A model generated the notes under the pieces. The model saw nothing but the letters and a program-made list of their open reading frames with translations, made no database searches and was not told the origin of the DNA. A stretch of 64,000 nt of DNA from a virus (lineage: Duplodnaviria; Caudoviricetes): IMG/VR virus record IMGVR_UViG_2772190776_000003, positions 11,067 to 75,066 of that record; one strand, written 5' to 3'. Positions 1 through 64,000 of the stretch are shown one piece after another; positions within the stretch are counted from its first letter, which is position 1, and each line of letters starts with the position of its first letter. A program made the position numbers and the translations under genes.

Positions 1-1496
1 ACACCCAGCTCTGCACGGCGTTTTTGCTCCACGGCCTGCTGCACCAGAACTTCCTCCCAGTCCAGGCCCTGCTCTGCGCACTCCTGCTCCAGCGTGGAAA
101 CGCCGATTTCCAGCCGCAGCTTGGCGGCCGTGATTTCTTTGACGGGGTCCACCCAGCCACGGCCACCGAACACAAAGCGGCAGCGGCAGTAGGCGTAGCG
201 GTTGGCGTAGAAGTCGGGCGCTTCAATCACACCGGCATTCACGGCCTCTTCCAGCCACAGCTCGTAGATGGGCTTGAGCCAGTGCGTCATGAGCCAGCGG
301 CGGCGGCCCTGGAAGTAGCGCCAGGCCTCCAGCAGCACGGCACGGGCGCTGGAATAGTTCAGGCGGCTGAAATCTTTGGCGAACAGCTCATAGGGCAGGT
401 TCATGCCTGCGGCGATGCGCCGTTCCACCGCCTGCATGAAAGCCTCAAACGCCACATTGGGGCGGCTGGGAGCAAAACTCTGCAGGCGTGCGCCAGCAGG
501 CAACGGGATGACAGCTGCGCCCTGCAGCTTGCCAATGCTTTGCGCCTGCTTGACGGACTTGCCCCAGGCCTCGCGGGGATCGTCGCCAAACAGGGCTGCT
601 GCAGATTCCTGGTCCAGGTTGGATTCCAGGAAGGCGGCCACCAGCGAGTTGGCCAAGCTGGCCTGCAGCTCGTTCTGCGCATACTTGCCCGCCATGTGGA
701 ATTCGCGCATCACGGCGCTCACAATGGGCTTGCCGCGCGATTGGCCTGTGCGCTCTTTGGCATGCAAGTGCACCACCCGGCGACGCCCCCAAGGCGTGAA
801 GGCAGGCACACGCTCCCAGCGGTACAGATCGTGCACTTCATGCCCGCTCAGGTATGGCGCATCGCCAGGGTGTGCTGCGCGGAAGTGATAGGCCACAGGG
901 GCACCGTTGGTGTCGTACTCAATGCCACGGCGAATACGGGCCATGCCCTCCAGGTGTGGAGGCGTCTCCAGCCGGTCAGACTCAATCAGGCACAGGCGGG
1001 TAGCCCATGGGCTGTCTGGGCGGGGCAGCCATTTGGGAATAGCCACTGCATCACCATTGAGCATTTCGCCGCTCAGGGCCAGCACTGTCATGCCCAGCAG
1101 GTCCAGCGTGCGGGCGGCATCGCAATCCGTGGTCTCTGCCCAGCTGCGGAAATGGGCCTCCACCTTGTTGCCCCACTCCCGCGCCTGCTCTACGGACCAG
1201 CCCAGCAGGCGGTAGTCCGGCATGGCAGAAAGGCGCAGCACCGCACCCACAATGTTGTCACGGTGGGTCTGCAGGCCACCGGCCATGAGGCCGTCATTGC
1301 GTGCCAGGTCACGGCTGCGGCTGGTGAGTGCGCCCAGTTCAGGCAGCAGATCAGCATCTGGGCTGCCCAGGCCGGGCTGCCAGTCACGCAGTGCCAGGTC
1401 GGTGTGAGACGCGCCCTGGTACGCAGACATGCTGGCACCCGCTGCCACAGAGGCAGCTGCGCGAGTACGGCGGGAGAGAGATTGCTTGCGCCCCAT
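1..1496 (-). CDS. Phage portal protein, lambda gpB family (3' end runs off the window)
   Basis: Not in the ORF track. Manual translation from ATG 1496 gives MGRKQSLSRRTR...SPDADLLPELGALTSRSRDLARNDGLMAGGLQTHRDNIVG, typical of lambda portal N-termini. It follows gpW. Confidence 0.88.
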   Translation of the reverse strand, partial: MGRKQSLSRRTRAAASVAAGASMSAYQGASHTDLALRDWQPGLGSPDADLLPELGALTSRSRDLARNDGLMAGGLQTHRDNIVGAVLRLSAMPDYRLLGWSVEQAREWGNKVEAHFRSWAETTDCDAARTLDLLGMTVLALSGEMLNGDAVAIPKWLPRPDSPWATRLCLIESDRLETPPHLEGMARIRRGIEYDTNGAPVAYHFRAAHPGDAPYLSGHEVHDLYRWERVPAFTPWGRRRVVHLHAKERTGQSRGKPIVSAVMREFHMAGKYAQNELQASLANSLVAAFLESNLDQESAAALFGDDPREAWGKSVKQAQSIGKLQGAAVIPLPAGARLQSFAPSRPNVAFEAFMQAVERRIAAGMNLPYELFAKDFSRLNYSSARAVLLEAWRYFQGRRRWLMTHWLKPIYELWLEEAVNAGVIEAPDFYANRYAYCRCRFVFGGRGWVDPVKEITAAKLRLEIGVSTLEQECAEQGLDWEEVLVQQAVEQKRRAELG

Positions 1497-1498
1497 CA

Positions 1499-1723
1499 CT
1501 ACACCAGATAGATGGGGCCACGACGCTTGCCAGTGCGGCTGTCAAGCTCTTCATGGATGGCTTGAATTTGCCGCTCAATCTGGGTCGTGTCCTGATTGAA
1601 CTGAACGGAGCGGCCGCCCCCGCTGGCTGTGGTGGGCAAGGTCAAGCGCGCCTCCAGCGCCTGCATCAGCTTGTCGCGCTTGGCCTGGAGTTGCTCAACA
1701 GAAAGATGGCGGTAGATACCCAT
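1499..1723 (-). CDS. gpW-family head-tail joining protein
   Basis: 74 aa with helix-hairpin pattern ending RRGPIYLV, immediately before the portal gene. Confidence 0.8.
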   Translation of the reverse strand: MGIYRHLSVEQLQAKRDKLMQALEARLTLPTTASGGGRSVQFNQDTTQIERQIQAIHEELDSRTGKRRGPIYLV

Positions 1724-1734
1724 GCGCCGAATGG

Positions 1735-1780
1735 TCGGCGAGGTGCTGCGAACAAACCAGACGAACTAGTTCGCTAAATT
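1735..1780 (-). promoter_or_regulatory. Putative Mor-activated late promoter of the head operon
   Basis: Perfect dyad CGAACTAGTTCG (1762-1773) upstream of gpW, followed on the - strand by GCCGACCAT, a motif also seen at the candidate Mor promoter near 44150. Confidence 0.45.
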
Positions 1781-1997
1781 TTGTCGCAGGCGGCTAGGGC
1801 TTATGCAGCAAAGAAGTCAACAATCAATTTAATAGCATTTTTGTGGAAACCGGGCACTCAATGACCATTGCGCATTCCCCAAACAGGCAGAGCCATGTCT
1901 GAATGGATCTCCATTGTTATCCGCCTATTTTTGGGTGCCGCAACAGCGTGCATCACGGTCAGACCTGCATGCCATCGTGAAGCAACATACAAAAAAA

Positions 1998-2114
1998 AGA
2001 TGCCATTGCATCCATTTAAAACAATCAATGCTGCAGAAAATAAAAAAAGATGCAAAAGCATCTATTGATTGCCGTGCATAGCCATATGTGGTAAAAATAG
2101 ATGAAAAGGCATCT
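1998..2114 (+). promoter_or_regulatory. Three HipB-type operators and the hipBA promoter
   Basis: AGATGCCATTGCATCC (1998-2013), AGATGCAAAAGCATCT (2048-2063) and AGATGAAAAGGCATCT (2099-2114), spaced 50-51 bp; TTGCCG-17-TAAAAA lies between sites 2 and 3. Confidence 0.7.
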
Positions 2115-2123
2115 TTTAACACC

Positions 2124-2432
2124 ATGAAACACAGCATCCACACCGTCGCAGACCTCGGCCTGATTTTGCGTGCAGTACGTAAAAGCCAAGGCTTGCGCCT
2201 GGACGATTTGGCAGGCAGCGCAGGCGTTGGCCATGTGTTTGCCCGTGAGGTGGAGCACGGCAAAGCAACCGTGCAGATGGGCCGCGTACTCAAGCTGCTT
2301 CAAGAAGCAGGCCTTCAGCTTACCGTAGACATCCCATCCAGCGCGCTGGAGCAATTTGAAGCGCTGCAATCCACGGGCCTCAAACCTCTGAAGCCACGTA
2401 CACGCAGCAGCAACGCAAAGGCCAAGGCATGA
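2124..2432 (+). CDS. hipB: HipB-like XRE HTH antitoxin (y4mF-type)
   Basis: LRAVRKSQGLRLDDLAGSAGVGHVFAREVEHGK HTH; overlaps the hipA start; ATG 2124 preferred over GTG 2088. Confidence 0.8.
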   Translation: MKHSIHTVADLGLILRAVRKSQGLRLDDLAGSAGVGHVFAREVEHGKATVQMGRVLKLLQEAGLQLTVDIPSSALEQFEALQSTGLKPLKPRTRSSNAKAKA

Positions 2433-3721
2433 GCACGGCACGCCAGCTTCTTGTGCGCATCAATGACGCCACAGTGGGCACCCTCAGCACCCAAGACGAC
2501 ATCTGGCGCTTTGCCTACGCCCCTGAATGGATAGCAAGCCCCAAAGCATTTGCGCTGGCTCCAGGACTGCCGCTTTCAGAAGCCGAATATGTAGACGGAG
2601 CCAGCCAACGCCCCGTGCAGTGGTACTTTGACAACCTGCTGCCCGAAGAACAACTGCGCAGCGTGTTGGCCAAAGAAGCCCAAATTGATGAGGCAGACGC
2701 TTTTGGCCTGCTGGGCTACTTTGGCGCAGAGTCAGCAGGCTCACTGGTGCTGGCTGCACCCGATGCAACCGCTGCAGCAACGGGGCTGCAACCTCTGCCT
2801 CTGCCAGAGCTGAATGTCCGCATTCGCAACCTGCCCCGCGCCACGCTCACGCAAAAATCGCCCAAGCGCATGTCACTGGCGGGTGCGCAGCACAAAATGG
2901 TGGTGGTCTACCGCGATGAGCAACTGTTTGAGCCACTGCCCGGCACGCCCTCCACCCACATCCTCAAGCCGGACAGCCAGTCTGCCGACTACCCGCACTC
3001 CGTCATCAACGAATACTTCAGCATGCGCCTGGCCGCAGCAGTGGGCTTGAACGTACCCGCCGTACACCGCCTTTATGCCCCAGAGCCTGCATACATTGTT
3101 GAGCGCTTTGACCGCCGCACAGGCCCGGATGGCAGCACCCAACGCCTGCACATCATTGATACCTGCCAGTTGCTGGCCAAGTCACGCGCCTTCAAATACG
3201 AGCAGGCAACCTTGGGCACACTGGTTCAGGCTGTAGAGCAATGCACCGCCAAAGCCGCCACACGCCTGCAGCTGTACCGTTGGCTGGTGTTTAACTACCT
3301 GCTGGGCAACGGTGACAACCACCTCAAAAACATCTCTTTCCTCATCAGCCACGCAGGCATACAACTCGCCCCCGCTTACGACTTGCTGTGCACCGCGGTG
3401 TATGACACCCGATCGTTCAGCGAAAGCCCCGTCTGGCCTAAAACCCAACTGGCGCTGAGCTTGGGCCAAGCCACCCAGTTTGAACACGTCAACCGCGCAG
3501 TCATGCTGCAGGCGGGGGCAGATTTAGGCTTGTCCAAAGGCACCGCAACACGCGAACTGGACAAAATGCTCAAAACACTGCCAGAGCATGCCGACCGACT
3601 GATCGCAGCAATTGAAGCCAGCTACCCTGCTCAGGCCACCAACTACCAGGCGGGTGAACTACGGCTGCTGCGCGCCATACGCCATGTGATCGTGCAAGAC
3701 ACACTCCAGCGCTTGCAATAA
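2429..3721 (+). CDS. hipA: HipA-family Ser/Thr kinase toxin
   Basis: N-terminal FDNLLPE motif, SLAGAQHK P-loop, THILKP, VERFDR, GNGDNHLKNIS and LAPAYDL motifs. Confidence 0.93.
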   Translation: MSTARQLLVRINDATVGTLSTQDDIWRFAYAPEWIASPKAFALAPGLPLSEAEYVDGASQRPVQWYFDNLLPEEQLRSVLAKEAQIDEADAFGLLGYFGAESAGSLVLAAPDATAAATGLQPLPLPELNVRIRNLPRATLTQKSPKRMSLAGAQHKMVVVYRDEQLFEPLPGTPSTHILKPDSQSADYPHSVINEYFSMRLAAAVGLNVPAVHRLYAPEPAYIVERFDRRTGPDGSTQRLHIIDTCQLLAKSRAFKYEQATLGTLVQAVEQCTAKAATRLQLYRWLVFNYLLGNGDNHLKNISFLISHAGIQLAPAYDLLCTAVYDTRSFSESPVWPKTQLALSLGQATQFEHVNRAVMLQAGADLGLSKGTATRELDKMLKTLPEHADRLIAAIEASYPAQATNYQAGELRLLRAIRHVIVQDTLQRLQ

Positions 3722-3739
3722 AGACCACCCAAAAACACA

Positions 3740-3772
3740 AAGCCCCTGCCAGCCAACGCCAGCAGGGGCTTT
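3740..3772 (+). terminator. Hairpin terminator after hipA
   Basis: AAGCCCCTGC...GCAGGGGCTTT inverted repeat. Confidence 0.6.
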
Positions 3773-3780
3773 CTTCAAGC

Positions 3781-3834
3781 AAAATCAGCCGCTAACGCTT
3801 ACCCAGCAAGCGCTAGCAGCTATCAAATTTGAAA
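3781..3834 (-). repeat. REP-like extragenic palindromic element, copy 1
   Basis: On the - strand TTTCAAATTTGATAGCTGCTAGCGCTTGCTGGGTAAGCGTTAGCGGCTGATTTT; related copy at 26895-26948. Confidence 0.6.
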
Positions 3835-3838
3835 ACCC

Positions 3839-4678
3839 TCACCCAAGCACAGAGCGAGATGTGTCAGAAAGCCTTGGCTTGCGGTCGCGCTCGAGGCGGG
3901 GGGATACGGGCGCGGCCACGGCGGTGGAGGTGGTTGCAGCGGCGGCGGCTTTGTTGGCCGCGCGCAGCTCGCGTATCTGGGCGCGTTCGGAGAGTTGGTG
4001 GGCACAGGCGGTGACCAGTGCGGCCAGCTGCGCGTCGGAGGGGATGACGTCGTGCTTGGCGATGTGCTGGGTGAGCGCGTTCAGTGAGGTAACCATCTGG
4101 TCATCACCCACCACATGTGTCTGGGGAATGGTGGGCTGGCCATCACGGTCGTAGCCAAAGCTGAGCAGGTAGCGCACGCGACGCCAGTCACTGTTGCGGC
4201 CGGAGGCAATGGCCTCAAACACAGTCTGCGTCACTTGCGCGGCGGCCTGGGCGGCCAGGCTGTGGGCCAGCTCAATGCGGGCGGGGTCGTAGGCGGGCTT
4301 TTGCAGCTCGGCCTCCATGCGGTTGAAGGCGGCGATGTAAGCCAGCTTCCAGCGCAGTGCCTCTTTGCCGGTAAAGCCCATGGCAAGGAGCATGAAGCCT
4401 TCGCGGTTCATGCGGTAGGCTGGATCTTTCCGAGTTGCACCTTTGATGTTTGCAGCCCCTTCGATCTTTGTTTCTACAGAGGTCTGCGCAAAATTGCGCG
4501 CATCTGCTTCAGGCAGTTCTTGAATCAGATTCTTGATTGCACGCATGACGTCGCGATGGCGTTTGCCAAAGAACTGTGCGACTTGCACGCTGGTGGTGGT
4601 GACTGTGCCGTTGTGAATAGAAAGCTCAGGACGAGCGCAAACAGCGGATGCAGAAGAACCGGGAGTGATGTCAGCCAT
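3839..4678 (-). CDS. rha: Rha-family phage regulatory/antirepressor protein
   Basis: TTSVQVAQFFGKRHRDVMRAI and YRMNREGFMLLAMGFTGKEALRWKLAYIAAFNRME motifs; ATG 4678 has an AAGGAG RBS. Confidence 0.9.
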   Translation of the reverse strand: MADITPGSSASAVCARPELSIHNGTVTTTSVQVAQFFGKRHRDVMRAIKNLIQELPEADARNFAQTSVETKIEGAANIKGATRKDPAYRMNREGFMLLAMGFTGKEALRWKLAYIAAFNRMEAELQKPAYDPARIELAHSLAAQAAAQVTQTVFEAIASGRNSDWRRVRYLLSFGYDRDGQPTIPQTHVVGDDQMVTSLNALTQHIAKHDVIPSDAQLAALVTACAHQLSERAQIRELRAANKAAAAATTSTAVAAPVSPRLERDRKPRLSDTSRSVLG

Positions 4679-4735
4679 AACAGGCTCCTTGACGACAGGT
4701 TTTGAACCCATCCTCTCCCCGACCAAAAGGAGGTG

Positions 4736-4807
4736 ATGGACCGTGCAGGGTTGGTCGACCGGGTCAAGGAACCGGCACACCCTTGCGGGTGTCCCCACAC
4801 GGCCCAC
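4736..4807 (-). ncRNA. C4-like antisense RNA upstream of rha
   Basis: Cloverleaf-like fold. Segments CCTTGAC and CGACCAA are complementary to GTCAAGG and TTGGTCG sites upstream (4889-4909) and downstream (4686-4726), as in the P1 c4 / P4 CI systems. Confidence 0.75.
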
Positions 4808-4958
4808 CGTAAAGCGAAACCATGTGCACGCAGACATGCTTAGAAAGCAAAAAGCCGCAACCAACTTTTTTGTGGCGCGGCTGCTGCGCCTTGACTACCG
4901 AGCGACCAAGCCCAGATCACGCTTACGGGCGTGATGTGCAGATTCTATGCGCTTTTCT

Positions 4959-6443
4959 TTACGCCTCCAACCGTCCGGACATCTCACAGACTTCTAAATA
5001 TTTATTTAATTTAATAAATATTTCGTTTTCCTGCCCACTTCTTAAATTAAAAGATTGCATTACATAACCAGCAAGCCTTAACTCATCAAAATCAACCCTA
5101 CTCCTACCATTCTTGGAAATAATTGAAATAATTGCAAAAGATTTCAAAAAATCTCCCCAAGTCCTTATGATAGTGCTATACGAAGAGCCATTTTTCAAAA
5201 AAATATGCTTACTCAATTTATCAAAACCATTACCTATTTGATTAAAATTTTCAATAAAATTTCTACTTATTAGCTTCTCAAGCTTTATTAAACACAACAA
5301 TAAAAATATTATCTCTTCATGTGGCAATATTGAATCACCTTTCTTAAGAAGTTCTAAACATATACGGAGCCTAGAAAACAAAGATTTTATCACTCTAAGA
5401 TCAAAATTATAATTCAGACAAACAAACTCATAAAATCTCAATGCATCCCCATTAAAACTTATTGAATCACTCAGGAGAGAAGATTTCGAATCCATAATAC
5501 TCCTAAAATCGTCCAAAGAATATATATATTCTTTTATTGTTGGAGATGGTAACTTTAATCTATGATTAAAAAATCTATCCAAGTATCTATCTGCTTCGAA
5601 ATTAGCACCATAAATTGTCCTAATTGACTCTTTTAATTGAAATATATTCACAGAAGATATAAAACATATACCTTTTGAATTAAAAATGTGTTTTACCACT
5701 TCCAGAAGGCGCACAGCATAATCCGGCCGACATCTGTCTAATTCATCAATAAAAATGAACACTGGGCCTATAGATGATTTTTTTCCACGCACCAAATCTT
5801 CTGCGACCCTAGACAATTCAGCTTTAAATTTCTCGATAAGCTGTATATTTTTATTGTGCGCTTTTAATTTTGTGTGGAGCGAGAAAGATGCAATTTCATT
5901 TTGTTCATCTTTCTCACTATCAAGAACCTCTTTAGTACTATCAGCAATTGATTTAGCTACTTCTTTAGCGACCTCGTCCGTAACCAGATAGCCAAGTGCT
6001 TTAACTCCTGCACCTTTCACTAGTTCTTGAGCAATAGGCAGCAGCCGCTTTTGAGATTTTTTAATACTTTCGCTAGCTAATTTGACGCACCCCCTCTTAT
6101 CCCAACGCTCCAGATCAGCGTAAATATGACTGAGAAAGCCAATCAACGGCTCATCAACAATGTCGTTCTTCCACGCATCGAACCGACTGACGAGATGGCC
6201 CTTAGCTTCCAAATCACGCATCCAGCAATTGATAAAAAAGCTTTTTCCACTACCCCAATCTCCATCAATTGCAAAGATTAATGCATTGTCTTCAGCTTCG
6301 CTTGTTTCCGCGAATTCAATCACTTGGTACAGAAAGTCTGCATAGCCTTTTCTATTTAACTTATCATTAGCCCAAATATTATTTATTTCTATTTCTTTAT
6401 CTTGCAAAAGCATACATACCTTTAAATAAAAAAGCCACTTCAT
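4959..6443 (-). CDS. KAP-family P-loop NTPase
   Basis: Walker A AIDGDWGSGKS, FDAWKND, Walker B FIFIDELDRCRPDYAVRLLEVVKH, YLDRFF; very AT-rich. Confidence 0.88.
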   Translation of the reverse strand: MKWLFYLKVCMLLQDKEIEINNIWANDKLNRKGYADFLYQVIEFAETSEAEDNALIFAIDGDWGSGKSFFINCWMRDLEAKGHLVSRFDAWKNDIVDEPLIGFLSHIYADLERWDKRGCVKLASESIKKSQKRLLPIAQELVKGAGVKALGYLVTDEVAKEVAKSIADSTKEVLDSEKDEQNEIASFSLHTKLKAHNKNIQLIEKFKAELSRVAEDLVRGKKSSIGPVFIFIDELDRCRPDYAVRLLEVVKHIFNSKGICFISSVNIFQLKESIRTIYGANFEADRYLDRFFNHRLKLPSPTIKEYIYSLDDFRSIMDSKSSLLSDSISFNGDALRFYEFVCLNYNFDLRVIKSLFSRLRICLELLKKGDSILPHEEIIFLLLCLIKLEKLISRNFIENFNQIGNGFDKLSKHIFLKNGSSYSTIIRTWGDFLKSFAIISIISKNGRSRVDFDELRLAGYVMQSFNLRSGQENEIFIKLNKYLEVCEMSGRLEA

Positions 6444-6471
6444 TTACAGGAAGCAGCTTGAAACATAAATG

Positions 6472-6903
6472 TTATTTTTTACTTGATTTTGCTAATCTTC
6501 TTTTCCATTCGAGAGGATCACATTCTTCGCAAATATTAAATGCATCATGCCCATGTGTTGCTTGGAAAAATTTCCGCATTAATTCAAAAAGATCTTTCTG
6601 ATAACTATTAACGCTTTCCGCAGAAAATGCAGCAGCGTGATCACGAACAAACATCATCATGCTTGGAAAGTCTGGCAGATAGACTTCATAGATATGATCA
6701 CCTCGCAAACAAACATGCGCTAGAAATTCTCCTCTGTTCTCAGACTCATAAATCTGAATATGCGACAAATCTTCTCCACCGAATTCCATTGGTAAAGTTT
6801 TGAAATTTATCCTTATAAGATAATCATCAAAATCTTCACCATCTTCCCAATCCAATAAATGACAATCGTTAAACCATTCACCACGCTTGTATGTATACCG
6901 CAT
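6472..6903 (-). CDS. Hypothetical protein (AT-rich cargo)
   Basis: 143-aa ORF with a strong AGGAGG RBS, co-oriented with neighbours. Confidence 0.7.
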   Translation of the reverse strand: MRYTYKRGEWFNDCHLLDWEDGEDFDDYLIRINFKTLPMEFGGEDLSHIQIYESENRGEFLAHVCLRGDHIYEVYLPDFPSMMMFVRDHAAAFSAESVNSYQKDLFELMRKFFQATHGHDAFNICEECDPLEWKRRLAKSSKK

Positions 6904-6923
6904 ATCCAGCCTCCTCCTTTTAA

Positions 6924-7850
6924 TTAAATAGAACGTAACTTGTATTTCTTTATCTCTGTCGCACTGACAGGATCACGAAATACGGTAACGCTTACAGGCA
7001 GATTTACGCTTTGCCCCAGGCGCATTGCGGACACCACATCGGCTTGAGCTTTTGGCTTGAATTTAATATTTATTTTTTCACCAGATGCCGTAAGCAATTG
7101 GATACGGCCTGATGCTGAAAGCAAACTAACAGCACCTGCTATTTCAGCATCTTTAGGCTCAGGGTCTTTAGTACTTTTTAAAAGTGTTCTGATGTGAATG
7201 ACTTCTGAATAAGAAATCATTTTGCTTTTGGCTGCACCATTGGCATGCCATTTCACTTCCACAGAGCATTCCTCTTTTTCAATGGCATACAGCACGTCGT
7301 GCAGTGCATCAGCAGCCATTTCCCCCAAACCATCAATGGAGGCATAGAACTCTGCCGCATCCCTGCCGCTATTAAGTGTGTCAAATAAGTGTTCAACACC
7401 TTCAACTAGCGCTGTGGTGCCAGTCATGTCTGGCATGGTGTTGCCAACAATAAATAAGCGGGCAGAGCCTTCTGCAAGGCCGGCGAGCTTGAGGTTCATT
7501 TCATTGGAGAAACTTTCGCCAGTGCCGTTTTCAGGCTCCTCATGGTTTCGGGCGAAATAGGCTGCGCGCAGCAATAGCTTGTTAAGGGGGTCTGACAGAC
7601 GCGCCAAAAGCCCCATTGGCACTGCGCCGCCTTCTGTGCTTTGACCAATCAAGCGCCATTCAAGCGCTTGAGCCGCAAGTAAACCTTTTGCCTCTTCAAG
7701 CTGAATTTCGGCTTTTCTAGCAGCACCTAGTTGGTTTTTTGCTGCGATTTTAAGAAGCGGGTTTGCAGGGTCTTGTGCTGACCGCTGTGCCGTGATGGTG
7801 GCGAATTCACGCAGTTTTTCTGCGTGCTGCTGGAGAAAGGCGAGATTCAT
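6924..7850 (-). CDS. Hypothetical protein coupled to the DUF6932 gene
   Basis: 308-aa ORF with a 4-bp overlap with the upstream gene; beta-rich C-terminus. Confidence 0.75.
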   Translation of the reverse strand: MNLAFLQQHAEKLREFATITAQRSAQDPANPLLKIAAKNQLGAARKAEIQLEEAKGLLAAQALEWRLIGQSTEGGAVPMGLLARLSDPLNKLLLRAAYFARNHEEPENGTGESFSNEMNLKLAGLAEGSARLFIVGNTMPDMTGTTALVEGVEHLFDTLNSGRDAAEFYASIDGLGEMAADALHDVLYAIEKEECSVEVKWHANGAAKSKMISYSEVIHIRTLLKSTKDPEPKDAEIAGAVSLLSASGRIQLLTASGEKINIKFKPKAQADVVSAMRLGQSVNLPVSVTVFRDPVSATEIKKYKLRSI

Positions 7851-8299
7851 ATCAAAACCTCCGCAATACCTTTGGCGGTCACTCGGTCGTGGCAGTACCC
7901 AAACATGCCCTTCCAGTAGGCCTCTTCGTGAATGACCCGCTCTGGTGCGGGCATTGCAAGGTATACATCAAGCCCGTAAACAGCTTTGCAGGTTGGGTTA
8001 TCAAAAAGCAATTCGGCCTGTGTTTGTTGGTCATCATTGAAAGGCGCTTGAATCATGGGGGACCACATAATTAAGTCGATGTCATTGGGCGTTTCTTTTT
8101 CTGTAAGAAAAGAGCCGTCAAGCCACACGCAACCTGATAAGCCCAGTTGCTTGAGCTGCTGGCGCCAAGCCAAGAACCGACCAAAGAGGTCTGCTCGCTT
8201 TGTGCTGCCAGGGAAAGCTTCGACGGTTAAAACTTTGATCTCCTCAAGCGTCAGCCGGTGTAGCCCGGGCTGCAACAATGGCTTGGCATCTACCTTCAT
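7847..8299 (-). CDS. DUF6932-like polymerase-beta nucleotidyltransferase
   Basis: VWLDGSFLTEKETPNDIDL (GS...DxD) motif and C-terminal KGI. Confidence 0.72.
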   Translation of the reverse strand: MKVDAKPLLQPGLHRLTLEEIKVLTVEAFPGSTKRADLFGRFLAWRQQLKQLGLSGCVWLDGSFLTEKETPNDIDLIMWSPMIQAPFNDDQQTQAELLFDNPTCKAVYGLDVYLAMPAPERVIHEEAYWKGMFGYCHDRVTAKGIAEVLI

Positions 8300-8378
8300 T
8301 TCGCTTCATGCGGACACCTAGTCGCACATGCCTCCTTGTTATTAGTGATGGCATGTTACACAACCGAATATCAGGCAC

Positions 8379-8717
8379 TCAACTCTCCCCCAACAACCTC
8401 TGCACCCACCGCACACTCACCCCGTACTCCCGCGCCAGGGCGCGGGTGTTGCGGCCGTTGAACTTGGCGCGCACCTCTGTGGCGATGCGTTCACGCTCCA
8501 TGACCCGGGGGTTGCGCACGTAAACGGTGGAGCCACCCAGTCGGTCTACATAACGGCTAACCAACGCCTCGGTCAAATCTTCCACCCGCTCCACGCCATG
8601 GCACACGGCGGCGGCTGTCAGCTCTTCACGCAGCACGGCGATGGGGTCCAGCTTGTTTGCTGCTGTGGTCTTTTTGCTCATGGTTTTGATAGCTGGTTGC
8701 GCTTGATTCATGGTCAT
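8379..8717 (-). CDS. Mor/C-family transcription activator
   Basis: LGGSTVYV...FNGRNTRALAREYGVSVRWVQRLL. Confidence 0.85.
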   Translation of the reverse strand: MTMNQAQPAIKTMSKKTTAANKLDPIAVLREELTAAAVCHGVERVEDLTEALVSRYVDRLGGSTVYVRNPRVMERERIATEVRAKFNGRNTRALAREYGVSVRWVQRLLGES

Positions 8718-11700
8718 TGCAGGCTAATTGGGGCAAATATGTCTTCGTCGGCTGTACTGGTGGCAGGCTGCGCCACGGCAAGCGGTACGGGGGCGGCCGG
8801 TGTTGAGGGCTGTGCGCCCTGCTCTTGCGCGGGTGGTGTGCTGAACAGGTCTGGCGGGGGCTGCACGGTTTGCTCCAGTTGCAGCCATTTAGACTCTGGC
8901 CATTTGTGGAGGCCGTTGGCCATGGCGGCATGCAGCGAATAGTTTCGGCAGTTGCCCGCGATGAAGGTTTTGCCGCCACGGCGCACGATCAAGGTGCCAT
9001 TGGGAACTGTTGCGCAATAGACACGCCCTGCGTAGTGCACGGTTTGGCCGATGTAGCCACGTTTGCCATTGCCACCGCCGTCTAGATAGGCACGCGAGGA
9101 AAGCCGTTCATAGACGTGGTATTGCAGTTTGGGGGTGGTGGGTGATTGATGCCCGCTGATGACAGGCCGGTGTTTGGGCTGCACCACCCGCATAGTGGCC
9201 GCGTTACCAGTTTTGATGAACAGCTCCTGCATGTCATCAGCCAGCAACCGCGATGTGGTTGCATAAGCCCGGTTTGGCCGGTGGTGCGCTTTGCGCTGCT
9301 GCGCCCAACCATCGCCTGCAATAGCGGCGTTCAGGAAGGCTGCGATTACGCTGGGCTTGGCATCTTTGATCCATTGCGGCACGCGGCGCTCATGCTGGAG
9401 TGCACCAAGCGGCGCCACGAGGTCGTAGACCTGTTTGCAGGTGAAGATGTATCTGTCATGGGTGACATGGAACTTCCAAGGCAGACGAGCGAGCAGTGCT
9501 TCAATTTCAAGACGTCGATGGGGCTTGGTTTGATGGATGGTGACGCGCCTGCGCACATTGCCTTGTGTTTTGCTGCGCACCTCTTGCACGGAGCCTTCTG
9601 ACACCCACCAGCCAAAGAAAGCGGCCATGTCATGCGCATCTACCGCGACTTCTGGGAACAAAAGGCGGTTTTGCGCTGATATGGAGGCGGGGATGACATA
9701 GGCGTCTGCCTGGTTGCCTTGCCAGGTGGCCGCAATTTTGAGGGCATGGTGAACGGTGAGGTCTTTCGCCAAGGTAATGGCCGGTGACACATCCAAGTTC
9801 CATTTGCGCACGCCGGGGGCAATGGTCTGATGCGCTTTCTTCAAGGTCACCATGCGGTGCCCAGGCGTTACCAGCACATCAATGGACTTGCCTTTGAGTT
9901 GCACCATGTCGCCGCTGTAGGGTTTGTCAATGAGTAGCGATGGCTGCTGGTACTCCATCAGGTCGGTGGACAGGTTGACCGTGGCCAGAAGGTCTTCATA
10001 GCAGACATCGCCCCAGCGCTTCCAGCCTGTATGGGTGAGCACTTCAGTTTCTGCGTCAAAGCAGTCCAACACTTCATTGCGTGGGCGGCGTTTGACCCAC
10101 TTGTAAACGTCCCGGCCTTGCACCTTGGCCAGGATGCGCTGCTCGGCAGTGAGCTGCTCATACCATTCGCGGGGGAGCTCCTGGCTGGTGTGCACATAGC
10201 CGGGGCCTGGCTCTGTAATGGCGAGCTGGCCCAGCAGCAGGTCTTTGGCGTTGTCTACGCCTACGAGCCACAGCTTGATGCCTTTGGCGATCTTGCGGCC
10301 GCGGTGGTTGACCTCCTGCATGCTGCTGGGGCCCACGATGTTGCGGTTGTCGTTGGTGTCACCCTTGATGGCACGGAGGTTGGCAATCCTGGTCTGGGTA
10401 TTGCGCACCCAGTTGTAGACGGCCTGGGTCTGGTCTGAGGAGTCAATGCTGACTGCAGACAAGCCCAGGGTGCCACCGTGGAGCGCCTGGGGGAAGCGCT
10501 GGAGCAGGAACTGCTCTACGGGCTCCCAATCTGCGTCATTGGCTGGGTTGCCGTAGATGACGTGGTGCATCACTGTCCAGCTCTCCAGGCCCCTGCCCCA
10601 CCCCCAGATGGCGATTTCCCAGCGGTCACGCTGCACGTCAACCCCGGCTGTCAGGTACAGCGCGCCCACAGGTACGCGGCCGAGCGGAAAGTCCTCTGCC
10701 CGCTGCTGCAGCACGTGCTCGTCGCTGCTTTCGCCCTTCACCTCCCAGGTCTCGCCCAGCGTTTCGTTGGTGAAGCTGGTCATGGGGCCCACGTCGCCAG
10801 CTTGCATGGCGCGGTAGGCTTTTTCGTGCTCGTCCACGATGCTGGCCCATGTGCGCTGGGGGCTGTAGGCCGCCCAGATGTGCACACCCAGGGTGCGCGG
10901 TGGGCGGCAGGGCTCGCCCTTGGCGTTGCGCCACTGGCCATCTGCGTCGTAGCGGATGCCGGTTTTCTTGCAGACCCATGCGCCGCTCAGGGGCCAGCCG
11001 CCGGGCAGGTAGTCTGCCTGGGTGATGCTTTCGCGGCAGTGGGGGCAGACGTGGCGCACGGTTTCGGGCTTGCCTTTTTCCCACTTGAAGCCATAGGGCA
11101 GGTCTTTGCTGCCCCAGATGAGCGGATGCTCACCACCGCAGTGCGGGCACTCTATGTGGTACTGCACATAGGCTTCAGACTCTTCACAGGCACGCTCTAC
11201 GTGGCACAGGCCTTTGATGCGGGGCGTGCTGCCGCCCACAAACTTGGGGTACGGCGCACCCTCCAGACGGCCCTTGGCCAGGCTGCCTGGGTCGCCGGAC
11301 TTCTCAATGGTCTGATCGAATGCGGACCATTCATCCAGAATGGACACGGCCACCGTAATACGCCGGTAAGCGCGTGCCGCCTTGCCACCCAGCAGGTGCA
11401 GCACCGAGTCACGGAAGGGCTTGTACTTGATGGTGTCCACCACGCCCTTGCCCTGCTTGCGTGCAGCGCGCACGGCGGGCACACCGTCCAGCACGGGCTC
11501 AATCTCGCTTTTGACGTAGCTGTCCCGGTCATCATCCGTGGGCTGCCATAGCGCCTGCTTGCGGCGGCGGTGGGCGATGTTGTAGGCCACAAAGGCCGTG
11601 ATCATCTTGGTATAGCCCACGCGCTTGGACTTTTTGACGGCCAGCTCCTCGATGCGGTCATCGCTCATGAAGTCCAGAATGCCGCGCTGGAAGGGCCACC

Positions 11701-11863
11701 CTACCCAGCCGCCCTTCTGGTGGCTGGACTCGCCCGCCAGAATGAAGTGCTGGGCCGCCCACTCGCTCAGCGTCTGCGGCTCATCGGCGCGCAGGCTCTC
11801 CAGCCCCAGCCGCACAGCGGCCTTGATGGCGTGCAGGGCTTCTTTACTCAGGGGCGCGGTCAT
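8714..11863 (-). CDS. Terminase large subunit (lambda GpA family) containing an intein
   Basis: KSKRVGYT Walker A, ILDEWSAF, GSTP, AGVDVQ nuclease motif; RNEVLD-C interrupted by an intein; extein 678 aa. Confidence 0.95.
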   Translation of the reverse strand: MTAPLSKEALHAIKAAVRLGLESLRADEPQTLSEWAAQHFILAGESSHQKGGWVGWPFQRGILDFMSDDRIEELAVKKSKRVGYTKMITAFVAYNIAHRRRKQALWQPTDDDRDSYVKSEIEPVLDGVPAVRAARKQGKGVVDTIKYKPFRDSVLHLLGGKAARAYRRITVAVSILDEWSAFDQTIEKSGDPGSLAKGRLEGAPYPKFVGGSTPRIKGLCHVERACEESEAYVQYHIECPHCGGEHPLIWGSKDLPYGFKWEKGKPETVRHVCPHCRESITQADYLPGGWPLSGAWVCKKTGIRYDADGQWRNAKGEPCRPPRTLGVHIWAAYSPQRTWASIVDEHEKAYRAMQAGDVGPMTSFTNETLGETWEVKGESSDEHVLQQRAEDFPLGRVPVGALYLTAGVDVQRDRWEIAIWGWGRGLESWTVMHHVIYGNPANDADWEPVEQFLLQRFPQALHGGTLGLSAVSIDSSDQTQAVYNWVRNTQTRIANLRAIKGDTNDNRNIVGPSSMQEVNHRGRKIAKGIKLWLVGVDNAKDLLLGQLAITEPGPGYVHTSQELPREWYEQLTAEQRILAKVQGRDVYKWVKRRPRNEVLDCFDAETEVLTHTGWKRWGDVCYEDLLATVNLSTDLMEYQQPSLLIDKPYSGDMVQLKGKSIDVLVTPGHRMVTLKKAHQTIAPGVRKWNLDVSPAITLAKDLTVHHALKIAATWQGNQADAYVIPASISAQNRLLFPEVAVDAHDMAAFFGWWVSEGSVQEVRSKTQGNVRRRVTIHQTKPHRRLEIEALLARLPWKFHVTHDRYIFTCKQVYDLVAPLGALQHERRVPQWIKDAKPSVIAAFLNAAIAGDGWAQQRKAHHRPNRAYATTSRLLADDMQELFIKTGNAATMRVVQPKHRPVISGHQSPTTPKLQYHVYERLSSRAYLDGGGNGKRGYIGQTVHYAGRVYCATVPNGTLIVRRGGKTFIAGNCRNYSLHAAMANGLHKWPESKWLQLEQTVQPPPDLFSTPPAQEQGAQPSTPAAPVPLAVAQPATSTADEDIFAPISLQ
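8951..10063 (-). mobile_element. Intein with LAGLIDADG homing endonuclease (371 aa)
   Basis: Starts CFDAETEVLT, has block B VTPGHRM, endonuclease motifs FFGWWVSEGS and FLNAAIAGDG, ends VYCATVPNGTLIVRRGGKTFIAGN followed by Cys+1. Confidence 0.92.
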
Positions 11864-12377
11864 CGTCGGCGTCCTCCTGGTCTTCAGTCATGCCATCCAC
11901 TTGATCGGATACCAGCTTGGCTGTGCTGCGAATCCACTCATTGCGCGCATTGGCCAGCGTGCGCAACACCACCACCCGTGCGTCCTCTGGCAGGTCGGGG
12001 CAGGCCTTGCGCAAGTCGCCCTCCACCTGGTCCATGCGGTCCACCACGGCAGATGCCGCCTGGCCCAGCACGTCAGCCAGCAGGCCGATGGGGGCGAACT
12101 CGCCACGGGCCACGGCGTTTTTCAGCTCCTGCGCCTCGCGCTGCGACCGTGCCAGCGCAGCGCGCTCCTGCACCAGATCCAGCCCACCGACTGAGGCACG
12201 GCCTGCCGCCATGTCACGCAGGCGCTCGCAATACCCCAGCAGCCAGCCGTGGGCGTTGTCGCCCTTGGTCAACACTCCCTCACTGATCAGCGTGCTCACT
12301 CTGGCCTCACTGATGCCAACAATCTGCGCGAACTCCGCTTGAGAAATAGGAGCAGCCAAATAAGGCAGTATCTTCAC
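11844..12377 (-). CDS. Terminase small subunit (Nu1-like)
   Basis: N-terminal wHTH SQAEFAQIVGISEARVS, coiled coil ERAALARSQREAQELKNAVARGE; overlaps the terL start. Confidence 0.85.
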   Translation of the reverse strand: MKILPYLAAPISQAEFAQIVGISEARVSTLISEGVLTKGDNAHGWLLGYCERLRDMAAGRASVGGLDLVQERAALARSQREAQELKNAVARGEFAPIGLLADVLGQAASAVVDRMDQVEGDLRKACPDLPEDARVVVLRTLANARNEWIRSTAKLVSDQVDGMTEDQEDADDDRAPE

Positions 12378-12413
12378 TTAACCCCCTTAGGAGCACCACA
12401 AAACACTGAGACA

Positions 12414-12457
12414 GCGCGGCGCGAATTACCCGCGTCCGAGGCTGCCGGGAAGGACCC
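12414..12457 (-). other. Putative cos site (cosQ-cosN)
   Basis: The - strand reads GGGTCCTTCCCGG (lambda cosQ is GGGTCCT), then GCGGGTAATTCGCGCCGC, just upstream of terS. Confidence 0.6.
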
Positions 12458-12489
12458 GCGCACCCCAGCCACCATGACAGCCGCCGCCC

Positions 12490-13341
12490 TCATACGCCTG
12501 CCGCCTCACGAATGCGGAAGCGCACACGCTTGGCCAGGTAGTTCTCGGCGTCTGCACGCTTGGCCACCTTGTCCATGTCCAGCCGTTGTGTGTAGATACC
12601 CTGCTGCACGAACAGCAGCACAGCACGCACTTCCATCCCTTCATGCCCCATGACTGCCCAGATACCAGGGCGCAGATGTTGCCCTCTCCCCCCCTTAGAA
12701 CCGTGGCTGACAAAAAAGCGCTGGCCACGCACATGCTTGGTCCACCCTTTTTGCCCCATGGGAATGTCATCTTTGCGGCTGTTCTTGTGGATGCGCTTAT
12801 AGCCCTTCTCGGACATGTTCACCTTTGCACCACCGCCTTGAAATGACTGCAAGTAGCTGAGAAGCTTCTTGAGAAAATCCCCCCTCAGGTTGCCCTTACC
12901 ATCGTCGCTCCCAGGGAATGGACCACCGTATTTTTCGTCAGGGATAACAGTTTGGTAGCCATTGGGCAGGATGCGCGCGCGGCGCAATGCCACCTCGCTG
13001 CGCTTGTCACGGCGCCGACCACCCCACGCCTGGGCATTCAAAATCTTCTGCGGGTCAACACCATCTCCACCCTTTCCCTTGGCTCGGCCCATGTAGGCAG
13101 GCTCGATGGTCACGCTCAGGCGCTCTGGCGTGGCCCGCTTGAACCGTGGGCTGCGCAGGATGTAATCCGTCGGGTCTTTGAACACCACACGCATTTCATC
13201 CTGCATCGCCCTGCGCACCTCAAAGCCCACGTCATTGAGCGCCTTGGCAGCAGCCACGGCCATCTGCCTGCCGCTTAAACCGTGCAGCACACGCAGCGCC
13301 TCAGCTTGCCCAATCACCTTGGCACCCAACCTAATGTGCAT
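12490..13341 (-). CDS. Conserved phage protein upstream of cos
   Basis: 283-aa basic ORF, AAAKALNDVGF...VFKDPTDY pattern, coupled to the replication gene. Confidence 0.65.
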   Translation of the reverse strand: MHIRLGAKVIGQAEALRVLHGLSGRQMAVAAAKALNDVGFEVRRAMQDEMRVVFKDPTDYILRSPRFKRATPERLSVTIEPAYMGRAKGKGGDGVDPQKILNAQAWGGRRRDKRSEVALRRARILPNGYQTVIPDEKYGGPFPGSDDGKGNLRGDFLKKLLSYLQSFQGGGAKVNMSEKGYKRIHKNSRKDDIPMGQKGWTKHVRGQRFFVSHGSKGGRGQHLRPGIWAVMGHEGMEVRAVLLFVQQGIYTQRLDMDKVAKRADAENYLAKRVRFRIREAAGV

Positions 13342-14437
13342 TCAGACCTCCAAACTGATTCCGATAGGCCTGCATCACACGGGCCTCATAGACACTGAAC
13401 AGCCTGTCCTTGCTTTCATCCCACACGCCCAAGCCAAGCTGCTGCCCCATCAGCTCAATGCCAGAACGGGTCTCGTGCCACTGACCTGCGACACCTGTAA
13501 CGCCTGTCACGCTACCTGTAACGCCACCTGTAACGGGTGCTGGAACGGCCTGCGACGCATCCAGCCAGCGCGACTCTTTCAGCCAGCGCAACACACTGGG
13601 ACAGGCCTTGCCGTCATCCCGGCACAGCGCCGCGGACTGGGCAGCCGCAGCCGTCAGCAACTGCTGCTCTGTGACCGCACCACCCTCCACAAGGCGCGTA
13701 ACCATGCGGGCTACCTCGATGACGCGAGTGCGCCGGTGTTCAGGGAAAAAGCCCATCAGCTTGCTCACCGTGGCCGCAGGGTTCTCCAGCTTCAAGCCCT
13801 TGCTGGTTGCCAGTTCTGCGCCCTCCTGCTCACCGGATTGCTCAGCAGACTGTTCGGCAGACTCAACTGCTTCACCCGTCACAGCCCCCCCTGCAGGGGG
13901 GTTGGGGGGTAAGTTTTGGTTATGGGTATTGGTTAATGGGGAATGGTTAGCCGTGACAGGTGCGTGACAGGTCCGTGACAGGTCAACCCCTTTGCAATGC
14001 TCATTGAAAGCAGCACGCACCTCAGCAATCGGCGCATTCCACAACAAATGCACACCCACCTTGCGCAGCGCCTCAAACATGGCTGCACGCTGCTGCCTGT
14101 GCACCTGCTGGCGGCGGTTCACCGAATCCTTCACAGCGCCATTCGCCGCCACCTTCTCGCGGTACTCCTGCAGCTCACGCTCGCACCGTGGCTGCACGTA
14201 CCGCTCAGCGTCGATATCGAGATCGAAGAACTCATCCAGCACATACTTCAGCGCCTGCTTCTCTTCCTCAGACTGGCAGCACAGCCTGCGCGCCAGCCGG
14301 TCAAAGTCCGTAGCATCCAGCGCCTCCTCAGTCACGTAGTAAAACTCGATCGCATCGCGATATATCGAGCGCTCCAGCCGCGTCAAATGCCGCGTGGCCG
14401 TGTTGAAGTCGCCAATATGGTGGGGATAGTGATTCAT
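13331..14437 (-). CDS. DUF1376/YdaU-family replication initiator
   Basis: MNHYPHHIGDFNTATRHLTRLERSIYRDAIEFYY N-terminus; internal direct repeats. Confidence 0.85.
   Translation of the reverse strand: MNHYPHHIGDFNTATRHLTRLERSIYRDAIEFYYVTEEALDATDFDRLARRLCCQSEEEKQALKYVLDEFFDLDIDAERYVQPRCERELQEYREKVAANGAVKDSVNRRQQVHRQQRAAMFEALRKVGVHLLWNAPIAEVRAAFNEHCKGVDLSRTCHAPVTANHSPLTNTHNQNLPPNPPAGGAVTGEAVESAEQSAEQSGEQEGAELATSKGLKLENPAATVSKLMGFFPEHRRTRVIEVARMVTRLVEGGAVTEQQLLTAAAAQSAALCRDDGKACPSVLRWLKESRWLDASQAVPAPVTGGVTGSVTGVTGVAGQWHETRSGIELMGQQLGLGVWDESKDRLFSVYEARVMQAYRNQFGGLNAH
13952..13984. repeat. Iteron-like repeats (putative origin) within the replication gene
   Basis: Three tandem CGTGACAGGT(G/C) units at an 11-bp period; related CCTGTAACG/CCTGTCACG repeats near 13494-13535. 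Confidence 0.6.
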
Positions 14438-14460
14438 CGTTTTCTGCCTCCGCCCCACAC

Positions 14461-14850
14461 TCACACCAGCGCCTGCTGCTGCGGCACCGCCCGAATAGGC
14501 GTGATATCGTGGCCCGTCACGCTGCACTTGCGCAGCACCTGCAGGCGCTCCACCCGCCGCGCCTTCACCAGGCCATTGACCGTGCTGGAAATGCTCGACA
14601 TATCCACCCACGCACCCGTCGCATTGAAATACGCCGTGCGCAGCTCCTTGGCAGACATATTCACCACCCCCTGGCGGTGCTGCTCAATCAACACCGCCAG
14701 CAAACGGCCCTGAAACTGGGCCATCAGCTTGGGGCTCAGCCCCCAGTACGCCTGTGCCTTGGCATCCAGCGAAGTGACAAACGCCACCCCACCGCCACCA
14801 GCAGCGGCAGCAGCTGCCACAGGCATAGCAGCCATCGACTCAGCTTGCAT
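14461..14850 (-). CDS. Hypothetical phage protein (wHTH-like)
   Basis: 129-aa ORF with a GAGGTG RBS, in the operon between CII-like and replication genes. Confidence 0.6.
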   Translation of the reverse strand: MQAESMAAMPVAAAAAAGGGGVAFVTSLDAKAQAYWGLSPKLMAQFQGRLLAVLIEQHRQGVVNMSAKELRTAYFNATGAWVDMSSISSTVNGLVKARRVERLQVLRKCSVTGHDITPIRAVPQQQALV

Positions 14851-14997
14851 AGTTCACCTCCGATATCGAAGTGCAGGAATAAAAAGCCCCGACCACTGCA
14901 CTGCAGCGTGTTGACGCTGCCGGAGACATGAGCAGCCACCCGCAGCACAGCATGGGAAAAGTCAGGGGGGAAAAACTTTGAGATATCGCGCGCATGG

Positions 14998-15585
14998 CTA
15001 CACCTCGCGCTTGGCAGCCCTTGCAGCCACCGTGTTCACCAGCGCCGTAATACCGGCCATCAGCTCATTGGCCTCATGCTCCACACGGCGCAGCGCATTG
15101 GCACTCACCGCCCCGCGCTCAGGGCGCAAGGCATCTGCAGCTGCAGCGGTGAAGTCCCCCATGGCCTGCTGCACAAAGCGAAAAGCCTCCCAGGCATCGC
15201 CCTCTGCCATATCAGGGCGGCTGCGCAGGCAGGTATGGTCCAGCTGGGCCGCCATGGCATGCAGCACATAAGGCAGGCCAGACACCACCTGCAAGGCCAC
15301 AGCCTCCTTCAACGTCAGGTGGTGCGTGCTGTTATTGGGGTTCAGCTTGTGCTGCAGCGTGTTAGGTGACACACCCATGCGCTGCGCCAGAGCACCAACA
15401 CCACCAGGCGTCTCTTGCGCAATCAGAAAGGCGGCATCCAGCACATCCATGCCACGGGCAATGTCGGCCTTGGGCGCGTTTTCGCCATAGACCGGCACCG
15501 CAGCCGCCATGAAACTAAAGCCTGTCATCAGCCCCCCCTTTCGGAGACACCATGGCAACAGCACCCACACCAACCGCAGCACCAA
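14998..15585 (-). CDS. Phage regulatory CII-family protein (true start probably near 15510-15528)
   Basis: PGGVGALAQRMGVSPNTLQHKLNPNNSTHHLTLKEA signature. Confidence 0.8.
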   Translation of the reverse strand: MVLRLVWVLLPWCLRKGGLMTGFSFMAAAVPVYGENAPKADIARGMDVLDAAFLIAQETPGGVGALAQRMGVSPNTLQHKLNPNNSTHHLTLKEAVALQVVSGLPYVLHAMAAQLDHTCLRSRPDMAEGDAWEAFRFVQQAMGDFTAAAADALRPERGAVSANALRRVEHEANELMAGITALVNTVAARAAKREV

Positions 15586-15803
15586 GCGCAGAAGAATTTG
15601 CAGCCCTGCAACTACGCGTCACAGCGCTGGAAGAATTTCTGGCCCAGCTGGCCACAGTCCTGGAATGCGAGCCACGCGGCTTCACCGCAGAACGGATGAA
15701 CCACTGGCTGAACATCTGCACAGCCAAAATGATCACCACCGGCAGCGCCAAGCCCGAAGAAGTCGCCGCACTGCGCCGCTTGCAAGGCATCGTTGTGGGG
15801 TAA
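15552..15803 (+). CDS. Hypothetical protein
   Basis: 83-aa ORF with a GGAG RBS, antisense to the early-right operon. Confidence 0.5.
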   Translation: MATAPTPTAAPSAEEFAALQLRVTALEEFLAQLATVLECEPRGFTAERMNHWLNICTAKMITTGSAKPEEVAALRRLQGIVVG

Positions 15804-15908
15804 GCGCCATGCTGCACAGCCGCAACACCCGATATGGCGCCTGCACACCCCGTGGCTACGATGGAGGCTCCTACACCAACCACCGAACCACGGAGAGCGG
15901 ACACAACC

Positions 15909-16127
15909 ATGGGCATCCTAGACTCACAGCGCATCGACATCCCCTGCCCGAACTGCGGACACAAGCGCAGCGAGACGATCGCAAAGCTTCGCCTCAATCC
16001 AAAGCTCACCTGCAACGGATGTGGCACAACGCTGAACATCGACACCAGAAGTCTGGACACCGCTGCCAAAAAAATCGACAAGAGCATTGCGGACCTTCAC
16101 CGAACGCTCCGCCGCATTGGCAAGTAA
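15909..16127 (+). CDS. Small zinc-ribbon protein
   Basis: CPNCG...CNGCG pairs; MGILDSQ start with upstream GGAG. Confidence 0.55.
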   Translation: MGILDSQRIDIPCPNCGHKRSETIAKLRLNPKLTCNGCGTTLNIDTRSLDTAAKKIDKSIADLHRTLRRIGK

Positions 16128-16201
16128 TTGCAGGTCTGCAACCATGGCATCCAGGCCATCAAGGTGCACGCTTATGTGCTCAGTCGTCATATCACGCACT
16201 C

Positions 16202-16432
16202 CTACAACAAAACCTCGGCCGCGCAGCGGGCAGCGCTCAGCGCCTCCAGCTGCAGCAGTGGGCCGAGGGGATCAGATTGGAAAGTGACGGCCTTGACGCT
16301 CAGCGCACGCGCCTGCCAGTACAGACGAACCGCGCGCGCCTGAACCAGCGTATCTGGGGTGCATGCGTCAACGGCTGGCCCCAATTCAGACAGCAGGCCG
16401 CTGAGGATTCGCTCACGCTGCGCATCAAGCAT
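16202..16432 (-). CDS. Hypothetical protein
   Basis: 76-aa ORF overlapping the cro stop, with a GGAG RBS. Confidence 0.5.
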   Translation of the reverse strand: MLDAQRERILSGLLSELGPAVDACTPDTLVQARAVRLYWQARALSVKAVTFQSDPLGPLLQLEALSAARCAAEVLL

Positions 16433-16670
16433 TGGAGCTCCCGTTCTGTACCTGTTCAGGAACGATCGTTGGCTTCACGCCATCCGGTGCTTCAACACCG
16501 TATCCCTCTCCGATAGCGAGGATTGCAGTGCCGAGGGAGTACCGTGGCTCACGGGTCTTACCTGAAGCCAGATCAGAAATAGTGGTTTGCCCACAGCCGA
16601 CTAGATTCGCCAGACGGCTTTGAGAAACCCCCTTTTCAAAGATTTCGGCGATGTAGTCTTTCCATTGCAT
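16425..16670 (-). CDS. cro: Cro-like HTH repressor
   Basis: GVSQSRLANLVGCGQTTISDLASGKTREPR; divergent from cI; ATG 16670 preferred. Confidence 0.8.
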   Translation of the reverse strand: MQWKDYIAEIFEKGVSQSRLANLVGCGQTTISDLASGKTREPRYSLGTAILAIGEGYGVEAPDGVKPTIVPEQVQNGSSNA

Positions 16671-16682
16671 GGAATGAACTAT

Positions 16683-16733
16683 ATCGGTTTGCCGATTTTT
16701 ACACAAGCGGTTTACCGCTATCGGAATTCCGTA
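16683..16733. promoter_or_regulatory. OR operators (three sites)
   Basis: ATCGGTTTGCCGAT (16683-16696), AGCGGTTTACCGCT (16706-16719), ATCGGAATTCCGTA (16720-16733). Confidence 0.8.
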
Positions 16734-17398
16734 TGCTTTGCACTATGAATACAGAGTTCGGCCAACGCCTTAAAACAGCACGCAAAGCGGCAAAAATGAC
16801 CCAAGCTGATCTGGCCAAAAAGGTCGGTATCGGCCAGTCAACCATTGCTGAGCTTGAAAAGTCCGGCAACGGCTCCAGCCATGTCCCCGTCATGGCGGCC
16901 GTACTCGGCTGCTCCGCGTTGTGGTTAGCTACTGGCGAAGGTCAAATGAATACCCCTGTTGGGGCTGGATCAAATGTTGAACCAGGTCCAGACATAAGAG
17001 GCAAGGTACCCCTGGTTTCTTGGGTCCAGGCGGGTGCTTGGTGTGAGGCGTGCAATCCTGTGGACATATCAGAAGTAGAGCGCTGGCTTGCTTGCCCAGT
17101 GCCACATAGCAAAAGCACATTCGTACTGCGCGTGCGCGGAGACAGCATGACAGCCCCGTCCGGCAATGCACGCACCTACCCGGAAGGCTGCTTTATTTTT
17201 GTGGACCCTGAGCGGCGCTCCCCCGTGAACGGGGACCGCATCGTGGCCTGCCTGGCCGGCAGCAATGAGGTGACATTCAAAGTCTTCAAAGACGAAGACG
17301 GCCGCCGCTGGCTGCAGCCCCTGAACCCCAGCCACGAGCCCATCCGCGAGCCCTTCAAGGTGCTGGGCACAGTGATTGGGAAATGGGAGGATGGGTAG
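16733..17398 (+). CDS. cI: CI-like repressor (XRE HTH plus S24 autopeptidase)
   Basis: HTH MTQADLAKKVGIGQSTIAELE, VQAG cleavage site, VRGDSM Ser and VTFK Lys. Confidence 0.93.
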   Translation: MLCTMNTEFGQRLKTARKAAKMTQADLAKKVGIGQSTIAELEKSGNGSSHVPVMAAVLGCSALWLATGEGQMNTPVGAGSNVEPGPDIRGKVPLVSWVQAGAWCEACNPVDISEVERWLACPVPHSKSTFVLRVRGDSMTAPSGNARTYPEGCFIFVDPERRSPVNGDRIVACLAGSNEVTFKVFKDEDGRRWLQPLNPSHEPIREPFKVLGTVIGKWEDG

Positions 17399-17489
17399 GA
17401 ACCCTCTGCACATCTAGGACAACACCAACAACTCATGGCTTTGCAACTGAAAAATAGTTACACTGCTAGGCCAACCTAACACTCACGGC

Positions 17490-17753
17490 ATGTCAAAGCA
17501 CGACAAAACGATCGCGAAACTTACAGCGAAGCCTGTGCCAACAGATTTGAAATGGGATGACCTTGTTGGACTGCTCTCGCACCTAGGCTATGAACAACTC
17601 AACAACAACGGGTCAAGGCGTAAATTTGTGAACAAAACTAGCGGTCACATGTTGTCTTTGCATGAACCTCACCCTCAAAACGTTATCAAACAATACGTCG
17701 TTCGGATGGTCTGCGAAGAGCTCATCAACCAGGGATTGATTGCTGAAAAATGA
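17490..17753 (+). CDS. hicA: HicA-family toxin
   Basis: LKWDDLVGLLSHLGY...GSRRKF...LHEPHP. Confidence 0.88.
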   Translation: MSKHDKTIAKLTAKPVPTDLKWDDLVGLLSHLGYEQLNNNGSRRKFVNKTSGHMLSLHEPHPQNVIKQYVVRMVCEELINQGLIAEK

Positions 17754-17775
17754 ATTCACTCTAAGAGGTACCGCA

Positions 17776-18264
17776 ATGGATAAACTTCTCAATTACAAGG
17801 GTTATCACGGGTCGGTAGAATTTGATCTTAATGAAAAACATTTATTTGGAAAAATTCTCCATATTAATGATTTAGTAACTTACGAAGCCGAAACCGTTAG
17901 CGAACTTACTAATGAATTTAAAGCAGCTGTTGATGATTATTTGGAAACCTGCAAGCAATTAGATAAATCACCTGACAAAGCATTCAGCGGTTCTTTCAAT
18001 ATTCGCACAACTGCTGAGGTTCATAAAAAATTAAGCATTATCGCCAGCGCCAAAGGTGAAAACCTTAATACTATTGCAAATTTAGCGTTAAAGAATTTTA
18101 TTGACAGTAACGATGATAAATTAAAGCCTTCTACAACTATTATTGTGCAGGTGCAACAACAAAAAAGCCTCAGCACTGCGACTGGCACAGGCCAAACCAT
18201 ATCTTGGAATAGCACAAGCATGACTGACGGAATGGCATTTAGAAATTTATCGACGGTGCAATAA
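17776..18264 (+). CDS. hicB: HicB-family antitoxin with a C-terminal extension
   Basis: LNYKGYHGSVEF...FKAAVDDYLETC...FSGSFNIR (HicB plus RHH); about 45-aa S/T/Q-rich tail. Confidence 0.88.
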   Translation: MDKLLNYKGYHGSVEFDLNEKHLFGKILHINDLVTYEAETVSELTNEFKAAVDDYLETCKQLDKSPDKAFSGSFNIRTTAEVHKKLSIIASAKGENLNTIANLALKNFIDSNDDKLKPSTTIIVQVQQQKSLSTATGTGQTISWNSTSMTDGMAFRNLSTVQ

Positions 18265-18265
18265 A

Positions 18266-18553
18266 ATGGCTGAAAAAAAAGATCCAACAATCAAATTCTC
18301 AATGACTGAAATTGGGAAATTATTGATTAGAGAAGCAAAATTTACAGAAGGCCGATATGAAGTAGCTGTAGGCTTTAAAGTAGGAGTTGGTGTGGTTGGA
18401 CCGACAGAAAACGAAGCCCTTCCAGGTGCTATAATAGGCGTTCAAGATATTGGCCTTTCCCGTGTAGCAGACGATGCTTCAGGACCAATGATTTTGGATG
18501 CCGCTGTAATATCTGCACAAAAAACTTCAAGAAAATCAAAAAAATCTTCGTAG
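18266..18553 (+). CDS. Hypothetical protein, third gene of the hicAB operon
   Basis: Starts 1 bp after the hicB stop, beta-rich, followed by a terminator. Confidence 0.7.
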   Translation: MAEKKDPTIKFSMTEIGKLLIREAKFTEGRYEVAVGFKVGVGVVGPTENEALPGAIIGVQDIGLSRVADDASGPMILDAAVISAQKTSRKSKKSS

Positions 18554-18556
18554 CAT

Positions 18557-18581
18557 AAGCCCGCCGCAAGCGGGCTTTTTT
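18557..18581 (+). terminator. Rho-independent terminator
   Basis: AAGCCCGC-CGCAA-GCGGGCTTTTTT. Confidence 0.8.
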
Positions 18582-18763
18582 ACGCCCTCACCCCCGCCGC
18601 TCCAACCACCTGGATCCTCATACCAGGCACAGACCAGCAGCAATCCCACAGCCAGCATCACAAACACTGAAGTGGCCGTCCGCAGCCACTCCAGCACGGG
18701 ACATGGCGCACAAAGCCCAAAGCTGTGTTCACCAGCATCCAAACGGCACAGCCATCCAACCTA

Positions 18764-18788
18764 CAGCCCACCACCCGGTGGGCTTTTT
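18764..18788 (+). terminator. Terminator repeat, copy 1 of 3
   Basis: CAGCCCACCACCCGGTGGGCTTTTT, identical at 20176-20200 and 26961-26985. Confidence 0.75.
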
Positions 18789-18843
18789 TACGTATTCAAA
18801 ACGCCAGCCCTGTAGCACGAATCCGACATTCCAGACGAACGGC

Positions 18844-18905
18844 ATCGGTGCACCTATAAATTTATCGGGAAACCGCTTGCAATGAATAATCGGTTTGCCG
18901 ATACT
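18844..18905 (+). promoter_or_regulatory. OL operators and pL-like promoter
   Basis: ATCGGTGCACCTAT (18844), ATCGGGAAACCGCT (18864), ATCGGTTTGCCGAT (18889, identical to the first OR site); TTGCAA-17-GATACT. Confidence 0.8.
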
Positions 18906-18988
18906 ATGCCCAACGCAGCAATGCGCTGGGCACCACGGCATCGACCGGGCCAGCCCCGGTCTTTAACAAGAGAGTGGATAGGGAAGGG

Positions 18989-19369
18989 TTAGCCCGACAT
19001 GACCTCTTGAATCATGCGCAGCGGCACAAACGCCGCCACAAAGGCAAACACCACCACCATGAATGCGCAGGTAAGGCACCACATCGTCAACAGCGAAAAC
19101 TGAAGCAAGGTGACACGTGTGACCGGCTCTGACTGCGCGCTTGCATAAACCAGCCAACCCACAGAAAGGAGCCACATGAGCGCAAACCCCCATACCCGCG
19201 ACTTGAACCACCTCCACCTTTGGATGATTGGATTGTCTGCCGCCTCTTGCGCCGCCTTGGCCGCACTGATCTGGGCACGCTGGTGCTTGGCAGAGTTGAC
19301 GCAGGCCCAAGCCGTCAAGATTAGCGATGCAATCTGGATGCTGATTTCAATCCATTCCTTGGTAGTCAT
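18989..19369 (-). CDS. Small membrane protein (moron)
   Basis: 126 aa, three hydrophobic segments, antisense to the early-left operon. Confidence 0.55.
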   Translation of the reverse strand: MTTKEWIEISIQIASLILTAWACVNSAKHQRAQISAAKAAQEAADNPIIQRWRWFKSRVWGFALMWLLSVGWLVYASAQSEPVTRVTLLQFSLLTMWCLTCAFMVVVFAFVAAFVPLRMIQEVMSG

Positions 19370-19854
19370 TGTGATTGCCACACTCCTGCAAAGCAGACGC
19401 ACGTAGCACCTGCATGACGGAGTCCCTCCTGTAAGAAGTTTGAATGTTGGATCCTCAAATGTATTGCAGAGAGCGGACTCCACCCTTACCGGCAACCTAC
19501 CCGCCCTTTTCTATCCACTCTCGAAACTGTTGGATAAAAGCACCAAAGCCAGCCGCTGCCGATAGCGCCTGCGACTGCGGAGCCTGCCCCGTACGCACTG
19601 GCAGCAACCAAAAAGTGCAAACCGCCCTCTCCCCACCGCGAGGCCATGCCAAGTGCACCGTGCATGCCCTGTGACCGGTATAGAGGACGACTCCCAGGCC
19701 AACCCCGCTGCCCATATGCCAAGCAGCCGCGCTGGCCAGGACGCCCACCAGCCGTGGCGCGGTAACGGCTGGCCATGGTGCCCACGCTGCCGGGCTGGCG
19801 GCGGGGCACCGCAAACCCAAGCGTCTTGGCATCAGGACGTTTGGGTTTGAAAAA

Positions 19855-20157
19855 ATGCTTCAAGTGAAGGAGACTGCCGTGCAGGACCAATTGACGCACT
19901 ATCACGCCATGGATAGACAGGAACTTATACGTCTTGCTGGTGAGCAAGCCCTGCTGCGCCGAGAAGTAGAAGAACTTAGCGCACAAAAAAATCGAGATAT
20001 GCAGGCACTACGCAACCTGCCTGCTCAAATCGGTTTTTCCAACAACTGGCATAGCGATGGAATAGCAATTCTTGATCGGCTGAAAGATGCTGAATCCAAG
20101 CTAGCGAATGGCTATGCACGCTTGCATGAGCTGTCAAAACTCACGGGCATCAAATAA
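19855..20157 (+). CDS. Hypothetical coiled-coil protein
   Basis: ORF with an AAGGAG RBS before the GTG near 19879, followed by the terminator repeat. Confidence 0.6.
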   Translation: MLQVKETAVQDQLTHYHAMDRQELIRLAGEQALLRREVEELSAQKNRDMQALRNLPAQIGFSNNWHSDGIAILDRLKDAESKLANGYARLHELSKLTGIK

Positions 20158-20175
20158 CGCCTGACTGCCCTCCCC

Positions 20176-20200
20176 CAGCCCACCACCCGGTGGGCTTTTT
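20176..20200 (+). terminator. Terminator repeat, copy 2 of 3
   Basis: Identical 25-mer hairpin with T tract. Confidence 0.75.
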
Positions 20201-20446
20201 TTCGCCCCTGCACAGGCTGCAGGGCCATGCAGCGAGTCTTTTTGCCACCTTGCGGGTGTCAGCCGCGCCAGCTTCCCTCTTGGCTGGCGTGGTGGTGAAA
20301 AGGCTCACCCCATGGCTAGCGCCCCAGTTTTCAAGCCGGGTTGTGGGCCCAACTCCTCCCACCTTCTCTCACTTCCCACGACACGCCAAGGCTGCAGGCT
20401 TTGCTTGGCACCGGCTTTCTTATTCCATGCGTCACGGAGAAAGACC

Positions 20447-20782
20447 ATGCAAACCACCACCACCGAAGCTGCGCACCAGCGCATACGCGCCAACGCGCCT
20501 GAGTACTTTGGGTTCAGCGATGTGGAAGACCCCACCATGTGGCTAGCCTTCTACCTAAACAACCTGGCAGACCAGGTAGCACTGAAACACCTGTACCAGA
20601 CGCAAGACTTTGACGAAAGCACCACACACGCCCTGCACTTTGCCAGCGTGCTGGTCACCGACAAGGTGCGCGAAACAGCCAAAGAGTGCCAACGCTGCGG
20701 CCTGCTGCCATTTGCCTGGCATGGCACGCAGTACTTTCGCCGCCACAGCGCAATGCTGGGGCCCGTACAGGCCGCCCACTGA
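20447..20782 (+). CDS. Hypothetical phage protein
   Basis: MQTTTTE start with a GGAG RBS. Confidence 0.55.
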   Translation: MQTTTTEAAHQRIRANAPEYFGFSDVEDPTMWLAFYLNNLADQVALKHLYQTQDFDESTTHALHFASVLVTDKVRETAKECQRCGLLPFAWHGTQYFRRHSAMLGPVQAAH

Positions 20783-20815
20783 GGTGGCTTTTTTACACCC
20801 CACAGGAGACCAGCC

Positions 20816-21073
20816 ATGCACCACCTCCCCGGCCGCCTGACTTTGCCCCGTGTGTCCGTGTTAAGCCCTGCGTTTCGCTACACCAGCGCCGCCGCCACCA
20901 ACGTGGCCGAAACCATCGAGCGCGAGCGCCGCCTGCAGGCCCAAGAGCAAGCCCGGCAACGCAGTGGCAGCCACGCCGCCCAGCACACGCTGCCCGGCAT
21001 ACCCAGCCAGAACCGCCCCACGCGCCTGGTCGCAGGGCTGGGCCACAAAGTCATTGAACTGCCCTCTTTGTGA
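20816..21073 (+). CDS. Hypothetical phage protein
   Basis: AGGAG RBS; FRYTSAAATNVAETI motif seen in small betaproteobacterial phage proteins. Confidence 0.6.
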   Translation: MHHLPGRLTLPRVSVLSPAFRYTSAAATNVAETIERERRLQAQEQARQRSGSHAAQHTLPGIPSQNRPTRLVAGLGHKVIELPSL

Positions 21074-21424
21074 TTGGAGAGCACATGCAACCCCGCGCCT
21101 ACCATGTTCAAGTTGTCACACCCCAGGGCCGCAGCGCATACATCACCCTGGCAAACGGCGGCTGCACCGCAGTTGCCCACGCCATGCAGCACTTCCCAAG
21201 CGCCCGCCGCATCAGCGCCAAGCCCGTGCGAACCAGCTCCGCTGGATGAACTGCTGCACCAGCTGCGCGCCCACGACCTGCGGCGCAAGCAGATTCTGAA
21301 CGCTATCGAAACCAAAGCAGCCAGCGCACGACCTGCCTTTGCATCACTTCAAAACTATTTTGAAAGCGAGCAACGGCGTGCGCTAGGCGCTCTGAAATTT
21401 GCACACCGCAAGCTGCACCTATGA
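21074..21424 (+). CDS. Hypothetical phage protein
   Basis: Contiguous ORF in the operon, overlapping the next start. Confidence 0.5.
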   Translation: MESTCNPAPTMFKLSHPRAAAHTSPWQTAAAPQLPTPCSTSQAPAASAPSPCEPAPLDELLHQLRAHDLRRKQILNAIETKAASARPAFASLQNYFESEQRRALGALKFAHRKLHL

Positions 21425-22134
21425 CCACCACCAAACCCCACGGCTACTGGCAGCGCAATGCCCAGCTGCTGCGCGACCAGGCCAAAACCATGACCTGCAA
21501 AGAGCTGGCCACAGCGCACCACGCCACGCCCAAACAGATCCGGCACCAGCTGCACCTGCTCAAAACCACCTGCAAAAGCGCCAAGCTGGCGCGCTATGAG
21601 CACCTGAGCGAGCTGTGCAAAAAGCAGCTGTCTGTGCGGCAGATTGCAGAGCTTGAGGGCAAGACCACATCTGCCATCTACCAGGAGCTCAAGCTGCACG
21701 GCCTGAGCACCATCAACACCCAGCTGCGCTGGACAGAAGCCGCCATTGCAGAGCTGACCGAGCAGGCCAAGACACGCACCGCCGCAGAGCTGGCTGCCCT
21801 GCGCCAGTTTGAGCTGAAGTACATGTACAAGCTGCTGCGCCGCTTTGGCATCAAAACGCGCCCACACCGCACCGTGGTGCCGCGCTCCCCAAAGCCCAAG
21901 GCGGCACCCAAGCAGCGCACCGCTGCCGCATACACGCCCGTGCTGCGCAAGCCAGCGCAGCCGGCCTATGCACTGCCACAGCCCAAGCCCCAGCCAGAAA
22001 TCATCTGGCCCACCCATGTGCAAGTGCAGCGCATTGCCACCTGCATACCTGCCAACGCCCCGCTATGCACCAGCACCAGCCGCAAACCACTGGTACTGGG
22101 CAAAAACTTCTGCAACGGCCCACGGGCCATCTAA
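21421..22134 (+). CDS. Multi-HTH hypothetical protein
   Basis: Repeated HTH-like segments such as LSVRQIAELEGKTTSAIYQEL. Confidence 0.6.
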   Translation: MTTTKPHGYWQRNAQLLRDQAKTMTCKELATAHHATPKQIRHQLHLLKTTCKSAKLARYEHLSELCKKQLSVRQIAELEGKTTSAIYQELKLHGLSTINTQLRWTEAAIAELTEQAKTRTAAELAALRQFELKYMYKLLRRFGIKTRPHRTVVPRSPKPKAAPKQRTAAAYTPVLRKPAQPAYALPQPKPQPEIIWPTHVQVQRIATCIPANAPLCTSTSRKPLVLGKNFCNGPRAI

Positions 22135-22146
22135 CGCACACACACC

Positions 22147-22875
22147 ATGCACCAGACACACAAGCTCACCCCCGTCCTGCTGGGCATTACCGGCCTGGCC
22201 AACGCAGGCAAAGACACACTGGCCCAGCTGCTGGCCACCCACTGCGGCGCCCGCACCATGGCCTTTAGTGACGGCATTTATGCCGAAGTAGCAGAAGCCT
22301 TTGACTGCACCATCACCGACCTTGCCCTGCGCAACACCAAGGAACAGCCCCAGCCCTGGCTGGCACTGGTGCACTGCCGTGACGTGGCCTTTGTGCAGCG
22401 CATACAGGATCACTGTGCCGCCCAAGGACACGCGCTGGACCTGATGGCAGCACGCAGCCCCCGCACCATTTTGGAATGGTGGGGCACTGAATACCGCCGC
22501 CACCAGAACCCCGCCTACTGGGTCAACACCGTGCGCCAGCGCATCCAGCGCCTGCGCAGCGTGGGCTGCAAGATGCCCATAGTGATCAGCGACGTGCGCA
22601 AGCCAGACGAAGCCGCCATGCTGCGCGAGCTGGGCGGCCACCTGTGGCGCATCACCCGCCCCGGCAGCGAAGTGCAGACCGGCCACGCCACATCCACCAC
22701 CGGCCAGGAATTTGCACCAGACCTCACCCTCATCAACTGCCACGACATTGCGCACCTGCAGGGGCTGGCGCTGGTGCATTGGGGGGAGTTGGTGCAAAAA
22801 GCCCACACAAACAAACCAAGACATAGAGTCGTTGAAGCAGCTTCATCCGATAGCATCGGAGAACAGCTTCACTAA
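22147..22875 (+). CDS. Phage deoxynucleoside monophosphate kinase-like P-loop protein
   Basis: GITGLANAGKDT, SPRTILEWWGTEYRR, VISDVR motifs. Confidence 0.8.
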   Translation: MHQTHKLTPVLLGITGLANAGKDTLAQLLATHCGARTMAFSDGIYAEVAEAFDCTITDLALRNTKEQPQPWLALVHCRDVAFVQRIQDHCAAQGHALDLMAARSPRTILEWWGTEYRRHQNPAYWVNTVRQRIQRLRSVGCKMPIVISDVRKPDEAAMLRELGGHLWRITRPGSEVQTGHATSTTGQEFAPDLTLINCHDIAHLQGLALVHWGELVQKAHTNKPRHRVVEAASSDSIGEQLH

Positions 22876-22901
22876 TCAGGACAACACAAACAAGTGAGCA
22901 A

Positions 22902-23699
22902 ATGGCGTTAACCGCCGCCACCGCTGGGAGAAACATACAAATGACCACCGTCAGCCGCATTGAATGGACAGAGCGAACATGGAACCCTACTGTCGGGTGC
23001 ACCAAAATCTCGCCCGGCTGCAAGCACTGCTATGCAGAAGCAATGTCATACCGTCTGAAGGCCATGGGCACCCCAGGCTATGAAAACGGCTTCGCCCTCA
23101 CCCTGCTGCCAAGCCGCTTACAAGACCCCATTGAGCGCAAAAAGCCCACCGTCTACTTCGTCAACTCCATGTCGGATCTGTTTCACGACAAGGTGCCAGA
23201 CGAATATATAGAGCGCGTCTTTCAAGTCATTGAGCAAACACCGCAGCACACCTACCAAATCCTCACCAAACGCGCTGCCCGCATGGCCCGCTTCTTCAAA
23301 AAGCGCAGTGTGCCTAGTAACGCATGGATGGGTGTCTCGGTAGAAGACAAAAAATACGGTGTTCCGCGCATCAAGCACCTGCGCAAAGTGCCCGCCAGCA
23401 TCCGCTTTCTGTCGGTTGAGCCATTGCTGGAAGACGTAGGCCAGCTTGACTTGGCAGACATCCATTGGGTCATCGTTGGTGGTGAATCAGGCCCCAAAGC
23501 CCGCCCCATGGAAAAAGCTTGGGCACTCTCCGTTCAGCAACAGTGCGAGGACCAAAACGTTGCCTTCTTCTTCAAGCAATGGGGCGGCTGGGGAGTTGAC
23601 GGTAAAAAGCGCGCTAAGGCGGCCAATGGCCGCGAACTGAACGGCCGCACATGGGACGAAATGCCCGATGGCGTAGCAAATCGCATTAGCCCTGTCTAG
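22902..23699 (+). CDS. DUF5131 (Gp37/Gp68) three-Cys radical-SAM-like protein
   Basis: IEWTERTWNPTVGCTKISPGCKHCYA, FVNSMSDLFH, WVIVGGESG, FFFKQWG. Confidence 0.92.
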   Translation: MALTAATAGRNIQMTTVSRIEWTERTWNPTVGCTKISPGCKHCYAEAMSYRLKAMGTPGYENGFALTLLPSRLQDPIERKKPTVYFVNSMSDLFHDKVPDEYIERVFQVIEQTPQHTYQILTKRAARMARFFKKRSVPSNAWMGVSVEDKKYGVPRIKHLRKVPASIRFLSVEPLLEDVGQLDLADIHWVIVGGESGPKARPMEKAWALSVQQQCEDQNVAFFFKQWGGWGVDGKKRAKAANGRELNGRTWDEMPDGVANRISPV

Positions 23700-23792
23700 C
23701 TGTTTGATCGTACAGCTTGATACTTCTGGCACTGTCATGCAGAGTAATAAGCCCCCGGCTTAAATCTGGCAGCAATTGCTGCCACGCACTGC

Positions 23793-25058
23793 ATGACAAA
23801 AAAGCACTACGAATGGGTATTGGGAGGCACTCCACCACAAATTTTGCGCCACAGCCAGGTCAAACACGACCTGCTGCGCGACTATCTTGTGGATTATTTT
23901 TTAACCCTGGTCACAGCACCCGGGCAAGAGCGCGTACAGCTAACCATTGTTGACGGCTTCTGCGGCGGTGGACTTTACCGCGACGTAGCAGGCCGTGAAG
24001 TACCCGGCTCACCCATCGTTATTCTGCAGGCGATTAAAGAGGCACAAGCCCGCGTCATGCTGGAAATGCAAAGGCATAAGCCTATCGACTTTGACGTCAA
24101 ACTGATCTGCATCGACATCGATGAATCCGCCATAGCCCATCTGCGCTATGTGCTTGACGGTCATGGTTATGGCGACAAGCTGCGCTCAGGCGCCATCGAA
24201 ACCCTCACGGGTGACTTTTACGAGCTCAGCGAACCTGTGATCAATGAAGTAGCACGCCGCTCACCCCGTGCAGGGCGCGCCATATTCATTCTGGATCAAT
24301 ACGGTTATGACAAGGTACCACTGGCCACCATCAACACTATTTTCAAAAAGTTCAAAGGAGCCGAAGTTATTCTCAACTTCAACGTCGACTCTCTCATTAA
24401 CTTCTTGAACCCCAAGAATTTGAGTGACTTTGAACGCAAGACAGGCATCACAGATGCTGTGCCTGCTGATCTGCTGGATAAAGAAACACGCCTGCCTGGC
24501 TACCGCCGTACTGTTCAAAGCAATTTGCACCAGCGCATCATTCAAGGTTCAGGGGCCAAATATTTCACACCGTTTTTTATCCGCCCTGAACGCGGTCATG
24601 GGGATTACTGGTTGCTGCACCTGTCACAACACGCTAAAGCACGCGATGTGATGGCAACTACACATTGGAAATACAACAATCATTTTTCACACCATGGAGG
24701 TGCAGGATTTGATATGTTCAGCACTGGCTATGCTGCAAAAATTGATGATCAAGACAAAATTCAAAGAGGATTTTTGTTCGATGACCTAGCCGAAAAAATA
24801 AGCATCGAAACCATGCTGGAGCAAATTCCACGCTATCTGGCTGAAGCCAAAGAAGGCATCAGCTTTGAAGCCTTCTTTGCACAGAGAATCAACTCAACAC
24901 CAGCAACCAAAGCCATGGTTGAAAAAACAGTACTTCAATTGGCTCATGCAAATGAAATTGTGATTACTGATGAAAATGGAAAAATACGCAGCCCAAGAGT
25001 CGCAATTAAATCCACTGATTTAATAAAGCCATATCCTCAAAAATTATTTTCATTTTAA
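23793..25058 (+). CDS. tcmP: Three-Cys-motif partner protein TcmP (methyltransferase-like)
   Basis: HSQVKH, IVDGFCGGG SAM motif, FILDQYGY, EVILNF; directly follows DUF5131. Confidence 0.82.
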   Translation: MTKKHYEWVLGGTPPQILRHSQVKHDLLRDYLVDYFLTLVTAPGQERVQLTIVDGFCGGGLYRDVAGREVPGSPIVILQAIKEAQARVMLEMQRHKPIDFDVKLICIDIDESAIAHLRYVLDGHGYGDKLRSGAIETLTGDFYELSEPVINEVARRSPRAGRAIFILDQYGYDKVPLATINTIFKKFKGAEVILNFNVDSLINFLNPKNLSDFERKTGITDAVPADLLDKETRLPGYRRTVQSNLHQRIIQGSGAKYFTPFFIRPERGHGDYWLLHLSQHAKARDVMATTHWKYNNHFSHHGGAGFDMFSTGYAAKIDDQDKIQRGFLFDDLAEKISIETMLEQIPRYLAEAKEGISFEAFFAQRINSTPATKAMVEKTVLQLAHANEIVITDENGKIRSPRVAIKSTDLIKPYPQKLFSF

Positions 25059-25063
25059 AACAA

Positions 25064-25915
25064 TCATTCCTCTTCCATTCCATACCAGCTTGTCGTATCA
25101 ACCACGAGTGAATAAGGCTTCATTTCTATTTTATTTGGCGCTTCAAAAGAAGCTGTAAAGATACAGGAAACTGGATATGAACAACTGATAGTACAAGGAT
25201 CATCTCTTGACCCATAATATTGATCCACTGAAACTGAACCAGTAGCATGGTACTCAATATAGAGTGGCAGGAATTTCACTTCGACCTCACCACCATAGAA
25301 ACCATCTATTGAATGAGACTGAGCAATTTCATCCAGTGAAGCTTGTGTTTCATTTGCAAACATGGACATAATTTCATCATGCGCTTTAGCCTCAACTGAT
25401 TGAGAGAGCTCATTTTTTATATCGTATGCAGAACTTATAACATTTAATAAACTCTGCATAGATCCAAGGACTAAGCTTCTATATTTATCATCAGGAACAT
25501 CAATAGTTCCTTCGGATAAATGAACATATTTGCTCAAATCACCAAATTTCTTATTCAAATCTTTTGCAATATCATCTACATCAATTTCAAATTTATCAGA
25601 AAAATATGCAGAATCAAACCCTCCATGCAAAAAATATCTTATTCTTTGCAATCTAGTTATGCCGTTCTTCGAAGTTTCATCTGCAACAAACCAACTGCAC
25701 GCTCTCAAATCATCATCAGCAGCGCTTAAATGAAAAAATTTAGTCAGTATTTCTCTAAATACAAGCGTAAAATAAGCTGCTCTTAATAATCCATCTTTTT
25801 CATTTGCAAGTCTCTCAGATTCATCTAGCAAACGGCAAAGCAGCTCATTATCTAAAAGCTCTTTAATTCTATTTACTGTCGCTCTTACGCTCTCTTCAAA
25901 GCTGATAGCACTCAT
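25064..25915 (-). CDS. Putative HEPN-like nuclease resembling the predicted pPIWI-associating nucleases
   Basis: FREIL...ACSWF...GITRLQRIRY...LSKYVH N-domain plus acidic beta-rich C-domain; AT-rich moron. Confidence 0.55.
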   Translation of the reverse strand: MSAISFEESVRATVNRIKELLDNELLCRLLDESERLANEKDGLLRAAYFTLVFREILTKFFHLSAADDDLRACSWFVADETSKNGITRLQRIRYFLHGGFDSAYFSDKFEIDVDDIAKDLNKKFGDLSKYVHLSEGTIDVPDDKYRSLVLGSMQSLLNVISSAYDIKNELSQSVEAKAHDEIMSMFANETQASLDEIAQSHSIDGFYGGEVEVKFLPLYIEYHATGSVSVDQYYGSRDDPCTISCSYPVSCIFTASFEAPNKIEMKPYSLVVDTTSWYGMEEE

Positions 25916-26113
25916 AGTTTTATCTCCAAAATTTCAGAGCGTACTGTAACAAAACAACACAAGTCGCATAAAGCGACTAGATGCCTTACACTACACCCCG
26001 TCACGCCCGTAAAGCGTGATCAGGGTTGGAAGCCTGTAATACCGCTTGCGGCGACAAAGCCGCACCTCGCTACCGCAGTTGTGCGGCTTTGTCGTCTGTG
26101 GCCCCAGTTTTAT

Positions 26114-26189
26114 GGTGGCTCGGAGGGGGAGCCGCAAGGCTCGCCGGTTCGCGCAAGCGGTCCCGGTCTTCCAACCCCTTCGAGTCACC
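26114..26189 (+). ncRNA. C4-like antisense RNA upstream of the Bro-N gene
   Basis: CTTCCAACC (26168-26176) pairs with GGTTGGAAG at 26024 and 26197; CGCAAGCGGT (26152-26161) pairs with ACCGCTTGCG (26041-26050). Confidence 0.78.
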
Positions 26190-26248
26190 GCCATTCGGTT
26201 GGAAGCGAAGGCGGTGGTTGTAGCAAATATGACCGCAAGGAGGCCGCC

Positions 26249-26902
26249 ATGGCTGAAATCACGCCCTTCAACTTTGGTTCCAACATCGTCCGAGTTATTT
26301 CTCGTAATAACGACCCTTGGTTCGTTGCTAATGACGTCTGCAAAGCACTCGGCTACAGCAATACCAGCAAGGCCATAGCTGATCATCTTGATGATGACGA
26401 ACGCTATAACGAATCGTTAGACCGTGGCGGCAGCCTGCTTCTGATCAGCGAATCCGGCCTCTACGCCCTCATCCTTCGCAGCCGCAAACCCGAGGCACGC
26501 AAGTTCGCCAAATGGGTCACCAGCGAGGTGCTGCCCACCATCCGCAAAACCGGCAGCTACCAAAGCGACACCCAGAGCCAGCGCACCGCACTGGCCCACC
26601 AGCTGGCCAGCCAGGCCACCGCGCAGGTGTTTGACACCGTGTTCCGCGCTGTGATGGATGGCAGCTTCAACCCATCGCTGGACCGTCTGCTGCTCAGCTT
26701 TACCCCCGGCGGCCCCAATGGCGAACACACCCCGCAGGCCACCACCCTGCCGCACAACGCCATAGTGACCACCGTGCCACACTTCATACGCGCCGTGGCG
26801 AGTGATCTGGCCATTACCACCCCAGACCTCACCAGCCTCGCCCTCGCCTGCACCCAACGCCTTGCCAGCCGCACCTGCCGCCAGCAAGGCGTTTTTTCAT
26901 GA
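26249..26902 (+). CDS. Bro-N domain antirepressor
   Basis: PWFVANDVCKALGY, ISESGLYALILRSRKPEARKFAKWVTSEVLPTIRKTGSY; AAGGAGG RBS. Confidence 0.92.
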   Translation: MAEITPFNFGSNIVRVISRNNDPWFVANDVCKALGYSNTSKAIADHLDDDERYNESLDRGGSLLLISESGLYALILRSRKPEARKFAKWVTSEVLPTIRKTGSYQSDTQSQRTALAHQLASQATAQVFDTVFRAVMDGSFNPSLDRLLLSFTPGGPNGEHTPQATTLPHNAIVTTVPHFIRAVASDLAITTPDLTSLALACTQRLASRTCRQQGVFS

Positions 26903-26948
26903 GTGATAGCACCCAGCGCTTGCTCCACAAGCGTTAGAGGCTAATTTC
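26895..26948 (+). repeat. REP-like element, copy 2
   Basis: TTTCATGAGTGATAGCACCCAGCGCTTGCTCCACAAGCGTTAGAGGCTAATTTC, similar to 3781-3834 (-). Confidence 0.6.
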
Positions 26949-26960
26949 CTTCACATCAAC

Positions 26961-26985
26961 CAGCCCACCACCCGGTGGGCTTTTT
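26961..26985 (+). terminator. Terminator repeat, copy 3 of 3
   Basis: Identical 25-mer, 11 bp before the transposable-phage end. Confidence 0.75.
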
Positions 26986-26996
26986 GTTTTTCTGGA

Positions 26997-27063
26997 TGAA
27001 GCGCGGCGTGATAATTGAAGGCAGTGAGGTGTGATAAGTCTTATCCAACGCTGTTTCAATAGG
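26997..27063 (+). repeat. Left end of the transposable phage
   Basis: TGAA-N6-CGTGATAA-N15-TGTGATAA, the same spacing as the inverted right end; TGTTTCAATAGG at 27052. Confidence 0.85.
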
Positions 27064-27090
27064 TGCAACGAAATTGCATATTTGAGCATC

Positions 27091-27804
27091 TCACTCGATT
27101 TCGTCTGCCTCGCGCCACAAGGGTTCAATGATCAAGCCTAAATTACCCATCAGACGACCATCATCTGGATAGATGAACCCTAGGGCATTGCTCGCACTCT
27201 GTAGCTTGGTCTGGATATCAGCTAGAGGTATGGTTCTTTCTTGGCCTAAGTGCTGCAATAGTTTTCTAGAACCATCAATTTTCTTAACGCGGTATGAGTA
27301 CCTGGCCCAGGTGTGATCTTGCTCAACAGCATGAATCTCGTTCACAGCGACCCGCAATTCATCAGGTACCGCCCCCAACTGCAAGACTGTGACCATAGTC
27401 TCGACGTCAGATAGAAGTTCTGGAAGACCGTGTCCGCTCTCTGCTCGATCAGTGAGGCCCTTGCTGAGGAAATTAGGATTAGGTTTGCCCAACTTCTCAC
27501 GATATTTCTGAATTTCGATTCCTAGCTGTAGTGGGGCTTTGAGCAGTAACTCGGCTGCGTGACGTTGAAGAAAGAAGATAGGCAGGCTATGGTGATCCAA
27601 AGTCTCCTCATGCAAGGACACCTTTAACAAGGTGCTAGCCGCATGCAAATAGGCCTGTGCATAGTTTGGAGTACGAAATCCCCCGATTCGAGCGATCCCC
27701 ACAGACAAGTCTGCTTTCGCTAGCTCTGGAGATTTCCCCCAAATCAATACGTTGGAAGGTTCTGAATCCTTAGGTAAATACAGCGGTTCTTGCAATTGCG
27801 ACAT
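27091..27804 (-). CDS. HEPN-like hypothetical protein (terminal moron)
   Basis: LPIFFLQRHAAELLLK...HGLPELL...WARY helical pattern; lower GC; GGAG RBS. Confidence 0.6.
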   Translation of the reverse strand: MSQLQEPLYLPKDSEPSNVLIWGKSPELAKADLSVGIARIGGFRTPNYAQAYLHAASTLLKVSLHEETLDHHSLPIFFLQRHAAELLLKAPLQLGIEIQKYREKLGKPNPNFLSKGLTDRAESGHGLPELLSDVETMVTVLQLGAVPDELRVAVNEIHAVEQDHTWARYSYRVKKIDGSRKLLQHLGQERTIPLADIQTKLQSASNALGFIYPDDGRLMGNLGLIIEPLWREADEIE

Positions 27805-27813
27805 AGGTGCTCC

Positions 27814-28605
27814 TCAAAACAGACCTGCAGGCTCAGCTTCTCTGTCCCAACTATAGATGACCAGTTCGCCGCGCTCGACGCGGTTGGCGGCGCCGCCTAC
27901 GGTGTAGTCCAGCTTCAGGGCTTCCATCTCAAAGTCTTTGAAGCATTCACGGATGGCTGGGTGGTCGTTGATGCTGACCACGGCCTTACCCTTGATGGCC
28001 TTGAGCTTCTTGGCCATCAGCTCGTACTGCTCCCAGGGGAACGGCACGCCGTAGCCTTCGGTTTGCCAGTAAGGCGGGTCTAGATAGAAGAGCGTGTGGG
28101 CGCGGTCGTAGCGGTCGATGCAGGTGGCCCAGTCCAGTTGCTCTATATAAGTACCGGCTGCCATTCTGAGGTGGGCGGCCGAGAGGTTCTCTTCAATACG
28201 CAGCAAGTTGATGGCCGGGGCCGTGGTGGCAGTGCCGAAGGTCTGGCCTGCCACCTTGCCCCCGAAAGACTGCTGCTGCAGGTAGAAGAACCGGGCAGCG
28301 CGCTGGATGTCGGTCAGGGTTTCGGGGCGGGTGTCCTGCAGCCATTTGAAGACCTGGCGGCTGGTCAGCGCCCATTTGAACTGGCGCACGAACTCTTCCA
28401 GATGGTGCGTCACTACTCTATATAGATTGACGAGGTCGCCATTGACGTCGTTGAGCACCTCGACGTCGGCCGGATGGCGGGCAAAGTAGACGGCCGCGCC
28501 GCCTGCAAACACTTCGACGTAGCAGTCATGCGCTGGAAAGCGCTTGAGCAGCATGTCCACCAGACGGCGCTTGCCGCCGATCCAAGGAATGATGGGGTTG
28601 GTCAT
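27814..28605 (-). CDS. DNA N6-adenine methyltransferase (D12/Dam class)
   Basis: PWIGGK, YVEVFAGGAAV, NDVNGDLVN, FYLDPPY. Confidence 0.93.
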   Translation of the reverse strand: MTNPIIPWIGGKRRLVDMLLKRFPAHDCYVEVFAGGAAVYFARHPADVEVLNDVNGDLVNLYRVVTHHLEEFVRQFKWALTSRQVFKWLQDTRPETLTDIQRAARFFYLQQQSFGGKVAGQTFGTATTAPAINLLRIEENLSAAHLRMAAGTYIEQLDWATCIDRYDRAHTLFYLDPPYWQTEGYGVPFPWEQYELMAKKLKAIKGKAVVSINDHPAIRECFKDFEMEALKLDYTVGGAANRVERGELVIYSWDREAEPAGLF

Positions 28606-28759
28606 TGATCTCAGCTTTCGGCACTCGGTGGTGCTCTTTTGGGGCGCTCTGGGCGCTCAGCTGATTGAATGCCCCACAGCGGGGGCACTTGATGGTCAGG
28701 CGGATGTACTCGCCTTCGGCCAGTTTGCGGCGGCAGTTGCCGCAGCGTATTTCAGTCAT
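28526..28759 (-). CDS. com: Com-family zinc-finger translational regulator
   Basis: IRCGNCRRKLA...IKCPRCG; overlaps the methylase start as in Mu com-mom. Confidence 0.88.
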   Translation of the reverse strand: MTEIRCGNCRRKLAEGEYIRLTIKCPRCGAFNQLSAQSAPKEHHRVPKAEINDQPHHSLDRRQAPSGGHAAQALSSA

Positions 28760-28904
28760 TGCAAGCCCGTTTCAACTATTGAAAGGTGATAGGCTCACCG
28801 CACTCTGATCAGGGTGGCGGGTCTTGCCTGGCTTGCAGGTCTACTCTGCAGGTTGGGGGCTTGGCCAGGTGTTCGTAGCACCTGACCAGGTCGCCCGTCT
28901 TTTT

Positions 28905-31076
28905 TTATGCCCGGCTCACCTCCCATGCCACGGCCTGGTGGCTGTATTTCCCCCCTTGTTCGCAGTCCAGCACGATGCGCAGGCTGGTGAAGGGGCCGCC
29001 GTCGGCGGTCTCGTCGGCCGTGCTGTAGGTTTTACTGGTTCCGGTCAGGCCGCTGTAGGTGCGGCGCAAGGTGGCTCCGGTGTAGATGCGCAGGCGGTAG
29101 GTCAGGCCGGCGCCGGTGCCCACGCTGGCGGCGTTGGCGTCGATCAGCTCGTCGCTTTGGATGATGCGGTCGCGGTGCGCCCAGCTGACGGTCAGCTCCC
29201 CAGTGATGGTGGCTGGCCAAGCCTGGCCATTGATGCGCAGCTGGCCCGGTGGGTATGGCTTGGCAGCGCGGCCTTGCACGGCGGTGGTGTCAAACGGGGC
29301 GATGGCCATGTCCAGAATGCCGCTGCCCGTGCGGGTCAACACCTTGGTTTGCACCTGCACGCCCTGGGTGTATTCCACCTCGGCGGCCGCGCTGAAGTCG
29401 TCATAAAACCAGATGCGAGTGCCTTCGGCATGGGCCACGGGCACCGTGTCTACGCAGCCTCGGCCGAAAGTGCACAGGCCCGTGAGCGGGTTGATGGCAT
29501 CCACCCGCACAATTTCTTCGCCCAGCAGTGCGGCGGTGCCCACGCGCACTTCCCCGAGACCGTTGCCACCGACCAGTTGCACGGCCGTGGTGCCAGGCGC
29601 GATGCCCGTGGCCAGCAAGGCGCTGGGGCAGTAAGCCCCGTCGATGGCGGTGGTGGAAAACTCAGCCGGTGCCACGCGGGTGGCCACCTCATAGGCCATG
29701 GCCATGGCGGTCGGTGCCACGGCCGCCACCATCAGCATGCCCGCTGTCGGGTCTTGGGCTTGTACCTCGGCAGCGCCCAGCTGCTGCACCAGTTCCCGGT
29801 ACGGTGCCTCAAACACGCGGCGCAGTGTGGTGGCCACGGGTTCGGTCGACGGCGCGGTGTAGCCCGGTGGCTCGGGCTGGACGTAGGCTGTGCCGTGCAG
29901 GCCAAATATGTCCTGCACGGCGGTGATGGTGACCGTGCCCTCGGTCAAGGTGCCGTATTCGCAGCGGCCGGCGCGCAGCACCATGCGGGCAATGCCGCGC
30001 TTGGCATCGCTGATGGCAAAGACGCTGCCGGGCATGATGTCGGCCCCTCTGCGGTCAAAGCGCAGCTTGAACTTGCGCACAAAGCCACTGCCAGCGCGGC
30101 GCTCACGCTCGGCCACGCGCTGGGCCAGATCCACGGTGGGGATGCCGAAAAAGTCTTTGGTGCTGGTGTTGGTGACACCGCCTGCGGCGTGGATGGCCCC
30201 CAAGTTCTTGGCGCGCACCTGCCGGTCTTGCTTGGTGACAGGGTCGCGGAATTTGACGATGACTTCGTTGACGCCACCGGTCTGGCTGGCGGATTCGTCC
30301 TCATCCACGCCCAGCAGGCCGTTGTCGTAGGTGAAGTGGGGCAATTCGGCCACGTTGTAGTCATCGCGGATGGGCTTGAGCACAACCAGCCCCGTGCGGC
30401 GGCTGGTGTAGAAGGTGGCGCCCGCGTGGTCGAGCACGCTTTGGGCGAACTTATCAATATCGTCCTGGCGCGACCATTTCAGGCACAGGCCCATGCCTTC
30501 GCCGTGGAACACATCGGCGGCGGCACGCCAGCTGGCGTCGTCCAGCCGGGCGCTGGCCAAGCCCCGCCCCATGCGGGGGTCGGTGAAGGCCTGGTACAGG
30601 ATGTGCGCCGGGTTCATGGCGTGAACAGCACCGCCGCCCAGCACAACACGCGCTTTATCGGCATACCAGGCGGCGCCGCCATGCCAGCCCTGCAGGGTGC
30701 GGCGCACGCGGAAGGCCCAAGGCTTGGGGTATGGACTCATGGCACAGATCAGCCCGTCGTAGAAAACCGTGACCACGCCCCGGAAAGCGGGCACCAGGCC
30801 GCCGAGCATGCGGGCCAGCCTGGCATGTACCGGCTGGGTGGGGCCGCCCATCAGCACGGCCAGCGTGCCTTGGATGCCGCCTTCCTTTTCTTCACCACCG
30901 AACAGGTTGGGCTTGTTGATATAGACCTCGGTGTTGCCCGTGATGCTGCCTTGGAAGGCCGTTTTGTCGCCCACGCGGATTGCCACGATTTCATCGTAGG
31001 GGCCACGGCCCAAGGCCATGTGCACGCCCATGAAGTAGCGGTGGCCAATGGTGGATTTCTTCTTTTTACCCCCCAT
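28905..31076 (-). CDS. Tail tip / central fibre protein
   Basis: MGGKKKKSTIGHRYFMGVH start, LFGGEEKEGG, MNPAHILY; last gene of the tail module. Confidence 0.8.
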   Translation of the reverse strand: MGGKKKKSTIGHRYFMGVHMALGRGPYDEIVAIRVGDKTAFQGSITGNTEVYINKPNLFGGEEKEGGIQGTLAVLMGGPTQPVHARLARMLGGLVPAFRGVVTVFYDGLICAMSPYPKPWAFRVRRTLQGWHGGAAWYADKARVVLGGGAVHAMNPAHILYQAFTDPRMGRGLASARLDDASWRAAADVFHGEGMGLCLKWSRQDDIDKFAQSVLDHAGATFYTSRRTGLVVLKPIRDDYNVAELPHFTYDNGLLGVDEDESASQTGGVNEVIVKFRDPVTKQDRQVRAKNLGAIHAAGGVTNTSTKDFFGIPTVDLAQRVAERERRAGSGFVRKFKLRFDRRGADIMPGSVFAISDAKRGIARMVLRAGRCEYGTLTEGTVTITAVQDIFGLHGTAYVQPEPPGYTAPSTEPVATTLRRVFEAPYRELVQQLGAAEVQAQDPTAGMLMVAAVAPTAMAMAYEVATRVAPAEFSTTAIDGAYCPSALLATGIAPGTTAVQLVGGNGLGEVRVGTAALLGEEIVRVDAINPLTGLCTFGRGCVDTVPVAHAEGTRIWFYDDFSAAAEVEYTQGVQVQTKVLTRTGSGILDMAIAPFDTTAVQGRAAKPYPPGQLRINGQAWPATITGELTVSWAHRDRIIQSDELIDANAASVGTGAGLTYRLRIYTGATLRRTYSGLTGTSKTYSTADETADGGPFTSLRIVLDCEQGGKYSHQAVAWEVSRA

Positions 31077-31320
31077 GGTTGCTCTCCTGTTGGGCCGCAG
31101 CGGCGGCTTCGGCGGCCGCCACCGCGTGGGCGTGCTCGACCAGGCGCAGGGCCAAGGCATCGCCCGTGGCGATCAATACGGACGCATCCAGCCCGTGGGC
31201 CACAAAGTCTGCCCAGTTCAGGCCATGGGCCGCAAACCATTGGCGGCTGCCCTTGGCGCAGTAGCCGGTGCTGCCCTTGTAGTCGGGCACGCTGTAGAGG
31301 TGTTGGGTGGTGATCAGCAT
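31066..31320 (-). CDS. Small conserved tail-region protein
   Basis: GYCAKGSRQWFAAHGLNWADFVAHG...ATGDALA. Confidence 0.7.
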   Translation of the reverse strand: MLITTQHLYSVPDYKGSTGYCAKGSRQWFAAHGLNWADFVAHGLDASVLIATGDALALRLVEHAHAVAAAEAAAAAQQESNHGG

Positions 31321-31338
31321 GGCGCTCTTTCCGGGCAT

Positions 31339-31554
31339 TTAGCGGCGGATGGGTGTGGTGCGGTAGTTGCCAACGCCCACCACCGTCCAGTCTTCAATCC
31401 ACACATCGCCAAAAATGAAGCACTGGGGGGTGCCTTCTTTGGCCTGGGGAAAGTCAAAGTCTTCAAACGCGGCAGGCCGTGGGGCTTGCGTTTTGGGGCG
31501 CGTGGCGTAGCTGATGATGGCGCTGACCACAAAGATGGCGAGTTGTACCCACAT
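31339..31554 (-). CDS. Small tail assembly protein
   Basis: TM N-terminus followed by FDFPQAKEGTPQCFIFGDVWI. Confidence 0.75.
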   Translation of the reverse strand: MWVQLAIFVVSAIISYATRPKTQAPRPAAFEDFDFPQAKEGTPQCFIFGDVWIEDWTVVGVGNYRTTPIRR

Positions 31555-31563
31555 GGCGCTTCC

Positions 31564-32382
31564 TTAAAAAACGGGATCACCGTCAAACGGTGATTTGCCG
31601 GGCATGTGCCGAAAGCCGCCATAGTTGTCCATATTGGCAAACCGCCCGTGGCACATGGCGCTGGTGCCGTTGCAGCCTGGGTACAGCGTGACATTGCCGC
31701 CCACTGCCAGCCCGGCCGTGCCGCCCAGCAAAGAGAGCTTTTGCCCGACCTCGGTATCAATGCCACGGCGCTCGGTGCGGCCGCTGAGCTGCCACTCGAT
31801 AAAACCGCCCGCATAAGTACCCGCTCCGGCCGCGTTGTGCACGATGGCCGCACCGTCCAGGCTGGTGATGGTGGCCGTTTTGGCATGCAGCACGCGACTG
31901 ACCTTGCACTGCGCGTCGTACACGGTGTGTGGACAACTGCGCTGGTAGGTCAGCTTCAGCCCTGGGCGGCGCATGCTGGCGGACAGGGTTTCACAGCTCA
32001 GCTCGCAGCGGTCATCCTGGGGCCAGCGCACACCCGAGATAGAGCCCACCCAGACCACTTCGCTGTCGGCCGCCGTGCTGCCCAGGCCGTGGTGGGTGTC
32101 GCGGATGGTCACAAACACTTCGTCCGAGGGAGGCACAGTACGCCATGGCACGGCCACGGCCAAATCCGCTGCTGCGGTGATGCGCAGCGTGTCGGCGCTG
32201 GCCTCGCCCGTCATGCGGATGCCATCGTCGCTGATGGCCGCAGGCTGGTAGGTGATGCCCAGCAATTGGACGGCACGGTCTGCCGTGCAGTAGGCCCAGC
32301 GCTGGTTGCCGCCCAGCTCGAACAGGTACAGACGCACGGGTGCGCCGTCTGCAATGCTTTTTTCACGTGCTGCAAAGCTCAT
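31564..32382 (-). CDS. BR0599/DUF2163-family tail protein
   Basis: YQRSCPHTVYDAQC and YPGCNGTSAMCHGRFANMDNYGGF Fe-S-type motifs. Confidence 0.85.
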   Translation of the reverse strand: MSFAAREKSIADGAPVRLYLFELGGNQRWAYCTADRAVQLLGITYQPAAISDDGIRMTGEASADTLRITAAADLAVAVPWRTVPPSDEVFVTIRDTHHGLGSTAADSEVVWVGSISGVRWPQDDRCELSCETLSASMRRPGLKLTYQRSCPHTVYDAQCKVSRVLHAKTATITSLDGAAIVHNAAGAGTYAGGFIEWQLSGRTERRGIDTEVGQKLSLLGGTAGLAVGGNVTLYPGCNGTSAMCHGRFANMDNYGGFRHMPGKSPFDGDPVF

Positions 32383-34088
32383 GCCACCTCCAGGTCATCA
32401 CGTACACCGCGCAGGGTGATGGCACAGCGCGCCACACCGTCTTGGTCAGTCAAATGTTCCAGCTCGATGTCGTCGCTGGCTAGACGGCACAGCGCCATAT
32501 AGCTGATGCGTGCCACTTGGCCAGGCTGGATGACACCGGGGAAGTCGGCATCCACCACCAGCTCTTCGATGGGGCCGCGCGCCACGGCCGCTGTGATGCG
32601 CCGCATGAGCACACTGCCGTCGGCCAACTCGATGCGGATGTCTTGGCGGCCCAACTGGCCCACCCCAAACCGGGCATAGCCCACACGCTGCACCTTGAGC
32701 AATGACCCAGAAAGCGGCTCTACGGGCACCAAGTCCTGCGCATGCGTGGGCAGCCAGATGGATTTGGCACGGCCTTGGAGTGCGTAGAGCAAGCTGCGCC
32801 AGGCGCTGTGCTCAGCCCGCCCTGCCAAGCACCAGCGGTGTTGCTGCAGCACAAAGCCCTTGCCAGCGGTATCGGTGACGGCGGTATTGCCTGTCGTGTT
32901 GTCCAGCAAGAGCGTTAGGCGCTCATAGCTGTGTGACAGGTCGGTGGACTCGTCGGGCCGCTGGGCAAAGACCGGGCGCCCCCGGTACAGGGTGCTGGGC
33001 AGCGCAGCGGGCCAGTTAGCAGACTCGGTCAGCTCAAAGCTGCAATCGACCTGCAGCAGTGCATCGGTGCGGCGGGTGGTTTGTGGCATTTCTGTCAGGC
33101 GGGCACTGCGCAGCGGGTACAGCTTGGTGCCAGCGGGCCAGGTGGACTGCGTAACCCGCTTGAGCGTGAGGCCGGCTGCGGTCATGTCCAGAATTTCCAC
33201 GGCCTCGGTGTCAAAGGCGGTCTCGCCGCGCAGCAAGGCCAGGCCACCCACGCGGAAGTCACGGCCCGTGGTGTCGCAGGCAATGGCGCTGCTGCCTGCA
33301 GGCAGCGCGGCATCCAGCTGCAGCACATCCACCCACACTGGCAGGGCCCAGACGCGGCGGCCCCAGCCCGCCATGGACAGGTCAAACAAGGCCCGCTCGG
33401 CGCCTTCGGCCGTAAAGCTGGCCTGCCAGCCCTTGCGTGGCGCGGCACGCAGGCTGCGGCGTTGCTCGGCCCCCCGGTTGTTGGCCAGGATGTTGGTCAG
33501 CCATGAAAGCGTCTCCAGCAGCGGAGACGACCAGTTGGGCGCAAAGCCCCAGGGCACAATGCGGTTGCCCGTCAAATGCAAAGGCCGGGTCGATGCGCCG
33601 TCAAACAGCCACCCTACATAGGCATCCAGCACGGCCGGCCCGTCTGGCGTCACCGCAACCAGCCAATTCGTCTCCTGCATTGCGGAGAGCACCATGGGCA
33701 AAGCTGCAGGCGGGGTGATCTCAATGCCTTCGTCGACGCCGTCCAGCCCGATGACCGTCTTGGGTGACAGATACGCGTTCCAGACGCGCACGGTGGACAC
33801 CTGCGTGCTCACGACATTACCCAGTGCCAACGCAATCGGAGTGATGTAGATCCGGTTGTAATAGTCGGCGCTGTAACTCCCCCCCACTTCCCCTTGCACT
33901 GGGCGAGCATTCGCGCAGACAGGCCAGGCCGTGACTACGGGACGCGGCAGAAACAATGGTAGGGACGATGCGTGCGGTGGCCACGAGATCGCCCCCTCCC
34001 CATCAAACGCAGTCAACTCCCCTGCGAGATAGGGATTGGAGGCACCGCCCGTCCCGCTGATGGATAGAAATCCGGTAACGACAGCCAT
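32379..34088 (-). CDS. Tail/virion structural protein
   Basis: DYYNRIYI, GAEQRRSLR motifs; position in the D3112/B3-type tail module. Confidence 0.75.
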   Translation of the reverse strand: MAVVTGFLSISGTGGASNPYLAGELTAFDGEGAISWPPHASSLPLFLPRPVVTAWPVCANARPVQGEVGGSYSADYYNRIYITPIALALGNVVSTQVSTVRVWNAYLSPKTVIGLDGVDEGIEITPPAALPMVLSAMQETNWLVAVTPDGPAVLDAYVGWLFDGASTRPLHLTGNRIVPWGFAPNWSSPLLETLSWLTNILANNRGAEQRRSLRAAPRKGWQASFTAEGAERALFDLSMAGWGRRVWALPVWVDVLQLDAALPAGSSAIACDTTGRDFRVGGLALLRGETAFDTEAVEILDMTAAGLTLKRVTQSTWPAGTKLYPLRSARLTEMPQTTRRTDALLQVDCSFELTESANWPAALPSTLYRGRPVFAQRPDESTDLSHSYERLTLLLDNTTGNTAVTDTAGKGFVLQQHRWCLAGRAEHSAWRSLLYALQGRAKSIWLPTHAQDLVPVEPLSGSLLKVQRVGYARFGVGQLGRQDIRIELADGSVLMRRITAAVARGPIEELVVDADFPGVIQPGQVARISYMALCRLASDDIELEHLTDQDGVARCAITLRGVRDDLEVA

Positions 34089-34093
34089 ACTTG

Positions 34094-35029
34094 TCAACCC
34101 GGCAGATAGCGTATGGCCCAACCGAATGTACCGGTGTGATCTATGTAGCTCCCTCCATTGCGAACACTGGCATTCTTGCGATACGCGGGGAATACCATCC
34201 ACTGGTCACTGCCCAGCGTGATCACCTGACCAGGCACGTAGTTGTCAATGCGTACATAGCGCGCATGCCGCACGCTCAGCACCAGGCTCCAGAAATTCTC
34301 CGGCCGTCGTTGATACACGTGGATGGGCACCAGAACGGATTCCTGATTCCACGCGCTCGGCGATCTCTGGATCAGCGGAGCAGCGCCATAGAGTGCGCTA
34401 ATTGCTCCCACGTTGGTGCCGACGCTAGCGCCAGCCCAATCTCCATCTATGCCGCTATAGACGGCCTGACATCGGTAGAGAAAATTACCACCGTTGGTGC
34501 CACTAGATTCCCAGAAAATGAGCCCGGAATGATTCCCTGGGTAGCTATAGCCCCCTCCAGCACCTTCAGTGATAACTATCTTCGGATATGACAAGTTGTA
34601 GTACCCACCATATGAACTGGCAGACACCCAAGGGCCTTGCTGCCGTGCCGATGATCCAAACGCCAGCCAGTAGTGGCGGTCCACGTTGAACTGCAGCACC
34701 ATGAAAACCTCATCCGGTTCACTGCACACGAACAAGTGGTAGATAGCCGGCCACGTCACAGCCTCCAGTCCGGCATTGGCTCTGCCCAGCCTGGGTATGC
34801 ATCCACTGCCACCGGTGATTGCAGCGCCACTGCTTCCCGTACCAACCTCCAACAGCAGTCCCATTCCAGTGTTCGCAGTCTCCGTGGTACTGACATAGGG
34901 GCGCACGAATGCCAGGCCTTTGCTCAGGATGGAGTCTGACCAGGACCAGCCGTTGTCGACGCAGCCATTGACCAGCGCGGTGTGCAGATCCTCGAAACTC
35001 GATACGCTGCCCGTGTAATAGTTCGCCAT
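34094..35029 (-). CDS. Virion structural protein (paralogue of the upstream gene)
   Basis: 311 aa, glycine/aromatic-rich, coupled to neighbours. Confidence 0.7.
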   Translation of the reverse strand: MANYYTGSVSSFEDLHTALVNGCVDNGWSWSDSILSKGLAFVRPYVSTTETANTGMGLLLEVGTGSSGAAITGGSGCIPRLGRANAGLEAVTWPAIYHLFVCSEPDEVFMVLQFNVDRHYWLAFGSSARQQGPWVSASSYGGYYNLSYPKIVITEGAGGGYSYPGNHSGLIFWESSGTNGGNFLYRCQAVYSGIDGDWAGASVGTNVGAISALYGAAPLIQRSPSAWNQESVLVPIHVYQRRPENFWSLVLSVRHARYVRIDNYVPGQVITLGSDQWMVFPAYRKNASVRNGGSYIDHTGTFGWAIRYLPG

Positions 35030-35901
35030 CAGTCATCCATCCTTACCGCGTAGTAATCAATGTGGCCAGTGCGCGCCACGTCCTGCATCACAACGTGGGT
35101 AACGCCGTCGATCTCCACCGTGTTCTCCACAGCGTTGTTGAACCCGCTGATGTGATAGACGCCATCCAACTCGCCAAAAATTCCGCTGGCGGCGTCGCTC
35201 AGCACAACAGGAGTGAGCGGATAGACCCCATCCGTATCCCGCGCCTTGTTGGTTGATCCGCACAGCTGGGCGTTGCACCACGGGTATGCCTCTGGGGTTT
35301 TCCACGTGCCGTCGTTAAAACGCATACGCATGTTGTTCCATGTACCGCTACCCACCGCACGGCCTGATCCACCCTTGACCCAACAGCTGTGCGCCGTATC
35401 ACTGAACCGCGTGGTGGCCTCGCCATTGAGCATCCCCCCCACCACCATCGGGTAGGGATACTGGCTGGGCCTGGCATAGGGAAACATCTTGCCGATGTAC
35501 ATCGACTCATAGACCGGGGTGCCCACCTTCATGGCCAGCACCAGCCGCTGGCCGTTGAGGGTGAGCCAGTAGTCAATCCGCTGGTTATGGGCCGGGACAC
35601 CGCTCAAGATGACGCCAGGCTGGGCAGTGAAAGCCGCGCCGGGGACATGGCCGGTGAAGCCCGCAGCAGTCAGGTTGTAAAAGTCGGAATTGGCGTTGTC
35701 ATAGGTACGCATCCCCACAAAAATCTCTTCGGTGCCCGACAGGCCTGGCGCTTTGAGCAGCAGTTCGTGCTGGGCCTGCGTGGTGTCAAAGCGCAGCACT
35801 GTCCAGCCGTGTGCGGCCGCGAACGTGGCCACCACTTCCAGCATCTTCTGGTGGGCCAGCTTGCCGCCGCCCGCCTCTACAAATCCAATTTGATGGGGCA
35901 T
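35029..35901 (-). CDS. Virion structural protein
   Basis: PYARPSQYPYPMVVGG, GELDGVYHISGFNNAVEN. Confidence 0.75.
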   Translation of the reverse strand: MPHQIGFVEAGGGKLAHQKMLEVVATFAAAHGWTVLRFDTTQAQHELLLKAPGLSGTEEIFVGMRTYDNANSDFYNLTAAGFTGHVPGAAFTAQPGVILSGVPAHNQRIDYWLTLNGQRLVLAMKVGTPVYESMYIGKMFPYARPSQYPYPMVVGGMLNGEATTRFSDTAHSCWVKGGSGRAVGSGTWNNMRMRFNDGTWKTPEAYPWCNAQLCGSTNKARDTDGVYPLTPVVLSDAASGIFGELDGVYHISGFNNAVENTVEIDGVTHVVMQDVARTGHIDYYAVRMDD

Positions 35902-35903
35902 GT

Positions 35904-38819
35904 TTAATTTCCTATGCCCAGGAGCTGGCGGAACTTGGCCGGATTGCGGCTGAGCATGACGGTGAATGCCTCTTGGCCCTGGCGGCTGCCAAAGGCCATG
36001 GAGGCAATGCGGTCGGGGTCGTCAATGAGGTTGAGCTGCAGGCGGTTGTCGACCGTGCTGCCGCCCACATTGACGGTGGCGGGCTGAAAATTGGCGCTAG
36101 TGGGCACGCCGGAGTGCGCACCAGGCACCACCAGGCCACCGTCGGCGTAGCCTTGCCAGCCTTTAAGGGCGGCCATGCCTACGCGGTTGAACTCCGACAA
36201 AAAGGCCAGTGCACCGGGCTGGCGTACCACCTCTTGGCGGTTGACGAACTCACCCGCATGCACCACGCCTGCTGGCTGGTATTTGCCGCCGGGGCCGGTG
36301 TAGCCCCCCGAAGCAAAGCCGGGGATGGCTGCGGCCGCGCCGCTTGCGGCACCGGCGCCAGCCCCAAACATGCCCATGATGGAGCTGGCCGCACGCATGG
36401 CCAGCTGCTGGGCGGCCCACTGTGCCATAGCGCTGGCCAGGTCAGCCACAAAGCCGCGCACGGCGTCACCCAGGGTGGCGGTGCCGTCGGCCAGTGACTC
36501 CAGTGCATTCGCAAAGCTGTTGCCCAGCGCGTCGCTGAAAGCGTTTTTCAGCTCATTGGCCTGGGTGCGCAGGCCCTGCACGCGCAGCTCCATGTCGGCA
36601 AGGCCTGCGGCCAGGCTGGGGTCGCCCGTGATGGCGGCCAGCTCTTGCATGCGTGGCAGCAGTGCGGACACCTGGTCGGCGGTGCGCGTGTTCAGATCCA
36701 GAATCTGGCGCTTTGCCTGCAGCTCGCTCGTCAGACCGGCCGTGACGTTGAGCTGCAGGCTTTGCTCGGTGCGGCTGTGGTTGCTAAAGACTTGCTCCAC
36801 CTCGCGCTGCAGCTGCTGCAACTGGGCACGGGCGGTTTCGATGTCGATCAGCCGGTCGAGCTTGATCAGGTCTTCGGTCTTGCCCTCGGCCTGCAGGTCT
36901 TCGCGCAGTTTGCGGTAGCGCTCCTTGATGCGCCCGATTTCCGCATCGACGGCGCGGCCCGTGGCCTGTGCCAGTGCGGCGTCCACACTGGCCATGCCCT
37001 GGGTGATGCGCTCGGCACGGGCGCGGGCGTCCTGCAGGGCCTTGGTGGCGGCCACGGCGGCGTCGGTTTGCTGGGCCAGGCTGCGCAGCTGGGCGATGCG
37101 CGTGGCGTCCAGCTTGAGGGCGTGCTGGTTGGTGGACAGCCATGCCTGCAGCTTGACCGTGGCCTGCGCCGCGCTGCTGGCCACATTGGCCTGGGCGTTG
37201 GCCAGGGCCTGCTCGGCGGCCGCACGGGCCTGTGTGAGCTGCTGCAGCTGCGCCTGGAAGGCGCTGTCGACGGGGTTGACCTTGGTGGCTGTTTGGGGTG
37301 TCAGCTTGTCACGGACAGCCGCAATCTGGGCGTCAATCTCTGCCTGCGTCTTGCCCAGCAGCGCGCCTTGTTCCTTGATTTTCTTGGTCTCGTCGGCCAG
37401 CTGCTCGCGCCAGGTGCGCAGTGACTTGGCGCGGGCGTCCCAGCTATCGGAGGCCTCCATGCGGGCGCTGCTGTCACTGGCACGCTGGGCCGCAGTGGCC
37501 GCTTTGCGCTCTTCAGCGGTGATCTGCTTTTGAATCCGTACCACCTCGGCAAGTGCTTCCTGGCGGGCTTGCTTGGTGGTATCGACCCCTTGAATACCAA
37601 AGAAGCCCGCAATCTTGGAGCTGTTGTTGGCGGCGGTCACCAAGGTGGCGTACTCTTTTTGCGCTTCGGCCAATTGGTCAGCCAGCGGGCGGACTCGGCC
37701 GATGTTTTTCATGGCGTTCCACATGCCACCAGCTTGCTCACCCACCCAGTTAAATGCGCGCCCCAGCGCGTTCAGCTGGGCTTTGACCTCTGCCACCCGG
37801 TCGGTCATGGCCTGCGCATAGGTGCGCTGCGCCAGCGCGGCCGCATCTTCCTTGCGGCCTCGCTCTTCCAAGGCCTTGATCTGCTCATAGACCGATGCTG
37901 TGAGGTAGTTGTACTGCTCATTGAGTTTGCGGCTGGCTTCTACTGGGCTTTTGCCCAGCTCGGCAAACTTGGCCGTCATGTCACCTACAGCAGCTGCGCC
38001 CACTTGGGCCATGCCTACCGTAGCCTGCGCAGCCAAAGACAGCTGTGCATTGGCTACACGGCCTGTGGCGGCCAACTCGCGGGTGGCCTCAATGGCCAGG
38101 CTGTAAGAGCCGGTGACGCGGCCCACCGCCTGTGACGTGCTGGTGAGCTGGCTGGTGGTGGTGCCTGCGGCATTGCCATTCATGAGGATGGCGGCCGTGA
38201 ATGCCTCGCTTTCTTTGGCCCCTTGGTACCACGCCGTGCCCAGTGCAGCGACTGCGCCAAGCGCCACCGTGGTGGGGTTGACCAGGGCCAGCGTGGCTTT
38301 GGTGACGGCAGCGATGGCTGGCGCCACGCCGCCGTACATATCTTTGAGCTGGCCGCCCTGCTGCAGCGCCACCATGAGCGGGCTTTGGCCCGTGGCCAGG
38401 CCTACGGTGATGTCCGTCATCTGCGCGGGCAGCATGCGATCGGCCTGCTTGCGCATGTTGGCCTGCTTCCGGGCCTCCTTGGCGGCGGCCTCGGCGGCCT
38501 TGTTGGCTTCTGCGAGGGCCTTTTTCTCGGCCTCTGCCTGCGCGCGCAGGGCAGCCGCTGTTTCCTTGGCCGCCGCCGCCCGCTGCTTGGAGGTGGCGGT
38601 AGCGGCCTTGTCTGCCTGGGCCGTGGCCTGGCTGGCCTTGGCCGTGGCCTTGGTCGTGGTGGCAAGCTGCTCCACGGCTTTGCTGGCCGTATTGACCCGT
38701 GAGCCGGCGTTGCGCATGCCGTCCAGCTCGGCGCGCATGGCCTTGACCTGCTGCAGGGCTTCGGCAAGGTCTGCCTGCACGCGCAGCGCCACTTCCATTT
38801 GTTTGCCAGCGGTTGCCAT
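35904..38819 (-). CDS. Tail tape measure protein
   Basis: 971 aa, Ala-rich; LPAQMTDITVGLATGQSPLMVALQQGGQLKD; GFASGGYTGPGGKYQPAGVVHAGE. Confidence 0.92.
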   Translation of the reverse strand: MATAGKQMEVALRVQADLAEALQQVKAMRAELDGMRNAGSRVNTASKAVEQLATTTKATAKASQATAQADKAATATSKQRAAAAKETAAALRAQAEAEKKALAEANKAAEAAAKEARKQANMRKQADRMLPAQMTDITVGLATGQSPLMVALQQGGQLKDMYGGVAPAIAAVTKATLALVNPTTVALGAVAALGTAWYQGAKESEAFTAAILMNGNAAGTTTSQLTSTSQAVGRVTGSYSLAIEATRELAATGRVANAQLSLAAQATVGMAQVGAAAVGDMTAKFAELGKSPVEASRKLNEQYNYLTASVYEQIKALEERGRKEDAAALAQRTYAQAMTDRVAEVKAQLNALGRAFNWVGEQAGGMWNAMKNIGRVRPLADQLAEAQKEYATLVTAANNSSKIAGFFGIQGVDTTKQARQEALAEVVRIQKQITAEERKAATAAQRASDSSARMEASDSWDARAKSLRTWREQLADETKKIKEQGALLGKTQAEIDAQIAAVRDKLTPQTATKVNPVDSAFQAQLQQLTQARAAAEQALANAQANVASSAAQATVKLQAWLSTNQHALKLDATRIAQLRSLAQQTDAAVAATKALQDARARAERITQGMASVDAALAQATGRAVDAEIGRIKERYRKLREDLQAEGKTEDLIKLDRLIDIETARAQLQQLQREVEQVFSNHSRTEQSLQLNVTAGLTSELQAKRQILDLNTRTADQVSALLPRMQELAAITGDPSLAAGLADMELRVQGLRTQANELKNAFSDALGNSFANALESLADGTATLGDAVRGFVADLASAMAQWAAQQLAMRAASSIMGMFGAGAGAASGAAAAIPGFASGGYTGPGGKYQPAGVVHAGEFVNRQEVVRQPGALAFLSEFNRVGMAALKGWQGYADGGLVVPGAHSGVPTSANFQPATVNVGGSTVDNRLQLNLIDDPDRIASMAFGSRQGQEAFTVMLSRNPAKFRQLLGIGN

Positions 38820-38822
38820 GGG

Positions 38823-39496
38823 TTAGCTTTCGAGGTCGGTGTCTTTCGTCAGGTCACGCAATCGGTCGGTGGCCGCTTTGCCGCCGGCCATGCCGGCGTT
38901 GACGTCCACCAGCCGGGCGGCGCTGCGGCGGCGTTCCAGGCGCTGCGCCTCCCGGTAGTACAGCTTCAGCTGTCGGTCGGTGTAGTGGCCGAGGTCGCAG
39001 GCCCTGTGGCCGTGGGCGATGAGGGTGGCGTAGATTTCTCCCCAGCCAATGGTTTCCGCGCCGCCATTGCCTCCTGGTACTGCGCCATAGCGCGGTTTTT
39101 GGCGCGGTTGACGAAAAAATGCCCGTTCACCCCCCACCAGTGCATGAGCAGCGCTTCCAGGTCGTTGCTGTTGAGCGTCTCCACCCAGTCCACGTCACGG
39201 TCGACGGACTGGACGACCAGGGGCAGCAGTCCATCGGTGTGGTGGGCAATGACGGCCAGCACGTCTTCGTAGCTGGGCGGTGCGCCTGCGGACAGCATGG
39301 CGGTGATGTTGGCCACCAGCGGCTCAGCCTGCGGCAGCAGGCGCAGCCATTCCACGTTGCCGTATTCGCGCACGGTGACGGTATCCACGGAGAGCTTCAC
39401 CTCGCGCTCTGGGTGCAGCACCTCCAAGTCGGAGGGCTGCTGTTGCGCGGCTTTTTGCTTGGCGCTGCGCGGCTGTTTGGGGGTGACTTGAGCCAT
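38823..39496 (-). CDS. Tail assembly chaperone G (38966-39496) with a -1 frameshift extension GT to 38823
   Basis: Slippery T TTT TTC at 39113-39119 (-) joins the G frame to the overlapping 38823-39137 frame. Confidence 0.75.
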
Positions 39497-39508
39497 GTCG
39501 CTGCCCGC

Positions 39509-40303
39509 TTACGGTGTGATGGGGTTGATCTGCACGAAGCGGCCAAAGCGCCCTAGGGGGCCATTGGCGGGGCGCGATGCGTCTGCCAAGCACTCGGCCT
39601 GGTAGTTCATGCCTGCCAGCTCGGTACCGCTGGTAATCAAGGCCAGCTCTTGCAAGGGGGCCGTGCTGACTTTGTAGAACTCGGCAATCACCGGGGCATT
39701 ACCTTCTGCCAGGTTGATGCCTTCGTAGCGCAGCTGCATTTGCTTGGGCGGTGCGTTGAAGAACGCCACCTGGCGGGCACCGGCGTGCTTGTAGGCAGCC
39801 TTCAACGGCTGGGTGAGCGCACCGGGTGCGCTGGGCAGGCTGAGCAGTTCAATGCTGCCGTGCTCCAGGAATGCGTCGTAGTGTTCCGGTGCCAGTGTGA
39901 CGGGCGATCCGGCGCTGTCAGTGATGACCAAGTCACTGACGTTGTAGGGGAAGTCCAGCTTGATGGTGTCGCCCACGGCTACAGTCTGGGGAAAAGTCTC
40001 TGCCGTCACAGTGCCCGGTGAAATCACGGTCACGGTGCCACGCAGCAGCTCGGCCAGAATGTTGGTGTCCATCTGGTGGATCACGCCATTGAGGGTGCGG
40101 TCACCGCCAATGGAAAACTTGCGCACGGCGGATTTTTGGCCGCTGTAGCTTTCCTTGTGGGTGGCCTGCTCATCGGTGCCGCCAAAGGTCAGGCTGGACA
40201 TGTCGCCAATCCAGCGCCAGCCGCCATTGCCCACGCTGCCCACCGGGCGCACAAAAATGCGGCCCTGGCCATAGAAATACTGCTCAATTGTCTTGTTGCT
40301 CAT
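39509..40303 (-). CDS. Major tail tube protein
   Basis: YFYGQGRIF...HKESYSGQ...LRYEGINLA; AGGAG RBS. Confidence 0.8.
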   Translation of the reverse strand: MSNKTIEQYFYGQGRIFVRPVGSVGNGGWRWIGDMSSLTFGGTDEQATHKESYSGQKSAVRKFSIGGDRTLNGVIHQMDTNILAELLRGTVTVISPGTVTAETFPQTVAVGDTIKLDFPYNVSDLVITDSAGSPVTLAPEHYDAFLEHGSIELLSLPSAPGALTQPLKAAYKHAGARQVAFFNAPPKQMQLRYEGINLAEGNAPVIAEFYKVSTAPLQELALITSGTELAGMNYQAECLADASRPANGPLGRFGRFVQINPITP

Positions 40304-40332
40304 AGTGCTGCGCTCCTGTGCGTTGTGCAGGT

Positions 40333-40539
40333 TCAGGCCTTGTTGGCGGGGGGGTATTGGGCGGGAGCGATAACTTCGGCACCGCGCAGCCATGCGGCGG
40401 TGGCCGCGTCGACCTCAATCTCTGCGCCTTTTTCATGCGCTTTGCCCGCATGGGTGTGCGGCTTGAGCAGCGTGACTTTTTCAGTGGCTGCAACGGCTTT
40501 TCCGTTGACGTCTGCGGCGGTGGTTTTGGGTGTGCTCAT
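40333..40539 (-). CDS. Small hypothetical virion protein
   Basis: VTLLKPHTHAGK...IEVDAATAAWL. Confidence 0.6.
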   Translation of the reverse strand: MSTPKTTAADVNGKAVAATEKVTLLKPHTHAGKAHEKGAEIEVDAATAAWLRGAEVIAPAQYPPANKA

Positions 40540-40547
40540 GGGTGGCC

Positions 40548-40988
40548 TCACTTTTGGAGCAAATGGGTCAGTTGATAGGTTTCGACGTACAGCACCGTGG
40601 AGGCGTCGTAGTCCATGACGCGGCCGCCTTCCCATGCCAGGGCAGTGGCGCCAGGCACCGGGGGCACCCAGCCCAGCAGTGCGCTGCGCACGGCACCAAT
40701 CACCTGGCGCAGCTCCTCGCTGAGCTGCCCGCCTGCACCGGCGCGGTAGTTGCGCACGGCCAAGGCCACGCCAAAGCGGGTCTCAGCGGGCTGCACGCGG
40801 GGGCCACGGGGTGCGGGCCCAGCGCTGCCGGATTCCCCCGCAAAAATCACATAGGCCGAGGGCGTGCGGAAGGTACTCAGCTGTTGGATGGCCGCGTACT
40901 CGGCCGCGCCGCCCACTTCCAGCAGCACGGGCACTTGGGTTTTCAGGCGCTGCTCCACCAGGCCGGTGTCAAACGGCTCAAAGTTCAT
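40548..40988 (-). CDS. Tail terminator protein (Mu gp37-like)
   Basis: Position; TPSAYVI...VRSALLGWVP. Confidence 0.7.
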   Translation of the reverse strand: MNFEPFDTGLVEQRLKTQVPVLLEVGGAAEYAAIQQLSTFRTPSAYVIFAGESGSAGPAPRGPRVQPAETRFGVALAVRNYRAGAGGQLSEELRQVIGAVRSALLGWVPPVPGATALAWEGGRVMDYDASTVLYVETYQLTHLLQK

Positions 40989-41503
40989 CGGAATGCCCCC
41001 AGCTGGCGGCGGCCGAAGACCGGGGCATCACCGGCAAAGCGCACATCGGTGCTGCTGCCGCCCGTGGCCACGGTGTCGTCAGCGCCCAGGCTGAACTTGC
41101 CGTCTGCAGTGAGCTGCAGCAGCTTTTGCGCATCGCGGTAGTCGCGCACGATGGGGTCGGTGCTTTCCATGCTCAGGCGGCTCTTGTGCAACAAGTAGCG
41201 GGCAATGGCGCGGCTCCAGCCGGTGACCAGCGTGGGCACCGGGTTCAGGGGCAGCGCATAGCCGCGCTTGGCCAGGAAGCCGTCAACCATGGCGTCGGCC
41301 TCGGTGACAGCGTTCAGGATGCGCGCCAAAGCCTCATCCGCCACCGCCTGATCCGCTGGTGCCCAGCTGCTGCGGTCGGTGCCGCGCAAGGTCGCGTCCA
41401 TCAGCGCGGTGTCCAGGGTGCGCTTGCCATCGGGTGTGGCCACCTGGGCCAGCTCGGTGGCACCGGGTCGCTCAGCAAGATCAGGGGGGAGGATGTAGGG
41501 CAT
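40985..41503 (-). CDS. Mu gp36/DUF1320 head-tail connector
   Basis: ADAMVDGFLAKRGYALPL...IARYLL...YRDAQKLL...GKFSLG. Confidence 0.85.
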   Translation of the reverse strand: MPYILPPDLAERPGATELAQVATPDGKRTLDTALMDATLRGTDRSSWAPADQAVADEALARILNAVTEADAMVDGFLAKRGYALPLNPVPTLVTGWSRAIARYLLHKSRLSMESTDPIVRDYRDAQKLLQLTADGKFSLGADDTVATGGSSTDVRFAGDAPVFGRRQLGAFR

Positions 41504-41520
41504 GGCGGTGCGACCTTGCT

Positions 41521-42435
41521 TTACAGCCAGCCGGAGACAACCACTTCCAGACGATCCTTGAGGTCGTTGGTCTCGGTGGTCACTTCATTGCCCACGGTCA
41601 CGGGCACCAGCTCGGCAGTCATCAGCTTGTTGGCTTGACGCTGCAGCGCGGTAGGCACCACCAAGGTGGTCGCTTTCAGTGCCAAGGGGCGGCCCATATC
41701 GCCTTTGAGGCCTTCAATCGCATTGATAGCGGCCCACAAGTTATCGCTGTTCAAAGGCTTGTTGCTGGCATAAGCCATTTGCCAGAAGCCAAAGCCCACA
41801 TTGCGGCGTGCGTCTACGCCGTATTGGAACTCTGCTTTCGTGAAGACATTCGGATCTGTCTCTGCCGTCATCGCCACAAAGTGGGGGTTCTTGCGGTTCT
41901 GGAAGATCAGAGGCTTGATGGAGCGGCTGGTGTCCAGCACATACCACCAAGGGCCGTTACCGCCAGCATCCACGTTGCTGACGGCCTCTACCTTGCCCGA
42001 TGCGTTCTTGACAGGGTGATTGGCTGCAAAGAATGGCTTGCCGTCGTAGCACTTTTCGGCGGTGCCGCTAGACAGCAGGCCAAAAATCAGCTGATCAGGG
42101 TGCGCGGCAGCGGCGCGGCCAAGCTCACCCATCAGGGGCGTATAGACGCCATAGGTGTCATCTTCAATCGCGGTGCGGGGCACACCCACGGTCAGCTCGA
42201 AGGGCTTGTTCTTGATGCTGTAGCCGTGCGCTTCCAGGCCGTGGATGACGCGCTCGCCAATCCATTCACGCATGCCGGGCACCTGGCCCAGCCAGCCGTA
42301 CTCTTCGGTACCCGTGGAACTGGGAACGACGGTGGCGAGCTTTTGGTAAATGCTCTGGGCTTCGTTGAGACCGCCTTGGAAGGCGGTTTTAAAACCCGTG
42401 AACAGGGTTTTCAGGCTAGATGGGGTCAGTTGCAT
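41521..42435 (-). CDS. Major capsid protein (Mu gpT family)
   Basis: VPSSTGTEEYGWLGQVPGMREWIGER, YDGKPFFAANHP, YGVDARRNVGFGFWQMA. Confidence 0.93.
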   Translation of the reverse strand: MQLTPSSLKTLFTGFKTAFQGGLNEAQSIYQKLATVVPSSTGTEEYGWLGQVPGMREWIGERVIHGLEAHGYSIKNKPFELTVGVPRTAIEDDTYGVYTPLMGELGRAAAAHPDQLIFGLLSSGTAEKCYDGKPFFAANHPVKNASGKVEAVSNVDAGGNGPWWYVLDTSRSIKPLIFQNRKNPHFVAMTAETDPNVFTKAEFQYGVDARRNVGFGFWQMAYASNKPLNSDNLWAAINAIEGLKGDMGRPLALKATTLVVPTALQRQANKLMTAELVPVTVGNEVTTETNDLKDRLEVVVSGWL

Positions 42436-42479
42436 GGTGCTGCCTTTTGACTGGTGGTAATGGGGTGCCAGGCCGGGGC

Positions 42480-42890
42480 TTAGGCGGTGGTGGGCACGGC
42501 AGCCTTGCCGATGTGCACCCAGACACCGACGTCGTCCACGTCGATGATTTCGCCTGCGATGCACGTGCCGGTCTTGGACACGGTGCTGTCGTCGGCCACA
42601 AAGGCGTTGTTGCCAATGTCTGCGCGGGTAATTGCTGCGGCCGCAGTGCTGTTGTCAAAGCGGAAGACACCGCGCTCACCCGGCACGGTTCCATCGGCCG
42701 GAACGGACTGGCGTGTGGATACGGCACGCACCGGCTTTTTGTCGGCTGCCACGGCGGGCTTGGCAGCGCCTGTGGCGTCCAGCACATACATCCCCCCGGC
42801 ATAGAGCACGGTGGAAGCGGCGACGGGGTCACCCACCAGCATGGCGTCGCCACGGCGGGGGGTGTTGCGGTTATCGGTTAGAGCGGCCAT
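42480..42890 (-). CDS. Capsid decoration/cement protein
   Basis: MAALTDNRNT start, lies between protease and capsid genes. Confidence 0.7.
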   Translation of the reverse strand: MAALTDNRNTPRRGDAMLVGDPVAASTVLYAGGMYVLDATGAAKPAVAADKKPVRAVSTRQSVPADGTVPGERGVFRFDNSTAAAAITRADIGNNAFVADDSTVSKTGTCIAGEIIDVDDVGVWVHIGKAAVPTTA

Positions 42891-42926
42891 GGGGTTTCCT
42901 TGAAGTGGTCGGTCAGTGGATCAAGC

Positions 42927-44141
42927 TCAGGCCGCAGCCTTGCTCTTGGCGAAGTCCTCGGGATTGATGCCCATGGCGCTGCACACGGCCACTTCCGAGG
43001 CATCCAGACCATGCGCGCCCTTGGCGGTGTTTTCAGGCTGCTTGCCTTGGGTCTGGGTGCCGGTCAGCGCAGCGATGGGCTGTGCAGTGGCCAGATAGCT
43101 GGTGAGCGCAGTCATATTGGTTTGGCCCAGCTCACGCGCCCAGGGCTCCATGGTGGGCTGCAAGCGCCCGTCTGCTAGCGCGGGCTGGATGAGGGCGTCG
43201 ATCTCGGCCTCCTGCTGCTTGGCGGTCAGCGCAGCCAGTTGGGTTTGCAGAGCAGTGAGCGCAGCCACTGGCGCATATTCGGCAGGGTTGGGCTTACCGG
43301 TGGCCACAGCAGCCGTCAGCGCGGCGATCACCGTCTCGGCCTTGGCGTCAGCGGGCAGGCTCAATGCTGTGCACGCGGCGGTAGCCACTTGGGTGGCGGC
43401 CTCACCGGCGGCGGCTTTGGTCTGCAGGTCTTTGATGGAGCCCACGGCGGTCAAGGCAGCAACAGCGCCTTTTTCGTCGGTGGTGTTGGGCAGGCCAAAG
43501 GCTGCCAGCACAGCGGCTAACAATGGATTCATGGTGGTTTGCTCCTGGGGGGCGGGAAGAAAGGCCGCCGTTGCAGCAGCCAGAAGGGAAAGCGGCTCCA
43601 GCCCGTGCAAGCCGGGGTGGTTGGTGACAGCGCCCATGTGAATGGCCAGGACGTGGCCCTCCGGCTGGGAGTACTCAAACACGGGGCTGAAATAACGGTA
43701 TTGCTTGGCGGCAATCAGCGCTTTGGCTTCGTCTGTCCACTCGACTTCGCCAAAAAGCCCACGGCCTTCAACCCAGCGCAGCCGGTGCAGCCAGCCCGCG
43801 GCGGGCGCGGGCTGACCGTTCTTTTCTTTGTGCAGGGTCTGGTGCTCGTAGTCGATCACCGAGGGCTGACCGCGTGCGGCGTGGCGGGCGATCACTTGCG
43901 CGGCCAGCTCGGCGTCGATGTACCAGCTGGCCACATCCATGGCGCGGCCATCGGCGGGCAGAAACTTTCCCGCCGGGGTGCACTGCACCAAGTGGCGGCC
44001 GCCGCCGATGTCTTCGCCGATAGCGGTGCCTTCGAGCGCAAAGCTGCAGGCAGCCAGGGCCAGATTGCCGGCGCCTGCACTGCACAGTGCGATGGCGCTG
44101 GCTGCGGCGGCAAGGGGGTGGGTGCGGTGTTTTTGGGCCAT
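42927..44141 (-). CDS. Mu gpI protease with an internal scaffold (gpZ) start at 43532
   Basis: IDYEHQT, APAAGW, YRYFSPVF, AVTNHP; internal CAGGAG RBS before MNPLL. Confidence 0.9.
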   Translation of the reverse strand: MAQKHRTHPLAAAASAIALCSAGAGNLALAACSFALEGTAIGEDIGGGRHLVQCTPAGKFLPADGRAMDVASWYIDAELAAQVIARHAARGQPSVIDYEHQTLHKEKNGQPAPAAGWLHRLRWVEGRGLFGEVEWTDEAKALIAAKQYRYFSPVFEYSQPEGHVLAIHMGAVTNHPGLHGLEPLSLLAAATAAFLPAPQEQTTMNPLLAAVLAAFGLPNTTDEKGAVAALTAVGSIKDLQTKAAAGEAATQVATAACTALSLPADAKAETVIAALTAAVATGKPNPAEYAPVAALTALQTQLAALTAKQQEAEIDALIQPALADGRLQPTMEPWARELGQTNMTALTSYLATAQPIAALTGTQTQGKQPENTAKGAHGLDASEVAVCSAMGINPEDFAKSKAAA

Positions 44142-44171
44142 AGCCGCCATGGTCGGCGGCTGCGGCCTTGT

Positions 44172-44190
44172 GGTCTTTTAGCGGGCGCTA
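44172..44190 (-). promoter_or_regulatory. Putative Mor-dependent late promoter (protease operon)
   Basis: TAGCGCCCGCTAAAAGACC on the - strand matches TAACGCGGGGTAAAAGACC upstream of the holin. Confidence 0.6.
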
Positions 44191-44198
44191 GTGATTGC

Positions 44199-44747
44199 CT
44201 AGCGGCCCAGCAGCCAGTCCCGTGTGATGGTTTGGATCTCGCGCTCGTCCTCGGTGCTGATGCCCAGGAATGGCCGGGCGGGCATGACGGCTTCGTGCGC
44301 AGGAATGGTAACGGCCATGCTGCGCTGGGCCTTTTTCTTTTTCACGAAAAGGCGCTCTGTGCTGCCCGCGCCAAAGTGCACGGTGCTTTGGCGGGCTGGC
44401 TGCTCAATGGTGCCACCATGCTGGTGGATGGCCGCATAGACACTGTTGCTGCCCCAGCGCACCGCATCATTGCCCACCGGCTGCCAGTGGATGCGGCGCA
44501 GGTAGCCGTCCAAAGTGAGCACCTTGTCTTTGTTTTTCTTTTTGCGCTTGAGGTAGCGCGGGGTGAGCGCCTGCCATGCGGTGCCATCGGGGCCGGACTG
44601 GCTTTTGAAGCGGGCCTCTGTGCTGCTTTGCCCGTATTCGCCCAGCTGGGCCAGCAGCTCGGCGGGGTTCTCCAGCCGCGCTTGAATTTGCCCCAGCACG
44701 TCGGGGCCAACCATGGATAAATCAACGCGGATGTGGGTGCCTGCCAT
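44199..44747 (-). CDS. Mu gpG virion morphogenesis protein
   Basis: RFKSQSGPDGTAW, GSNSVYAAIHQHGG, MPARPFLGIS. Confidence 0.9.
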   Translation of the reverse strand: MAGTHIRVDLSMVGPDVLGQIQARLENPAELLAQLGEYGQSSTEARFKSQSGPDGTAWQALTPRYLKRKKKNKDKVLTLDGYLRRIHWQPVGNDAVRWGSNSVYAAIHQHGGTIEQPARQSTVHFGAGSTERLFVKKKKAQRSMAVTIPAHEAVMPARPFLGISTEDEREIQTITRDWLLGR

Positions 44748-44863
44748 TTTTGGGCTCCTGTGCTTACAATGTGATCAACTCATCGGGGGAGAAGGCCGCG
44801 CCAGGCCCACCGACCCTACCCCCGGAGGAGCCCAGCAAGTGGCGCTTTGCTGGGCTCGCCGTT

Positions 44864-46108
44864 TCAGCTGCGTGCATATACCTGCACGCCCACGCGCCAC
44901 TCTTCGGCGCTGCCGCTCGCACCCTGAAACAGGGTGACACCGGCCCAGCCGTCATCCCCCAGCTCAAACACTGCCAGCGCTGGCAGCGCTTGGCCTTGCA
45001 CCGCAAACTGTGCGATGTAGCGGCGGCGCACCACTGCCTTTTGCAGGGTGTAGAGCCACTCCAGCCGCACCCAGATTTCGTCCGGGTGGAGCAGCGCTTG
45101 GGCCAGCAGCGGCAAAAAGGTTTCACGGCCACGCTTGGTGACCTTCCACTCGCCTTGCGCCGTCTGGAACAGCTCTTTACCCACGACCAGCCGCTCACCC
45201 ACTGCATCGCGCACGATGGCGGGCTGCTCCAGCGTGGCCCCCAGCGGCTGCAGGAATGCCTGCACATAGGCTTCGGGGGCCAGCCCTTGGGGCAACAGCG
45301 CATCGCTGGTGACGGGGCGTGGCGGCGGCAGTGGTGCCAATGGGCGGGTATTGGGCAGCCCTTGGCCGCCCGCGCTGCCCGGCACGGGTGGGTCTGGCCG
45401 CTCAGGCGGTATGGCGCTGCGCAGGCGGCAGCTGCCGGGTGCGTACTCAAAGCCGGGGCCAACGCCTTCGGGCACCTGCACCGTGCGCGGGCCGTTGGGA
45501 CTGTTTTTGCCAATGGTGTGCTCGACAAGGCGGATCTCGGGCGCGGTATCTGGCCCGCTCTTGCCCAGGCGCTGCAGATCGCGTGGCCACAGGCCGCGCA
45601 CCTTGCACTGGCAGCCCCAGTCGTTGGGCGGGAAGTGAATGCGCCACCACGGGTCTTCACGCAGCAGCACCAGGCCATCCCACGCGACGTGCTGCATGCG
45701 TGGGTGCTCGACCCAGTCGCTGTGCTCGTACTGCCAGTACGGCGCGGCCTGCAGCTGCTGCCAGCGGCCAGCGGCGTAGCTGGTGGACAGGTTGGTGTCA
45801 TAGATGACGCGGCTGCGCCAGTTGCGCCCGCCGTTGTAGTCCCAGCCGTGCTTGGCGACGATGGCATCGAAGTCCTTGCGGAAGGTCTCCAGCGTAGTGC
45901 CCTCGGAGATGGCTTTTTCTACAGCCGCCCGAAAGTCCGTGACGATGTCGTTGCGGTTGGCCCCAGCCACGACGAACGCCCAGTCATGCTCGTGGGTGTA
46001 GATGTCTGTCCAACTGGTGGTGGGCAGGTTGAGCTTGCGCTGAAAAAAAGCCTGCTGCTCCTTGAACGGAAAACTGCCATACGCGGCGGCGGGTGGGCTA
46101 GTGGCCAT
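44864..46108 (-). CDS. Mu gpF minor head protein with a C-terminal PBECR2-like nuclease domain
   Basis: IYDTNL, FPPNDWGCQC MuF motifs; C-terminal LLAQALLHPDEIW...RRRYI...GVTLF. Confidence 0.82.
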   Translation of the reverse strand: MATSPPAAAYGSFPFKEQQAFFQRKLNLPTTSWTDIYTHEHDWAFVVAGANRNDIVTDFRAAVEKAISEGTTLETFRKDFDAIVAKHGWDYNGGRNWRSRVIYDTNLSTSYAAGRWQQLQAAPYWQYEHSDWVEHPRMQHVAWDGLVLLREDPWWRIHFPPNDWGCQCKVRGLWPRDLQRLGKSGPDTAPEIRLVEHTIGKNSPNGPRTVQVPEGVGPGFEYAPGSCRLRSAIPPERPDPPVPGSAGGQGLPNTRPLAPLPPPRPVTSDALLPQGLAPEAYVQAFLQPLGATLEQPAIVRDAVGERLVVGKELFQTAQGEWKVTKRGRETFLPLLAQALLHPDEIWVRLEWLYTLQKAVVRRRYIAQFAVQGQALPALAVFELGDDGWAGVTLFQGASGSAEEWRVGVQVYARS

Positions 46109-47714
46109 AGCCAGCCGCCTCCTGCAGCACGTCATGGCGGCCTGCCAACTCGGCCGTAGCCAGCGCATCGGCCAAGGCACTGGCGTACTGATCCAGCGTC
46201 ATATCGGGCAGCAGCTGCTCCAGCCCATCGCGGATGTCTTGCAGGCTGGTGGCCCGCATCACCAGCTCGCGCAGTTGGGCCACCCAGCCGCCCGCTGCCG
46301 GGTCAGCCTGGCGGGCCAGCTGGGGCAGCATGGCCCCGGCCACGGTGCGCGGCTGAGATGGGGCTGTCTGTGCGGTCAGCGCGGCGGCGGCCGCAGGTGG
46401 AGTGCCGGGCACAGCAGGCGCGGCATGGGCAGCTATGGTAGTTGGGGCTGGGGTCAGCACCTCTTCGCCTGCTTGCGGCAGCGGAATGCCCAGACGGCGG
46501 TTGGCCCAGGTTTTGGGCACTTGCACGCCAACAGCCACCAGCTTGGGCAGAGCGTTGGACATGGACTCCATGTCCTCGGTTTCGTCGGCCGTCAGCCGCA
46601 TGCGTGGGCAGCGCTTGATACCACCCGGCGCCAGGCCATTGAGCGTGGCCATGGCGTAGACCAGGTCGCGGGTCAAGGTGGTGTTGAGCTGGCGCAAGTC
46701 GCCGTCGCGCAGGTCTTTGCGCACCTCGTTGTGCACATTGCCCAAGGCGTTGGTGCTGCTTTTGCCATCGGCCCCGCTGGTGAGCGTGCCGCCCAGGATG
46801 ACCTTGGACTGGTTGCGCTCACACCAGCTGATCATCAGCTCAAAGGCTTTGGGGTCACCCGTGGCAGCATCCTTGAAGTCGATGAGCATGCCGTCGGGGA
46901 TGATGCCCGCCGCGTTGTGGCCAATGCCCACCAGGGCACGCAGCAAGGTGGCTTTTTCCTTCTCAGTGGCATTGGCCGGGTATTTGCCCAGCCGCACAGG
47001 GATGCCATAAATCTCCAGAAACTCGGCCAGGTCGCCCACGGAGTAGTTTTTGAACAGGTACGTCCACACCAGCTGGCGAAACAGCGCCGTGCGCTCCAGG
47101 TAGCCGGATTTGGCCTTGTGGATGTGGGTGATCCAGTTGAACGGACGCAGCACCTCGCCCTGAATGCCGTCAGCGTCTGCGGTGTTGGAGCGCAGGCGCA
47201 GCTCCTGCCGGTAGCCACGGTGCAGCTGGAACCAGCTTTGCGGCCGGTGCGTGACGGTTTTGGGCAGCCACAGCTTGCCCTCACGGTGCCATTCCATTTC
47301 AAGGCATGCAAAGCCTTTTCCGATCGCGTCGGTGGCGTCAAAGATCACGTCTTCAAAGTCGGGGATAGCCTGCACCAGCTCGCCCAGTTGCTCGGCGTTG
47401 CGCTTTTCCAAGGCGCTGGCGCCCTCGGGCGGCACGACCTCCCAGTCCACGATGCAGGCGCGGCGGCGCTTGCCCATCTCGCTGGCAATGTGGCCGTCCT
47501 TCTCTTCCATGTCTTCAAACAGGTCGAACTGGGCCGTGAGGTCACCTTGCTCGGCCGCGTCCAGGATGGTGGCCAGTTTGCTGGGGGTGAGACCGCGTGT
47601 GGGGTGGGACTGCAGCTCACGCTGCAGGTGGCCCAGCTGGGAGGTTTGCGGGGTGCGGATGTCATCCATCTCAATCGGCTGGCCATCGGCCCCCAAAATC
47701 ATGCTTTTTGCCAT
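46098..47714 (-). CDS. Portal protein (Mu gp29/DUF935)
   Basis: LFEDMEEKDGH, EIYGIPVRLGKY, SKVILGGTLTS, ALGNVHNEVR. Confidence 0.92.
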   Translation of the reverse strand: MAKSMILGADGQPIEMDDIRTPQTSQLGHLQRELQSHPTRGLTPSKLATILDAAEQGDLTAQFDLFEDMEEKDGHIASEMGKRRRACIVDWEVVPPEGASALEKRNAEQLGELVQAIPDFEDVIFDATDAIGKGFACLEMEWHREGKLWLPKTVTHRPQSWFQLHRGYRQELRLRSNTADADGIQGEVLRPFNWITHIHKAKSGYLERTALFRQLVWTYLFKNYSVGDLAEFLEIYGIPVRLGKYPANATEKEKATLLRALVGIGHNAAGIIPDGMLIDFKDAATGDPKAFELMISWCERNQSKVILGGTLTSGADGKSSTNALGNVHNEVRKDLRDGDLRQLNTTLTRDLVYAMATLNGLAPGGIKRCPRMRLTADETEDMESMSNALPKLVAVGVQVPKTWANRRLGIPLPQAGEEVLTPAPTTIAAHAAPAVPGTPPAAAAALTAQTAPSQPRTVAGAMLPQLARQADPAAGGWVAQLRELVMRATSLQDIRDGLEQLLPDMTLDQYASALADALATAELAGRHDVLQEAAGYGH

Positions 47715-47883
47715 GTGGGCACCTCGTGAAGGGGATTGCGCCAGCGCATTGCATGGCTGCAAGGCGCGGCAAGGCGTTTACGGGCGTTTACAAGGCCGCA
47801 AACACAACAAACCGTGGGCGTTGCATACCCTCGGCCTAAAAATCGCTTAAATCGCCGGATTTCGGCAGCTGGGTGTTGCGGCA

Positions 47884-49428
47884 TCACCAGCCCTCGGCCT
47901 CGGGCATGGCCCAGTCGTTGTCATCCACGGCGCTGGGGTCGGCCCGGTGGTCAAAGCCACGGGCGTGGGTGGGCACGGGGATATAGTCGATGGGAATAAT
48001 CTTGAGCTTGGCCGCCGCATGGGCGTACACGCAGGCCATGGCGCGGTCGCCGTGGCTGTCGCCTTCGGTCTTGCCCTCCGGGATGCGCGCCACCCCGCGC
48101 ACCAGCCTGAAGGCGCGGTGGTCTTGCAGCAGGCCATCGTGCTTGGGCAGCGTGATTGTGCCGTCTTCAAACGCGGCCTTGTAACCGGGCATGTTGTCGC
48201 GGTACCAGCCCTCGGTGGGCATGAGCTTGAGCACCATGGCCCCATAGCGGTCTTCGGCGGATTCACCGATGTAGGAACCATTGCCCCGGCTGTCAATGAC
48301 GATGCCCGAGCAACGGGGCAACGCATCACAAATGGCGAACAGCACCTGCTCTTGCTGCTTGTAGGGGACGTTTTTCAGCTCGACCAGGAACGGCACACGC
48401 TCATGCAGGTTGGCTGCCACCTCCACCGGTGCCAGCACAGACAGGTCGCCCGTGCGCGCAAAGTCCATGCCCAGCGCGTGGCGCAGCTCGGGGGTGAGTT
48501 TCTTGAGCAGGGGCCGCAGCGTTTCGTCGATCCAGTCCTGCATGAGTGCTTTGCGCACTTCCGGGCTGGACTGGTTGAATGCTTTGGTGCCCGTAAAGCG
48601 GATGACGGGTGCCTCCACCATGCGGCTTTCCACCTGCACGCGGGTGAGCCAGGCACCACCGCCCTGGGCGGGAATGCAAAACAGCTCTTCGCCCTCGTTG
48701 GGGCGGTAGCGGTTGATGATTTCTTGCCGCCACTGGGCCTCGCCCTCGCGGCTCCAGGGCCGCTTGCTGACCGCACAGATCTTGCGGTATAGGCCATCAC
48801 GCAGGGCGTCGTCAAAGTCCACGCGGTGCAGGCTGTAGGGGTAGCGGCCTGCGCGCACATCGGTAATCAGTTCGTTGAACGGGTTGTCCTCGCCGTTGTG
48901 GGTGCTGATGATGCGGATTTGCCCGCCCCACATGGTCATGGCCATGGCGGCCTTGAGCAGCTCTTTGATGTCGTCCACAAAGGCGGCTTCGTCAATCACC
49001 AGCCGTTCACCGGGGCGCCCCTTGGAGCGCAGGTTGCGTGGGTTGCTGGTGAAGGCCTGAATCTTGTGGCCGCTGTCGAAGTGGATGCTGTAGCTGAGGA
49101 TTTGCTTGTCTTCCTCTTCCAGCACCGACTCTTGAATCTGGCTGGCGGCCGCATTGAAGGCCTTGGCCCAGCCGGCACAGTCCTGGATGAAGCCTTGGGT
49201 CATCTCCTTGTTGTAGGAGATGTAGTAGACGTTGGCCCCCTCGGCGCTGGCGGCATACAGCACGTCGTCGGCCGCCTCGGCATAGCTTAGACCGATGCGG
49301 CGTGACTTTTCCATGATCTTGACGGGTGCCATGTCTTCCACCCACTTGACCTGGTAGGCCATGAAGATGGCCTGGCTCAGCTCCGTAGGCTCTGGCGCTT
49401 GCAGCTCGGGGGTGACCTGCTCCATCAC
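47884..49428 (-). CDS. Terminase large subunit (Mu gp28-like)
   Basis: EKSRRIGLS, VIDEAAF, ISTHNG, GMDFAR, HGDRA. Confidence 0.92.
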   Translation of the reverse strand: MMEQVTPELQAPEPTELSQAIFMAYQVKWVEDMAPVKIMEKSRRIGLSYAEAADDVLYAASAEGANVYYISYNKEMTQGFIQDCAGWAKAFNAAASQIQESVLEEEDKQILSYSIHFDSGHKIQAFTSNPRNLRSKGRPGERLVIDEAAFVDDIKELLKAAMAMTMWGGQIRIISTHNGEDNPFNELITDVRAGRYPYSLHRVDFDDALRDGLYRKICAVSKRPWSREGEAQWRQEIINRYRPNEGEELFCIPAQGGGAWLTRVQVESRMVEAPVIRFTGTKAFNQSSPEVRKALMQDWIDETLRPLLKKLTPELRHALGMDFARTGDLSVLAPVEVAANLHERVPFLVELKNVPYKQQEQVLFAICDALPRCSGIVIDSRGNGSYIGESAEDRYGAMVLKLMPTEGWYRDNMPGYKAAFEDGTITLPKHDGLLQDHRAFRLVRGVARIPEGKTEGDSHGDRAMACVYAHAAAKLKIIPIDYIPVPTHARGFDHRADPSAVDDNDWAMPEAEGW

Positions 49429-50000
49429 ATGGTCCCCATGATGGCGGCGCGCAACGCTGCCACCCCGTTGGCGGACAAGCCAGCGGCCTTGGCCGTGGTT
49501 TCTGCGGTGGCGGCGGCGTCTTCCAGCGCTTTCTTGCGTGCCTCGGCCTCTACCTTGGCCTGGAATTGCTTCAAGTTGACGCTGGAGCGGGTGAGCGTGG
49601 CAATGTTCTTGGCCGCTTTGCTGAGCAAGGTGACGCGCTGGCCGGGGTCGGCCTCGGGGTCGTCGGCTTCTTGCAGCAGCAAGATGGCGTCAAACAGCTC
49701 GGTCTGCACCATGGCAACCAGGGCTTCAGAGCGGGCGTCTTCGTCGTCACCAGCATGCTGGCGAATCAGGCGTGCGGCTTCGGTGCTGGCCCGGATGGCG
49801 TTCAAGCGCCGATCCAGCTTGGCGCCGTAGCGGTGCAAGGCCGAGCGGCTGGGCAGTTCGCCCTTGCTGGCCTCGGTGGGAAAGCGCTCTTGCAGGTCTG
49901 CAATCAACGCATCCAGCGTCTGACTGCCTGTGGCCAGCATGGCCTGAATGTAGGCCTTGACGTCAGGACTCATGCGGTCGATGGAGCTTTTGCGGCCCAT
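49425..50000 (-). CDS. Terminase small subunit (DUF3486, Mu gp27)
   Basis: MGRKSSID start, SRSALHRYG. Confidence 0.88.
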   Translation of the reverse strand: MGRKSSIDRMSPDVKAYIQAMLATGSQTLDALIADLQERFPTEASKGELPSRSALHRYGAKLDRRLNAIRASTEAARLIRQHAGDDEDARSEALVAMVQTELFDAILLLQEADDPEADPGQRVTLLSKAAKNIATLTRSSVNLKQFQAKVEAEARKKALEDAAATAETTAKAAGLSANGVAALRAAIMGTM

Positions 50001-50003
50001 GGC

Positions 50004-50318
50004 TCAGCCCGCCCAGTACTTCTGGGGCCGGGCAATGCCAGGCTCGCAGTCGATGGTGTATTCGGCAATGTCTACGCCATTGCGGGTCAGCTCTGCATGC
50101 CAGGGGCCGCTGGGGTCTTTGCGCAGCTTGACCAGGTCACGGTCGCCCAGATAGTCCAGCTCACGGCGCAGCTCCAAAGGGCTGGCGTCGGGGTAGATGG
50201 ACTGGGCCACGGACAGGATGGGCGACTCCTGCGCGCCACAAGGGCGGGCATTGTTCAGTGTGAGCAAGATGAGCCAGCGCAGGCTCTCGCGGCGGACTTT
50301 GGCGTGGTCAATGTGCAT
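50004..50318 (-). CDS. Mu gp26-like wHTH protein
   Basis: RRESLRWLIL...ELDYLGDRDLV...LTRNGVDIAE. Confidence 0.75.
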   Translation of the reverse strand: MHIDHAKVRRESLRWLILLTLNNARPCGAQESPILSVAQSIYPDASPLELRRELDYLGDRDLVKLRKDPSGPWHAELTRNGVDIAEYTIDCEPGIARPQKYWAG

Positions 50319-50321
50319 GGC

Positions 50322-50678
50322 TTACCCTCTGTTGTTCTGGATGCTGGCAACGCGCAGCTGGGCGTTTTCGAGCTTGACGGCCACAGCGTCCAGCTTGGCT
50401 TCAATGACGCTTTGACCCCGGATGTAGTCTTCGCGGCGCACGTACTGCAGCGGCAGGTCGGCCCGCAGCTGCAGCATTTCGCGCTCAAGGCGCTGCCACT
50501 GCGCGGCCTCTTGTTTGTTGGTCTGCTCCATGCTGTCCAAGCGCGAGAGCAGTTGCAGGTGTGCAGCGTCCTGGTGCTTTTGGGCTTGCATCAGCCCAAA
50601 CTTGAGCAGGCCCACCACCACACCAAGCCCCGAGAGCAGCAGGCCTACCAGCTGCCAAAAATCAATCTGCAGGCTCAC
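50322..50678 (-). CDS. Membrane-anchored coiled-coil protein (Mu gp25-like)
   Basis: N-terminal TM, LPLQYVRREDY. Confidence 0.65.
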   Translation of the reverse strand: MSLQIDFWQLVGLLLSGLGVVVGLLKFGLMQAQKHQDAAHLQLLSRLDSMEQTNKQEAAQWQRLEREMLQLRADLPLQYVRREDYIRGQSVIEAKLDAVAVKLENAQLRVASIQNNRG

Positions 50679-50908
50679 AAGAACCGTCCTTTCATGCGCT
50701 CTTGGGCGCTTTGGCACTTCACGCAGCGCGTGCACCCTGGCACCGCCCAGCGGCGTGCTTGTGGAATTGGCTGCTCACAGTCCTGGCATTCGGTGGCTGA
50801 ATCGGTCATGGCTTTGCCCTGCAAGCCCGCCCTTGTGGCCTGGCGGCGCAAGGCGGTATCGCGCTGGCGTGCCTCCAGGTCTTGGGCGCGGTCGATGTCG
50901 TCAGTCAC
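50675..50908 (-). CDS. TraR/DksA C4 zinc-finger protein
   Basis: DDIDRAQ...CQDCEQPIPQARRWAVPGCTRCVKCQ. Confidence 0.88.
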   Translation of the reverse strand: MTDDIDRAQDLEARQRDTALRRQATRAGLQGKAMTDSATECQDCEQPIPQARRWAVPGCTRCVKCQSAQERMKGRFL

Positions 50909-51206
50909 TGGGCGGCTCCTGCGGCTGGCACGGTGCAGACACGGCTGTGCCATTGCTGGAGGCCGAGGACTTGGTCTCGGAGGCGGTCAGCGTCTGCTGC
51001 CAGCACTGTGTATCTGTGGCTGCACGTGCCGAGTAGCTCTCGGGCGGTGGTGGCTTCGCGAGTGCAGGCGGCAAGGCCGGTGTCGTCAACGGTAAAAGGC
51101 TTGGGTCTGCTGTTAAGCCGCTTGATTTCTGCGCGCAGGCTGCGCTCAGTAGCGGCAGCAAGAGCAAAGCGCTTTTCAGTAGTTGCTTGGCGTTGTGCTT
51201 GTTCAT
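50901..51206 (-). CDS. Embedded outer-membrane lipoprotein spanin (Rz1-like)
   Basis: Alternative frame within Rz: MNKHNAKQLLKSALLLLPLLSAA-C lipobox, Pro-rich. Confidence 0.7.
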   Translation of the reverse strand: MNKHNAKQLLKSALLLLPLLSAACAQKSSGLTADPSLLPLTTPALPPALAKPPPPESYSARAATDTQCWQQTLTASETKSSASSNGTAVSAPCQPQEPPSD

Positions 51207-51417
51207 CGGCCACTTTCTCGGCCGCACGCTGGCGCACGGCGTTGGCCTGGCCGGTGGCCAGATTGCGTTGGTAGGTTTCGGCGTTCCAGGCTTGCTGCAC
51301 ACGGGCAGCGCCTTGTGCATCGCCTTTGGCGATCAGATGGCCTTGGTAGCTGTGCACGCCCCAGACCAGGGCGGCCAGCGATGCTGCCCCCAGCAGCCAG
51401 TGCAGGCCCGGCTTCAT
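50905..51417 (-). CDS. Inner-membrane spanin (Rz-like)
   Basis: N-terminal TM and coiled coil, follows the endolysin. Confidence 0.75.
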   Translation of the reverse strand: MKPGLHWLLGAASLAALVWGVHSYQGHLIAKGDAQGAARVQQAWNAETYQRNLATGQANAVRQRAAEKVADEQAQRQATTEKRFALAAATERSLRAEIKRLNSRPKPFTVDDTGLAACTREATTARELLGTCSHRYTVLAADADRLRDQVLGLQQWHSRVCTVPAAGAAQ

Positions 51418-52040
51418 AAGCCCGGCCCCCAGTGGCTGTAGCGGGGCTGCAGCTCATTCAAGATGCGGCGCGGATACTGCAGGTTCTCCCCGCAGTGCAC
51501 AGCTGCGCGGCGGGCTTTCCCGCAGGCTGCGTCCACTTGCTCGCGTGTGGGCTGGGTGGCACCGGAAGCCACGGCCTCACGTTGCCAATGGCCCAGCCCG
51601 CCGTTGTAGGCACGCAGCGCCACCCACATGCGGTCGTAGCTGCTATAGCGGGTGGGCGTGCGGTCGTAGAGGTATTTGTTGTAGCCCACCAGGGCACGCA
51701 AGGCCCAGGCAGGGTTGTGCGGCAGGCAGGCTGCGGGGGCAATCTTGTTCAGGTCACACCACCAGCTGGCGGTGGCGGGCATGAACTGGGCCAGGCCCCC
51801 AGCGCCTACGCGGCTGATGGCCTCTGGCTTCCAGGCAGATTCTTGGTGTACCTGTGCGGCAAAGACGGCCACGGGTGCATCCAAGCCCCACACGCTGTGT
51901 GCGGTGCGCACCAGCTGGGCACGGTATTGCTGGGCTGCGGCTGGCACCTGGGCCTGCACAGGCTGAGCGCAGGTGCTGAGCACAGCACCTGTCAGCGCTG
52001 CAGCAGCCAGCAGCCAGGCACGCATGGAACGGGCGCGCAT
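51414..52040 (-). CDS. Endolysin, SLT lytic transglycosylase with an N-terminal signal
   Basis: QVHQESAW, GLAQFMPAT, AYNGGLG. Confidence 0.9.
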   Translation of the reverse strand: MRARSMRAWLLAAAALTGAVLSTCAQPVQAQVPAAAQQYRAQLVRTAHSVWGLDAPVAVFAAQVHQESAWKPEAISRVGAGGLAQFMPATASWWCDLNKIAPAACLPHNPAWALRALVGYNKYLYDRTPTRYSSYDRMWVALRAYNGGLGHWQREAVASGATQPTREQVDAACGKARRAAVHCGENLQYPRRILNELQPRYSHWGPGL

Positions 52041-52043
52041 GGC

Positions 52044-52487
52044 TTATCCCCCCATGCTGACCGCAATCATTGCGGCCGCGATGATGACGGCCCGGCGCAG
52101 CATGCAGCCCAGCATGAAGTGCAGCGGTGCCGGGTCAATGGGGCCGCAGGTGGCGGTCATGACCTCGTCCAGCGGGATGCGTTGCCCGTCGCCTGCGAGG
52201 ATGTAGCCGCGCTCCTGGTCTTCTTGCGTGATCTCGATGCCGTCCAGGTCCCAAAGGGTGCGCAGCGCACGGGTGTCGGGGCGTGCATAGGGAAAGACTT
52301 TGCGGTCAATCCAGTACCCGGACACAGCGGCCACAGCGATCAGGTTGAGCTTGTACAGGCTGACGGGGATTTGCTGCGGCGCGATGAAAAACACCGCCAG
52401 CGACAGCAGCGCTGCAATCAGCCACCAGCTGGTCAGTCTGGGCAGCTTGGATTCGGACACGGGGGCAGGGGCCATGGCGTACTCCAT
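52044..52487 (-). CDS. Putative holin (2-3 TM)
   Basis: APQQIPVSLYKL...GYWIDRKVFPYARP...MLRRAVII. Confidence 0.85.
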   Translation of the reverse strand: MEYAMAPAPVSESKLPRLTSWWLIAALLSLAVFFIAPQQIPVSLYKLNLIAVAAVSGYWIDRKVFPYARPDTRALRTLWDLDGIEITQEDQERGYILAGDGQRIPLDEVMTATCGPIDPAPLHFMLGCMLRRAVIIAAAMIAVSMGG

Positions 52488-52536
52488 AAAAGACTTTCGG
52501 TCTGAAAGCCTTTACTGTGAAGCGCCGCATGCCTGC

Positions 52537-52555
52537 GGTCTTTTACCCCGCGTTA
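52537..52555 (-). promoter_or_regulatory. Putative Mor-dependent late promoter (lysis operon)
   Basis: Shared motif with 44172-44190. Confidence 0.6.
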
Positions 52556-52562
52556 CTAAAAC

Positions 52563-52895
52563 AAAACGGCCAATTTGGCCGTTTTCAAATCCGCCAAATT
52601 GGCAGATTCCAGCGTGTCATCGTCGTGGGTGACAAGCTCAAGGAATGCACTGGCTCGCCAGTGAGTGCCAGCTCATCAATCTGTTCATCATCCAGAACCA
52701 GCATTTCAAACAGCTTGGACTGTGAATCGACTGATTTCAAAAGCGTCGACGTCGACGCTTTTGAGAACTTCAACGCCGATTGCATGAATTTCTGTGCCAC
52801 GCGGGTTTCAATGCCCAGTGCTTTTGACCTGGGTGCTTAAAACCGCCAAATTGGCGGATTTGGCGGTCTTTGCCGCTGACTGCATAAAGCGTTGT
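52563..52895 (-). repeat. Array of palindromes and captured DUF3102-gene fragments
   Basis: 52820-52895 and 52605-52654 are exact reverse complements of 56203-56278 and 56279-56328; 52655-52819 is a foreign homologous fragment; four palindromes. Confidence 0.9.
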
Positions 52896-52994
52896 TCTCA
52901 GGAACGTCACAATGCCAAGCCGTGCGCGACGGCTGGCAATGATCGCGGCCAGTGTGGCCAAGCCAAAAAAAACGATAAAGCCCAGTAGTTCCAT
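52770..52994 (-). pseudogene. Membrane-protein gene truncated by the captured fragment
   Basis: TM N-terminus MELLGFIVFFGLATLAAIIAS runs at 52895 into an out-of-frame copy of DUF3102-gene sequence. Confidence 0.5.
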
Positions 52995-53012
52995 GGTTTG
53001 CCCCCCCGGCGC

Positions 53013-53495
53013 TTATGCGCCTATTTCTTCGTGCATTTTGATTTCGCTTCGTTCAATGATCGTCTCACAGTAGCGGCGTGCACGAAATACCTCCCCGTCA
53101 GTCAGTTCAAGCACGCGGCTGGTGCCGAACGTGGTCTCCATCCACTTCACCACTGTCTGCTCTTTGCCGGTGCGGCGCATCAGCCGCAGCAGCTCCCTCC
53201 GGTCCACCGTGAGGCGCTGCTTTTTTTCAGTCTGCACTACTGGCCGGTTTTGAATGTGCAGGGTCACCTGGTTGACCACCACCGGGCCGCCTGCCTGGCC
53301 TATCTGTACATTGCCTTTGCCTACATCAGCCATGGTCATGCCAGTGCCCATATTTGCGGCCTCTGCTGCAGGCGTAAGTCCTTGCACTGGTGGTGGCGGG
53401 GGTGGCGGTTCTGTCTGTGGGGCCGGGCCATTGTTTAACACGTACCTCACTGCGGTTCGCAGCTTTTTTTTGAACCATTGCCACATTTCACACAC
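53013..53495 (-). CDS. Hypothetical protein co-transcribed with the repressor
   Basis: GGAG RBS; shares TMADVGKGNVQIGQ with the repressor tail TMSHVGDGNVQVGQ. Confidence 0.65.
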   Translation of the reverse strand: MCEMWQWFKKKLRTAVRYVLNNGPAPQTEPPPPPPPVQGLTPAAEAANMGTGMTMADVGKGNVQIGQAGGPVVVNQVTLHIQNRPVVQTEKKQRLTVDRRELLRLMRRTGKEQTVVKWMETTFGTSRVLELTDGEVFRARRYCETIIERSEIKMHEEIGA

Positions 53496-53532
53496 TCCCT
53501 GCCGTGACCCGGCCTTTGTTGTTATTGCCCGA

Positions 53533-53928
53533 TTACTGCCCTTGCTTGACTTTCACCCTCGCGCCTTGGCCCACCTGCACGTTGCCATCGCCCACATGCG
53601 ACATCGTCATGCCGCCTGGCGCCCCCGACGCTAATGCCGCGATGGCGGCCTTGCGCACGGCAGGCGCCGCATCACGAAAGAGATGCAGCAGGGTTTGCTC
53701 TTCCATGGTGAGCTGCGGTGCTTGTGTGTCTCCGCGTTTGCCCGTAACCACATAGGCCACGTCTACGCCGGCCATGGCCACGCCTGCCAGGTATTCGGCA
53801 TCTGGCGTGCGATCCCCTGCCTCGTAGTTGATCTGCGCGCGTTTTTGCACGCCGCCGATGGCGGCGAACCGTTCCTGAGAGACCTTGAGGCGCTCCCGTT
53901 CTTCGCGCAATCGTTGCCCTATGCTCAT
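53533..53928 (-). CDS. Transposable-phage repressor (XRE HTH)
   Basis: IGQRLREERERLKVSQERFAAIGGVQKRAQINYEAGDRTPDAEYL. Confidence 0.9.
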   Translation of the reverse strand: MSIGQRLREERERLKVSQERFAAIGGVQKRAQINYEAGDRTPDAEYLAGVAMAGVDVAYVVTGKRGDTQAPQLTMEEQTLLHLFRDAAPAVRKAAIAALASGAPGGMTMSHVGDGNVQVGQGARVKVKQGQ

Positions 53929-53947
53929 TTAGACACCAAAAAATGTA

Positions 53948-53976
53948 TTGCAAAGGTGCACAAACGTGCACATAAT
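53948..53976 (+). promoter_or_regulatory. Early promoter with operator
   Basis: TTGCAA-17-CATAAT with the GTGCAC-AAAC-GTGCAC dyad in the spacer. Confidence 0.7.
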
Positions 53977-54039
53977 GCGTTCAACAAGTTCAACAAATCA
54001 CTACTAGTTAGCGCTAGTAGCTACACAAAGGGACGCAGC

Positions 54040-54294
54040 ATGACACCCAAAACTTGCGAACAGGCCCCGGTGCTCAAAACGCGCGAACAAGTCCGCAACG
54101 AGTTCAGAAGCAAGGGCTTATCGATCTCCGCGTGGGCGGTGAAGCATGGTTTCAACCCTGCGCTGGTGACCGCCATCATCAACGATGACGATGCCAGGCC
54201 CGCACGCAAATGCCTGCGCGGCGACAGCCACAACATTGCTGTCGCGCTGGGCATCAAAAGCGGCGAGGTCTCCCGCGAGCGTCTGGTTGCCTGA
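54040..54294 (+). CDS. Ner-like DNA-binding protein (BcepMu gp16 type)
   Basis: GLSISAWAVKHGF...CLRGDSHNIAVALGIK; divergent from the repressor. Confidence 0.85.
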   Translation: MTPKTCEQAPVLKTREQVRNEFRSKGLSISAWAVKHGFNPALVTAIINDDDARPARKCLRGDSHNIAVALGIKSGEVSRERLVA

Positions 54295-54372
54295 GCGTCC
54301 CTATGTTGCAGCGAAATATTACAGGCAATCCGCCGGGCCAGGCGCAGCTGATGTTTGCCCAATGTCACCGCG

Positions 54373-54666
54373 TCACCCCCCGTACTTGCGGGTTTGAGGC
54401 AAGTCATTGCCGTCCACCAGTCCTGCCAGCTGGCACAGGTACAGCTGCCAGCTGTTCCATGCAGCGCCGTCGCGGTCTTTTCGTCCATCTGCCCGTGCCT
54501 GCAGCTCCAGCCTTTGCGCTGCATCCAGCAGGCTTTGCCGTGGCAGCTGGCGTGCCAGCTCAACCAGCAGCCAGTGCTGCGCCCATGCCTGGTCCTCGAG
54601 TGGCCGCAGGCGCTGCTGCACGGCCCGCTCGACCAGCTTTTGCATCAGTGAAGTGTCAACGCCCAT
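54373..54666 (-). CDS. Hypothetical protein
   Basis: 97 aa with a GGAGG RBS, antisense to the early operon. Confidence 0.5.
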   Translation of the reverse strand: MGVDTSLMQKLVERAVQQRLRPLEDQAWAQHWLLVELARQLPRQSLLDAAQRLELQARADGRKDRDGAAWNSWQLYLCQLAGLVDGNDLPQTRKYGG

Positions 54667-54760
54667 ATCGCCTCCATGCAGTTCGTTGGGGCCAGTGTCA
54701 AGGCGCGGTGCATTTCAGCGTGGATTTTTTTCGGAAGACATGAGGAAGGAGGAAGTTCAG

Positions 54761-55246
54761 ATGCGCCTGCGCAATTGGAAACAGTACAGGCCCATAAGCC
54801 TGCCGGACGCCATCCGGGCCTGCAAGGACTACGCGCTGGAGAAAAAGGGGCTGTCTGTGGCCAGGATCTGCGTGTTCCTGTGCACCAACGAGGACACGTT
54901 TTACAAGTGGGCAAGCACTGGCCGCATGCCCGCTCTGGTCATCCCCCAGTTTGAGCTGATCTGTGGATGCCACTACGTGAGCGACTTTTTGTCGGCCCAC
55001 GCTGGCCGCATCGTCATCCCGATGCCCAAGGGCCAAAAGGCCACGGAGTCTGCGCTGCTGGCCGTTAACCAGGCATGCGCGGACGCGGTGTCCACGCTGG
55101 CCAAGTTCTATGCCAACCCCGCCAGCGTGGACACCGGCGCGCTGTTGGCTCAGTTGCGGCAGCACCTGGAGCAGGTGGCATTCCACCACGGCAATGTCCA
55201 GCGCTACCACCAGCCAGAGCTGGAGGGTTTCAGCCATGACGACTAA
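54761..55246 (+). CDS. Conserved B3-type early protein (HTH)
   Basis: MRLRNWKQYRPISL...FYKWASTGRMP...FELICGCHYVS; GGAGGA RBS. Confidence 0.7.
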   Translation: MRLRNWKQYRPISLPDAIRACKDYALEKKGLSVARICVFLCTNEDTFYKWASTGRMPALVIPQFELICGCHYVSDFLSAHAGRIVIPMPKGQKATESALLAVNQACADAVSTLAKFYANPASVDTGALLAQLRQHLEQVAFHHGNVQRYHQPELEGFSHDD

Positions 55247-55553
55247 CGCCATCCCACTGGACGCTGTGCGCGCTGCGCTGACAGGCTGCGCCGTGAAAGC
55301 AAAGCGCGACAGACAGGGCAAGCCCACCGGGCGCGTGGCCGCATTTACGCGCTATCAGCACTTTGCGCCCTGCTGCAGCCGCAAGGGCGTGCCTGCCGAC
55401 ACGTTCATTCACTTTGCGGTGATGGAGCACGGCGAGCTGTCTCGCCTCGTGGATCGCGTCAGCGCTGAGCATGGCGCGGATGCCGTGCGCCACATCTGGG
55501 GCGTTGGCGTGCGTGCCCTGAAAGCAGAGATTGGTGCGGGGGTGCTTGTATGA
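55236..55553 (+). CDS. Hypothetical protein
   Basis: GGAGG RBS, overlaps both neighbours. Confidence 0.55.
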   Translation: MTTNAIPLDAVRAALTGCAVKAKRDRQGKPTGRVAAFTRYQHFAPCCSRKGVPADTFIHFAVMEHGELSRLVDRVSAEHGADAVRHIWGVGVRALKAEIGAGVLV

Positions 55554-55852
55554 GCGCCGGTGTCACCAAGAGCGCAGCACCCGTGCTGCAGGTCCTCGAA
55601 GCCCTGTGCGGCTTTGCCGAACAAGGCGCATCCAACAAGGACCTGGCCGACGCCTGCAAGACCACCCCCGTGCAAGTGACCCGTGCCACGCAGACGCTGA
55701 TTGCTTACGGCTGGTGCCGCAAGAGCGATGAGACGGGGCGCTTTTACCCCACGGCCGCTTTTACCCGCCTGACTTTCAAGGTGTTGGACAGCTTTGACAA
55801 GGCCCAGCGGCGCCTGGAAGACCGCCGCCATTCGATGACTTCTGGTTTTTAA
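55550..55852 (+). CDS. IclR-type HTH protein
   Basis: VLQVLEAL...SNKDLA...VTRATQTLIAYGW. Confidence 0.75.
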   Translation: MSAGVTKSAAPVLQVLEALCGFAEQGASNKDLADACKTTPVQVTRATQTLIAYGWCRKSDETGRFYPTAAFTRLTFKVLDSFDKAQRRLEDRRHSMTSGF

Positions 55853-55876
55853 CTGTTAACTGATTGGAGAAACCAC

Positions 55877-56800
55877 ATGGCTCGTACCCCTAACGCAGTG
55901 CTTAAACCCGTGGCCGACGTCGTGCTCAACGACCAGGCTGTTGCACGTATTGAAAGCGCACAGGAGGCGCTGGCTGTCATGGACCAGGAGGCCCAGGCCC
56001 GCGTCCGCGCTGTGGCCTTGAGTGTGGGCTATGAGGGCACATTGAGTGTGGGAGCGCTGGAAGGCGAGATTCGCTTTTATCAGCGCCGCACGGTCGAGGC
56101 CATTTTGGAAACCGGCAAGCGCTTGCTGGTGCTCAAGGAGATGACCCCGCATGGCGAGTTCAAGCAGCGTGTGGAGATGCTCGGATTTTCCGAGCGCACA
56201 GCACAACGCTTTATGCAGTCAGCGGCAAAGACCGCCAAATCCGCCAATTTGGCGGTTTTAAGCACCCAGGTCAAAAGCGCCAGTGCATTCCTTGAGCTTG
56301 TCACCCACGACGATGACACGCTGGAATCCCTCAAGGACATGGACGACATCGACCGCATGAGCGCCAGCGAGCTGCGCCAGGCCCTGCGCCAGGCCAAGGA
56401 GGACAACCGCTTCCTGGCAGAAAAGCGCGACAAGGAGTCGCAGCGTGCCGACAAGCTGGAAAAACAGCTGCGCTCTGGTCCCAGCACGCAGCCACTGGAC
56501 GAACGTCTGCAGGGCTTTTGCGCCGATATCAACAAGGCTAACGACGCGGCATGCGAGGCATTGCTGCAGGCCAAGCAGCAGGCCCAGGCGCTGGAGCGCT
56601 GGTGGCTGGAAGAAGCCGCCAAGCAGCCCGGCTACTCGCCTGGCGACTACGTGCCGATGCCCGATGAGGTCAAGGCAGCGGCCCAAAAGCTCTACGACAA
56701 CCTGTCACGCCTGACTCTGTCCGCCGCCGCATTGCGCCAGGAGCTGTGGGACACCTACGGCCAGGACCTGCAGGCTTTCGTGGATACCACCGCCGCATAA
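55877..56800 (+). CDS. DUF3102-like protein preceding the transposase
   Basis: ILETGKRLLVLKEMTPHGEF...GFSERTAQRFM; IDRMSASELRQALR. Confidence 0.78.
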   Translation: MARTPNAVLKPVADVVLNDQAVARIESAQEALAVMDQEAQARVRAVALSVGYEGTLSVGALEGEIRFYQRRTVEAILETGKRLLVLKEMTPHGEFKQRVEMLGFSERTAQRFMQSAAKTAKSANLAVLSTQVKSASAFLELVTHDDDTLESLKDMDDIDRMSASELRQALRQAKEDNRFLAEKRDKESQRADKLEKQLRSGPSTQPLDERLQGFCADINKANDAACEALLQAKQQAQALERWWLEEAAKQPGYSPGDYVPMPDEVKAAAQKLYDNLSRLTLSAAALRQELWDTYGQDLQAFVDTTAA

Positions 56801-56803
56801 GCC

Positions 56804-58609
56804 ATGCACACCGACCTGGAGGCTACTGACATGGCTTCACTGAGCCCTGCAATCTGCGATTACATCCGTCAGCTGGCGCGCAAGCTGGATGACGCGCCCC
56901 ACGGCACGGGCGGCAAGCTGCTGGACGAGGCCACCGCATTCCTGGGCATGAGCCGCCAGACCGTGTACCGCCACCTCAAGAAGGTGGCGGGCTGGGAAAG
57001 TGGCCGCAAGTGCCGTGCCGACAAAGGCACCACTAGCGTGAACAGCGCCGCGCTGCTGACGCTGGCCACGATCCAGCGCGAGAGCGTGCGCGACAACGGC
57101 AAGCAGACCATGCACACCCCGGTGGCACGCAGCGTGCTGGAGGCCAATGGCCTGCAAGTGGACGTGAGTAACGCGCACCTGAACCGGCTATTGCGTGACC
57201 GCGGGTTGAATGTGCAGGCCCAGCGCCAGGCAACGCCTGCAACCAAGCTGCGCTACCCGCACCCCAATCACACGCACCAGGTGGACCCCAGCCTGTGCCT
57301 GGTGTACTACCTCAACGGCCGCCAGCACATCATGGAGGACAGCCAGTTCTACAAGAACAAGCTCGAAAACCTTGCGAAAGTGAAGTTCAAGGTCTGGCGG
57401 TATGCCCTCTACGACGGTGCGTCGGGCGCAATCGTGGTCTGGTACTGCGAAGCAGCGGGCGAGACCCAGGCCAACCTGTTCAACTTCCTGATGCACGCAT
57501 GGGGCAAGCAGGATGGCCGCCTGTTTCATGGTGTGCCCAAGGTGATGGTGTGGGACAAGGGCTCGGCCAACACATCGCACGCTATCGGCCACCTGTTGCG
57601 CGCGCTGGAAGTGGAGGCGATCACCCACGAGGCCGGCAATGCACGCGCCAAAGGCGGCGTGGAAAACGCCAACAACGTCATCGAAACCCAGTTCGAGAGC
57701 CGCCTGCGCTTTGAACCTGTGGACAACGTCGAGCAGCTCAATGCTGCGGCCACGGCCTGGTGTGAGGCATACAACGCCAACCTGATCCCCGGCCAAGACA
57801 CTCGCCTGCGCCGCGATGGCTTGGCCGAGCCTGTGTCGCGCTATGCACTGTGGCAGCGCATCCGCAGCGATGAACTGCGCCTGCTGCCTGATGTGGAGGT
57901 GTGCCGCGCGCTGATGGCGGGCAAAGAAGTGGAACGCAAGGTGGATGCGCACCTGTGCATCCGCTTTAAGCACCCCAAGGCAGAGTCCACGCGCACCTAC
58001 AGCCTCAGCGGCCTGCATGGCGTGAATGTGGGTGACGTTGTCAGTGTGCGGCCCCTGGTGTATGGCGAGCAGGCCATACAGATCGAGCTGCAGCGCTACG
58101 ACGGTGAGCCGCTGGTGTACCGCGTCGAACCAGAAACCGAGTTTGACGAATTCGGTTTCCCGCTGTCTGCCGCCGTGCCTGGCGAGGGCTACAAGTCCCA
58201 CGCCAAGACCGTGGCCGAGGCGGCCGGCGAGGCGATGGACGAGCTGGCCTTCCCTGGCCAGGACGCCACGGCAGCACGTCAAAAAGGGGCTGTGCCGTTT
58301 GGCGGCGAGATCAAGGCGCACAGCTACCTGGCCGAAGTCGAGCACCCCAGCTATCTGCAGCGCCCCGGCGTGGAAATCGCCACACCTGCGCACGCCAAGG
58401 CCGAGCCGGTGCTGCTCGACGCTGTCACCGTGATGCTGCGCATCCGCAAGGAGCTGGGCCGCAATCTGACGGTGCAAGAGAACCAGTTTATGACCGCGCG
58501 TTTCAAGGACGGCGTGCCAGAAGACCAGCTGGCCGTGCTCATTGAGCAGCTCAAGAACGCCGGCAAGGATCAGCCCGCACGCGCCGCTGGCGGCCTGCGT
58601 GTGGTGTGA
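56804..58609 (+). CDS. DDE transposase (MuA-equivalent)
   Basis: HQVDPS, VWDKGSAN, AKGGVENANN catalytic triad; RADKG. Confidence 0.92.
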   Translation: MHTDLEATDMASLSPAICDYIRQLARKLDDAPHGTGGKLLDEATAFLGMSRQTVYRHLKKVAGWESGRKCRADKGTTSVNSAALLTLATIQRESVRDNGKQTMHTPVARSVLEANGLQVDVSNAHLNRLLRDRGLNVQAQRQATPATKLRYPHPNHTHQVDPSLCLVYYLNGRQHIMEDSQFYKNKLENLAKVKFKVWRYALYDGASGAIVVWYCEAAGETQANLFNFLMHAWGKQDGRLFHGVPKVMVWDKGSANTSHAIGHLLRALEVEAITHEAGNARAKGGVENANNVIETQFESRLRFEPVDNVEQLNAAATAWCEAYNANLIPGQDTRLRRDGLAEPVSRYALWQRIRSDELRLLPDVEVCRALMAGKEVERKVDAHLCIRFKHPKAESTRTYSLSGLHGVNVGDVVSVRPLVYGEQAIQIELQRYDGEPLVYRVEPETEFDEFGFPLSAAVPGEGYKSHAKTVAEAAGEAMDELAFPGQDATAARQKGAVPFGGEIKAHSYLAEVEHPSYLQRPGVEIATPAHAKAEPVLLDAVTVMLRIRKELGRNLTVQENQFMTARFKDGVPEDQLAVLIEQLKNAGKDQPARAAGGLRVV

Positions 58610-59919
58610 AAGCGAGGGAAATGATGAACCAAGAAACCGACCTGCTGCAGCTGCACTTGCACCAGATCCTGAAAGACCTGTGCACGACCCAGGCTGCGCT
58701 GGCCAAGTACCTGCGCAAGCAGCTCAAGCTGCCCATTTCATCGGCCACCGTGTGCCTGATTTGCCGCTACGACAGCTGGCCCCGCCGTCCGAGCATGGGC
58801 TACGAGGTGCTGGCGCCCCATATCAAGCGCTTTCTGCTCGAGAACGGCGCCACCGCACAGCAGCTGGAAATTGCGTTCGAGCGCGTACACGGCCCCCGCG
58901 AATCTCTTAACGGAGGTGAGCCACTGCAGCGCGGCAACGCTGCAGCGGCCCCTGTTTCCCCCGGCCAGAAGGCCACTTTTGATGAGGACTTGACGATGCT
59001 TTTGCGACACCAACGCCTGGCCCCCGAGACCCGCCAGCACTTCAAAATTGTACGGGACTCTTTTGTGAACGAGATGTGCGGCCCCGACGATGTCTTCCTG
59101 AGTGACGATATCCGGTATGTGCGCGCCGCAGTACGCCAGACCGCACAGCACGGCGGCATGCTGGCTGTGACAGGCGAGTCCGGCTCGGGCAAAAGCACGA
59201 TCCGCAAGGACTTGCTGGCGTGGATCGCGGCCAGCGGTGAGCCTGTGATCGTGATCGAGCCCTACGTGGTGGGCATGAGCGCCACCAGCAAGGCCGGGCG
59301 CCCGCTGCTGGCAAGCGATATCACTGCCGCAGTGATCCGCAACCTGGCCCCCAGTGTGTCTCCCCGACTCAGCCACGAGCGCCGGACCGAGCAGATGCAC
59401 AGCATCTTGCGCGAGAGCGCCCGTGTGGGCAACAAGCATGTGCTGATCATCGAAGAGGCACACGATCTGGCCGTGCCAACGCTCAAGGCCATGAAGCGCT
59501 TTTACGAGCTGGAGGACGGCTTCAAAAAGCTGCTATCCATCATCCTGATCGGACAGCCCGAGCTGGCACGCAAGCTCAGTGAACAAAGTCCGGAAGTGCG
59601 GGAGGTGGTGCAGCGCTGCGAGCTGGTGACGCTGCCGCCGCTGGACAACAACGTGGGCGACTACCTGGCTTTCAAGTTCAAGCGTGTGGGCATGGACGCG
59701 GAAAAGATCATCGAGCCTGGTGCGGTCGATGCCATCCGCACCGTGTTGCGCCGCCATGTGCGCGAAACCTTCGGCGCACGCCAGGGCACGGTGCAGTCCC
59801 TGTGCTATCCGCTGGCGATCAACAACCTGCTGACCCGCGCCATGAATGCCGCCGTGCAAATCGGTGCGCCCAAGGTCACGGATGAGCTGGTGATGGCGGC
59901 CATTCGCGGGGGAGACTGA
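58606..59919 (+). CDS. AAA ATPase (MuB/ExeA-like)
   Basis: GESGSGKST, LIIEEAH, ILIGQPEL, EVVQRC. Confidence 0.9.
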   Translation: MKAREMMNQETDLLQLHLHQILKDLCTTQAALAKYLRKQLKLPISSATVCLICRYDSWPRRPSMGYEVLAPHIKRFLLENGATAQQLEIAFERVHGPRESLNGGEPLQRGNAAAAPVSPGQKATFDEDLTMLLRHQRLAPETRQHFKIVRDSFVNEMCGPDDVFLSDDIRYVRAAVRQTAQHGGMLAVTGESGSGKSTIRKDLLAWIAASGEPVIVIEPYVVGMSATSKAGRPLLASDITAAVIRNLAPSVSPRLSHERRTEQMHSILRESARVGNKHVLIIEEAHDLAVPTLKAMKRFYELEDGFKKLLSIILIGQPELARKLSEQSPEVREVVQRCELVTLPPLDNNVGDYLAFKFKRVGMDAEKIIEPGAVDAIRTVLRRHVRETFGARQGTVQSLCYPLAINNLLTRAMNAAVQIGAPKVTDELVMAAIRGGD

Positions 59920-59920
59920 C

Positions 59921-60079
59921 ATGCGCCGTTATCAAGTGCTGATCACGTTCGACGATGGCCGCCGTGGCGTGCTCTCTGGCCTTTTTGCCAGTGACTGGCA
60001 GGCCATCGACATGGTGTACCGGGCCTTTGATGACGAAATGGTGCTGGCCGCTGTGCCGCGCCGCTTGGAGGTCGCATGA
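59921..60079 (+). CDS. Small hypothetical protein (52 aa, below the track cutoff)
   Basis: GGAG RBS; MRRYQVLITF...LEVA fills the gap and overlaps the next start. Confidence 0.55.
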   Translation: MRRYQVLITFDDGRRGVLSGLFASDWQAIDMVYRAFDDEMVLAAVPRRLEVA

Positions 60080-60327
60080 ACAGCTGCCGCAAATCTCGTC
60101 GCGTGCACCCCCTGGCGTACCTGGTGCTGTGGCTGGGCATCGGGTTGCTGGCCACGCTGGCCGCCCTGGTGCACGTCGTCGGCCGGCCGCCTAGCTCGGC
60201 GCAGCTGGAAGCGTCCCACATGGCCGGCATGCGCGTCGGCTATTCCATCTGCCTTGGCGTGAAAGAAAGCGATGCAGAGACGCTGCCAAGGCCCCGTTTA
60301 ACTGCAACCACTGGAGGTCGACCATGA
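60076..60327 (+). CDS. Small membrane protein
   Basis: One TM segment, translationally coupled. Confidence 0.6.
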   Translation: MNSCRKSRRVHPLAYLVLWLGIGLLATLAALVHVVGRPPSSAQLEASHMAGMRVGYSICLGVKESDAETLPRPRLTATTGGRP

Positions 60328-60734
60328 GCGGAATCAAGATGGGCCAGGCCAATCGCCTGCTGATCCAGTACCTGGCTGAAAACGGCCCTCGCACCATGGA
60401 AGCGCTGCTGCTGCGCTTCCAAGGGCACACAGCGTGCGATATGTCGCTGCGCCTGCGAAAGCTGGCCAGCAACTGGTGGGTCGAACGCGGCAAGTCGCCC
60501 ACCGGCGAGACAGTGTGGCAGCTGCACCCGGACGCACGCACCAAGCTGCCCGATCTGGGCATCACAACGAGCAAGCGCGGCCGCCCGCGTGACGTGGTGC
60601 GCCCGCCGTCTGCCGACGCGGCCCAGCCGCGCCGCGTCAATTTGATGTCGGCCCCGGTCTGGACCCCGCCAGTGTCGGCGCCGGCGCGCCCAGGTGCAAT
60701 GGATTTCATGGCATGCCCCAGCCGCGGCTTTTGA
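60324..60734 (+). CDS. wHTH-like hypothetical protein
   Basis: LIQYLAENGPRT...LRKLASNWWV. Confidence 0.6.
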   Translation: MSGIKMGQANRLLIQYLAENGPRTMEALLLRFQGHTACDMSLRLRKLASNWWVERGKSPTGETVWQLHPDARTKLPDLGITTSKRGRPRDVVRPPSADAAQPRRVNLMSAPVWTPPVSAPARPGAMDFMACPSRGF

Positions 60735-60745
60735 TGAGGTGACAC

Positions 60746-61039
60746 ATGGATATCGACAACCGAACCCCCGCATCTGTGCTGGAACTGGAGCAAATGGGCG
60801 CAGCGCTGGCCAGGGAAATGGCCGCAACCCTCAAGGGACGCACGATCTGCACGCCCGTGATCCTGCACGCATTGATCACGTTGCACCTTTTTCATGTGCG
60901 TTCCATGCCTGTCGACGCACAACGTGAGATCGGCTTTGCCATGGCTTCGTATGCCGGGGAGCTGATCTCAGCGCCCTATGCAAACCCTCAGCACGACGCA
61001 CACCAATTCCCCACCGATTTACCCACTGCCTTGCAATAA
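60746..61039 (+). CDS. Hypothetical protein
   Basis: GAGGTG RBS, in operon. Confidence 0.6.
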   Translation: MDIDNRTPASVLELEQMGAALAREMAATLKGRTICTPVILHALITLHLFHVRSMPVDAQREIGFAMASYAGELISAPYANPQHDAHQFPTDLPTALQ

Positions 61040-61053
61040 AGGAACGACAAACC

Positions 61054-61677
61054 ATGAACCAAAATATTCCTGAAACCATTCCTGGCTACTGGAAAAACGC
61101 GCAGGGTGCCCTGGTGCCGGAAGACAAGGTCAAGCCGATCGACAAGCTGCGCGACCAGCTGGTGCGCAGCCTGGTCGAACAGGCCCACGCGGCCAGCAGC
61201 ACGCTCAAGCAGTTCAAGCTGCACGCGCTGACTGAAGTAAGCGCTCTGGTGGAAACCAGCGTCGAGCAGTACGGCGTGAAAACCGGCGGCGACAAGGGCA
61301 ATGTGACCTTGTACAGCTATGACGGCAAATTCAAGGTGGTGCGCCAGATGCAAGAGCGCATTACGTTCAGCGAGCAGCTGCAGGCTGCCAAAGCGCTGAT
61401 CGACAAGTGTGTCGCGCGCTGGTCCGAAGGCGCCAACGACAACATCCGCGCTCTGGTGAACCATGCTTTCCAGGCCGACCGCGAAGGCAACATCAGCACG
61501 GGCCGCGTGCTCGGCCTGCGTCGCCTGGATATCCATGACGAGGAATGGCAGCTCGCCATGCAGGCCATTGCGGACAGCATGCAGACCGTTGGCTCCAAAC
61601 CCTATGTGCGCTTTTACGAGCGCGATGACCAGACCGGCACATATAAGCCGATCGCACTGGATTTGGCGGTGGTATGA
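61054..61677 (+). CDS. DUF3164-family protein
   Basis: GYWKNAQGALVP...IDKLRD...KGNVTLYSYDG...GSKPYVRFYER. Confidence 0.88.
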   Translation: MNQNIPETIPGYWKNAQGALVPEDKVKPIDKLRDQLVRSLVEQAHAASSTLKQFKLHALTEVSALVETSVEQYGVKTGGDKGNVTLYSYDGKFKVVRQMQERITFSEQLQAAKALIDKCVARWSEGANDNIRALVNHAFQADREGNISTGRVLGLRRLDIHDEEWQLAMQAIADSMQTVGSKPYVRFYERDDQTGTYKPIALDLAVV

Positions 61678-62132
61678 GCGCGTTAGACCGACCTGTAAAG
61701 TGCTGCCGCTGCCGTTTTATACATACGGAGGCTGACCGCGTGGACCAGCCTTGCAAGCGGATCAATGGGGTTATTGAAACGGTATGCCCTCGATGCGGCT
61801 GCAAATCTTTCTACGACATGACACCAATTGTGGCGTGGTGCTATCCGTCCGGGCTGATCGCTTTTGGCACTCAACTGCCCCCGGAAGAAAACCGGGTATG
61901 GGCAGAAATTGGCAGCGGTCCCGCCTATTCATTCAGACCCTTCATTGCGGCAAAGGCTCGCCGAGGCTACGGAGAAGATGCTTTCAAGCACATAGTGCCC
62001 GGCATGTCAGAGGCAGAGGGGCTGCATGACAAGCACGCTGCATTTAGCCGCTGGATAGCCTCTATCAAGCCACGGCGACCGCGTGATGGCATTACGGTCA
62101 AAGAGCCGCAGCCATTTGTCAACGCTAACTAA
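61674..62132 (+). CDS. Hypothetical Zn-binding protein
   Basis: CCRC...CPRCG followed by VAWCYPSGLIAFG. Confidence 0.6.
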   Translation: MSALDRPVKCCRCRFIHTEADRVDQPCKRINGVIETVCPRCGCKSFYDMTPIVAWCYPSGLIAFGTQLPPEENRVWAEIGSGPAYSFRPFIAAKARRGYGEDAFKHIVPGMSEAEGLHDKHAAFSRWIASIKPRRPRDGITVKEPQPFVNAN

Positions 62133-62196
62133 TAGATACCCCCCAGCTTGGCCCAACCAGCTGGGGGTTTTTACAAGCACTTCGCCACTTAGACCT

Positions 62197-62937
62197 ATGA
62201 AGACAGTCGATGCCATTAACAACGCACAAGACAAGGCCAAGGCATACCGCAATGGCATGATCAAGCTCGTGCATGTGGCCCGCCGCGAACTGGGGCTGGA
62301 CGAGCCGACTTATCGTGCCATCCTGCAGGCCCAGGGCGGCACCGAGTCACTGTCTGCCATGACCAATGGCCAGATCGACAAGGTGCTCACCTATCTGAAA
62401 TCCCAGGGCTTCAAGGTGCGCCGCGCGCGCGCCGACCGCAAGCAGGCCGACAACCCGGACGCCCGCAAAATCCGCGCCCTGTGGCTGCTGCTGTATGAAC
62501 TGAGCGCGGTCAAAGACCCATCAGAGGCCGCACTGGCGGCGTACGTCAAGCGCGTGGCCAAGGTGGACGACCTGCACTGGGCACATGGCACCCGCAAGTA
62601 CTCCACAGCTGCTGGCGCCAAAAGCCGCGACCGCGCTGAAATCGTCATCGAAACTCTCAAGAAGTGGGCCATGCGCTTTCTGCCGCAGGCGATCGACCAG
62701 CTGAAAGCCGAAGTGCGCGGGCTGTACCAAAAAGGCGCGCTCACCGAGCAGCAGCTCGAGCACGCGCAGGCAGCATTCAGCCGCGATCTAACGCCTGGCG
62801 TCGGGTTTGATTCGCATAATTTTGTCTGGGACAATTTGCGCATCGCCGTGGGGCGACCTTTCCCACTACATAGCGCAGCAACGGACGATGTCCAAGTTCA
62901 CAGACCGCGATTCCCACATGGCACACCGCAGGCATGA
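62197..62937 (+). CDS. gemA: GemA / Mu gp16 (DUF1018) protein
   Basis: IKLVHVARRELGLDEPTYRAIL...KIRALWL...IETLKKW. Confidence 0.88.
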   Translation: MKTVDAINNAQDKAKAYRNGMIKLVHVARRELGLDEPTYRAILQAQGGTESLSAMTNGQIDKVLTYLKSQGFKVRRARADRKQADNPDARKIRALWLLLYELSAVKDPSEAALAAYVKRVAKVDDLHWAHGTRKYSTAAGAKSRDRAEIVIETLKKWAMRFLPQAIDQLKAEVRGLYQKGALTEQQLEHAQAAFSRDLTPGVGFDSHNFVWDNLRIAVGRPFPLHSAATDDVQVHRPRFPHGTPQA

Positions 62938-63262
62938 GTTTCTGGCGGATATGCAGGACGTCGCCAAAAAGGAGCTGACAGCATATCTGCCAGAGCCAGC
63001 CGCGGAAATGGTGGCTAGTGCGCTCACCGACCACCTGGCCACCCACTGGGGTGGCCAACTTATCAACATCCCCAAAGATTACCGTTGGCGCTTGAGCCAG
63101 CGCGACTCCGAAATCTACGCTGCTTTCAACGGGTACAACCATGCCGAGCTGGCCCAGCAGTACGGCCTCACCCAGATCCACATGCACCGGCTGATCCGCA
63201 ACATCCGCGACCGACTGAAAAAGGCTTCCGACGCACGGAACCGTGACCTTTTTCACAGCTGA
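62888..63262 (+). CDS. mor: Mor-family late transcription activator
   Basis: HWGGQLINIPK...RDSEIYAAFNGYNHAELAQQYGLT. Confidence 0.9.
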   Translation: MSKFTDRDSHMAHRRHEFLADMQDVAKKELTAYLPEPAAEMVASALTDHLATHWGGQLINIPKDYRWRLSQRDSEIYAAFNGYNHAELAQQYGLTQIHMHRLIRNIRDRLKKASDARNRDLFHS

Positions 63263-63286
63263 ACCAAAAAAATTCGCCCGCCTGCG

Positions 63287-63399
63287 TGTTTCAATAGGGG
63301 AAAGAGAGTTTCAACACCGGGTTTCGATAAATTCCGGCCAATCCCACAATGTCCCGATTTATCACGTTCCCCGGTATCTCTTTATCTCACTCTCTTTCA
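63287..63399 (-). repeat. Right end of the transposable phage
   Basis: The - strand reads TGAA-N6-TGAGATAA-N15-CGTGATAA; GTTTCAATA/GTTTCAACA/GTTTCGATA repeats at 63288-63329. Confidence 0.85.
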
Positions 63400-63411
63400 T
63401 CTGGAGATGCC

Positions 63412-63558
63412 ATGAGCAACAACTGCCCCCATTGCGCCCGTGAGCACAGCCATGCCAACCTCACGCAGTTCTTTACGGAAGTCTTTAACACGCTGTCTGA
63501 ACTGCGCCCAGGCTGGCATGGATCTGCGCTTCAGCCACTTGGGGAATGCTGCCCATGA
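63412..63558 (+). CDS. Small hypothetical protein (lambdoid prophage resumes)
   Basis: The GGAG RBS overlaps the duplicated target site; CPHC motif. Confidence 0.45.
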   Translation: MSNNCPHCAREHSHANLTQFFTEVFNTLSELRPGWHGSALQPLGECCP

Positions 63559-63745
63559 ATATGGCCCTTTGGATTGTCTTTGGACGCAATCACATGAAAT
63601 GGAACACCGGATGACCTCACGCCGCAAGCGCCAGCGCCGCGACAAGCGAGCGCCTTGGCCAGACTTTGATGAACCCCAGCCCCGCCAGTGAGCGGGGCTT
63701 TTTCATGACCCAAGCCCGCAAGGGTGACTATCAGCCTGAAGAATC

Positions 63746-64000
63746 ATGAGCCATACACACTTTGCATTGCTTGCCAAATTTGGCGATGTGAACATCCCGC
63801 TGGAGAAAATCTGCAAGGACTTCTTTGGCATGGAGCCCAAGAAGGCCAATGAACGCGCATGCCTGCAGGATCTGCCAGTGCCTGCGTACAAGCTGGGAGG
63901 CCAGCGCAGCCCTTGGTTAGTGGATGCCAAGAAGCTGGCTGACTATATTGACCTGAAGAAGAAAGAGGCCGAAAACGATTGGCTGAAGATGCGTGCTTAA
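63746..64000 (+). CDS. PrtN-family (excisionase-like) regulator
   Basis: FALLAKFGDVNIPLEKICKDFFG...LPVPAYKL...LADYID. Confidence 0.8.
   Translation: MSHTHFALLAKFGDVNIPLEKICKDFFGMEPKKANERACLQDLPVPAYKLGGQRSPWLVDAKKLADYIDLKKKEAENDWLKMRA

Follow-up and report, generated by a model that had tools for sequence, protein, structure and literature searches.

Between the immunity genes and the lysis genes of a Mu-like (BcepMu/B3-like) transposable prophage lies a short block in which pieces of two different DUF3102 genes, each carrying a palindrome, stand beside two further palindromes. The question raised by this locus is whether the block is an array of sites that the phage maintains for regulation, or a trace of recombination. 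It was addressed in a window of 64 kb, which is the whole stretch of DNA that was analysed; the features are collected in Table 1. The evidence discussed below favours the second answer, namely that the block is probably a young recombination scar seeded by palindromes, and not a maintained regulatory array.

Table 1. Features of the array, its sources and its neighbours in the window
Feature	Position	Strand	Description
Holin gene	52044-52487		Holin_2-3, E 1.3e-22
Leader/promoter region of holin/lysis operon	52488..52562	-	putative promoter function
P1	52563..52585	-	perfect 11-1-11 palindrome; predicted intrinsic terminator just upstream of the late/lysis promoter
P2	52587..52609	.	imperfect palindrome, KSAKLADL spelling
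B	52605..52654	-	exact inverted copy of resident 56279-56328 (ASAFLELVTHDDDTLES), 50/50 nt
X	52655..52819	-	165-nt piece of a type-II (BcepMu/B3-like) DUF3102 central domain, between A and B
P3	52737..52764	.	perfect 28-mer dyad within X
74-codon ORF	52770..52994	-	last 42 codons are A and X read out of frame
A	52820..52898	-	inverted copy of resident 56200-56278, exact over 52820-52895
P4	52839..52861	.	copy of the resident in-gene dyad; 10/11 arm positions pair
Resident DUF3102 gene	55877..56800	+	PF11300 E 2.6e-7; PHROG 1748 E 1.5e-41; 307 aa
Source segment	56200..56328	+	inside the resident DUF3102 gene
Resident in-gene dyad	56237..56259	.	codons K-S-A-N-L-A-V-L; after model helix 106-121
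rve-type transposase gene	56804-58609		directly downstream of the resident DUF3102 gene; Pfam rve

The resident DUF3102 gene is represented in the array by two arms. A repeat search paired 52820-52898 with 56200-56278 (79 nt, 99%) and 52605-52654 with 56279-56328 (50 nt, 100%). The single mismatch of arm A falls at 52896, leaving 78/79 identical positions, and the stretch 52820-52895 (76 nt) is an exact inverted copy. These arms are adjacent within the gene but lie 165 nt apart in the array (52655-52819). The preliminary description, which had reported an exact, inverted copy of a 126-bp resident piece as arms of 76 and 50 nt, is thus borne out, with 128/129 identical positions over 129 nt. 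Its statements that a 165-bp fragment of a different homologue separates the arms, reading LGIETRVAQKFMQSALKFSKASTSTLLKSVDSQSKLFEMLVLDDEQIDEL on the minus strand, that 52737-52764 is a perfect 28-mer and that 52563-52585 has perfect 11-nt arms could be reproduced as well. It had also taken the fragments to be mutually out of frame; this applies to X, which is shifted by one base and gives stop codons when read in the resident frame, whereas A, B, P1 and P2 keep one frame (165 nt being 55 codons).

P1 and the in-gene palindromes of DUF3102 genes have a common build, consisting of AAAA, a GC arm and a CAA-N-TTG centre. With up to three mismatches, the degenerate 23-mer AAAWCCGCCAAWTTGGCGGWTTT matched the 64-kb window four times (three times in the array and once in the gene), and it had 0 matches in each of 100 shuffles. 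The 74-codon ORF belongs to no Pfam or PHROG family and is probably a disrupted or spurious small membrane ORF. Toward the lysis genes, the leader is 97% identical in a metagenome contig (L145), and the motif AAGAC(C/T)G followed by CA(G/A)AGT is common to the window and to the holin-upstream DNA of four related contigs (L149-L152).

The pieces of the array can be traced to DUF3102 genes. X (52655-52819), whose donor the preliminary description had proposed to look for, recurs with 165/165 identical nucleotides inside an intact gene in the contigs of another isolate (sequencing run X8); the flanks of the 586-nt contig continue that gene on both sides. X is also 87-88% identical over 163-164 nt to DUF3102 genes in four IMG/VR contigs (L013-L016), and 72% identical to BcepMu gp10, while the P3 28-mer occurs exactly in 4 IMG/VR contigs, each time inside a DUF3102 gene at the conserved codons. 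P2 differs by one mismatch from the in-gene dyad CAAATCCGCCAAATTGGCGGATTTG of two contigs, L043 and L053, and the 15-nt core of P1, CGGCCAATTTGGCCG, equals the in-gene dyad of a further contig (L045). Because the copies match their sources at 128/129 and 165/165 positions, the pieces are young and bear no mark of selection. The resident gene itself has a mosaic boundary at its dyad: in a comparison with contig L032, identity is 50-67% as far as the palindrome and then about 97% from gene nt 387 to 495.

The palindromes were said to stand at equivalent codons, and this proved to be a property of the whole family. In 61/82 distinct homologues the conserved place carries a dyad whose arms match at 10 or more positions, against 7/683 control windows. 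These dyads measure 23-30 bp, their spelling varies from lineage to lineage, and the changes are compensatory at positions 4-9 from the centre; at positions 5-9 there are 3-4 Watson-Crick pair types, with 24-27 of 27 dyads complementary. The symmetry reaches the centre, since position 2 is complementary in 27/27 even dyads and position 1 in 24/27. In other words, the palindrome is a conserved, co-varying DNA element of the DUF3102 gene family. It also occurs in the genes of phage B3 and Bacillus phage IEBH. Phage Ps60 is without an in-gene dyad but has a dyad of the same class inside its repressor gene. The element is most likely the docking site of the DUF3102 protein. Two other functions were considered for it. 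An operator of the repressor was rejected, as in none of the 68/95 testable loci did the early control region contain a further copy of the in-gene dyad at an identity of at least 78%, and an in-gene terminator or attenuator is a weak candidate, type-II dyads being followed by only 3 T.

The fold of the DUF3102 protein was examined on a structural model. The AF2 model is all-helical, with helix 123-131 following helix 106-121; a first model, built from 7 sequences, was poor (pLDDT 64.8) and was not used. When model residues 75-175 were compared by VIA-align, the DNA-binding domain of KorB was matched by 8qa8_A (Z 7.4, rmsd 2.7 Å, 95 residues) and by 1r71_A (Z 7.1, rmsd 2.6 Å, 95/114 residues). 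These KorB chains were the top two of 48,161 chains, at scores below the safe level, Z under 8 being common according to the tool. A Foldseek search against the PDB gave no match at E ≤ 0.001, with Spo0J at rank 18 (E 1.4). PDB profile searches with 7 and 78 sequences returned coiled-coil noise only, the latter having 0 ParB/KorB chains among 6 matches at E up to 10. The central domain matched DUF3102 only in Pfam at E up to 10, and the 307-aa protein likewise gave only DUF3102, with no N-terminal ParB/CTP-binding domain. Kinship of the central domain with the KorB DNA-binding domain is a lead only. On the model, the protein would consist of a putative KorB-like helix-turn-helix domain and long C-terminal helices. 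With such a fold, at its modest Z, the palindromes can reasonably be read as docking sites that differ in spelling. KorB itself reportedly makes base-specific contacts outside its helix-turn-helix. The DUF3102 family is also found in phages replicating by transposition and in Bacillus phage IEBH. Binding of the DUF3102 protein to the dyads is an inference.

P1 calls for a separate explanation. It was the top match of a terminator scan (10 pairs, a loop of 3 and the tail GTTTTAGTAA), and its predicted RNA fold has −17.3 kcal/mol with z −2.33. The features of an intrinsic terminator, a GC-containing stem-loop and a U tract downstream of a gene, are all present. Contig L145 retains P1 behind a different upstream ORF, some 35 nt past the stop codon, and runs X8, X16 and X19 likewise have contigs with P1. 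P1 is a predicted intrinsic terminator on the minus strand, which would end leftward transcription before the late promoter. Both bare palindromes had been regarded as trimmed variant alleles; P1, the leftmost, is instead a predicted terminator, which in a relative directly follows an upstream gene.

Whether the array is conserved was assessed in related isolates through short contigs of four sequencing runs (X1, X8, X16 and X19), that is 4/24 listed runs, and in contig and genome collections. Parts of 52300-53100 appeared in 20 entries from 12 studies, with no RNA data set among those listed. Other metagenome runs contain 0.71-0.84 of the sampled words and were not counted, being uninformative on junctions: by estimate, about 0.84 could be reached even without the array if a sample contained the prophage together with the resident gene and a gene of type II. 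Contigs of X8, X16 and X19 cover P2 up to 52603-52614. In X19, 52603 is joined to 52990 by 41 other letters, which replace 52604-52989. The X16 contig departs from the window sequence at 52605 and continues with 71 unlike letters, the first 30 of which carry on the plus strand of P2 as KSAKLAGLSG..., itself DUF3102-like. L145 diverges straight after P1 and has no P2. Two related isolates and one metagenome contig thus have other DNA where the window has the gene-fragment block 52605-52898; nothing was concluded from the uncovered regions (52615-52654 and most of 52820-52924 in X8, 52606-52898 in X16).

A second DUF3102-like place was seen in 1/95 loci, the window only, where 81/94 other loci offered at least 3.5 kb of upstream sequence; there was none in 39 phage records or 16 plasmid records (39/39 and 16/16 single). 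Likewise, apart from the window, no second copy of a locus's own dyad at 78% identity or more was found within flanks of up to 7 kb on each side, in the 68/95 loci that have the dyad at the conserved place. The P1-P2 28-mer had 0 matches in IMG/VR and 0 in metagenome contigs, and a 29-mer of the late-promoter leader had 0 in IMG/VR and 1 among metagenome contigs (L145). When 401 genomes from the family to which G001 belongs were searched at the DNA level, the array was not found in them; the matches, at 67-86% identity, were confined to holin-like sequences and DUF3102 genes. A holin-based search gave 4 loci, all on contigs that the DUF3102 protein had already brought up (four of five). The gene-fragment block is not a constant of this interval in related prophages, being absent or replaced in X16, X19 and L145 and not found in 94 other loci. 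No observation shows the array to be a maintained collection that, as a record or as a decoy, would tie late-gene control to foreign proteins.

These observations are best accommodated by a scar. A palindrome between the immunity module and the lysis operon would be a site of ectopic recombination or templated repair, the P1 terminator being the oldest element of the array. At a palindrome, homologous pairing is possible in either direction. Broken DNA or stalled forks at this place may have been repaired on DUF3102 genes, a process that would leave copies of the dyad together with its flanks. The first capture may have been an L043-like piece, with P2 as its remnant. The next would be 129 bp of the resident gene, inverted and joined to P2 through 4 common letters, and the last the 165-bp foreign type-II piece, dropped into the resident copy. 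Both the repair mechanism and the order of captures are inferred. In such a history, the late promoter would have gained three neighbouring sites by accident, two of the resident and one of the foreign type.

The junctions look like repair joints: B cuts the outer right edge of P2, the two having the letters GATT (52605-52608) in common, and X splits A from B exactly at the 56278/56279 boundary of the copy, without clear microhomology. That the slot differs between relatives fits a hot spot. The exact return at 56278/56279 after X argues against simple homology-driven template switching, and the insertion step is left unexplained. In addition, repeated captures at one slot could mean selection for extra sites instead of a hot spot. 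The presence of P1 and P2 beside the late promoter in contigs of at least four isolates indicates that at least these two could be selected sites.

According to a selectionist reading, which is unlikely on the present evidence but has several points in its favour, the region from terminator to late promoter would be an operator cluster, the four dyads serving as docking sites for resident and heterologous DUF3102 proteins. Early proteins of the phage itself and of superinfecting relatives might then repress, insulate or titrate there. The dyads are indeed a conserved, co-varying family element, the protein may have a KorB-like fold, P1 and P2 are kept in contigs of four isolates, and Ps60 carries its same-class dyad in the repressor gene and not in the DUF3102 gene, so that the site can sit elsewhere in the early region. 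KorB, as described in PMC11790492, uses an OB site next to a promoter, repressing PkorA through a site directly upstream of the promoter −35 element. On the other hand, A-X-B is absent or replaced in X16, X19, L145, 94 other loci and 39 phage records, and copies identical to their sources give no sign of having been kept. An array of sites would have no need of the captured flanks, as 106/129 nt and 137/165 nt of the pieces lie outside the dyads, and P1 is accounted for as a terminator.

A more ambitious form of the operator reading, in which dyad-seeded recombination collects own and foreign docking sites by the late promoter and terminator into a selected cluster of multiple specificities, is rather improbable. 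If true, the lysis/late operon would answer, or soak up, early proteins of related superinfecting phages, and the captured gene flanks would show the birth of arrays with multiple spellings.

Function at the RNA level is very improbable. Hairpins near the 3′ terminus of the RNA transcribed leftward from the immunity region would act as stabilisers, processing sites or small RNAs, in keeping with the stable predicted folds of all four dyads (−13 to −21 kcal/mol, z −2.3 to −4.8) and with the sense orientation of the gene pieces relative to leftward transcription. However, the symmetry of the family runs to the dyad centre, where a hairpin loop needs none, and G-T accounts for only 6/52 arm mismatches. 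No Rfam family was matched (best E 0.9, 18.9 bits against a gathering score of 62), and a sense copy cannot pair with DUF3102 mRNA.

It is hardly credible that the inverted repeats of 79 and 50 nt, 3.3 kb apart, constitute a silent cassette or inversion switch that swaps a specificity segment or inverts the immunity region. Exact arms around a variant segment do form a gene-conversion layout, but X is homologous to A and B themselves and not to a segment between them, and its several stop codons in the A/B frame mean that transfer would kill the gene. If A were used for inversion, the gene would be severed behind codon 134 and the early promoter parted from the transposase genes, and the 10 neighbouring ORFs scanned include no recombinase family.

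That the block is an artefact of assembly or sequencing, with chimeras formed at the palindromes, has a very slight probability. Palindromes and inverted repeats can mislead assemblers, and run X1 may share its data with the window record. On the other side, four separate joins within 300 nt would be required, and all four junctions lie inside X1 contigs built from 31-mers (52000-52628, 52628-52825, 52866-972) at a normal depth of 19-25, the same as in the flanks. X occurs in run X1 solely in one spanning contig, with no second copy in other flanks, so that this run held no other template for a chimera. A diversity-generating retroelement was rejected, with copies differing at 1/129 positions and no reverse transcriptase among the ORFs scanned, and a CRISPR-like array likewise, with dyad start-to-start spacings of 24 and 252 nt and differing spellings.

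Among the accessible portions of the literature on DUF3102, BcepMu palindromes and transposable phages, no published description of such a locus was found, and of the papers mentioning DUF3102 none was judged relevant. The palindromes of PMC5977238 are host REP-like target sites. DUF3102 is a widespread family of phage and plasmid proteins, and the locus offers a natural side-by-side set of four spellings of its hallmark palindrome, two of them still within traceable pieces of their source genes. This is direct evidence that palindromes of the DUF3102 class outside genes can arise by copying from DUF3102 genes. With one promoter-proximal fragment, one resident protein and one identifiable foreign allele, the locus also lends itself to a compact test of whether each DUF3102 protein recognises a spelling of its own. 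Should the block be no more than a scar, it still identifies these palindromes as prone to recombination, places at which transposable phages exchange modules.

Several known systems resemble parts of this locus. Rho-independent terminators between prophage modules have the same layout as P1, with its 10-bp stem, 3-nt loop and U-rich tail, but the stem of P1 is spelled as a DUF3102 dyad, 20/23 letters being those of the resident dyad. KorB/OB of the IncP plasmid RK2, in the ParB superfamily, is comparable in the DNA-binding domain, which superposes on the model at a Z that makes it a lead only, in its palindromic sites and in the use of a promoter-adjacent site for repression. The OB-site arrangement at PkorA resembles that of P1 and P2 here, a likeness that sits uneasily with a scar. 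Unlike KorB, DUF3102 proteins have neither sequence similarity to it nor the Pfam ParB N-terminal domain, and their dyads, at 23-30 bp and with lineage-specific spelling, lie inside their own coding sequence.

Templated or ectopic repair at quasi-palindromes and filler-DNA insertions produce inverted, partial and nested copies. The joints here, with 0-4 nt of common letters, and palindromes able to pair in either orientation are alike; the exact placement of X between 56278 and 56279, lacking clear microhomology, is unlike, and the mechanism would be one of presumed repair. Finally, lambda O with ori-lambda, and parS inside spo0J, exemplify a site embedded in the gene of the protein that uses it. 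As in DUF3102 genes, the cis site stands in the coding region just after the DNA-binding part, and site and encoded peptide change together between lineages; in contrast to ori-lambda, a DUF3102 gene has one dyad, no iterons and no sign of an origin.

The array combines fragments of DUF3102 coding sequence with palindromes (dyads) that share a common build, and all four of those in the preliminary description were recovered (P1 to P4, table). Repeat search and a script also bore out the exact inverted copies of the resident gene, with 52820-52895 corresponding to 56203-56278 and 52605-52654 to 56279-56328. The match of the first piece (A) extends to 52898, with a single mismatch at 52896. A and the second piece (B) are contiguous in the gene and 165 nt apart in the array, where piece X intervenes; on the minus strand, X encodes the central domain of another DUF3102 allele, as had been proposed. 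The fragments had also been called mutually out of frame; this holds for X alone, the reading frame being common to A, B, P2 and P1. Read in the frame of A and B, X yields stop codons. Across the 64 kb, a degenerate pattern of the resident dyad matches the array sites and the gene only, and it gave no match in 100 shuffles.

Palindromes of the array and neighbouring genes
Feature	Position	Strand	Remark
Holin	52044-52487	minus	among lysis genes
Array stretch		minus-strand side	between lysis genes and two unassigned ORFs, repressor beyond them
P1	52563-52585		perfect palindrome
P2	52587-52609		imperfect palindrome
P3	52737-52764		perfect 28-mer, within X
P4	52839-52861		within A
HTH repressor	53533-53928	minus	
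Ner-like gene, CII-like gene, small regulator		plus	ahead of DUF3102 gene
DUF3102 gene (resident)	55877-56800	plus	
rve-type transposase gene	56804-58609	plus	

The window belongs to a 75-kb IMG/VR provirus record, and gene order near the array is that of BcepMu/B3-like transposable phages. Between repressor and array lies an ORF of 160 aa with a proline run (53013-53495, minus strand), without Pfam or PHROG family match; this repressor-holin slot holds different genes in each relative seen. A candidate late (Mor-type) promoter core, AAGAC(C/T)G, about 17-20 nt, then CA(G/A)AGT, lies upstream of the holin genes, and the motif is common to window positions 52500-52545 and four compared loci (L149-L152, about 2400-2470).

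The palindrome inside the DUF3102 gene is a family-wide feature. Among 82 distinct homologous genes, 61 carry a dyad (10 or more arm positions matched, no more than one mismatch) in the 90-nt interval that begins 10 codons past the helix-turn-helix 'LG'; of 683 control intervals from the same genes, 7 do. CAAA/TTTG is invariant at positions 10-13 from the centre in 27 distinct even dyads; positions 5-9 use three to four Watson-Crick pair types each (24-27 of 27 complementary), and the centre is complementary at position 2 in 27/27 and at position 1 in 24/27. Odd dyads (20 distinct) retain CAA-N-TTG and an outer AAA/TTT, with co-variation at positions 4-8. Because symmetry reaches the centre and G-T makes up only 6 of 52 arm mismatches by our own count, the pattern favours recognition of the DNA duplex by a symmetric partner over an RNA hairpin. 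Dyads also occur in phage B3 and in gp01 of Bacillus phage IEBH, and thus go with the gene family rather than with transposition. In Pseudomonas phage Ps60, the usual codons of the DUF3102 gene lack a dyad, but one of this class, 32 nt long (9287-9318, 14/15 arm pairs), lies in the repressor gene Ps60_20, in the linker after the HTH domain, coding for SNVALTAHLTK.

Several variants accompany this pattern. In BcepMu gp10 (about 7030-7070), a third copy of AAAGCGGCG comes after the perfect 30-mer dyad, which allows two alternative dyads that overlap, arm CGCCGCTTT pairing to one neighbour or the other; in L072, L076 and L078 just the second of these remains. Another palindrome, ATTCGTCCCAAATTGGGAC(A/G)AAT, present in L030 and L045 (both about 7281-7303) and also in L009 and L012, occupies an insertion of about nine codons (NSSQIGTN) that some type-I DUF3102 genes have upstream of the HTH, and looks as if inserted into coding sequence. 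The DUF3102 gene of the IMG/VR contig L012 / L045 (8001-8926) is probably frameshifted, its residues 1-199 and 200-299 matching in different frames.

The array itself is not conserved. In tblastn of six DUF3102 proteins against 95 loci (window, BcepMu, Ps60, 12 genome loci, 80 IMG/VR loci), a second DUF3102-like place appeared in the window only (1/95); of the 94 others, 81 cover 3.5 kb or more on the gene's upstream side. Of 68 loci whose dyad is at the conserved position, the window alone contains its own dyad a second time at 78% identity or above, and each of the 39 phage and 16 plasmid records that match DUF3102 shows a single place.

Closer relatives were seen as short contigs only. A metagenome contig (L145), 97% identical to 52207-52584, keeps P1 about 35 nt past the stop codon of another upstream ORF, diverges thereafter and lacks P2. 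P2 is common to at least four isolates. In run X19 of a related isolate, 52603 is linked to 52990 by 41 different letters. In another (X16), window sequence up to 52605 is followed by 71 unlike letters, the first 30 extending P2 on the plus strand as DUF3102-like KSAKLAGLSG... in opposite orientation, and sequence resumes at 52899 in another contig. As L145 keeps P1 without P2, and X19 and X16 fill the place differently, P1 appears to be the oldest element, and the slot right of P2 has a different filling in each lineage seen. Of the terminator-like sites in 52000-54400, P1 scores best (minus strand, stem of 10 pairs, loop of 3, tail GTTTTAGTAA, -17.3 kcal/mol); it stands directly before the conserved holin leader in all relatives seen and is a predicted terminator.

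The sources of the pieces can be named. A and B derive from the resident gene. For X, identity to the DUF3102 genes of four IMG/VR contigs (L013-L016) is 87-88% over 163-164 nt, and to BcepMu gp10 it is 72%. A 586-nt contig from run X8, a related isolate, matches X at 165/165 positions and continues the gene on both sides (HGSFVARLEV before LGIE, TG.LKLD after ALTGE), so that an intact, donor-like allele evidently exists. In run X1, X occurs solely in a single contig spanning B-X-A, so that the donor gene is not co-resident in that run; the 75-kb record holds no further copy of X. P2 is one letter from the in-gene dyads of L043 and L053, and the 15-nt core of P1 equals that of L045.

These likenesses suggest how the patchwork could have arisen. 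Like palindromes would pair in either orientation, which would explain the inverted resident copy; quasi-palindrome repair provides the background for a repair origin. P2 and B share four letters, GATT (52605-52608), and their join, which drops the outer TTTG of P2 still present in X16, resembles a typical microhomology joint. X would have come next, splitting the A|B copy exactly and without clear microhomology; a new 7-2-7 inverted repeat arises where X meets B. Independent support for the dyad as a recombination boundary comes from DUF3102 proteins, which are mosaics of two central-domain types, and from the resident gene, whose identity to that of L032 is 50-67% before the dyad is reached but about 97% over gene nt 387 to 495. 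This sharp mosaic boundary right after the in-gene dyad (window 56263-56371, about 110 nt) suggests recent exchange of a conserved downstream block.

The block is probably a recently formed scar located at a palindromic terminator, being lineage-specific, identical or nearly so to its sources, rich in non-dyad flank and disruptive of a small ORF. Since the dyads are probably docking sites for DUF3102, whose binding is predicted, the scar may well influence regulation incidentally. The main rival, which is unlikely, is that P1 and P2 are selected sites adjoining the late promoter, in the way that an OB site for KorB adjoins PkorA (PMC11790492). A cassette or inversion switch is a weaker proposal, contradicted by the stop codons in X. 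An assembly or sequencing artefact is weaker too, contradicted by k-mer contigs that span the junctions at normal depth in X1, a run that may be the window's own source data. An RNA role, likewise weaker, is contradicted by family-wide symmetry up to the dyad centre, and no Rfam family matched.

For the DUF3102 protein, AlphaFold2 (78-sequence alignment, mean pLDDT 89.2) gives an all-helical structure; residues 121-128, which the dyad encodes, make up the greater part of helix 123-131, next after helix 106-121. Foldseek gave no match at E <= 0.001. In a structure search of 48,161 chains that does not rely on Foldseek, the two best-ranked rows are the KorB DNA-binding domain, aligned to model range 75-175 (95 residues, rmsd 2.6-2.7 A) with Z of 7.4 and 7.1; because Z under 8 is common, the KorB-like domain is a lead only. 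Among the remaining rows listed, the matches are coiled-coil-like and fall in residues 198-307, except for rank 45, a full-length alignment of low quality (rmsd 24.3 A). Profile and Pfam searches yielded no sequence-level link to KorB, and Pfam no ParB N-terminal domain. KorB makes contacts outside its helix-turn-helix, and known systems to set beside the in-gene dyad are lambda O with ori and parS inside spo0J.

Follow-up and report, generated by a model that had tools for sequence, protein, structure and literature searches.

A palindrome inside DUF3102 genes of transposable phages covaries with the recognition helix encoded beside it and is a putative operator of the encoded protein

The window, as the 64,000-nucleotide stretch of DNA analysed here is called, is part of an IMG/VR provirus record and carries a B3-like transposable prophage. 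Its gene order is that of Pseudomonas phage B3, with the repressor-side and late genes divergent, on the other strand. The early region contains a gene of the DUF3102 family, and within this gene lies a palindrome:

55550-55852, plus strand: small winged-helix regulator, upstream of the DUF3102 gene (phrog_1368, E 3.7e-24).
55877-56800, plus strand: DUF3102 gene, 307 aa (PF11300 and phrog_1748), with a predicted N-terminal helix, KorB/ParB-type HTH domain (residues ~55-175) and C-terminal bundle of three long helices.
56189-56206, plus strand: codons S105-Q110, the start of the HTH recognition helix, whose residues covary with bases in the palindrome core and are proposed to determine specificity.
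56237-56259, no strand assigned: palindrome AAATCCGCCAA-T-TTGGCGGTTTT, encoding K121-L128, a putative operator of a DUF3102 dimer on the basis of position-specificity, family conservation, compensatory changes and synonymous-codon bias.
56804-58609, plus strand: rve-type transposase, 601 aa, beginning 4 nt past the DUF3102 stop codon (phrog_310, E 1.5e-86, aligned from profile position 126).
58606-59919, plus strand: AAA+ DNA transposition protein, MuB-like (phrog_296, E 1e-59; AAA_22, E 1.3e-18).

A CII-like protein and a Ner-like HTH protein are also encoded upstream of the DUF3102 gene. The components by which a B3/BcepMu-like early operon is recognised were all found as PHROG matches (Ner-like HTH, regulator, DUF3102, rve transposase and AAA+ B protein), and the BcepMu homologue of the 56804-58609 transposase is annotated as Tn552/IS1604 rve. 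The order regulator, DUF3102, transposase is common to B3, BcepMu, phiE255, phiSHP3, Ps60 and Fc22; in PhiKM one small extra ORF precedes the transposase. Distant DUF3102 subfamilies have phrog_5931 and phrog_2345 as neighbours in place of phrog_1368, and a Pfam search of the neighbours of these distant genes gave no match even at E up to 5.

The palindrome reads AAATCCGCCAATTTGGCGGTTTT. Direct reading of the sequence bears out the preliminary description of 11-bp arms with one mismatch, here a T.T pair, and the central T lies at 56248. The codons beneath it are K121-S-A-N-L-A-V-L128 of ORF 55877-56800 (plus strand), and the helix ..SERTAQRFMQSAAKTA (residues 106-121 in the AF2 model) is encoded just before this peptide. 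The pattern AAAWCSGCCAAWTTGGCSGWTTT, with at most 3 mismatches, has 4 matches in the window vs 0 in 100 shuffles. The encoded protein matches DUF3102 (PF11300) over residues 73-172 (E 2.6e-7, 31.3 bits against a cut-off of 24.4), the sole family matched in the Pfam scan, and phrog_1748 at E 1.5e-41. NCBIfam has no family for the 307-aa protein, and an ESM Atlas search returned only matches below 0.9, which were uninformative.

The AF2 model of the whole protein has a pLDDT of 91.2, and a model of the domain alone (residues 55-175) one of 92.4. In a structure search the best match of the domain was the DNA-binding domain of KorB in complex with its operator (1r71_A, Z 9.0, rmsd 3.1, 109/114 residues), followed by KorB 8qa8_A (Z 8.3), Spo0J 1vz0 (Z 8.3) and ParB-parS 6s6h (Z 7.3); these top four cover nearly the whole domain. 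SopB (Z 5.6), P1 ParB (5.5) and VirB (4.8) scored lower. Only 3 of 48,161 chains reached Z >=8, all of them KorB or Spo0J. For a helical domain, however, a Z of 9.0 is no more than moderate, and 6.0-7.2 was reached by the Raf1 alpha domain, which is unrelated. Foldseek searches of the PDB with the whole protein and with the domain returned nothing at E <=0.001, with ParB, Noc and KorB appearing only at E 2-4, and, even up to E 10, a 66-sequence profile run against all PDB sequences matched neither ParB nor KorB. An N-terminal ParB (CTP-binding) domain is absent: there is no ParBc-type Pfam match and residues 19-50 are modelled as one long helix. The models place the central domain among the KorB/ParB DNA-binding domains, with a helix-turn-helix of the ParB type.

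Homologous genes with their DNA were collected from 80 viral loci, 80 loci from bacterial genomes and cultured phages. A palindrome score of >=8 (about 8 net matched pairs or better) is found at the homologous codons in 54 of 72 distinct viral genes, with variable cores, so the earlier observation that symmetry is kept while sequence changes extends to the family. The mean score at the site is 9.4 vs 3.6 in synonymous shuffles of the 72 viral genes; in 45 of them, the observed score was reached by none of 200 shuffles. This comparison, of dyad symmetry with synonymous-shuffled controls across the family, had been named beforehand as the check on the idea. In 60 of the 72 the site is the best palindrome of its gene, while 13 score <7. 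The bacterial-genome set behaves alike, with 56 of 77 distinct genes scoring >=8 (Comamonadaceae, Acinetobacter, Moraxella, Rhodocyclales and others). Among cultured phages the site is found in 7 of 8 further phages and in B3 itself (BcepMu gp10, where it spans 30 bp, phiE255 gp41, PhiKM, cyanophage Mae-JY22, phiSHP3, Fc22, YO107_2 and B3); Bise has a weak site, and Ps60 has no such site anywhere in its whole genome. A third, heterogeneous viral set has the site in only 13 of 38 genes, with one subclade of about a dozen genes lacking it.

Conservation also reaches distant members of PF11300. Of 22 distant genes, drawn from 19 of 401 Pseudomonadota genomes, 17 score >=7 exactly after the recognition helix. 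Throughout, these genes included, the outer flanks CAAA[A/T]...[A/T]TTTG are kept and the cores vary, with at least 14 core classes among 82 genes. In 78 loci (908 kb), palindromes with arms of 10 and at most one mismatch number 60 at the site vs 169 everywhere else. Chance as the origin of the palindrome is ruled out by the window shuffles, the synonymous shuffles and this background rate of the loci.

Codon choice at the site departs from that of the genes around it. Leu5 of the peptide is TTG in 55/58 cases and Leu8 in 67/71, vs 352/2429 elsewhere in the genes; Lys1 is AAA in 63/65 vs a background of 418/1107, and Asn4 is AAT in 40/42 vs 147/551. Amino-acid pairs (A..A, L..S, S..E, P..G, D..S) change together as base pairing dictates. 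Taken with the synonymous-shuffle controls, codon choice and these compensatory changes show that dyad symmetry is selected on the DNA. Watson-Crick pairs make up 686 of 721 arm pairs, and G.T accounts for only 3 of the remaining 35. The two innermost pairs, for which a hairpin loop would leave no room, are retained in 57/59 and 59/59 sites.

The bases of the core covary with a short stretch of the protein. In the B3-like clade (82 odd-centred sites), residue 110 (TA-x-RFM) goes with base 6 of the half-site: Arg with G in 29/30, Gln with C in 22/24, Asn with C in 3/3, and Ala, Phe, His, Ser or Trp with T in 16/16. Tyr110 is the exception, with T in 6, C in 2 and G in 1. Residue 107 goes with base 5 (Arg with G 58/58, Pro with C 6/6, Thr with T 6/6). 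Values of MI(core)/H are 0.75 for R107, 0.76 for Q110, 0.56 for E106 and 0.53 for S105, while residues 117, 119, 120 and 129-131, which are nearer to the site and equally variable, reach 0.32-0.41, shuffles giving about 0.28. Arginine pairing with guanine, and hydrophobic side chains with the methyl group of thymine, are physically sensible. In the distant subfamilies, counted from the outer flank, Gln goes with C in 11/11 and Arg with G in 4/4, and an Arg at the position of R107 (three before residue 110) goes with G in 9/9; the exceptions are Leu, with C in 4 and T in 2.

A control for shared ancestry counted independent pairs by sign test on a tree built without columns 100-135. For Arg110 with G at base 6, 12.8 of 13 independent pairs went the same way (p 0.0002), for Gln or Asn110 with C at base 6, 10.3 of 13 (p 0.012), for Ala, Phe, His, Ser, Trp or Tyr110 with T at base 6, 12.9 of 15 (p 0.0002), and for R107 with G at base 5, 8.5 of 15 (p 0.008). 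These counts could be inflated by block exchange of an HTH-plus-site module through recombination, since residue 110 needs 40 changes on the 82-leaf tree and the covarying sites lie only ~30-70 bp apart. The covarying base is also the third codon position of Ser122, which is TCG with Arg110, TCC or AGC with Gln110 and AGT or TCT with a hydrophobic residue; this rule held in 72 of 77 cases, a figure reached by 0 of 10,000 label shuffles. Because the base is synonymous, a contact within the protein cannot explain the covariation.

These results sustain one part of the preliminary proposal and leave another unsupported. That site and reader change together is upheld, and the protein very probably reads the site. 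The peptide 121-128, which had been taken for the specificity segment, is not supported in that role: the covarying residues are 105-110, and changes in the peptide follow the compensatory base changes. The best reading makes the recognition helix, encoded 11-16 codons upstream, the reader and K121-L128 a passenger dictated by the site. One possible departure from the code comes from runs X2 and X7, which hold a near-identical phage with a CGGCC-type site and the compensatory changes 56242 C>G and 56254 G>C. Among the differences listed, the first lies at 56230, so this phage may combine Gln110 with a G-type site, against the code. When viral contigs were scanned with the exact site of one close relative (L009) to find an allele of the X2/X7 type, only the contig of L009 itself was returned.

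Further copies of the site lie outside the gene in the window, in a chimeric, out-of-frame and non-coding array at 52563-52898 (minus strand), between the repressor-side operon and putative lysis genes:

52820-52898, minus strand: inverted 79-nt copy of 56200-56278, palindrome included (at 52839-52861), with one difference, at 56202.
52655-52819, minus strand: 165-nt piece from a different DUF3102 allele (..LGIETRVAQKFMQSALKFSKASTSTLLKS..), not in frame with the pieces on either side and containing a perfect 26-bp palindrome at 52738-52763.
52605-52654, minus strand: inverted 50-nt copy of 56279-56328, 100% identical.
52563-52609, no strand assigned: two abutting 23-bp palindromes with the architecture of the in-gene site and other cores, that at 52563-52585 perfect and of the CGGCC type, that at 52587-52609 degenerate.

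The peptide KASTSTLL, ascribed earlier to a foreign homologue with a palindrome of its own, is encoded within the 165-nt piece. The palindrome is there, a perfect 26-mer stronger than the in-gene one; the homologous gene is not, and the fragment is closest to alleles of the Ps60/L076 type. In the major contig of run X2, 52604-53001 is swapped for 52 other letters, so the gene-fragment part of the array is lineage-specific; five close relatives (L005-L009) lack copies like those of the array. Across the family extra sites outside the gene are rare and lie mostly at the end of the repressor-side operon (the window and loci L078, L082/L134 and L122). They often match the resident allele. The window array includes a copy of the window's own site, and in L078, whose in-gene site is a hybrid, the perfect external site is identical to the half nearest the helix. 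In run X2, the external CGGCC site that is kept agrees with the phage's own in-gene core. L071/L126 provides a counter-example, in which a site 42 nt upstream of the gene has a different core.

Three other readings were considered and rejected. A multi-site regulon does not fit the 58 homologous loci, in which the core is found only at the site itself within about +/-6 kb; in the whole genome of B3 the core is present once. An invertible segment was suggested by the 79- and 50-nt inverted copies 3.3 kb apart, yet contigs of four runs contain no strand-changing joints (rare forms being invisible to contigs) and L005-L009 also lack inverted copies. A diversity-generating retroelement is opposed by the finding of no reverse transcriptase among the ORFs scanned near the site and by copies that are 99-100% identical and not adenine-mutated.

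What, then, does the palindrome do? The reading we favour, at a probability of roughly two in three, is that the DUF3102 protein binds it as its cognate site in double-stranded DNA, which would make the palindrome an operator placed inside the coding sequence of its own reader; this assessment draws on sequence comparison and structural models. Among the observations that count against an operator, palindromes of 23-32 bp exceed what one HTH per half-site needs, and some lineages have no site.

The main competitor at the level of the nucleic acid is that the palindrome acts as RNA or single-stranded DNA by forming a hairpin. Such a hairpin would cause attenuation or termination of transcription, whichever the direction, or would serve in the stability or processing of the early mRNA ahead of the transposase gene, with no part played by the protein. 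In the window the sense RNA of the in-gene site folds at -19.3 kcal/mol (z -4.6) and the array hairpins at -27 and -23.4 kcal/mol, the flanks are runs of A and T that give the order A-tract, GC stem, T-tract, and the extra copies at the end of the repressor-side operon sit where a terminator would be expected. In the terminator scan the array member at 52585-52563 (minus strand) was called terminator-like, the only one of the array; however, the in-gene site, with only 4 T, went uncalled, the antisense z is only -1.7, and Rfam gave no match at E up to 1 in 52000-57500. Symmetry that runs through the centre and the near-absence of G.T pairs disfavour an RNA hairpin, which would also leave the covariation with amino acids 105-110 unexplained; we consider this explanation improbable. 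Of the alternatives that the preliminary description had left side by side, recognition of duplex DNA or of an RNA hairpin, the first is thus favoured by the pairing data and the second is not.

Quite improbable is a hotspot of recombination or replication without a dedicated reader, its symmetry maintained by hairpin-templated repair and itself giving rise to the mosaic joints and the array of fragments. In its favour, the X2/X7 variant has its breakpoint next to the site, the in-gene site of L078 is a hybrid of two half-sites, and pieces of different alleles meet at or near palindromes in the patchwork of the window array. It would not account for a fixed codon position over deep divergence, for the outer flanks and A/T centre or for the covariation of amino acids with bases, and the contigs of the four runs show no inversion joints either. 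The site might instead belong to a different protein (the upstream winged-helix regulator, the repressor or the N-terminus of the transposase), with the covariation of the DUF3102 helix due to mere linkage. In keeping with this, regulator, DUF3102 and transposase keep their order, the covarying positions are tightly linked and other 20-bp palindromes occur in phage regulatory regions. Against it, the strongest covariation lies at that end of the DUF3102 recognition helix which canonically contacts bases, variable residues closer to the site giving low values, and the R/G and Q/C pairings recur in distant subfamilies that have different neighbours; we hold a foreign reader to be very improbable.

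If the palindrome is the operator of DUF3102, the following mechanism can be proposed. We infer binding, dimerisation and a physiological role for DUF3102, which is an early protein of B3/BcepMu-like transposable phages with an HTH domain of the KorB/ParB type and a C-terminal helical bundle that probably makes the dimer. Core positions 4-7 of a half-site would be read by one recognition helix of this dimer (residues 105-110, S-E-R-T-A-Q in the window); the family as a whole shares the outer flanks, which are conserved, and the A/T centre. Specificity residues and site, encoded within about 70 bp, would be inherited as one module, and such a linked module would let lineages diversify into distinct protein/site pairs. 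The most likely consequence would be binding in cis, some 0.55 kb ahead of the transposase gene. Bound there, DUF3102 might act as a roadblock or autoregulator that sets how strongly the transposase/ATPase operon is expressed, or mark the phage's own DNA. A location inside the gene may have been retained for tight linkage in the face of mosaic recombination or for immediate binding in cis; both would fit a fixed position over deep divergence.

How does this compare with known systems? The closest structural match of the central domain is KorB of the IncP plasmid RK2, with its operator OB. KorB binds as a homodimer to a 13-bp palindrome that is odd-centred and A/T-rich in its outer parts, and its footprint exceeds 22 bp (PMC5577506). 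The DUF3102 sites resemble this operator in being mostly odd-centred palindromes with A/T flanks. In contrast to KorB, DUF3102 shows no sequence-level similarity, has no ParB N-terminal (CTP-binding) domain and carries three long C-terminal helices in place of the beta-barrel dimerisation domain, and where KorB has 12 operators most of the phages have one site, inside the DUF3102 gene.

The DNA-binding fold is also common to the ParB/Spo0J-parS and Noc-NBS systems (1vz0 Z 8.3; 6s6h Z 7.3; Noc at a Foldseek E of about 2). The recognition helix of ParB enters the major groove of a palindromic parS, and a few residues suffice to switch specificity (PMC7383237). Unlike parS, the DUF3102 site holds a fixed codon position after the recognition helix and diversifies with the helix. 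A parS site within spo0J of B. subtilis was reportedly described by Lin and Grossman in 1998. Unlike ParB-parS, DUF3102 gives no sign of a ParA partner, a CTPase domain or a part in partition, and its hosts are transposable phages. Another source (PMC13371061) deals with a 5' mRNA structure in parB, a different phenomenon.

Intragenic operators with roadblock autoregulation are represented by lacO2 in lacZ and by PurR in purB. They resemble the arrangement proposed here in that a repressor-type site in a coding region can modulate downstream transcription; unlike the DUF3102 site, they are auxiliary, lie in other genes and do not diversify together with their reader. Judged by titles and abstract openings, a full-text literature search returned no paper on DUF3102 function, and, judged by their listings, searches on BcepMu, phage B3 and transposable phage palindromes returned no report of such an in-gene site.

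DUF3102 is a family of unknown function, found widely in transposable phages and in other phage-like elements, and the comparison offers a function-level hypothesis for it: its members would be DNA binders of KorB/ParB fold, each with a site that can be predicted. The natural series of covarying protein/site pairs may furnish a readable and testable recognition code for the fold. The coding sequence is visibly shaped by the DNA site embedded in it: rare codons are imposed on it, and pairs of amino acids change in concert solely through the pairing of their codons. Linked so tightly, reader and site suggest a way in which mobile elements hold on to private regulatory specificities despite rampant mosaic recombination. 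The location immediately before the transposase gene suggests that transposition in B3/BcepMu-type phages has a control point not yet studied.

A further step, which we put forward tentatively and think more doubtful than the operator reading itself, takes DUF3102 genes to be self-contained specificity modules in which reader and site are inseparable, forming orthogonal protein/site pairs under the code of R with G, Q with C and hydrophobic residues with T. If true, this would let competing transposable phages evolve many such pairs. The window array, with its four such sites of three or four specificities, would then have a function: it might divert or detect DUF3102 proteins made by rival phages, serving as a decoy or sensor, or it might keep a record of allele replacements, with an external site that follows the allele in residence.

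The canonical palindrome (window 56237-56259), the proposed operator of the DUF3102 protein within whose gene it lies, is accompanied by a direct repeat, ACCGCCAAA / TCCGCCAAT, at 56228-56245, immediately 5' of the left arm and overlapping it. In RNA folding, the right arm pairs instead with the upstream copy of this repeat. The chimeric, out-of-frame array (52563-52898, minus strand), which includes DUF3102 allele fragments, yields on translation in one frame ..FMQSAAKTAKSANLAVLSTQVKS-TGH-stop and ..ASAFLELVTHDDDTLES-ANLADL-KTAKLAVLF-stop. The two abutting "naked" palindromes of this array look like snippets of DUF3102 alleles as well.

Among loci with homologous DUF3102 genes, L006, L009 and L031 carry a second palindrome, with the core GTCCCAAATTGGGAC, inside an insertion of ~9 codons that precedes the canonical site of that gene by ~100 nt. 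At L031 the canonical palindrome is lost and the GTCCCAAATTGGGAC-core palindrome is retained.

Second palindrome, core GTCCCAAATTGGGAC, within DUF3102 genes
L006, 6282-6302
L009, 6282-6302
L031, gene nt 263

One distant subfamily of DUF3102 genes has an upstream neighbor corresponding to phrog_5931 (E about 1e-55), and L179 has an additional, weak ParB-like match (phrog_1033, E 6.6e-6). A Pfam search of the neighbors gave no match.

Positions noted in the distant subfamily
L179, 1761-2585
L185, 431-1396
L189, 350-1393

The DUF3102-bearing phage Bise (L011) encodes an annotated reverse transcriptase family protein at 35606-36637, near its tail-fiber end, which as far as seen is unrelated to the palindrome.

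Downstream of the DUF3102 gene, the rve-type transposase (window 56804-58609, plus strand) matches phrog_310 in an alignment that begins only at profile position 126 of 696, and therefore lacks the N-terminal part found in that profile. Its BcepMu homolog carries the annotation Tn552/IS1604 rve transposase.

A different class of palindromes, 20 bp long and perfect or near-perfect, occurs in the divergent repressor/Ner region of relatives; these are probably repressor operators.

20-bp palindromes located ~1.6 kb 5' of the DUF3102 gene (examples)
L008, 4353-4372
L012
L027
L036
L043

Run X7, which holds a near-identical phage, has an 18-nt tandem insertion after window position 53978, upstream of the Ner-like gene.
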